This document shows positions 1 through 64,000 of a stretch of DNA of 64,000 bases, piece by piece. Position 1 is the first letter of the stretch, and the number at the start of each line of letters is the position of its first letter. This stretch comes from the human T2T-CHM13v2.0 reference genome, Homo sapiens: assembly GCF_009914755.1 (NCBI RefSeq), contig NC_060926.1. One strand, 5' to 3'. Position numbers and translations under genes: made by a program. The notes under the pieces are model-generated. The model worked only from the letters and a program-made list of their open reading frames with translations. It was not told where the DNA came from and searched no databases.

Positions 1-2620
<2,620 letters not shown>

Positions 2621-3775
2621 TAAATTAATTAATTTAAAAAAAGAAATACATTGGCAGTTTGGCATTTCTTTTTTTTAATATAATTAAGCATGAAGCCAGA
2701 TGTAGTGTGGAGCCAAATTTCACATACATGCTTGCATTGCTTCACATTCTATCTGCAATTGTGCATAGATAGTACTAGCACTAAAGTACTTCCTAGTTAC
2801 ATACCTAAAGTGAGTTTCTAAATTGTACAAAATGTATAGTGGGTGTGGTGGACCTAAGGACATTTAATTGTGTATCAGGAACAAAATATGCATCATATGT
2901 TTTTAGGCTCTGAATAATACTATAGCCTCCAAGGTAAACTGAGTAGAAGAATAATTGGAGGTTGGTTTCCTATTTATTTGTTTTTGCTCCTAATTTTCAT
3001 GTATTTGCTGTTTGTTCTCCTTTGGATTTTCCTTATATATACATATATGAATTTATGTTTTTTAGTTTCTAATGGAAGGCTTTTATTTGGTTCTATGAAT
3101 AGTCATTTTGTTTCCTATGTGTTTCCAACAATTCATTATTTTCTCTATTTCTCTAAACTTCCTAATCTACCTTTGTCAGGTCTCCAAAAATTAATAGAGG
3201 ACACCGACCACTTAAAATTTGATGGTTTTTCTTACTTCTAACGATCTAGAGAGCTGTAAGAGCTTTACGGTTCCTAGAAAAAAATAAATAAATAAAAGAC
3301 ATAAGTTCTGAAAAGTAATAGCACTTTTTTATTTTGTTATTTGAAAAGTAGGTGAGAATAGAAATGTTTAAATGATGTTTTTTTCCAAGGTAATTCAATT
3401 CAATCAATAATTTGAGTTAGTTTCAGATCTTTTCCTTTAATGAGGAAAAACTGTGATATAGGTACAAAGTTTTAATGTTCAGAAAATATTGGCCTATCCT
3501 TAAGGAAATTATACTAATTGGGATTTCTCTCAAATTACTTTAGTTATCTTTACCATTATTAAAATTAAGTGACATTCACTTAGATTAAGTAGTAATAAAA
3601 AAAAAAAAGATGTGAGACTAGTGAGTTTTGATCCCAAGCCTTCTATCACTGTTGAGTCTTTCATGTGTGTACTTGAAAACAAAATATCCACAAGTGTTTC
3701 ACTGGTTTGAAGAGTCTAGTGGTGAAAGTTACCTAATCAGTTGTCAGTATTGTAACTGATTAGAAAGTTACCTAA

Positions 3776-4141
<366 letters not shown>

Positions 4142-5185
4142 TGATGCTCTTTTAAAATAGCTAAAAAGAAATTACTGTGTGTGTGCTTAATCTCATTTTG
4201 TCCCTGTTTTGTTGCATAGTATCTAAATGAAAGGAGATTATTTATCCTCATGCTAAATTTCCAAAACTGATATTTACATTTACCATTTTTTAATGATGGA
4301 GAGAAAAGTTAATTGTCTTTATTTTGATAAGTTTAAAATAGGACCTATCCCATTTTTTACACTTTTAGTCACAGTTCTGTCACCAGAATGCTAGCAATTA
4401 GATATATGCGAGGAGTAACCTAAATACTTTAATACAATGGTTTGAAGTGCTATAGGAAGTAATAACTACTGGACACTAAATCACAGTGTTTGTGACATGT
4501 CACAGAAAATGATAGGACTTTCTGCAGCATAAATGTCCTCTTAACCAATCCTTGTGCTGTTAAGTTACAGGGCTTTAACTTCTGGGTCTGAAAAAGGCAC
4601 CTACTTCTGCTAAATCTTGAACATTACCCTAGTTTAAGCCTCATCTTCAGACCTGGGAGAAAATGACAGTCAAAATGAACTGCTTTCATGAGACACTGGG
4701 CCAGAAATTAAAACTATTCAATCTGTCTAGGCCAAGGGACTGTCATGGCAGATGTGGACATGTGAGATTTGAGGGTTTTCTATAAATTAAATATTAATAT
4801 CAAAAGCACACTGATTCAAGGCCAGAGTCTAGGCCCATGTGTCAGAATAACAGCATTTTCCTGGAGCATTAATCGGCTCTTTAATAGAAGATTGTAAAAG
4901 GTTTATGGAGATCTTACTCTACAAACAAACTGATAAAATTAAAATTGTTTATAAGGTTTTAAAAATTACTTTTAATATTAGTAATACACTATACAAAGGT
5001 GAAATTTGGTTTTCTCTTTTGAACAAAATTTTCATATGAGAGCTAATGAAATATTTTTATTTACCTTTTGAATAACTACAGGGTGCAAAAAAAGGAGGAA
5101 AAAGACATTTAGGTGGCCTCATGCTGTCTTTATTAGGTTTCATTGTTTGGGAAACTGAGTCTACTCCCTAGAAAAGGGTAAATGT

Positions 5186-5591
<406 letters not shown>

Positions 5592-5974
5592 CTAAATTCG
5601 GCCTTTTTGACCTCAAACTAACTTATTTGCACATTAGGTTCCCTGAAGTTCAAGAGAGACATACTAGACTTATTGACTTATTTGTTACATTAGAATTATG
5701 CAGAAAGCGTTGTCACATCTGAGGTGGTGGTCAACTTCTTTTGGGTTATATTTATATAGATGTGTTGTTAATATGTGTTCCAGGATTGTATGATTCTTGC
5801 ATGTTTTAATATATGCCATCAGTAATAATTATGCTTATTATGTTGAATTGTTATATGTCACAGAAATAACCAAATTTCCTCATCAACTGTGTCTTTAACT
5901 ATGGCTTGCTTAAGAGTTTTGACATCCACTATTGTTATTTTGCATTGATTCTTCTCAAAAAGTAACATATAATC

Positions 5975-6282
<308 letters not shown>

Positions 6283-6686
6283 CTACAGTCCATGGTTTGC
6301 TTCTTTGGGGGAGTTCATGAAAAGGACTTTTGAATGTAGGTTTCTGATGACTTTGGAGGTTGTTTCATTAGATTAGAGAGAGAAAACGTCCAAGAAACTA
6401 ACTGAAAAACTGATACATTCATAAAATTTACTAACCTAATATGAAGCAGAGCAGGAGTTAGTTGCCTACACTGAACAAATGGAGGCCAGAAATAATTTCT
6501 TATGGATTTTTTTTGTTTGAAACATTGCTGCCTTTAACAATTGAGAGGAGCATTACTCTTGTAAACTAAGTTTGAGGCATATTTCTCTCTCTCTCTGCCT
6601 AATTTCTCCAGAATTCATAAACTATTTGTGAATATTATTAATTCATGGCAATGTGTTTGCGTATGTTTAATAAGAATCTGTTTTCT

Positions 6687-7010
<324 letters not shown>

Positions 7011-7414
7011 TTATAATGAGACACAGTTGGAGGAACTGGTCATTTTCCCAGGGCTTTGACTGAAATGGCCTTGTGAGAGGTTCCAGCAAAGCCAGTTTAA
7101 GATAGCCTACATGGACAATGGTTCTTGCTGCACTTTGTGTGGGCAAATAAGCCAAGTATATGGGACTGAAGCTTATTTGGCAGGTAGGTTGGTCCTGCTG
7201 TGATTTGTCTTTAGTGGAAGTGGGAGACTGGAGAGAAAAAGAGTGTGTTTCAGAAGAAACCTATAGTATTCAGTTAACTTTTGATTTTTGGGTGGCTATG
7301 TGGGTCACCCATGGTATGGATTTGCCCACGACACTCCTCATCAGCATGAAACAGCCAGAAAGATTGACAACCAGTTCCCCATGATTGAGGAATTGATAAA
7401 CAGAAAAGGGGCAC

Positions 7415-7902
7415 TGAAATGAACCCAATTGTCCCATAAATCTGATTTTTACAGTTTATTTTGAATAAACATAGAAATTGACCCTCTCAGTCTTAAAACT
7501 TGAGAGAGTTACATTTGTCTTATCTGAGTTCTTTCTCAGGAAACCAACCGTCAGACCCCCACATAACATCAAGGGACTGAAACTCACCAGATTACTGTAT
7601 TTGGACAATGAGATGCCAAACTCCTCACCCCTTATGACTGCCTAACCAATAATCTCCTTCCTGTTAACCAATTCCTCCTTACCACTCCCTAATTCCTGCT
7701 TCCCTGAATATAGATACATTTCTGCTATATAAACCCCTAACTTTAGTGAGTCAGGGAGACAGATTTCAGACTGATCTCTCATCCCCTTGGCTGCAGCACC
7801 CGACTAAAGCCTTCTTGCTTGGCAATACTCATTGTCTCAGTGATTGGCTTTCTGCGTGGCAAGCAGCAGGACCTAAACTGAACCCCTGGTATTTCAATAA
7901 CA
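7415..7902 (+). mobile_element. ERV1 LTR (MER39-like), 3' LTR of the upstream internal segment
   Basis: TG...CA ends, polypurine tract just upstream, TATA-like tatataaa near 7726; resembles MER39-family consensus. Confidence 0.7.
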
Positions 7903-8036
7903 AAATCATGGGTGACTTCCCTGTCTAAACAAAGTCACATTTTGATTCTTTTCATTGCAATGAGATGAGCATTTTAGGCAGGGTCAGCCTTTTGCACAAC
8001 TGCAAGGAGCACCTTTTGCTGTAAGAATGCCATGTA

Positions 8037-8329
8037 AGCTAGGCACAGTGATTCATGCCTGCAATCCTAGCACTTTGGGAGGCTGAGGCAAGAGGATCAC
8101 TTGAACCCATGAGTTTGAGACCAGCCTGGGCAACATGGCAAAACCCCACCTCCACAAAAAATACCAAAAATTAGTCAGGCATGGTGGGACACACCTGTAG
8201 TCCCAGCTACTCCAGGGGCTGAGGTGGTAGGATTACTTAAGTCCAGGAAGTTGAGGCTGCAGTGAGCTGTGATCGCACCACTGCACTCCAGCCGAGGTGA
8301 CAGAGTGAGACCCTGTCTCAAAACAAAAA
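8037..8329 (+). mobile_element. Alu (J-type)
   Basis: Diverged Alu consensus. Confidence 0.9.
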
Positions 8330-8711
8330 TGCCATGCAGCTGGACTGGTACAGGACACTAATTGAGAGGGGATAGAAAAGAAGTTGCCATGCCCTCTATT
8401 TTCTTAGCCAATGCTCTTCCCTAGCAAGATCTAGATCAATCCACACTGTTTCTGTTTCTTTGCTGGAGGTGAGACCCTTCAGTAGTCAAACAGCTCTCAT
8501 CTCTGGGGTCTGCATAACTTGTTTGATGACTAAGGGAGACCCATAGGGCCATTTCTTACAGCCCACAGCCAAGCCCTCTGTGAAGAGGAAAAGGCAACTC
8601 TTCCAGCAAGGAAGTCCTCACCCCTTTTCAAAAACTTTCCTAGACAAACTTGTAGGCTGTTAATGACTCTAGTTATGACCTCCCAGCCCTTACTCAGGAG
8701 AAACCACTTTG

Positions 8712-9256
8712 TAATGTGGGTTTTCAACCTTGGCTGCACGTTGCAATCACCTGGGGATCCCCCGCAACCGCCTGACAAAGATTCTGATGTTATTGGTCTG
8801 AGGTGCTGCCTGAGAATTGGTGTTTCCAAAGCTCCTCTGGTGTTTTGTGTTTTTCTAGCACAAGAAAAGTTGTGAGTCACTGTAGTGCAATACAGTTCGA
8901 TCACAATTGCCACAATTGTGTAGGGTCCATCAGAACCACCTGAAGGGCTTCATAGACCACAGCTGGCTAGGAGCTACCCCTAGGCTTCTGATTCAGCAAG
9001 TGAGAGGCAGAGCCCAAGGCTGTATATTTCTAACAAGTTCCAGGTGCTGCTGCTGCTGGTCCAGAGACCACTGCATTAGAGGCCAGAGTTCTCAACTATT
9101 GACTGCACATTAGAACCATCTGGACAATATTTAAGACATACTGATGCCTATACACCAACCCAGACTAACTGAATCAAAATCTCTGGTAATGGGGCTCCAG
9201 AGATGTTTTTTAATGCTCCCAGGGGATTCTACTGTAGAGCAAGTTGAGAACCACTT
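8712..9256. mobile_element. Cluster of about three MER5-type (hAT-Charlie) DNA transposon relics
   Basis: Repeated MER5 hallmarks: gttttcaaccttggctgcac, ttctgattcag, ttctaacaagttccagg, ttgagaaccac. Confidence 0.65.
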
Positions 9257-10327
9257 GTAAGCAAAAGAAAAAAATTCTTACTAAAAAGGTTAAAGAGACA
9301 TACACCAAGTTTGCAGGCTTTCTAGACAATGGAACTTCAAACATAGGATTTGCCTGTGGTATTTATTCTTTCTTGGGGCCCACTTGCAGTGTACTTTATA
9401 GGATGATGTATCAGAAACCTTGACCCAGCAGCCTAAAAATAGTGGTCAGCATCGATGAGTCTCATCTGTTACAACAAAAAGGAAAAACAGTTACAAGGCC
9501 CCACTCCAGGGGAAGCTCAGGCACCCCCCTTGGAGATGTGCCCAAGAAATGGCTCCTAATAGGCCACTCAAATTCTGCCATTGAAAGGGAACACATGGGC
9601 AAGATATATCTTGCAGCCTAGAATTGTTTTTATTTATGTGACTTTAGTCTCTTCTTTGTATAGTGACTTTGTAGAGGAAGAGAAATTACAACACCTTACA
9701 TGCCTAAGTCATGGGGACTCTTCCTCCAGGTTCCCAGAGCAAAAAGCAAAAAGCCCTGTACTCCCTGGTGCCCACCTGGTCATCTTGCCCACGGTTTTTC
9801 CATCCCAGAGGTACTGCTGCAGGCCCAGAGCCCTCCAGGAAAAGAACTGACATCTAGGAACTCCTCCCCCAAGCCCTTTCTTCAACTCATTCTTGCTATG
9901 ACAAGAGTGTGGGTTGCAGTGATATCTCAGAAGTTTATTCCATCATATTAAATTCTCAGTAAATCACCCTTTGGCAAGTCAGTTTAAAGGATACGATGTA
10001 GACAGCTAGAAAAGACACTATTTCTGGGCCAGGTTTTCCCAGCTGTTTAATAAATTGCTCAAAAAATCTCTAATTCATCCTATTTTTGTCACTAGTCATC
10101 ATGTCAGAATCTCTGGTTTCATAAAGAAAACTTTTCTGGCCTGACACACAGCCACTATCTACTGAACTTTGCCGCAGACCAAAATGTCTTCTGAGATCTC
10201 CACTCAGCAATCTTTAATATTTTGAGGACAGAAATTTACAAGTGTGCCCTTGATACATAAAAAGGTCACATATTCTAGGGTCCAAGGGTCTCACTGATCC
10301 CGGTGATGTCTACATCTCCCCTTCTAG

Positions 10328-10444
<117 letters not shown>

Positions 10445-10659
10445 TGAGTAAGACATGTCCCCTTCCCTGAGCCCTTCCTTCTTGTGGTACAGCTCCTCCT
10501 GCCACTCATGAGTACTCTGCAGAGTTTCTGTACCTGGTTATGTGTTTCTTGATGCATAAGGAGCAGGCTCCTTAGCATCAAGATCCACAAGTATTATCCA
10601 GAGCTGTTGAACAGTGCTGGTAGCAGCAGATTAATGGGAAGCAAAAACTCTTCAAGTGG

Positions 10660-11340
10660 TTATTGAGTGCAATAGTAAGAGGTGTCAACTTCTACCTCCC
10701 CTACTTGGCTCCCAGACCCATGCTCTCTAATGGGGTGATGCCATCATACACTGCCTGCTGGTTTAAAGAGTACACCACCTGCTGTGGGACCATCACACAG
10801 CTGGTAAAGCCAGTGCTGCAGCAGTCTATCAAGCCAACTGACCCTGGGTCACAGGTCACATGTTGAGACCTGTGAATTCTGCAAGTGTGAGTCCCCTGCT
10901 CACTTCCTTTGCTAAAAAATGTGCCTTTGGACAGAGGTGATGGTGTGCAGGATACCACGGAGATTGATAAGGTGCTCTGTGAGTGGTGTGTGGACAGAAT
11001 TGTTAAGGCTGAGAGGATGATCTCTACCGGGAATGTGTCTGACTCTATGAGGGCAGAGCATTGCCCTTCCATAATGGAGGAGGCTAATGTGACCCACCTG
11101 CTCCCAGGGTGTCATCTCAGGGGATCAGCATAAACCTCTGCTTTTGACCAGTTGGCCAATCTGCAGAGGCAGAAGAAAAACCAGCTTTTTGGTTGAGCCC
11201 TTGTATAGCCCCTATCTCTGCACCAGAGATGCAAAGTGCTCTCAAAGGAGCACTTTGTAACAGGCTCCTTGAGCAAGCACTACATGGCCAAGGGGATGCT
11301 GGCATCACTAGGATGGGTCATTGTGCTTGCCTGATTATCA
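10660..11340 (-). mobile_element. Probable old ERVL internal fragment in SP100 intron
   Basis: Resembles antisense ERVL pol/integrase region by eye only. Confidence 0.35.
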
Positions 11341-11936
11341 AAAGCCTCCTAGCACAGACAGCCTAGTAGAGAAGGTTGGAGAATGAATCTAGGAACAAAT
11401 GAAAGATATCTGACACCTCTCTGGAGATTTCCTTTTCAAGAAGTTTCTGCAGCACAGATTCTAGGTATAAGATATGGCAGGGCCAAGGGAGAGGATGCCT
11501 ATAGCCTGTGCTCTCTGCTTACTCAGCAAAGTTGAGAAACAAGAACTTGTTTTCTGATTTTTCTGTGATCTGATTGACTCATAGAGGCCCAACACTTTGT
11601 GCTTAAGGTACTCATTTCCATTAACTGTAGCAAACCGTGCTCATTATCAAGTTCCCAGTGGCTCAGATGGAAACCCTAAGTTTTGAGGTGAATGAGATTC
11701 TGTCACTCATGGGGCACTTCAGCCAACAGATGATCACCCCTGCTATCACTATTGGTGGGAGGGCATGCCTTTGGCTATTGAGTCCAAATGGGGCTCTAGT
11801 GCAGAGGCCTCCAAGAGAGAAGTTGGATACAAGGTGGAAACCACTAGGCATTCTTGAGCAGAGGACTTGAACAACTGTAGGAATGGCGGCTGATTCACAG
11901 AACCTGCCATTGCTCACTTTATGCCCCATCTCTCAG

Positions 11937-12057
11937 GAACCCGTGGAGTTGCATCTTCTGCAGGATAAAGACTATTCAGGAAAGATGCCCAGAAAGCCAA
12001 TCAGGTCATCAGGAATCTGAAGTCCTGATGAGGCAGATGCTGCCTGAGGAGCAGTTG
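11937..12057 (+). CDS. SP100: SP100C exon, end of PHD and linker (KNPWSCIFCRIKTIQERCPESQSGHQESEVLMRQMLPEEQL)
   Basis: tctcag acceptor, gtgagt donor at 12058, 121 nt. Phase completes the split Lys codon; WxCxxC PHD end. Confidence 0.96.
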
Positions 12058-12361
12058 GTGAGTAAAAATGTGAACCTGAAGCCTCTTCCTTTCTGTTCAC
12101 CTGGGCAGGAGAAGCACAGTCTTACAAAGTGCTCAAGGAATGGAGCCCAAAAGCAAACTGCTGGCCTATGGTGTGCTTTGCTCCATGACCTAACGCTACA
12201 ATTCATATTCCAAAGAAAAATCCCGGTCCAAAGAAACTCCCCATGCCATGTTTGTTTCAAAGAGTCCACAGGTTTGGGAGTCGTGTGTTCTCTTTGGGCA
12301 AGCATATGAGCTCTTTCTCTCTAAATTGCATTTAATTTGAAATGGCCTCCATCTTTTGCAG

Positions 12362-12433
12362 AAATGTGAATTCCTCCTCTTGAAGGTCTACTGTGATTCG
12401 AAAAGCTGCTTTTTCGCCTCAGAACCGTATTAT
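12362..12433 (+). CDS. SP100: SP100C exon, bromodomain start (KCEFLLLKVYCDSKSCFFASEPYY)
   Basis: ttttgcag acceptor, gtaagt donor, 72 nt, phase 0. Confidence 0.96.
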
Positions 12434-12529
12434 GTAAGTAACAGCCAAACAAAAATGCTTATACTGGCATTTGTCAAATCTGTGATCTGAATCCCATGGC
12501 ACAAGGTGCCATTCTATTTGGCTTGTTGA

Positions 12530-13177
<648 letters not shown>

Positions 13178-13896
13178 TAAATGTTACAATCGCCCTTATC
13201 ATATGACAAGCCCATACAAGTACAAATCCTGGAAGTATCCTAAAAGCCCTGTAGTGCATGTGGAGAAAATAACAACAAACTGGAAGGTGCCATTGCAAAC
13301 ATGGTCCTATATATAACCTCAGAGTTGACTCATTTCTAGATGGTTTGTTTTCACCCATAGAGAACAGTAGGCTGCAGACTCATTTGTTTCTACTGGAAAT
13401 AGAAGTGCACTTTAAAGGCATTTAAAGTGTTTCTCTTCTCTAGAGGAAGATACCAAATCAAAGGTCTCAAATGTCAAAATATTGAATTTCTTTACATCTG
13501 AACTTCCTGGCACTATTTCAGAAATTAATAAGGATTATGTCAAGGGGTGAGAGTAAAGGGAAAAGGAAGACATTATTAAATGGCCTTAAACATTTCTGTA
13601 CTATCATAAGGTTACTCAGAAAATGCTGTGCATAAAAATCACACAAGTAGAATTTTTAAAAGTTAAATTAATCCATAAGCTTTTGATCAGAAATTAGATT
13701 TCAGTGTAGTAGTATTTTGACTTGTCTTCCAGATAAAGATAAATAATTAAATTATCAAGGAACATAAGCAACTCAAGTAGATTAATTCTCACTTAACATT
13801 TGGGATAACCTAAAATGAGGCCCCAGATTATCTGCAACACTGGGTGTCTCAGCTCATTGCATAACTGCTATATTGTTTTTTTCTTTGCTTTTTTAG

Positions 13897-14007
13897 GAAG
13901 ATAAATTCACCAGACTGGGAATTCAAGTACAGGACATCTTTGAGAAGAATTTCAGAAACATTTTTGCAATTCAGGAAACAAGCAAGAACATTATAATGTT
14001 TATTTAG
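13897..14007 (+). CDS. SP100: SP100C last coding exon (EDKFTRLGIQVQDIFEKNFRNIFAIQETSKNIIMFI*)
   Basis: Long polypyrimidine tract plus ag at 13895-96; TAG stop at 14005-14007. Confidence 0.95.
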   Translation, partial: EDKFTRLGIQVQDIFEKNFRNIFAIQETSKNIIMFI

Positions 14008-14157
14008 CCATTCTTATCTCCTCCCTTCAGATCCTCTGGCAGCTAGCTACGCAATGTGCCTGTGGTCCCACTAATCTGTGACTGCTCCTGTGGAAACTCC
14101 ACATCACAATTCTCCAAAATTTATCATTGCCATTTTAAAACCGTCTTTTCAGCTTTC

Positions 14158-14163
14158 AATAAA
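14158..14163 (+). promoter_or_regulatory. Candidate proximal poly(A) signal AATAAA for SP100C (L1-derived)
   Basis: AATAAA about 150 nt after the stop codon, at the 5' edge of the L1. Confidence 0.45.
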
Positions 14164-15553
14164 ATTCAACACCCCTTCATGTTAAAAATTCTCAATAAGC
14201 TAGGTATTGAGGAACATATCCCAAAATAATAAGAGCCATTTATGACAAACCCACAGACAACATTATATGGAATGCGCAAAAGAAGCATTCCCCTTGAAAA
14301 CAAGCACAAGACAAGGATTCCCTCTCTCACCACTCCTATTCAACAAAGTATTGGAAGTCCTGGTCAGAGCAGTCAGGAAGCAGAAAAAAATAAAGGGTAT
14401 CTAAATAGGCAAAGAGGAAGTCAAACTATCCCTGTTTGCACACAACATTGATTCTATATCTAGAAAACCCCCTAGTCTCAGCCCAGAAGCTCCTTCTGCT
14501 GATAAACAATTTCAGAGATGTTTCAGAATACAAAATTAGTATATGAAAATTACTAGTATTCCTATACACCAGCAATAGCCAAGCCAAGAGCCAAATCAGG
14601 AAGGCAATCTCATTCACAATTGCCACTAAAAGAATAAAATACCTAGGAATACAGCTAATCAGGGAGGTGAGAGAGTTCTACAATGAGAATTACGAAACAC
14701 TGCTCAAAGAGATTGGAGATGACACAAACAAATGGAAAAACATCCCATGCTCCTGTGTAGAAACAGTCAATATCATTAAAATGACCATACTGCCCAAAGC
14801 AGTTTACAGGTTCAATGTTATTCCTATCAAACCACCAATGACATTCTTCACAGAACTAGATAAAACTATTTTAAAATTCATACAGAACCAAAAAAGAGCC
14901 CAAATAGCCAAGGCAATCCTAAGCAAAAAGAACAAAGCTGAAGGCATCACGTTACCCCACTTCAAACTATATTACAGGGCTTCAGTAACCAAAACAGCAT
15001 GGTACTGGTACCAAAAAAAAAGCCACATAGACCAATGGAACAGAACGAAGAGCACAGAATAAGACCACACTCCTATGACCATCTGATCGTCGATAAAAAC
15101 AAGCAATGGGAAAAAGACTCCCTATTTTATAAATGGTGCTGGGATAACTGGGATAGAAGATTGAAGCTAGACCTCTTCCTTACACCATATACAAAAATCA
15201 ACTCAAGATCAATTAAAGACTTAATGTAAAATCAAAAACTATGAAGACTCTGGAAGACAACCTAGGCAATACCATCCTGGACATAGGAACAGGCAAAGAT
15301 TTCATGATAAAGACAAAAGCAATAGCAACAAAAGCAAAATTTGACAAATGGGATCTAATTAAACTTAAGAGATTCTGCACAGCAAAAGAAACAATCAACA
15401 GAGTAAACAGACAACCTACAAAATGGGAGAAAATATTTGCACACTATGCATCTGACAAAGGTCTAATAGCCAGCTTCTATAGGGAACTTAAACAAATTTA
15501 CAAGACAAAAAGAAATAACCCCATTAAAAAGTGGGCAAAGGACATGAAAGACA

Positions 15554-15839
<286 letters not shown>

Positions 15840-16630
15840 ATGAAAAGACACTTTCCAAAAGAAGATACACATGCGGCCAACAAGCATGTTTTAAAAGCTC
15901 AATATCACTGATCGTTAGAGACATGCAAATTAAAACTACAATGAGACACCATCTCACACCAGTCAAAATGCCTCTTTCTAAAAAGTCAAAAAATAACAGC
16001 TAGTAAGGTTGTGGAGAAAAGGGAACATTTATACACTATTGATGGGAGTGTAAATTAGTTCAACCACTGTGGAAAGCAGTGTGGCAACTCCTCATAGTGC
16101 TAAAAGCAGAACTGCCATTCCACCCAGCAATCCCATTACTGGGTACATACCCAGAGGAATATAAATCATTCTACCATAAAGACACATGCATGCAAATGTC
16201 CACTGCAGCACTATTCACAATAGCAAAGATACAGAATCAACCTAAGTGCCCATCAGTAACAGATTGGATAAAGAAAATATGGTACACATACACCATGGAA
16301 TAGTATGCAGCCATAAGAAACAATGAGATCATGTCTCAGGAACATGGATAGAGCTGGAGGCTATTATCCTTAGCAAACTAATTCAGGAACAGAAAACCAA
16401 ATACCACAGGTTCTCAGTTGTGAGTGGGAGCTAAATGATGAGAACTCATGAACACAATGAAGGGAACAGACACTAGGGTCTACTTGAGGGTGGAGGATGG
16501 GAAGAGGGAGAGGAGCAGAAAAAGTACCTATTGGTGATGAAGTACTCTGTACAACAAACCCGTGACAAGAGTTTCCCTATATAACAAACCTTCACATATA
16601 CCCCTGAACCTAAAAGTTTTTTTAATTGTA

Positions 16631-16666
16631 AATAAATGGATCATTAAAAAAAATTTTAATAATAAA
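16631..16666 (+). promoter_or_regulatory. Candidate distal poly(A) signals (AATAAA at 16631 and 16661)
   Basis: Two AATAAA hexamers at the L1 3' end, followed by T/GT-rich sequence. Confidence 0.5.
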
Positions 16667-17023
16667 ATTGTCTTATCAAGTTCTCTTATTGAATAATTTG
16701 GAACGAAACTTACAACTGATAACATAAAGTCTTTCTATAAAGGATCATATTATATCTTCCCAATTATTCAGTTTTGTATTTTTTGTTGTTGCCGTGAAAG
16801 CAATCTTTTCCCATTGAATTTTATTACTGATTATTGCCTATTACACAAAGCTACTGTTATTTATACGTAATTTTGTCACTGATTACCATACTGAATACTA
16901 GATGGTATCATTTTCACCTTTTACCCAGTGGCATCAGGAAGCCTGTGGTGGCTACATAGCACCTCCAACTTTCAATTCATGGAATCGTATTCGGTTTAGG
17001 GGATGGAAGCATTCCTCCATTGA

Positions 17024-17340
<317 letters not shown>

Positions 17341-17400
17341 AGACAATTCTTGGTTCTGTTGGAAAATGATTCTGCCAGGGCACCCTGGTGTATTTGCATG

Positions 17401-17516
17401 TGTAAAAGAGGAAAAAATAATTTTCCCACTACCCTTCTAAGTTTCCCCTACCCAGATCCTCTGGGGCCCCTGTAACAAAAGACAGATTAACAAGAGAAAA
17501 ACAGAAGTTTATTAGC

Positions 17517-17553
<37 letters not shown>

Positions 17554-17672
17554 TATATGTATACACACATGTATATACATACATATATGTATACACATAT
17601 GTATATGCATATATGTGTGTGTGTATATATGAGAGATACTCAGAGAGATGAATAACTCTCAAAGAGGTGGCT
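17401..17672 (-). mobile_element. ERV1 LTR fragment (MER31/MER67-like) containing a (TA)n(CA)n microsatellite
   Basis: cccctgtaacaaaagacagattaacaagagaaaa is the reverse of the LTR end seen at ~30700-30790; dinucleotide repeat at 17517-17630. Confidence 0.55.
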
Positions 17673-17899
17673 GAGAGATATATAAAGAGATATATAAAGA
17701 GATATATAAAGAGATGTAAATCACCTCCATGATCATCACAATAGATTCTTACAGAGGCCAGGTGAGAAATAGAGAACTAGCCTAAGTCAGCCTCATGGTG
17801 TGTCCTTTGGCTTCATAAACAGACCTTGCAATTTTTTCTCCAGTCCCTGTGTATATAATTTTAATGACTGCACTTAGGAACTAGCAGAACCCTCATTGG

Positions 17900-18430
17900 T
17901 TCACTAGCTTGTGACATAATATCCATTGTAGTAGGAAAAGCAAAGTGGAGACCCTTGAAATTGCCATCCCCCAAGCAAAAATATGGAATTGCAGGGATTA
18001 GCACTCTCAAAGACCTAAAAAATATCAACTGGCCTCTGTAATATCTCCATTCAATTCACCTGTATGTCCTCTGTTAAAAACAAAATAAAACAAACCGATG
18101 GGTCACATAGATGACAGGGAACATTTAACCCTATAATAGCCCAATTGCAACTGGTGTGCCAAATATGATAGTATTACTAGAACACAACAACATACCTTTT
18201 GGCACTTCGTATCCAGCTACTGATATGGCAAAAAACATTTCTTTCAATCCCTATTAGTAAAGAGTTTACTTTTACATTGAAAAGACAGGAATACATATTC
18301 ATATCCCCAGGGCTATGTTAACTGTTGTTTTCTGCTACAAAGTTTTCCTGAAGGACCTTGTTCTCAGAGACATTCCATAGAACCCATAGAACATCATACT
18401 TTCCACTATATGGGCCTGGTGTGCAGGTAA
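17900..18430 (+). mobile_element. ERVL-class pol (reverse transcriptase) remnant
   Basis: Frameshifted translation gives VGKAKWRPLKLP, SPFNSPVCP, PIATGVP, FSIPIS and PQGYVN, typical of ERVL RT. Confidence 0.7.
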
Positions 18431-19051
18431 GGACAAGTGACTTCACCTTGTCTCATGGGGATCTATGGCAACAGCTAATATGCCATGATGTTCCTAGAAG
18501 TGAGATAGGTAGGCAGCCATAAAGAATGTTTCTTCACCAATATAACTAGAAAAAAATCAAGAGCTGGACAACTTGGTAAATGAATGAGTTGGCCAAGTAT
18601 ACATCTTCAACAGGTTACAGGAGGCTCTATAAATATTCCTGAAGGGAGATCACACACATGCACGCAGGTTAAATAAATACATATGTTACATATGACCCAT
18701 GTTCACTTTGGGGTGGAGATAACATTAAAATGCAGTAAAATTAGGCTCCATATGTCAAAAGGTGAAACAGAACATAAAGGTGCTATGTGCACAGCCTCCA
18801 TAACCTTGCCAGAACCAGTCTGTGGACAGTGGTCATTTATCAGGAAGGAATGATTTGTAAGTTGGTCAACTGTTATGTTGAAATCTTGAAAAGGGAGGGG
18901 AGTCTGCCAACAGTGTCAGGCCATTGGTTGAAACCAGCAGAGAAGTCTTCCATTCTTCGTTTTCCAGGGCTAGTTTCTGTTTATCTCTTAGAGAATAAAA
19001 GTGGCGAACAGCAGGGACGACAACAGTTCTCCTGTCCTACCTCTTCAGGTT

Positions 19052-19929
19052 TGTGAAAGGAAAATAAATCTTGGAACCCCAAACTCATTAAGCCAAAGTG
19101 AAAAGTTAAGCTGAGATCTGGGTCATGCAAACCTGCCTCATCTTTTGGTTCCTAAATAAAATGGCTACAAGATGAAAAGCTACACGCCTCCCCCGTATTT
19201 TTCCCACAAGGAAATTCCTAGTGAGCTCCAACAACTTTACCCTAAGGTATTTCTGTTAAAATTTCACCATGGCAGGCCAGGCATGGTGGCTCACGCCTGT
19301 AATCCGAACACTTTGGGAGGCCAAGGCAGGCGGATCACTTGATGTCAGGAGTTCAAGACCAGCCTGGCCTACATGGTGAAACCCTGTCTCTACTAAACAT
19401 ACAAAAATTAGTCTGGTCGGGCATGGTGGCAGGGGCCTATAGTCCCAGCTACTTGGGAGGCTGAGGCTAGAGAATAGCTTGAACCCAGGAGGGAGAGGTT
19501 GCAGTGAGATCGTGCCACTGCACTCCAGCCTGGGTGACAGAGAGAAACTCTGTCTCAAAAAAAAATTTCACCATGGCAATGTAAATTGATAGCTTATCCT
19601 TACAGGTGCAGTCACCTCCCTGCCCACCAGACACAAATGCATATCTGATTGTTTCCCTGCCCCATTTTGTCTATGTCATCTTACATTAAAAAAATGCAGA
19701 TTCACTGAGCCAGAAAAAGGCATGAATTTTTTCCTACCCTATTTTTTCCTACCCTCTCTTACATGAAAACTGTGTACTTCTCAATAGCCCATCCTTTCCC
19801 CTTTAAATTTGGAGCCCTCAAAATCATCTTCGGAGAAAGGCATAGACCTCCTGGGCACACGTCCTTAATTTTGACAAGTAAACCTCCTAAAATGATTGAA
19901 ACTTGTCTTGTCATTTTTCTCGATTGGCA
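19052..19929 (+). mobile_element. MER4-family solo LTR (MER4B-like) with an internal Alu (19275-19565)
   Basis: tgtgaaaggaaaataaatc start, ca end, 4-bp TSD GGTT at 19048-51 and 19930-33; Alu flanked by aaaatttcaccatggca. Confidence 0.85.
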
Positions 19930-21523
19930 GGTTGTTGGAGTGATAGTGTTAGATTTTAGTTGCAAACATGCTTTGGAAAATCACTTATAATAAGCCAATA
20001 TCACGCTGGAGGATATCTTTCAACAGCGATAATTAAAATTTTTGAGTGGCTGATTGAAAGATTATCTTTCTAGCCGTAATTAAATAAAGTGAACATTTTG
20101 TCTAAAATGGCTCCTTCAAGTTTTTGACTAATAAAAAAGTATAGCTATCTGTGTTCTATAGAACATTGTAGACAGCAGATGGTAGAGATCATTATATACC
20201 CAGCCTAGGCAACATGGCAAAAGTCCATCTCTACTAAAAATACAAAGAATTATCTGGGTATGGTGGTGCTTGCCTGTAGTTGCCATTACTTGGCAGTCTG
20301 AGGCGGGAGAATCACTTGAGCCCAGGAGGCAGAGGCTGCAGTGAGCTGTGATCACGCCACTGCACTCCAGCTAGGGCAACAGAGTGAGACCTCGTCTTGA
20401 AGATTTAAAAAATTTAAAAAAGAAATCATTATATACATTCAATTTATAGGCATAGAGAATGTTTTGCCTCATCTTTTCTCAAGAAGATAAATATATGACT
20501 ACATATATTCGGTCCATAAAGCCCATCTATTAAGTGAAAACTTCACATTTCTTGTCTCCCTGCATTTTAAAAGTGAAGGTAAAGAAAATGTAGAAAATAG
20601 AATCCCAGGTTAAAGTGACCCCATTGCAAGAACAGTATCTCTGGGAATAAACTGACAATCCACAGCTGGCAGTCTGAGGTGGGAGAGTCACTATGTTCCA
20701 GTCACTATTACCAGAAATTGAGAGCAATTCATCCGCATGGAGCATCTTCACTCAGTCTGGCTCCCCTCTTACACCTTCCTCTTGTTCCTGTTTTCCCTTC
20801 CCACTTGTCCTTACATGTTTATTATACATCTGCCTCTGTTTCACCATGAAGACTTTGGAAGCCACGTGTCAAAGAAAGCAGGACTCCCATCAGCCAGAAT
20901 CCCTAAATGGCTGTGTGACTCAAAGAACCCTGACAACCAGCAACCACCTTATCCTGATAATGTGAGCAAGAAATAATCTCCTTCTTGTGTTTGAGCCAAT
21001 AAACACTTTGGGACCTATTTCTGACAACAGTTACCCTACTTGACGTACAAAAAAAAAAGCTTGTATTGGAAGAGGATGCCATACAAAAACCTGAAATACA
21101 GGCCATTGGCTTCATGATTCAGTAACAGGCAGTGAAGGTAGAGAAAATGTAGAAAATAGAATCCAAAGTTAAAGTGAATCCATATCAGAGGAAACATAGC
21201 AAAGGCTGGAAAGATTATGCAGCAGCAAATCAGGAAAGGAAGGGGAAAATGAGGTGAAAATTGCTAGCTGCTCACCAAAACCCAGTTTCCCCTCTTTTCC
21301 CGGAACACATAGCTGAACTATCTTTTTAAGGCTTCTTTGCAGTGAGGTAGGACCATTCGCCTCAGTTCTAGCCAAAGAAGTATGCACAAAGGTGATGTGC
21401 TTGCTGTATTTCTTTCACAAATTCAACACCAATCCCCAGGTGACCTCAGGAGCCATGGGATGAGAATGCCAAAGCCTCTATCAGCCTAGGTCCTCACCTA
21501 GGTCCCCAACTGACTGTGTGTGA

Positions 21524-21846
<323 letters not shown>

Positions 21847-22428
21847 TGTAACCTTCTTAGACTTTTTATATAAGTGAGGCATAAAGTTCTACATGTTTGA
21901 GCCACAGTGGGAAGGAGATTATTTGTTAAAGCAGAGAGCTTCCTCTAACTAATTAAAATATGCTATATATTATATACAGAATTTAAGTAGGAAGATAAAA
22001 TATGGATCATTTATATTTAAACATTTTTCAATTGGGAAAAATAAATAAAATAATTAGAATGAACTCTTTGTAAACCAGTAGTAACATCATGAGTTTATAA
22101 TTGCTTACATTTTTTCCAAACATGTCCTCCCATAGAAGATATGTTTCAACTATTCATAGAATCTAGAATAGAGGAAATAAAAAGGCAAAAACATATTAAG
22201 TAAAAAAGAGCAATACATTTTAAAACAATTTGCACTTTGAAGGGTATTCAGATCATAATGGCATTTTGATTATCATTTTCTGTCTTATCTAGCCATTTCT
22301 CTATTTAATAATTGAGTTCTGGGTGTCCAGGATTTTAGTCCTAGCTCATTGTTTAAATCTCAGACTACAAAAAAAATAGCCTTAAACAGTAACATGCCAT
22401 GATTTCCTCATTTATAAAACAGAGAGAT

Positions 22429-23032
<604 letters not shown>

Positions 23033-23094
23033 GGAAAGAGAGACAGAAAGAAAGAAAGAAAGAAAGGAAGAAAGAAGGAGAGAGAGAAAGAGAG

Positions 23095-23125
<31 letters not shown>

Positions 23126-23148
23126 GAGAAAGAAAGAAAGAAAGAAAA
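23033..23148 (+). repeat. (GAAA)n / GA-rich microsatellite extending the Alu tail
   Basis: aaagaaagaaag... pure purine tract. Confidence 0.95.
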
Positions 23149-23335
23149 GACGAGACAGAACAAAAATTTTCCTGCTTAATTCTTCTGAATGTATTTTTAA
23201 AATACCTTAATCATTTGCAAAATTACTCTGTAAAATTATTACATTAGCCCATGACATGCTGGAGGAAATTTTTCAAAGCTACTGTTTGGGTTAGAAATAG
23301 TTTAATATGTAGCTTTTCTTTCTGGCACTAATTAG

Positions 23336-23666
<331 letters not shown>

Positions 23667-23829
23667 CAGTTGTCTTTTGAGGCTTTTTCCACATTTGTGC
23701 CCAAAGGACATTATCAACCAGTAGAATTCTTAGCTTTCTATGCTCTATAAAAGATAAGGTATAAACAGATGTAGAAATCACACCATAAAGTCAAAACTTC
23801 AGTATTAAGAGGCATGACAATGTGTCATT

Positions 23830-26540
23830 TATACAACAGCACATCAAAAAGTTTATCTACCACGATCAAGTAGGCTTCATCCCCAGGATGCAAGGCTGGT
23901 TCAACATATGCAAATCAATAAGCATAATTCATCACATAAACAAATCTAAAGACAAAAACAACATGATTATCTCAATAGACACAGAAAAGGCCCTCAATAA
24001 AATTCGACAACCCTTCATGTTTAAAACTCTCAAAAAACGAAGTATTGAAGGAATATATCTCAAAATAATAAGAGCTATTTATGACAAATCCACAGCCAGT
24101 ATCATATTGAATGGGCAAAAGCTAGAAGTATTCCCTTTGAAGACTGGCACAAGACAAAGATGCCCTCTCTCACTACTCCTATTCAACATAGTATTGGAAG
24201 TTCTAGCCAGGGCAATCAGGCAAGAGAAAGAAATAAAGGGTATTCAAATGAAGACAGGAAGTCAAATTGTCTTTGTTTGCAGATGACATAATCCTATGTC
24301 TAGAAAACCCCATCATCTCAGCCCAAAAGCTTCTTAAGCTGATAAGCAACTTCAGCAAAGTCTCAGGATCCAAAATCAAAGTGCAAAAGTCACAAGCATT
24401 CCTATACACCAACAACAGGCAAGCAGAGAGCCAAATCATGAATGAACTTCCATTCACAATTACTACAAAAAGAATAAAATACATAGGAATTCAGCTAACA
24501 AGGCAAGTGAAGGACCTCTTCAAGGAGAACTGCAAACCACTGCTCAAGGAAATCAGAGAGGACACAAACAAATGGAAAAACACTTCATGCTCATGGATAG
24601 GAAGAATCAATATTGTGAAAATGGCCATACTGCCCAACGTAATTTATAGATTCAACACTATCCCAACTAAACTACTGTGGACATTCTTCACAAAATTAGC
24701 AGAAAGTATTTTAAAATTCATATGGAACAAAAAAAAAGAGCTCATAGAGCCAAAACAATCCTAAGCAAAAAGAAAAATCCTGGAGGCCTCACACTACCAA
24801 ACTTCAAACTATACTACAAGGCTACAGTAACCAAAACAGCATGGTACTGGCACAAAAACAGACACATAGACCAACGGATCAGAAGAGAGAACTCAGGATT
24901 AAGGCCTCACATCTACAACCATCTGATCTTCAACAAACCTGACAAAAACAAGCAATGGGGTAAGGATTTCCTATTTAATACATTGTGCTGGGAGAACTGG
25001 CTAGCCATATGCAGATAATTGAAACTGGATCCCTTCCTTACGCCTTACAAAAATTAACTCAAGATAGATTAAAGATTTAAATGTAAAACTCAAAACTATA
25101 AAAACCCTAGAAGAAAATGTAGGCAATACCACTCAGGACATAGGCACAGGCAAAGATTTCATGACAAAATCACCATAAGCAATTGCAACAAAAGCAAAAA
25201 CTGACATTTTCACTATTAAACTAAAGAGCTTCTGCACACAAAAGAAACTATCACCGGAGCCAACAGGCAACCTAAAGAGTGGGAGAAAATTTTTGCAATC
25301 TATCCATCTGACAAAGCTCTAATGTCCAGAATCTACAAGGAATGTAAACAAATTTACAAAAAAAAATCAACTCCATTAAAAAGTGGCCAAAGGATATGAA
25401 CGGACACTTCTCAAAAGACATTCAGGTGGCCAAAAAACATATTAAAAAAGCTCAGCATCACCAGGTGCAGTAGCTAACGCCTGTAATCCCAGCACTTTGG
25501 GAGGCCAAGGTGGGCGAATCACGAGGTCAGGATATGGAGACCATTCTGGCTAACATGGTGAAACCCCATCTGTACTTAAAAAAAAAAAAAAAAAAAAAAC
25601 AGAAAAAAATTAGCCAGGCATGGTGGCAGGCACCTGTAGTCCCAGCTACTCAGGAGGCTGAGGCAGGAGAATGGCATGAACCCAGGAGGCGGAACTTGCA
25701 GTAAGCCGAGATCACACTACTGCACTCCAGCCTGGGCGACAGAGCAAGACTCTGTCAAACAAACAAACAAACAAACAAAAAAGCTCAACATCACTGATTA
25801 TAAGAGAAATGTAAATCAAAACCACAGTGAGATACCATCTCATGCCAGTCAGAATGGCAATTATTAAAAAGTCAACGAACAGCAGATGCTGGCAAGGTTG
25901 CAGAGAAATAGGAACGCTTTTACATGGTTGGTGGAAATGTAAATTAGTTCAACCACTGTGGAAGATGGTGTGGTGATTCCTCAAAGATCTAGAACCAGAA
26001 ATACCATTTGACCCAGCAATCCAGTTACTGGGTATATACCCAAAGGAATATAAATCATTCTATTACAAAGATACATGCACATGTATTTTCATTACAGCAC
26101 TATTCACAGTAGCAAAGACATGGAATCAACTCAAATGCCCATCAATGAAAGACTGGACAAAGAAAATGTGGTATGTATACACCATGGAATACTATGCAGC
26201 CATAAAAAAGAATGAGATCATGTCCTTCACAGGAACAGGCATGGAGCTGGAAGCAAACTAATGGAGGAACAGAAAACCGAACACCGCATGTTCTCACTTG
26301 TAAGTGGGAGCTGAGCAATGAGATCACATGGATACAGGGAGGGGAACAACACACACTGGGACCTGTTGGGGGTGGGGTGAGGGGAAGGAGAGCATTAGGA
26401 AAAATACCCAATGCATGCGGGGCTTAATACCTAGGATATGGGTTGATAGGTGCAGCAAACCACCATGGCATACATTTACCTATGTAACAAACCTGCACAT
26501 CCTGCACATGTACCCAGAACTTAAAATGAAAATGAAAAAG
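23830..26540 (+). mobile_element. 5'-truncated LINE-1 (L1PA-type) with an Alu at 25460-25782
   Basis: ORFs 23822-24286, 24267-24764 and 24677-25018 are frameshifted ORF2p; L1 3' UTR and tail at ~26530; Alu TSD aaaaaagctca(g/a)catca. Confidence 0.95.
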
Positions 26541-27539
26541 CCTCATAATTTTGCTAGCATATTTAAAATAAAATATCAACATATGAATACACAGACTCAA
26601 AGCTTCCATTTGTTAAACATGGACTTTATAATTATGCAGAGAATGGATCCAGTGAGTTGCTTGGATCCCTTTCATGTGGATGCACTGAGAAAGTTCAGAC
26701 TCCTAATTACAATCTTTTTCTTCTTTACCTGGCCAAATTCTTGGTGAGGAATTTTGTTTCTTGACCCTATTCTTTATTATTATTTCCTAAAGGATAACAA
26801 CTGCTGATCATAGGAGAAAGTAATAGAATTCTTTAGGGGTTTTGGTGATAACCAACTCAGAAGAAAATGCCATATTACAAAAAAGAAGAAAAAAAGAAAC
26901 CTAGAAAAGACCTCGAAAAGTTCCAGGCTAGAATATACCCACCCACAAGCTAAATTAGTCTGCTTTTTGATTCATCTGAGGGATGATCAGAAAGGTTGGG
27001 AAAAACTTACCCACAATAGGCAACTTGCATTGTCTTGTAAAACTCTTCTTACACTTTGCTCCCTTCTGATATCCTACCCTTTCAAATCATTCTACACATT
27101 TCCTCTTCCTCTGCTCTTTTCCTCATATATGGAAGCCTTGGAAACTATGTGTTAAAGGCACTACAGCCTCCACCAACCACAGTCCTCAAACAGGTGAAAT
27201 AGAGCTTTGCCCATCCATCCCATCCTCTATCAACATGGAACCCCCTTGTTTACAAGAATGTAAAACAAGCCTCAATTTTGCTTGAGCTGTTACATAGTTT
27301 TTGGTCCATTTAACAGCTATTATCCTATAACATTGAATATAGAAGTCATAATGAAAACTGGCACTGGTGATGAGAATGCTGTGGCCCATGCTTGTAATTC
27401 CAGCTGAGCCAGGAGGATTGCTTGAGTCCAGGAGTTCGAGGCTGCAGTGAGCTAGGATGGCGCCACTGTACTCCAACCTGGGTGACAGAGCAAAACCCTG
27501 TCTCTAAATAAATAAATAAATAAATAAATAGAAAGAAAC

Positions 27540-29320
27540 TAGTACTGGAAGTGAGGTGTTGCCATAATAAAAATGGCTTAGTGATCAGGAATTTTATATC
27601 AGAGCATGGAAAATGGTTTCCTTTATTAGGCAATGGCAAAACATGACAGATTTCTTGCAAGATATATCACAAAAGGTAAACATTTTTTTAATGCCTCTAA
27701 GTCCTGTAGCTCTAGGAAAAGGAATTGGAAAACACTAACAATAGAGTCTGTTGGTTACCACTCACTGGGTTTGAAGGCTTATTACAGTTAAGAGATCAGC
27801 TCCAGCAATAATTGATTCATTTGAGAACAAAAGTGAATGGGACTCAAGAGAGTACAGAAAAGTGGGTTCTCGTAGGGTTGGAGAAGCCAAAAGAACTCCG
27901 AAGAGTAAGAGATGAGACTGAAAGAGGCTTTGAGCAACAAAAAGCTAGTTAGGGTTTCTCGATTAAACAGAGGAATTGAGCACTGAGGTAAATTTCAAAG
28001 TAAGCAAAGCCTTGACACCTAACCACCTGGCATCAGATAGCCTCAAGGGAGTACCATTCAACTAAGAGAGAAATTTGGTTTGGGAGGGAAAAGTTAAGAA
28101 ATAAATCAGGCTTATGGATTAAGTTTAGAACAGAACTCTAGATGTTGTTATAAATATGTGGAATTCATGGACAATAAATCAATGAAAAGCCAACCAAGCT
28201 TTAATAAAATCACTGAAAGAACCATAAACCTGAACATAAAGTACTTTTCAAGTACTGTTCAAGCCTTAATAAAACCCTTAGTCATCCAAACTTAAACATG
28301 CAGAAAAAAGCTGTGAATACATACAGTGCTATAGAAGGGTGTGTCCCCCAGTGGATACTTCAGAGGTGGCCAAGAAGGAAATTGAAAGAGAAAATGAAAA
28401 AAAAAAAAAAATAGAGGGCACGGTCAGGAGAATTATTTCAAAAGAGCAGAATCAAAGTCAAGAAATTTCCAAATTCCTCCACTGCTAGAGGAGAGGGACC
28501 CCTTTAATCACAGCCTGGTAGATTTAGATAATAGACCATTGGCCACTGTTTGTCTCCCATTTTTCCACTTCCTAGATAGTAGTTGTATTGGGATTACTCT
28601 GTCACTCATCAAACATTGTATATTGGAAGTACAGTAAGGGAAGACAAACTTATTAAAAGGTCACCAAAACATCAAGAACATCATCCAGACCTGATAGGGA
28701 GAACTGTACTTCACACAAAGTAAGTGGATATTGGCCTGTGTGCAGTAATTATATGGGAGTTTGTGTTATCTCCTGTAAGGGAGGGGCAGGAAGAAAGAGG
28801 GTAAGGGGTTCTATATGTGGGAAGATCGGAAGAAGGGTGATACTTGAGGACAAGATAGAAAGTGTATAGGAGAGACAGCTAGCTGCTTACCCAAACTGTA
28901 TTTTCCTCTTCTTCCAGGGCACACAGTTAAACTATATTTTCCAGGAATTCCTGCAGGTATGAGTGGCCTATGACCGAGTTCTAGATAGAGGAACATCTGA
29001 GGAAGACATGTGCCTAGTTCCAAGGCTGACCCATAAAAGCTTCTTACACGTACTGCCCCACAATCTTTCCTCTGCCATGAACTGGATGGCAGTCTCCAAG
29101 TAAGGACACCCTTGGAAGCCATGAGTGTCAAAACCTCCATCAGTCTGAGACCATGCATAATTACATGGAAGAGAGCCCCCAACAACCCAACAACCCTCCC
29201 ATCTCACCAACTTGTAACTCATTAGACTGTTTTAAAAGAAATAAACTTAAATTTTGTTTGAGGATGTTATATATATTGGGGTCTATTTGTTAGAGCAGAT
29301 AGCCTAATTTAACTACTACA
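27540..29320 (+). mobile_element. Old MaLR (MLT1) internal remnant plus LTR (~28865-29320)
   Basis: MLT-int-like start agtactggaagtgaggtgttgcc; LTR ends ...tatttgttagagcag...ctaatttaactactaca. Confidence 0.55.
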
Positions 29321-29800
29321 AAGCAAGCTAACTACTACTATTACATGAATCTTCCAAAATCAAAAGGAATTATTTTCTATTTGTAACATATGCAGCAAAC
29401 AATTAGAATAATTCTTTTGTAAAGAAAAATATGTTTATATGAATATTAAGAGTTTTATTGGCTTTTCTGTTTTCCAAGTGGCTTTTCCCAAAGTATATTT
29501 ACTTCTAATATCTATAAGATTTATAAAATGGCAGGAGAAATCTAAAATAGGAATGTGTAAAGTCCTTATGTTGTCTAGAAAATGGTAAGAGTATTAATGT
29601 TTACTAGGCATTGATAAACCAAAAATGACTATAATAATGTAATTTTAATGTAATCCAATAAAGAAGTAAGAAGAAGAAAAGGAACATAAAACAGGTAAGA
29701 CAAATAGAAAACAAGCAGGAAGATGGTAGATTTAAACCTAAATATATCAGTAGTTACATGGAAAGTAAATGAAACAATTTCTCCAATTAAAAGCCAAACA

Positions 29801-30124
<324 letters not shown>

Positions 30125-30249
30125 TTAAAGAAAACCTATAGGCTGCTTGCAAGAGACATGATTGAATATACGAAGATATATAAGTTAAAAATAAAAAGAT
30201 GGAATAAGATATGCAAACACTAAGTCGTCTCAAAAAAATATAAAGCCGG

Positions 30250-30796
30250 TGAATGGTATCAGAACATATCACCCCATAATATGCCACTTTGCCATGTTGA
30301 TTATTTTGAGCTGAAGGCAATTGAGAAACAGCAGATGCAGAAAGGGGTCTCTTTCTTACACCTTTATGCCTAAGAAAAGTGCCATCCCTGTACCAGGAAT
30401 AGAACATTCTTATCACCAGAGTCAAGGAGTTGAAGCCATGATGAATCTGTACAAACAAACCTCACTAAAATAACCCTTATCTCCCATTAGTTTTCTCCAT
30501 ATATTTCTTAGTCACTTTCCCATAATTTACCACTCTTAGCCCAAATCCTTTTTTCCTTTGTATTGTTACATCTCCACAAGTTATTGCTCTGTGTTAAAAT
30601 AGTATATAAGCCTCCAGTCAATTCATTTATTTGGGGTTTTTATTTCTTGCTATGATGTTTCCTTTGCCATGTAAAAATACTAATATTAAATAAAATTTCT
30701 GTGCTTTTTCTCCTGTTAATCTGTCTTTTGTCAGTTTAATTTATAGGTCCCAGGCATTAAACCTAAGAGAGTAAAGAAAAAAAAATTTTTTCTACA
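30250..30796 (+). mobile_element. ERV1 solo LTR (MER31/MER67-like) inserted in the L1M
   Basis: tg...ca ends, TATA-like gtatataag at ~30602, attaaataaa poly(A) signal at ~30685. Confidence 0.6.
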
Positions 30797-32232
30797 CTGG
30801 TGTAGACTTTTAAGCAAAAAACACCATTAGGGATAAAGAGGGACGTTACACAATGATAAGAAATTCAACACACACAAAAGATAATTCTACATTTATTGGT
30901 ACCTAACAGAAAAGCCACAAAATATATAAAGCAAAGATTGACAAGATTAAAAGGAGAAATAGACAAATCCACTACCAAAGTAGAAGCTTGTAACTCACCT
31001 CAGTCGCTGATGGCACAAGCAAAAAATCAGTAAGGATGTAGAAAATCTGAACCATGTGATTAACAAACTTGACTTAATTGACATAGATAAAACAACATAC
31101 CCAACAACTTCAAATGTGCATTCTTTTTAAGTACACATGGAACACATAAAAATGATAAATGTTGGGACATATAGTAAATCTCAAATTTCAAAAAACTAAA
31201 ATTGTGCCAAGTACATCCTCTGACAATAAGAAACAAAACTAAAAATCAATAACAAGAAGAAAATTCCCCATGTAAATGGAAATTAAGAAATAAACCAATA
31301 AACACCTCATAGATCAAAGAAAAAATTATAATTGAATTCAGAAAACAATTCCTGAATGATAATAAAAATATGACATATCAAAACTTATGAGATTCACCAA
31401 AAGCAAAACTTAAGAAGGAAAAAATTATAGCCTTAAATGCATTTCTTAGAAAAGAAGATCCATCCCTGCAAGGTCTGAGAAAAAAAAAAAAGAAAAGCTA
31501 AAAATCAATGATCTAAGCATCCAAAGGTAGAGATATGAAAAAAGTTAAGAAAGAAACTGATATAGAAAACAAGCATTCAAGAAAGGGGATCAGCAGTTAA
31601 AGTCTAAAGTTATCTCTTTGAAACAGCTATAAAATTAACAAGCTCCTAATAAGACTAGACTTTTTTTAAGACAAGGGTCACAAGAACAAATATTAGGGGG
31701 AAAAAGAATATGTCAATACATATTCTAAAGACATTAAAATATCTCAGGATACTATGATCAGCTTTATGCCAAACAATTGGAAAGTTTAAATTAAAAACAC
31801 AATTTACAATATAGGCAAATGCAAAAAATATAAATTTTTTCTACTTTTTCTGTAATTGTTCTGTAACTATTAAAAAATTGAATGTATAATTTAAAACCTC
31901 TCTTCAATAAAATTTTCAGGCCAGATGGCTTAAGTGATGTATTTACCAAGCATTTAAGGAAGATAATACACCAAATTTTATCAACCACTTCCATAGAATA
32001 GAAACAGAAGAAATAACTACTGATTATTTTGTGAGACCAGTATAACCATAATTCCAAACTCTGAGGGGGCAAAACAAGAACCTAATGATTTCAAACAAGA
32101 ATCTCTTTCATGAATACAGTTGTAAAACTCCCCAACATAAAAAATAAAGCCAGTTATATTAAAAAGTATAATTCTTATGACCAAGCTAGGTTTATTTCAG
32201 AAATGCAAGATTGGTTGAACATTCAAAAATCA

Positions 32233-33316
<1,084 letters not shown>

Positions 33317-34320
33317 CTACAGCATACTTCACACTCAATGATGGAAAGTTGAAAGCTTTCTGATGATTGCTTGAGACCAAGACAAAGTGCTCAAGCAAGT
33401 TGAGACCAAGACCAAGTGCTCCTATTACCCCTTTTATTCAGCATCGTACTGGAGGTCTTTGCTGGTGCAGAAACTCAAAGAAAAGAAATATATGTTAAAG
33501 AATCGAAAACAAAGATATGAAACTTATTTTTCACAGATGGTGAAATTGAATACACTGAAAATCCAAAAGAACCTATCAGTAAATCACTAAAATTAATAAG
33601 TAGTTTGGCAGGTTTTCTAGATCTGTGTCAAGTTACAAAAATGAAATGCATTTTACAAACCAAAAACAGTTACTACACGAAGTGTTGAAATATACATTTA
33701 CCATACTACTGAAAAGAATATAGGAAAACAAATCTAATAAATGATATGTAAAAATCTATACAGAAAATTCTAGAACATTGTTAAGAAACATTAAAGAATA
33801 CCTGAGTAAATGGAAGGATATATTATGTTCAGGGATTGGAAGATGAATATTGTCCATTCTCCTCAAAATGATCTACAGAAACAACCCATGTTGTTTCCAT
33901 TTTAAACATCAACAGCATTTTTGTGGAAATTGACCAGTTGATTCTAACATGTAATATTGGAACACAAAGAACTGGAAATAACCCAGACAATTTGAAAAAG
34001 GTGAACACAACTAAAGGACTTCACTACAAGATATCAAGATTTAAATAAAGCTACTCTAATTAAATGGTATTGTCTCAAAGATAGAAAAATAAGCCAGTTG
34101 AAAGAAAAGACTCATGCCTATTTGGGCGGTTGATTTACTACAAAGGTGACATGGCAAAACTGTGTGGCAAAGACAATACTCAGTTACTTGGATACCTACA
34201 TCTAATAAATCTTGAAGAAAAAGAAATCCAGGCCCTCTAATCCACACCAAGCAATTACTGGTGGATTTTAGATAAAAATGTAAAAAGATAAAACAATAGC
34301 ATTTTGAGAAGATAACCTAA

Positions 34321-34655
<335 letters not shown>

Positions 34656-35875
34656 AGATTTCTTAAACAGAATGCAAAAAGCACTTAACCCTAAAGGAAA
34701 TAATTTATATACTGGACTACACTAAAATTAAAAAATTTCCTTCACTCAAAGATACCATTAAGATCATGAAAATGCAAACCGAAGAGTAGACAAAGATTTT
34801 TGAAACCTATTTATCCAAACAAGGGCTCATATTCAGAGTATCTAAAGGACCCTTATACTTCAATATAAGAAATGCAGTGAATCCCAGAAGTAAAGATACT
34901 TGAATAGGAACTTCACAAAAGTAGATATTCCAAAGGTCAGTCTAAACACATGAAAGTGCTCTCTCATTAGCAGTTAGGGAAATGCAAATTCAAATCACAG
35001 TGAAATATCACTACACACCTAAATTGGCTAAAAAAAAAATTGCCAATACCAAATGTTGGCAAGGATATGAAAAAATTGGAACTTCTATAAACTGATAGTG
35101 GTAGTGTCAGTTGGTGCAATCACACTGGAAAACTGGCATAATCTTTTAAAGTTGGACATGCATATACTCTATAATTCAGCAATTTCACTCAGGCATACAT
35201 AGTCAACAGGAATGCAGGCATGTTTGCAAATATTCATAATAATACTATTCATAATACCTCAGTACTGAAATTAATCCAAAGGTCTATCAACAGTAGAATG
35301 GGTAAAAACACTGTGGTACATTTTAATATATAAGTGGAATTTATAAAAAGTAATCTTCTATGTCTGACTTCTTTCACTTGAACTTAACATTTGTGAGATT
35401 CATCCACATCGTGGCAGGCTTCTATTGTTGGGAATCAGGATCGTGTTTTTGTCTTTGGAAAGGAGGAGGAGTCTGGTGGTTGGGAGGGGTCACAGAGTGG
35501 TTTCTGGGGTGATCGGTTTCTATCTTGATTTCTGTAGTGGTAGCATGGGTATGTTCATTGTGTGACAATTATTCTGTAGGCTTATGGTTTGTACGCTTTT
35601 TAGTATGTTATACTTCAATAAAAAATGTGTTTTTTACAAGGCAAAACAAATTTAAAAATTATTATTAAAATTATTATATAATGACATGTATCAAAACCAT
35701 TGTATCTGTCTGAAAGTGATTCATCTAAAACATTTCTTTCTGTAAATTCTAGATAGTAATTTCAGCTGTCTTTTGAGACCTTTTCAAGGTTGTGACTAAA
35801 TGACAATAGAAATCATTCTGTTAACATGAGTTTAAAGTTGTTTATTGTTTATCATTATTTTCCCCAAACACCTAG

Positions 35876-36285
35876 TGCTATGGTTTGACTGTGTCCACCA
35901 AAGTTCACGTGTTGGAAACTTAATCCCAATGCAACAGTGTTGAGAACTGGGACCTTTAAGAAGTAATTAGGTCACGAGGCTCTGTTTTTAATGAATGGAT
36001 TAATTCCGTTATCCTGGGAGTAGGTTAGTTATCTTGAGAATGAGTTCCTGATAATAGCACAGTTTCTGCTCACTTCCCCTTTCTCTTTCACATTCTCTTC
36101 CCCTTCCGCCTTCCACCACAGAATGACATAGCAAGAAGACCCTCACCAGATGCCAGCACCTTGATATTGGACTTCCTGGCCTCCAGAATTAAGAAATAAA
36201 TTTCTTTTCGTTACAAATTACCTAGTCTCGGGTATTCTTTTATAGCAGCAGGGGAAAAAAAAAAAAAAAAAAAAAACTAAGATAC
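35876..36285 (+). mobile_element. MaLR LTR (MSTC/MSTD-like)
   Basis: tgctatggtttg start; aataaatttcttttcgttacaaattacc...tatagcagca...ctaagata end. Confidence 0.8.
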
Positions 36286-37668
36286 CCAGATAATATGAAT
36301 TGCAATCAGAGTAAACTTAATCGGGAAACAGTAGTTCTAATTTCAAGCCCTGTTTGTGGCCATTTGGCATCTTCCTTGCCTGGACCACTTCTTGGTGCTG
36401 AGCTAGAGGTTTCCTATTACTCTATTAGTCACTTGCAGAGTAAGCCCTACTGAACTCCAAACAGAAATAAAACCCCTTGGAGGTTTTAGTGGTGCCCAGT
36501 GAGCCAACAGAAAAGGAAATCACGTAACAAGACTAGGGGCACCCGGGGAGCTCCAGGAACTCAGGAGTAGGACCAGGCCCACCTGACACCGCCCTGGTGT
36601 GACTCTCAGACGCATCTCACCAGCAGAGGTTAATGTGGCAGCAGCACTGTTGCCAGAGACAGAGAAAATTTTACCTACCACAGGCAGTTCTGCTTTGTCA
36701 ACCTGCTTGCCATGTTCCTACACCTCACTACCATTCTGCTACTTACCCTTCCTGCTTGTCTACACATCTCTTCTGACTCTTATTCTTTTTCTTACCATGG
36801 ATCATCTTGGAAGATAACTGTTAAAATGTTAAAAATGGCAGAGCCTCCAGCATCCTAGGTGTCTGAATGACTATGGGGGTCACAGTCCCCTAGCCTCTCT
36901 CCCAAAGCCCCCACAACTCCACTCATGACCTGGAACACTGTAGATTGTCCACAAAGCAAGAATTAATTTCTATTTAGTTTAGCAATTACAAAAGTTCAGG
37001 GTCTATTTAATATAACATAGCGTACCCTAACTAACAAAAAAGATTAATCTGGACTCTTCAGAACTTTTTGTTTTACTTGTGAATGATTTCACAATCAGAT
37101 TTAATGTTTCATAGAAATTTTTTTATGTTCATTTGTGTACCAAGAATTCTGATTTGGACATACTTCTTTTCCTAACATGTATTTTCAGAGATTTCTCCCC
37201 AGCAACCAGTTAACTATAAAGCAATGAGAGGAAAACAGAAACAAAATCACGGGATGATCATTTCTCTCTGTGTATCTCTACCTTTCTAAGGAAAATGACA
37301 GCTATAAAAATGAATTCTAGCAATCAAAGGTGGTAATTCCAGCTCTTCCTTTAATTCCCTATTTGGCATTGTAAAAAGACAAGGGAAAAGTCACCTTAAG
37401 CATCTGTGGGCTTTCGTTTTGTCATGTATAAAACAGGGCAATCAGTAATTCATTCTGCTTACATTTCATGATTGTTGTAAAGTTAAAATCAGAGTTTTTT
37501 GCAAAACCTTTTGATAAACCACCACGTGTTCAATGACAAATAAAAAGTAAAATGAGAAAATATAAAGTAAAAATCTGCGCTGTTATTTATGAGACTGGAT
37601 TAATAGATACAAAGTCAGTTGCAAAGTTAACAGGAAACAATATTTCTCCTAAGAACTTGCTGCAGATA

Positions 37669-38005
<337 letters not shown>

Positions 38006-38048
38006 TCACAACCCCCCACTATGGGGGTTTCAGAAAAAAAAACGCTGC

Positions 38049-38079
<31 letters not shown>

Positions 38080-38354
38080 GTCATAACAATCCCCCTTTTT
38101 ATTTTTGTATCAAATATGTTTACCCAGAATCCTCTTTTTTGAATGAACACTGCTTTCTTACTTGTTAAGGAAACTTGCTGTCAAAAATCACACACATTTC
38201 TTCTGCCTCTGTTTCTTGCCTGGGGAAATGTTTGAAGATGGATCCCTGAATGGGTACGGGGATCTCTCCTCCTCCCTCCTTGCCCCCATTCCAACTCAAC
38301 CTCCCTTAACCCAGAATAGAACCTATTTGAATGGTTTTCATATGTAACGAATAG

Positions 38355-38462
38355 ACTTCTAGTGTTTAAGACATTCTACACCTGTTAAAAATAGATGGTA
38401 AAGGTTAAACACTTAACTTCTAGTATTTAAGACATTCTACACCTGTTAAAATAGATGGTAAA

Positions 38463-38463
<1 letters not shown>
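38355..38463. repeat. Local tandem duplication of ~49 bp (period 61)
   Basis: acttctagt(g/a)tttaagacattctacacctgttaaaa(a)tagatggtaaag at 38355-38403 and 38416-38463. Confidence 0.9.
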
Positions 38464-39294
<831 letters not shown>

Positions 39295-39590
39295 TTATAA
39301 ATCCTGAAACAATTAACACTGCAAACATGTTTGATTACTATTTCCCTCCCTTCTTTCTGAAGAAAACAGACACCCGCTGAACTGAGACTCGGGCATATAT
39401 ATTTTTGGTGCTACCTCTGCCCTCAATTCTCCATGTAACTTTGTAAAAGATCTTTAAACATTTATGTGCTTATGTTTCTGCATCTATAAAACAAGGATAA
39501 TGACAGTTATCCTGCCTACCCATTATGAATGTTGTAAAGATACAAAAAGATGTTATTTCCAAAATTGTTTTGAAAAAAGTTTGTAGATAA

Positions 39591-39995
<405 letters not shown>

Positions 39996-40054
39996 CAAAA
40001 ATTACTTTTTTGTGATCTTTAGATGATGAGGGTTGTTTGGGGTGGAAATCTATA

Positions 40055-41433
40055 CATAAAGGAAGGACCTCAATATGAACAGGTATGTGTTTTTTTCTGA
40101 CACCAAATGTGTGGTGTCTTTTCCAACAACAAACACATTCTTCCAAAACCAATCAGTTCTTTAACTTCTCTGAAACCAACTGAGTATCCAACAATTCAGT
40201 TTATTTATTTTACCAATTACAAATGTTCAGGGTCTATTTAATATAACATAGCCTACCCTAATCTCTGAAAGTTGGGGTCAATGCCAACTCTGACACTACC
40301 CAGAGTTGGCATTGACCCCACAGGCTAAGATGTCAGTCCCACAAGACTGCCATACTGTAGATAACAATCATGAATGGGGTGACCAGGCCACCCACATTTC
40401 TGTGGAGAAGGCTACAACTTTAGGGGTTCACAGGACTTCCCTCAGGTTGGGTAATTCCTTAGAATGACTCACAGAACTCAGAAAGTATTCTACTTCTGAT
40501 TATAAAGTTGTGTTCTTATAAAGAACACAACTGAGGGATGACTGGCTTTGTTGAGTGAGTGTGTGGAGGTGTTCTGGTGGCTGGATGTGACTGGCAATTC
40601 ATAGCATCCTCATATCCGCTCACAGGTCAAAATGAAAATGTTCATGAGGACCTTGATCGGCAAGACCATCAACCTGGAGGTGGAGCCAGGGACACCATGA
40701 AAAATGAAAAATGTGAAGGCCAAGATCCCAGATACAGAAGGCATCCCCAGCCTCCTGAGTAGCTGGGATTATGGGCGTGTACCACCACAGCTGGTTTTTT
40801 TTTTTTTTTTTTTTTTTTTTTGGTAGAGATGGGGTTTCATGATGTTGGATAGGCTGGTCTCGAACTCCTGACTTCAAGTGAACCACGTTTATTCTTCACT
40901 CTCGCATTCGCAGTGCCCAGTGATGGCATTACTCTGCACTATAGCCATTTGCGCCCCAACTTAAGTTTGGAAATTACCAGTTTCAGTAAACAGTTGAACC
41001 TAATCAAAATGTTAGTCAAAGTTTTGTTGCATGGAAAAAAATAAAACCTCAGGAAGAACCAAATATAGCACAAGGTGTGGAAGGAGGGACAGAGCTTTCA
41101 TGCCCTCTCCAGGTGAGCCTCAACCCCACCTCCAACACATAAATGTATTCACCAATTCAGAAGCTCCCTGAACCCTGTTGTTCAGGGGTTTTTATCAAGG
41201 TTTCATTATGTAGGCATGATTGATTAAATCCCTTGCCACTGGCAATCGACCTCGATCTTCTGCCCTTCTCTTCTCCCTAGACATCAAGGTTTAGGGTTGA
41301 AAATTCTAATCTTCCAATCATGTGGTTGGTACTTTTAAGACACCCATCGTTCTGGAATTTCCAAGAGTTTTAGGGACTTCGTGCCAGGAACTGGGGACAA
41401 AGATCAACTATGTATTTTTTAAAGTATACCACA
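40055..41433 (-). mobile_element. MER21-type ERV LTR, host of the UBB retrocopy
   Basis: Minus strand starts tgtggtatactttaa...ctttgtccccagttcctggcac, as in MER21C; the lower boundary is uncertain. Confidence 0.7.
40534..41040 (+). pseudogene. UBB (polyubiquitin B) processed pseudogene, internally deleted and patched with an Alu fragment
   Basis: Intronless UBB 5' UTR (...tatccgctcacaggtcaaaATG, ATG at 40632), decayed MKMFMRTLIGKTINLEVEP...NVKAKIPDTEGIP, then an antisense Alu piece (40749-40886), then UBB 3' UTR (gcattcgcagtgcccagtgatggcattactctgcactatagccattt) and A tail. Confidence 0.88.
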
Positions 41434-41450
41434 GTAGGCCTGATCACCTG

Positions 41451-45939
<4,489 letters not shown>

Positions 45940-46197
45940 ATGTGAAAGGGAAAAGCAACAGAAATATGCTAGCTTCTTTCTAACCTAATGTCAATACCAG
46001 AGCACACATATTCAATGAAGGTTGCCTCTCCCATTTCCCAAAGTGCCAGGTGAGGTGAGGGCACAAAAAGAGCACCAGGGATAACTGCATCATGGCTATG
46101 GAGTGCACTCCAGTTGAAATGCATTAGGAAGCAGACACTCTAAACTCAGGCGTCTGAGGTCCTGGAGCCCCACACGAATGGTCCTTGCCCTTCTCAC

Positions 46198-46278
46198 CAG
46201 GCCTGGGCATTGATGCTGAGATGGAGGCTTCCAGGGGCTCTTTGCCCTCACAGGAATCAGAGTCTTCACTGCTGATCG
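46198..46278 (-). pseudogene. SP-paralog exon with SIM acidic tail (AISSEDSDSCEGKEPLEASISASMPRP)
   Basis: ttttgttccttcgtgcag acceptor, gtgaga donor, 81 nt, phase 1-1; aligns to SP100 VISSEDSEGSTDVDEPLEVFISAPRSEP. Confidence 0.85.
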
Positions 46279-46983
46279 CTGCACGAAGGAACAAAATCCT
46301 TTAGGGTCTCAGTGTGGGATGCAGGAGCCAACACCGCAGGAAACGCACAATTAGGGACACCAGAAAAGACCCAGGAGCTTGTGTGACTTGCAGGTAGGAA
46401 TGTCCCTGCCCAGCACAGTTGCAGTGCTCCTGCGGAATGCTGAGCCGCAGGGTCCTGGTGCTCCAGGCACTGAAACTAGACCCTCAGGCTGGGGGCAAAT
46501 GGCCATAGTGGCCAGCTTTGCGTGTCTTGCTCTCCATTTCCTTACTTCCTCTCTCTTCTTTCCCTTCCCATTGTCTCTGTCCATTTCTCCACTCCTGCTT
46601 CTTTCTTGCAGCTTCTCCCTCTTTGTTTGTCAATCTCTGTAAACGCCTCTCTGGCATTTCTGTTTCTGCCTCTTTTGCCTCCTTGCACCTCTGTCACTCT
46701 CGCCTGGCTTTCTTGCATTACATACCTGCCCTCCACGTCTCCTCTGAGCCACTTCTCCCTCTCCCAGGTGTCTCTGTACTTTTCCATTTCCCCACCAACT
46801 TTCCTCTGTCGTGCAGAAGCTCCCTGAGCTAAACACCAGAATCCACGTCTCCCAGCATTCATCTGGGCTCCCTGGGCCACCACGTGGGACTCTGACCACA
46901 CCCCCAGCCTGTCACTTCTGCTGTGACTCACACAGTGTCACCGCATCAGCCTTACCGATTATTACACCCTCCACCAGCCTTAC

Positions 46984-47088
46984 CGATTATTTCAGGGGCT
47001 TGGTTACACGCCTTCCTTGCCATCTGGATGTCTTCCGGGAGCACAAAACTAGGTTGCACCCAATTTTTGGATCTGGATAGCTTTGCCC
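46984..47088 (-). pseudogene. SP-paralog exon (GAKLSRSKNWVQPSFVLPEDIQMARKACNQAPEII)
   Basis: tttgttctag acceptor, gtaagg donor, 105 nt, phase 1-1; end aligns to SP100 ARTHHNQASDII. Confidence 0.82.
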
Positions 47089-47398
47089 CTAGAACAAATA
47101 GTGATCCTTGAAGAATTTTCATCTTTCTCCCTCAAAAAAGCCTTGTGGTACCCCTCTTCCTCTCTCTCTACCCACTTCAGAGGATCACTCTGTCACTAAA
47201 TTTCACCTTCTTTTATACTGCCTCACTCCAGATATGTTTCTTACTTTCTGTCTCTCTATGTTTATCTTTTTACCTTGAACTCTATTTTGTTTTTCTCTTT
47301 TCCCTTTACCTGTCATTCTTATTTACTAACTGATCATTGTCTTGGCCAAATTTTGTGATCTTCACTTAATTAACTTAATCATTAATAAAGACCTTAAG

Positions 47399-48112
<714 letters not shown>

Positions 48113-48846
48113 ATATAATTCTTAGAACTATTTTTGTGAAGCTTTCCATACAAATACATCAGTGATGTCATGTTCGCCAAAATATATGTCCAGTTTTTAG
48201 GGCACAGAAATATGAATACTTTCATTTCCTGACAATATGAAGTGTGCTCTTTATTATGTGCCAGACACTGTCATGCTAGGTTGGAAGGACACAGCGAGAA
48301 CAAGCAGCTGTGGTCCAGAGAGAGCGCATGCTAAGCACACGATCACAACGAGGCAGGAGTTTTATCTCACAGCAAGCAAGAAGTGCTCTGGAACAGACAG
48401 GCCAGTCCAAGAGACAGGAAGAGGCCTATGGGAAGAAATATCACGTGAGCAGGAGGTAGCCAGATTAGGGAGAAGATGAGTAGGATAGAGGCCAAGAAAA
48501 CAGACCCTGATAGAAGACAGCTTGGGCAAAGTAATTTGAGTAACTAAAAGAAGCCAGCGTGACTTCTTGGAGTGAGAGAATAGAGGCTGGAGAAATAGGA
48601 AGGGCCCTCATTGCCCAGCCTTGGAAGTCTAGTAAAGGGATCAACTTAAACCCAGGTATCATCATGCCAGTCATTGGAGGTTAGGCAGGAAGACAGCACA
48701 AACATACCTGAACTTTGGTACGATATAGCAGCTGAAGTTCATGGGAGAGTTATCAGAGATCTGATTAGCATCATAGCATCAGAGATAGAGAAAAATGATC
48801 AGGTGGCAAATGCCACCAAGTACAGTGCACCGGGCTCGATGGTTGA

Positions 48847-49214
<368 letters not shown>

Positions 49215-50215
49215 TGAGAAAACTTGACAGTAATGGCCATTTTACCAGAAAGGGAACTCTGGAAGAGGAGGAGGAAGGGGAAAAGGATGAGGATGTGGTT
49301 TCATGGAAGAATGTGTCTCCTCTCTCGCTGCCACACTGACCCCCACCAATTTTTTATTTGCTCTTTACACTCACTCTCACTTCCTGGCTTCTTCGTGCCT
49401 CTCCCTCACTTTCTCTGTTCCTGGTATTTACATTGACCTCATGTTTCTCTCTCTGTATGATTTTTCTCACTGTCCCTCATTTGAGTTTTTAGTTTATGTC
49501 TCCTCTGCCATGTCTCTCACTTCCTCCCCCATGTCTCTGTGTTTCTGGGGCTTCCTTTGATCCTCTGTCTGCCTTGACCCTTCCAAGCATTTTCTTCCTG
49601 TGTCTTCTCCTTGTCTGAAAAGTCGTGTCCCTCCATTCCTTTTTTGGCTTTAACTCTACCTCCAGGGCCCCTTTCCCTTGCCCTCCCCATTCTGAAGGTT
49701 GTCTACAATGACCTTTCTTCCTTGCAAATATGATGGTCACAGACCTTGTTTGCCTGATCTTGTGGCAACTTCTAGCAAATAGGACAAACATTATTTCCTT
49801 GTCAATCCTCCACCAACCTGGGAAAGCTTAGACATCATGTCCACTTAGGTAAAACTGGGCTCCCTCCTAAAACTTGCTATTCCATGGCCCAATCATCCAC
49901 CTCTTCTATACTCGCGCTCCTCAGCTTCTCCACCCAGGGTGCCATGCTCCAGGGAGGCGTTCGCCTCTCCTTTCTCTCCTGCCTGGAAGACTTAGGGCAT
50001 GTACTCTCGGGGTCCTGCCAGTGAGTGCCTCTCACAGTGTTGCAGCCCGCGCACATCACATGCCTCATCCTGCTTGTTTCCTTCACAAATTTGAAAGCAA
50101 CCAGAGGCTGGGCTCCTGTCGGGGAGGGAGGGGAGGAAGAGAAGCCCTTCCTCCCTCCACACCATGAGATAATCAGGTAATCGGTCACTTAAAGGGCAGG
50201 ATTCAATTGCAGTAC

Positions 50216-50299
50216 CTTGTCTACCATGTGGCAGTCTGCTGGGCATCTCTTCTGACCCTCTCTCCTTTTTTACTTGGAGAGCCTCGAGTTCCCTAGGCA
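50216..50299 (-). pseudogene. SP-paralog linker exon (VPRELEALQVKKERGSEEMPSRLPHGRQ)
   Basis: ttttatgttccctcttcag acceptor, gtact donor, 84 nt, phase 1-1; resembles SP140 repeated linker exons (SSELENHPMNEEGESEELASSLL). Confidence 0.78.
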
Positions 50300-50962
50300 C
50301 TGAAGAGGGAACATAAAATGAGACACCAGATCCAGTGGCCGGGAAAAGGACAGAGATGTGACCACACTGAGCGCTGCGGTTGGGAGCAGAAGTGAAATGC
50401 TCCTGGGGAAGTGATGCTCCTCTCCGAGGACCCCTGCTGAGATCCAGCCAAGCCCTGCTCTGCCTCTTCCCATCTTGTCAGACCTGGTTCTCTCTCTCTC
50501 TCCTGCTCAGCCTTCCACCAGGATCCAATCCCCAGGCTTCTGCCCTAGGAAGGCATTTCTGCATCATGGACTTAGCCAGCTTCTCTCTTGTCTTCCGGTG
50601 CATCTGTCTCTCTCCTCTCCAGCAATGCTGCAGGAGAATGCATTCCTCATTCTCCATTTTCCCTTCCCAACTCTCTCCTTCTACATCTCTTCCAACCTAC
50701 ATATCAGGCTCCAGTCCTGTTCTCTCTGTGTCTCCGTGTCTTTTTCTGTCTTCCTCACAGCAACTAAAAGACATACCTTTCCATTACGTCAATGTCTGCC
50801 TGCAGTGGACATTGGTCTATCTTTCTACTGTCATTCAGGACTCCTTGGGGTCTCCCCTTAGATACTGAGCATGTGACACAGCACTGCCTTCCCCCTTCTG
50901 TGTGTGCTACAGACGCCTACCACTAGTCACCCATGCAAACACCTGGCCATCATCAGCCTTAC

Positions 50963-51103
50963 CTACTTGGGTGCATGTGTTTGCTTGCTGTGTTCCAAGA
51001 GCATCACCTGGGCCAAGGATAGAACATTCTGGCTTTATATATGTTGACTTCACATCCTAGACAGGCTCAGAGGTTTCTGTTCTGGTTCCAGAATGGATGG
51101 CCC
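50963..51103 (-). pseudogene. SP-paralog exon with in-frame stop (GAIHSGTRTETSEPV*DVKSTYIKPECSILGPGDALGTQQANTCTQV)
   Basis: catctag acceptor, gtaagg donor, 141 nt, phase 1-1; DALGTQQAN resembles SP100 DSLGSQQTN; TAG at 51059-51057. Confidence 0.72.
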
Positions 51104-52027
51104 CTAGATGACATTATGATTTCATAAATATGGCACTGTGACATCATAAATCAAAACCTAAAGTTTTTATTTAAATGCATTAATAAATTAATCAAATATC
51201 CTTTTTGATCATGTATCCCGATTGTCAATGACATCAGAATGACCTTCCACAGCTCTGAGGGTTCTCTTATATTTCTTCTATGTCATTTCAGAAAAAGTGA
51301 TCATAAAACACTGAACAAAGAAATAAAATTTGTTATGGACATTATGGTCTAAGGATGAGGGACATTAGGAAAAATAGAAACAAGAAGATGACTGAGAATC
51401 TAGAAACAGAAGCTAGTTATGGCACAAAAGTACTGAAGGGTTTTTGAAGAGGCCCATCTGGCACCTGAAAGGTAGCTCCTAGCTGCCTGCCCCAGGAATG
51501 ATGGGTGAGGGTTTGTATGGGAGGCACAGTGGTGCCATGGTCCTATGTGAAGGACCCAACAGGGAAGAAAGCCTATCCCACAGAAGGAACATGCCCATCA
51601 TTTCCCTCCAGCCACCACAGCACAGGCCATCACTGGATGTAAGCTCAAAGCACCAAGGCAGCAGCCAGATTCAAGTAGATGCAGGCAGAAAAACTGTGAA
51701 GCAGACACATGGGTAAAACGAGCAGGCTCAGCACCAGCAGGAACCAGTAGCAAGCGTGCTTAAGGGTTGTAAGAGGAAGAAGTCCTCCCAGGCAACCTGG
51801 AGGATAAGGACTTATTATTTAAATCCTGAACTTGGAGACACTGCAAATGCAAACACTAAAAATTCAGGGCAATCATAAACACAGAGGCAACCCTCTCTTC
51901 CCTTACCCCCAGCATGTTCCAGAATGGCGCAAGAACAGCAGAGGATCACAGCACAATCAAGAGGAACACACCAACAAAAGATGAGGAATCTGAGCATGTC
52001 CAGGTCAAGCTTTGAAAAGGGTCTTCA

Positions 52028-53069
<1,042 letters not shown>

Positions 53070-53477
53070 TGAGAGTGGGGGACTGGGTCACTGCACCCTT
53101 GGCTGAGAGGGCCTAGGCCAGACAACCCTGCTGAGTGTCCTCCATGAGACATTCTGGTAACTGGCAATGGCAGAGTGAACTGCCTTTGTTCCCAGAGCTA
53201 CCCTGCCCAGGGCCCTTAGCTCAGTTCCTGTGAAGTCCTGGTTGCCTCATGCCCACCCCCTTTCACACAACACCCTCCCTCTCCACATCTGTTCATGCTT
53301 TCTCATTGGCCTTTCCATGAGGACTCAGAGTTTGGGTCACCTCCACTTCTTCCAGCTCTTTGTATTCTTTTTTCCCTGGATCTTTTTTTCTGCATGTATT
53401 TCCCCATTTTTGTTTCATGTTTCTGTTTCTATCTTTTCCATTAGATTCCCTGGGTAACAGGAAGAATGTAACTTCTG

Positions 53478-53910
53478 TCACAATAGCGGAAAGATAGAAA
53501 CAACCCATCATTAACTGATGAATGAATAAACGAAATGTGGTAGAGATGTATGATGGAATATTATTCAGCCATCAAAAGGACTTGAGATACTAATTCATGT
53601 TACCACGTGGCAAAAACCTGGAAACATCTTATTAAGTGAAGGAAGCCCAGACACAGAAGGCCACATATTGTGTGATTCCATTTTCATGAACTGTCCAGAG
53701 TAGGCAAATTTGTAGAGGCGGAAAGTAGATTACTGATTGCCAGGGATTAGGGGCAGAGGGAAATTAGATAATTGGTTAATGGGCATAGGGTTTCCATTTG
53801 GGATGATTAACCCGTTTTGAAACTAGAGACAGGAGGTCGTACAACATTGTGAATATACTAAGTGTCACTGAATTCCACACTTTAAAATGGTTAACATCTG
53901 AATTTTACCT
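53478..53910 (+). mobile_element. L1MB-type 3' end fragment
   Basis: gatgaatgaataaacgaaatgtgg...acaacattgtgaatatactaagtgtcactgaatt...ctttaaaatggttaa. Confidence 0.8.
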
Positions 53911-54648
53911 CCTTCCCTCCCAAAAAACACAACAACAAAGGCTCTGGGTTTATCTTTTCTCATCTGACCTACGCAACCCCATACATTGTCCCTCTGGGTT
54001 TCAGTTTCCTAATCTGCAAAATGGGCACATAAATAATACTAATCTCCAAAGGCAGCCATGAGCAATAAACCCACAGCTGCCACGGAGCAGGCATTCCATC
54101 ACAGTGAGCTGTTCATAATACGGTTATTTTTATTGTTGTCCTTGACTGTCTTTCATTTCCCCTCCTTCTTCCTCCCTCTCTCAAAATACCCTCATCCTCT
54201 TCTCAGCATATGCGTCACTCCCTCTTTGTGTCTTTCTGTATGACTAAGTTTCTCTTTGAATATTCCTGCTGCTGAACAACATGTCCACGTTTAAATTGGC
54301 CCCTTCTTCTGGCATCACCAAGAGTATCTTCTTTGACATTGTTGGCCATAGGCACATCCTTCTTAGCCCTTCACCGCTTCTCACTGAAGGTCTCCTATAA
54401 ACTAGTAATTCACACTCAGATCCTCATTCTACCCTCCGGGTTACTGGGGGGAAAGTCTGTTTTTGCCACCTCTTGAGAGTGCTCTTGGATTCCAGCTGGA
54501 GTCAGGTCACTTTGGAATCAACACAAAGTGACCCTCAACCAGCTCTGCCACCATCCCCAGCAGTGCAGTCTTCCCTCAGACCTCGGTTCCCTGTCTCCTT
54601 TTCTTCTTAGTAGACCAGAAAACAAAGTTTTTGTCCAGACATTATTAC

Positions 54649-54723
54649 CTTGTTTACAGGTTGGTTGAAAGCTGGGCATTTTTGTTGTCTCTTTTCCATC
54701 CCTTTTCTGGGAAAAGGGGAGCA
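54649..54723 (-). pseudogene. SP-paralog exon after the HSR domain (VLPFSQKRDGKETTKMPSFQPTCKQ)
   Basis: ttcttttctttgttcag acceptor, gtaat donor, 75 nt, phase 1-1; positional equivalent of the SP100/SP140 post-HSR exon ending ...EQG / ...GKQE. Confidence 0.78.
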
Positions 54724-55431
54724 CTGAACAAAGAAAAGAATTAATTAGGGCCTGCAAGCAAGTGACCAGGAACTCCATCTCATGACCACATGAACGAAGC
54801 ACCATGTGTTCTTACAATTCAGTGGGAAACTCCTAGCCCTTCAGTCACTCTGAATCTCAGTGGCTTGTGACTTGGTGTTGCTTGTTTCTTCCTCTGAGGC
54901 AGCCAAGAAAGAAAATAACAGCACAAAACCACTGAAGTCCTATAGATGATGAGCCTCTCAGGTTTTAAGGATGATGGAGCAGTAGAAAAATTGTAAACCA
55001 TAATTAATCATCCAACAAGATGATCAGAGAGGCGTGAAAGCTTATCTCCATACAAATTCTGTAAGTGGAATGTCTCTGTGAACTGTGCAAATCTTACAGA
55101 AGAAACAAAGGGATTTCCCGAGGAGAAGAGCTAAGATCCTAGAGAGATGCCTCTAGGTAAGAGAAACCCAACAGCCTTAAAGGTGGGGCTAGAAAACAGC
55201 AGAGTTTTGGCTAAATTGGGTCTGGAAAGATGAGAGGCTCCCAAAGAGAGAGGACATGGTGGAGGAACTAGACAGACTTCCCCAGGGGTGGCCCAGACCC
55301 AAGGAACAAAGGGAGGACTCTCTGAAGTCTACAATCAGGGAGCAAATATTGCAGCACTGGGAAATGTCCTGAGACACCTGGACCAAGGTCCTCAGAGACT
55401 GCCAACGAAAGGAGGCCAGGGCGCAGGTTAG

Positions 55432-55764
<333 letters not shown>

Positions 55765-55866
55765 GCATGTGAGCATTTCATGAATACTTGCTAAATGAGC
55801 GACTGACCAAGTGAAAGAATGAAAACCAGACCTAGACCCCAAAAGACAGGGGAGAGAATTGATTAC

Positions 55867-56035
55867 CCTTTTTGAAGCTTTTATGAATCTCAATTAAATC
55901 GGGATACTCCTTCAGGTTAATCCTGCTGAACAGGACTGACAGAACTGAACAATCAAACACCTTCTCCAGGTGGCAGAGAACCTGATACACAACTCTCTGT
56001 ATAGGAATCGAGTTTATACGGGCTTCTTGAGAATA
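55867..56035 (-). pseudogene. SP-paralog HSR/CARD exon 2 ([56 protein letters not shown])
   Basis: ttttttaacag acceptor, gtaat donor, 169 nt, phase 0-1, no stops; clear match to SP100 VPVQRVVYNVLSELEKTF...LFSDVNMQEYPDL. Confidence 0.93.
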
Positions 56036-56675
56036 CTGTTAAAAAATTCAATGGTAAAAGTATACAAAATAATAGCTTTAAAGTTAAAAAAAGATTGACA
56101 ATGTAATTGCATAGAATACTTCCATTGTTCTCAGTGTAGGCTACTATTTTTCATGTAATATTCTAGAACTCCTTAAATATTTGATCCACTGCGTTAGAAA
56201 AACAAGTCAACCCTTCCTCTTGTCTTTTGAGCTCTCATCCTGCCCAGGATGCCGTGGGAATAAATCTTATGGTGATTTTGTTGTCTGCGCAGCAGTCACT
56301 GCCCCCACACTCCCCACCTTCCCCCTGTGGTATGAGAAGTCCTGAACAGGCTCCCAGAGATAGGGAGATGGTTCTTCCCTTGCCATAAAGAACACAACAG
56401 GAAGAGTACAATCACACACTGAAGACATGGCTTCCTTCTCTGTACCTCAGGGCACTGTTCAAAACACCTGAATTCCAAGGCTCCAGAACTACCCAAGAAA
56501 ATTTAAACACTTTAGACAAGACAATAGCAAGGCAGAAATTTGTTTGATAACAATTATAATGGCACAATTCTCTGGAGGTTTCATCTGACATAAATAGACA
56601 TTACAAAGAAATACTGCTTCCATCATCTTAGCTATCTTAATTTTGTTTTATTCTTGTATATTGTATAAATCACTA

Positions 56676-57418
<743 letters not shown>

Positions 57419-57543
57419 GAAGTGTCATCTTTAATGACATCTGTTTACCCCATTACCTTCTACCTTATACAATAATTAACCAACAGAAAAGGGTCTTCCC
57501 ACAAAAGGCATAAAAGGCCTATCAGGCAGTTAGCAATATACTA

Positions 57544-57834
<291 letters not shown>

Positions 57835-64000: not shown

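What the first reader, a model, noticed from the sequence alone, without database searches (positions are those of the whole stretch)
46198..47088. Splicing reconstitutes an SP100-like phospho-SIM; SUMO-acceptor motifs lie upstream
Seen: joining 47088-46984 to 46278-46198 gives NQAPEII-AISSEDSDSCEGKEPLE. SP100 has NQASDII-VISSEDSEGSTDVDEPLE, its known SUMO-interacting motif with an acidic serine tail. Upstream exons also encode psi-K-x-E consensus sites (IKPE in 51103-50963, VKKE in 50299-50216). Inference: the ancestral protein was HSR + SUMO site + SIM, like SP100A, so probably a PML nuclear body component able to heterodimerise with or compete with SP100/SP110/SP140.
Basis: partly seen in the sequence, partly recalled or inferred. 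Interest (0 to 1): 0.72.

Follow-up and report, generated by a model that had tools for sequence, protein, structure and literature searches.

The report
Lost fifth SP100-family gene in humans
A human locus annotated as a non-coding RNA is the broken copy of a fifth SP100-family gene whose counterparts in mice and many other mammals are predicted to encode a short protein that likely binds SUMO and likely joins SP100 in nuclear bodies, so human and mouse nuclear bodies may differ by one unstudied part.

Summary
Observation confirmed. The two exons join in frame at canonical sites and are homologous to the two SP100 exons that carry its SIM. LOC112268431 also holds two open HSR/CARD exons. On an HSR tree it falls, with mouse A630001G21Rik, in a separate 52-row clade (99/93) spanning primates, rodents, bats, carnivores, sloth and sirenians. 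It is a fifth SP-family gene: CARD + linker + SIM, with no SAND, PHD or bromodomain. In human a GT-to-AT donor after the first HSR exon breaks it; an in-frame TAG lies in a skippable exon. The SIM core is kept in 27 of 33 species whose models include the first SIM exon; human has IIAI where most have IIVI. Correction: IKPE and VKKE are not SP100's K297 site, which simians deleted, and they are only patchily kept. All six SP100 filament-interface residues are kept and SP110's capping-specific ones are not, so I predict an SP100-like polymerising CARD. Binding, localisation, synteny and dN/dS are untested. Ten literature searches found no description of the human loss.

The parts
60560..60684 (-). 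First exon of the RefSeq model; holds a short Gly-rich remnant resembling SP100's first coding exon, without its ATG
   Evidence: hub annotation; translation against the start of human SP100 P0067; protein-level resemblance only
57622..57777 (-). HSR/CARD exon A with the start ATG, 52 open codons
   Evidence: Pfam PF03172 E 3.4e-17; start Met invariant in 36 aligned orthologues; 69% DNA identity to the SP100 exon
57620..57621 (-). Dead splice donor: AT where the homologous SP100 donor has GT; the main human lesion
57707..57708 (-). Cryptic donor inside HSR exon A used by the RefSeq model; baboon and one snub-nosed monkey model join at the same place
   Evidence: P0064 and P0101
55867..56035 (-). 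HSR/CARD exon B, open, AG/GT intact, skipped in the RefSeq model; two substitutions seen in 0 of 51 clade rows (positions 53, 58)
   Evidence: Pfam E 9.2e-19
54649..54723 (-). Linker exon, phase 1-1
51972..52028 (-). Remnant of the SP100 exon-5 homologue; its acceptor is replaced by an Alu-like repeat (boundaries approximate)
   Evidence: hub repeat mask 52024-52696; 'Alu' is my recognition of the sequence
50963..51103 (-). Skippable linker exon with in-frame TAG (51059-51057) and IKPE (51038-51027)
50216..50299 (-). Skippable linker exon with VKKE (50273-50262)
46984..47088 (-). First SIM exon: gives the first two residues of the core; homologue of the SP100 exon that holds K297, 42 nt shorter and lacking that site
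46124..46278 (-). Last coding exon: rest of the SIM core (first base makes Ala, not Val), Ser/acidic tail, old donor at 46198 read through, TAA at 46126-46124
36378..36460 (-). Decayed downstream exon remnant similar to SP100's second SIM exon and to a manatee orthologue's last exon (boundaries approximate)
26730..26805 (-). Decayed downstream exon remnant similar to a tarsier orthologue exon (boundaries approximate)

Best explanation
LOC112268431 is the broken human copy of a separate SP100-family gene, grouped by its HSR/CARD domain with mouse A630001G21Rik, whose intact form is predicted to be a short CARD-linker-SIM protein that likely docks on SUMO in PML bodies and likely polymerises with or alongside SP100. 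Shown: exon structure, HSR, the human lesions, the separate clade, SIM conservation, absence of SAND/PHD/bromodomain, retention of the six residues SP100 needs for its filament. From papers: mouse mRNA is induced with Sp100, Sp110, Sp140 and Pml in stimulated macrophages; SP100 needs CARD and SIM for foci and toxicity. Inferred: (1) the orthologue models are translated; (2) the CARD self-assembles or co-assembles with SP100 rather than capping it as SP110 does; (3) the SIM tethers it to SUMOylated partners, and inclusion or skipping of exon 47088-46984 would switch the SIM on or off; (4) lacking chromatin readers, it would tune the amount and anchoring of SP100-type polymer. In human no intact HSR can be spliced at the homologous donor, so the SIM is most likely a relic. 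Odds: orthology 0.95; no full protein in human 0.9; SUMO/PML-body role in other mammals 0.65; polymeriser rather than capper 0.6 given that role. The confidence below is for the whole chain.
For: HSR over the Pfam cut-off in both exons. The genome holds six HSR genes over cut-off: four SP genes, this one and AIRE (names assigned by position and sequence). Tree of 83 rows: locus in a 52-row clade at 99/93 with mouse, rat, squirrel, lemur, bat, carnivore, whale, camel, hedgehog, sloth and sirenian rows. AU tests on 26 rows reject grouping it with SP100 (p 0.0006), SP140 (p 0.001) or primate SP100/SP140L (p 6e-30). SIM core in 40 of 48 models, 27 of 33 named species, that include the first SIM exon. 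Second core position Ile in 26 of 26, fourth in 24 of 26. 13 of 86 models keep the last exon but skip the first SIM exon. SP100 interface residues from PMC13649554 source data in 51 clade rows: F40 49, E44 49, R47 46 (plus 5 Lys), D48 50, V68 39 (plus 10 Ile), Y75 49; the non-interface control E58 0; background 38 of 96 columns. SP110's Y25 is in 0 of 51 and H66 in 1 of 51. The model of a bat orthologue matches the SP100 CARD filament chain 9TNZ (target TM 0.95, rmsd 0.7). Mouse gene is among 191 induced genes in PMC9627492.
Against: No binding or localisation data. All orthologues are database gene models; synteny outside human and dN/dS were not tested. No conserved NLS: only 11 of 51 clade rows have a basic cluster behind the HSR, at differing places, and SP100A without its NLS is mostly cytoplasmic (PMC12651510). 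6 of 33 species lack the SIM core (four with a changed core: three bats and mouse lemur; two where the model runs into other sequence), and 2 of the 27 get it from a shifted acceptor. 28 of 61 named species have no model with the first SIM exon. 52 of 86 models have no psi-K-x-E behind the HSR. The six interface residues are largely family-wide (SP140 differs at one, SP110 at two), so they separate mechanisms weakly. [quoted passage not shown] The tree has 105 columns for 83 rows and one SP110 row.
Confidence: 0.45

Rival explanations
1. The intact protein is an SP110-like cap or decoy: its CARD binds SP100 filament ends and dissolves them, and the SIM brings it to PML bodies.
For: It has no chromatin readers, and SP110's CARD alone is enough to protect cells (PMC13649554). 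Mouse mRNA is co-induced with Sp100. SP110's K20 is kept in 51 of 51 rows.
Against: SP110's Y25 and H66 are absent (0 and 1 of 51), and R47, which SP110 lacks, is Arg or Lys in 51 of 51. K20 is family-wide.
Confidence: 0.2
2. The gene is real and conserved for its CARD, but it works outside PML bodies (cytoplasm or another condensate), and the SIM isoform is minor.
For: No conserved NLS. 13 of 86 models skip the first SIM exon and many end soon after the HSR. SP140L and SP140 sit in bodies without PML (PMC4548144).
Against: The SIM core stands out from its flanks in 26 species from four placental groups. A 25-30 kDa protein may diffuse in or be carried by SP100 (inference; SIM-mutant SP100A is recruited through endogenous SP100, PMC3136452).
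Confidence: 0.17
3. The human locus is not dead: a functional allele, a cryptic-donor isoform with a shortened CARD and the SIM, or the RNA itself still does something.
For: One splice base is the only lesion if the TAG exon is skipped (247 open codons). The cryptic donor is in phase with HSR exon B and is used so in baboon and snub-nosed monkey models. All downstream splice sites are intact, and the hub lists enhancer elements over exon 1.
Against: The listed RefSeq transcript skips HSR exon B and shifts frame, stopping within the TAG-bearing exon. The cryptic route deletes 29 HSR residues, including four of the six interface residues. The in-frame GT donors near the dead one are poor matches. 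HSR exon B has two substitutions unseen in 51 orthologues.
Confidence: 0.1
4. The gene is a slowly decaying duplicate in all mammals; the SIM is left over from SP100 and the database models are artefacts.
For: Linker exons vary widely, downstream exons have decayed, siamang models are frame-broken, and no protein-level study turned up.
Against: Open HSR frames in models from 61 named species; 17 invariant and 22 near-invariant positions in 36 rows; regulated mouse expression.
Confidence: 0.08

Closest known systems
Mouse A630001G21Rik
   Same: Same HSR clade; same CARD + junction-split SIM layout; human HSR 64% identical to the mouse row P0093. Called 'a likely nuclear body protein' in PMC10530068.
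   Different: Mouse models are open and carry a psi-K-x-E in the first SIM exon in most muroids; human is broken. No functional study found. That LOC319997 is A630001G21Rik is recalled; it is sister to a row named so.
SP100 isoform A
   Same: HSR/CARD, the same exon phases, SIM split over the same junction, acidic tail, no SAND/PHD/bromodomain; six filament residues kept.
   Different: A separate gene on the opposite strand; about half the length; K297 site deleted in simians; no conserved NLS; HSR 57% identical.
SP110 CARD (filament-dissolving partner of SP100, PMC13649554)
   Same: SP-family CARD; K20 shared.
   Different: Lacks SP110's Y25 and H66, keeps R47; no chromatin readers; HSR 53% identical.
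SP140L
   Same: An extra family member from local duplication at the same locus.
   Different: SP140L is a higher-primate SP100/SP140 fusion with readers (PMC4548144) that lacks the SUMOylation exons (PMC12207491); this gene is pan-placental, reader-less, has the SIM, and is broken in human.
CARD-only decoys CARD16/17/18 (recalled, not tested)
   Same: A short duplicate keeping mainly the CARD next to its parent gene.
   Different: Different CARD class and pathway; here a SIM is attached and the residues point to polymer, not cap.
Human unitary pseudogenes (Zhang et al. 2010, PMC2864566)
   Same: Gene kept in mouse, disabled in place in human.
   Different: Not named in that paper's main text or its one readable supplement.

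Membership tests
Speckled protein (SP100/SP110/SP140/SP140L) family | N-terminal HSR/CARD domain | tested here: met
   Pfam over cut-off; fold match to 9TNZ
Speckled protein (SP100/SP110/SP140/SP140L) family | Location in the chr2 SP cluster and shared exon structure | tested here: met
Speckled protein (SP100/SP110/SP140/SP140L) family | SAND, PHD and bromodomain in the gene | tested here: not met
   No SAND match at this locus among 16 genome matches; none in 36 orthologues; no PHD/bromo hit on the minus strand. It belongs by descent but is reader-less
Speckled protein (SP100/SP110/SP140/SP140L) family | Interferon or immune induction | tested here: inconclusive
   Mouse gene in an induced-gene list (PMC9627492); no ISRE and only chance-level GAS matches near human exon 1
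Speckled protein (SP100/SP110/SP140/SP140L) family | Localisation to nuclear bodies | not testable with these tools
   needs imaging; no conserved NLS
SP100 itself (recent duplicate or isoform) | HSR groups with SP100 orthologues | tested here: not met
SP100A-type SUMO module | SIM core psi-psi-x-psi with acidic tail at the homologous junction | tested here: met
   27 of 33 species; human IIAI still fits the consensus; SP100's SIM is IIVI 323-326 (PMC3136452)
SP100A-type SUMO module | K297-equivalent SUMO acceptor | tested here: not met
   Deleted in human and monkeys; a consensus in that exon only in muroid rodents and mouse lemur
Phospho-SIM (PML, Daxx, PIAS1 type) | CK2 consensus serines after the core | tested here: met
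   22 of 26 species and human; motif only
Phospho-SIM (PML, Daxx, PIAS1 type) | Phosphorylation raises SUMO affinity | not testable with these tools
   needs assay; passages of PMC4276917 name PML, Daxx and PIAS1, not SP100
A630001G21Rik orthologue group | One supported clade across placental mammals | tested here: met
   99/93, 52 rows
A630001G21Rik orthologue group | Synteny in other genomes | not testable with these tools
   no other mammal genome held; mouse position next to Sp100 is recalled
Unitary pseudogene | Disabling lesion and no intact copy elsewhere in the genome | tested here: met
Unitary pseudogene | Lesion fixed in the species | not testable with these tools
   one human assembly only

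The most novel reading that the evidence does not exclude
Placental mammals have a fifth, interferon-induced SP gene: a reader-less CARD-SIM module with a splice-switched SIM that sets how much SP100-type filament forms in PML bodies. Apes let it decay and humans lost it by one splice base. It could help explain why mouse and human SP110/SP100 phenotypes differ, and a functional allele might still segregate in humans.
Probability: 0.25. Interest if true: 0.75.

Novelty: new member of a known kind. Interest (0 to 1): 0.55.

Why it matters
Current papers count three mouse and four human SP genes (bioRxiv 2024.04.03.587867; PMC8248984) and say all four human SPs carry chromatin readers (PMC13649554). 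A conserved reader-less member that mice keep and humans have lost is a hidden variable in mouse models of PML-body immunity. It can be tested at once with the SP100 filament and SP110-null assays already published. It also re-annotates a 'lncRNA' as a probable unitary pseudogene. The limit: the mouse gene has long been in databases with an HSR label, the human motif itself is most likely a relic, and the function is still inference.

Tried and rejected
Recent duplicate of SP100 or SP140: rejected by tree and AU tests. SAND/PHD/bromodomain remnants: none; profile scans of the window found no new exon over score 6 beyond those known, so the two downstream remnants rest on BLAST hits alone. IKPE/VKKE as K297 homologues: rejected. 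First SIM census mis-anchored 7 rows and was redone. Promoter scan: 0 ISRE, 2 GAS-like, 1 kB-like site in 2.7 kb, chance level. ESM Atlas gave only HSR clusters. Search with the last exon found 4 proteins of 16 candidates, best orangutan, no chimpanzee or gorilla name; 90% clustering can hide them, so this dates nothing. Orangutan as a broken gene: unresolved, since a lemur model skips the same 13 codons. Earlier scan findings were not available. The rest of SP100, SP140 and SP140L DNA was not obtained, so remnants were compared with 50 kb of SP100 only. Literature: ten searches; LOC112268431 0 papers; A630001G21Rik 15 papers; none described the human orthologue in the listings or passages seen. 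Gene catalogues (GENCODE, MGI, TOGA tables) could not be checked and may already record it.

Full report
1. Observation. The join is real. Exon 47088-46984 ends at a GTAAGG donor, exon 46278 follows a GCAG acceptor, both in phase 1, and the split codon GCG gives the core IIAI before a Ser/Asp/Glu tail. Human SP100 exons mapped with P0067 on 50 kb of fetched DNA have the same boundaries; identity is 68% and 70%. SP100's SIM is IIVI at 323-326 and its SUMO site K297 (PMC3136452, passages). IKPE and VKKE are in frame. In 20,000 linker shuffles a SIM core with acidic tail arose in 2.7% and two or more psi-K-x-E in 2.0%. The coding frame does not end at 46198; it runs to TAA 46126-46124, as in primate, seal and bat models.

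2. The gene. Upstream lie two open HSR exons, 57777-57622 and 56035-55867 (Pfam E 3e-17 and 9e-19). A genome-wide HSR search gave 13 matches, 12 over cut-off, forming six genes: five on chr2, one on chr21. I name them SP110, SP140, SP140L, SP100, this locus and AIRE from position and sequence. None of 16 SAND matches lies at this locus. Human lesions: the donor after the first HSR exon reads AT where SP100 has GT in the same context, and a TAG sits at codon 149 in exon 51103-50963. All linker exons are phase 1-1. With that exon skipped and the join made at the homologous place, 247 codons are open. The RefSeq model uses a cryptic donor at 57708, skips the second HSR exon, changes frame and stops in exon 51103-50963, so it does not encode the SIM. 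In-frame GT donors 9 and 18 nt past the dead one are poor matches; their use is untested.

3. Relatives. The first HSR exon found 44 of 44 candidate proteins; a 19-row profile found 213 of 7,994 scored, 120 listed. I took 79 of the 123 proteins held, about one per species and gene, dropped two (siamang P0010 with an inserted repeat exon; P0070 with too little HSR) and added six human HSRs. The locus falls in a clade of 52 of 83 rows (99/93) that includes rows named A630001G21 and spans primates, rodents, bats, carnivores, whale, camel, hedgehog, sloth and sirenians, apart from SP100/SP140L, SP140 and SP110 (only 105 columns). On 26 rows, AU tests reject joining it to SP100 (p 0.0006), SP140 (0.001) or primate SP100 (6e-30). 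The 86 models I assigned to the clade (by tree, or as same-species isoforms by eye) have median length 216 aa; 36 scanned have HSR and no reader domain. Timing is loose: macaque, snub-nosed monkey and capuchin models are whole; siamang models need a repeat-derived exon to keep frame; both orangutan models lack 13 HSR codons, but so does a lemur model; no chimpanzee or gorilla row was seen. Synteny and dN/dS could not be tested.

4. The motifs. 48 of 86 models (33 of 61 named species) include the first SIM exon; 40 of 48 (27 of 33) have a psi-psi-x-psi or psi-x-psi-psi core. Two of the 27 (Myotis) owe it to a shifted acceptor; two of the six misses are models that run into other sequence. In 26 species picked for a clean join, core position 2 is Ile in 26 and position 4 in 24, while most flanking columns stay at or under 15. 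Position 3 is Val in 20 and also Ile, Met, Glu or Ala (rat), so human IIAI still fits, though Val-to-Ala is one of three changes in the published inactivating SP100 mutant. A CK2-type site follows in 22 of 26. 13 of 86 models keep the last exon but skip the first SIM exon, which would remove the core: an inferred splice switch. SUMO acceptors differ from SP100's. K297 lies in the homologue of exon 47088-46984, which is 147 nt in SP100 and 105 nt here without that site. By eye, among named species whose printed models include the exon, the IKPE site is kept in 7 of 10 and the VKKE site in 7 of 15; 34 of 86 models have any such motif behind the HSR.

5. Mechanism. Aird et al. [quoted passage not shown] I mapped those numbers onto the HSRs by sequence. 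In 51 clade rows the six filament residues are kept, counting Lys for Arg and Ile for Val, in 49, 49, 51, 50, 49 and 49; E58 in none; 38 of 96 columns are this conserved overall. SP110's Y25 occurs in 0 and H66 in 1. The human HSR keeps all six. A model of the bat orthologue P0035 has a confident helical domain (residues 11-110) and a disordered tail and matches 9TNZ alone at E under 0.001, 1 of 101 matches. I therefore favour an SP100-like polymerising CARD tethered by a SIM. Against: these residues are mostly family-wide, SP CARDs are not interchangeable, and no NLS is conserved (11 of 51 rows with any basic cluster), while SP100A needs its NLS (PMC12651510, passages). Binding itself has no test here. 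Mouse expression: induced with Sp100, Sp110, Sp140 and Pml in LPS- and interferon-treated macrophages (PMC9627492, section 16), up in a rabies-infection table (PMC5098112, passage), and said to be mainly haematopoietic and B-cell (PMC3018144, passages).

6. What is known. The family is described as three genes in mouse and four in human (bioRxiv 2024.04.03.587867 and PMC8248984, passages); passages of the SP140L papers do not mention this gene (PMC4548144, PMC12207491). LOC112268431 is in 0 papers. A630001G21Rik is in 15 (listing); I read passages of four, where it appears in gene lists or as a mapping candidate. It is absent from the main text and one supplement of a human unitary-pseudogene survey (PMC2864566). 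Searches listed nothing on it. Subscription papers and gene catalogues were not searched.

7. Verdict. A real, previously unnamed relic SIM in what is very likely the human pseudogene of a conserved fifth SP gene. New member of a known kind; interest 0.55.

Noticed in passing
window 53477-53042 (with 54339-53943 and 52028-51592): Intronic tract 88% identical to SP100 intron DNA (flanks 78-81%) while the HSR exons are 69-71% identical; only three copies in the genome. Looks like gene conversion with SP100.
   Followed up: partly
P0051, P0060, P0063 (mouse lemur, tarsier, ring-tailed lemur): These models have the clade's HSR but SP100-type linker exons, which suggests further gene conversion or chimeric models.
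   Followed up: no
window 36460-36378 and 26805-26730, minus strand: Decayed exon remnants show the ancestral gene ran about 20 kb further toward the SP100 3' end; manatee and tarsier models seem to use such exons.
   Followed up: partly
window 52696-52024: An Alu-like repeat sits exactly at the acceptor of the exon-5 homologue, which squirrel and hamster models still use.
   Followed up: partly
window 57394-57269: Siamang models splice in this repeat-derived stretch to restore frame after the first HSR exon.
   Followed up: no
P0001 (window 57893-57544): An unnamed 116-aa database protein matches the unspliced read-through of the first HSR exon across the dead donor, with one residue different.
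   Followed up: no
SP140-group rows: All 11 SP140-group rows have Met at SP100's filament residue E44, and human SP110 has Leu at R47; this may be why their CARDs are less toxic than SP100's in PMC13649554.
   Followed up: partly
window 46970-46945: A near-copy of the end of exon 47088-46984 with its donor is repeated just downstream, giving a second GTAAGG donor.
   Followed up: no
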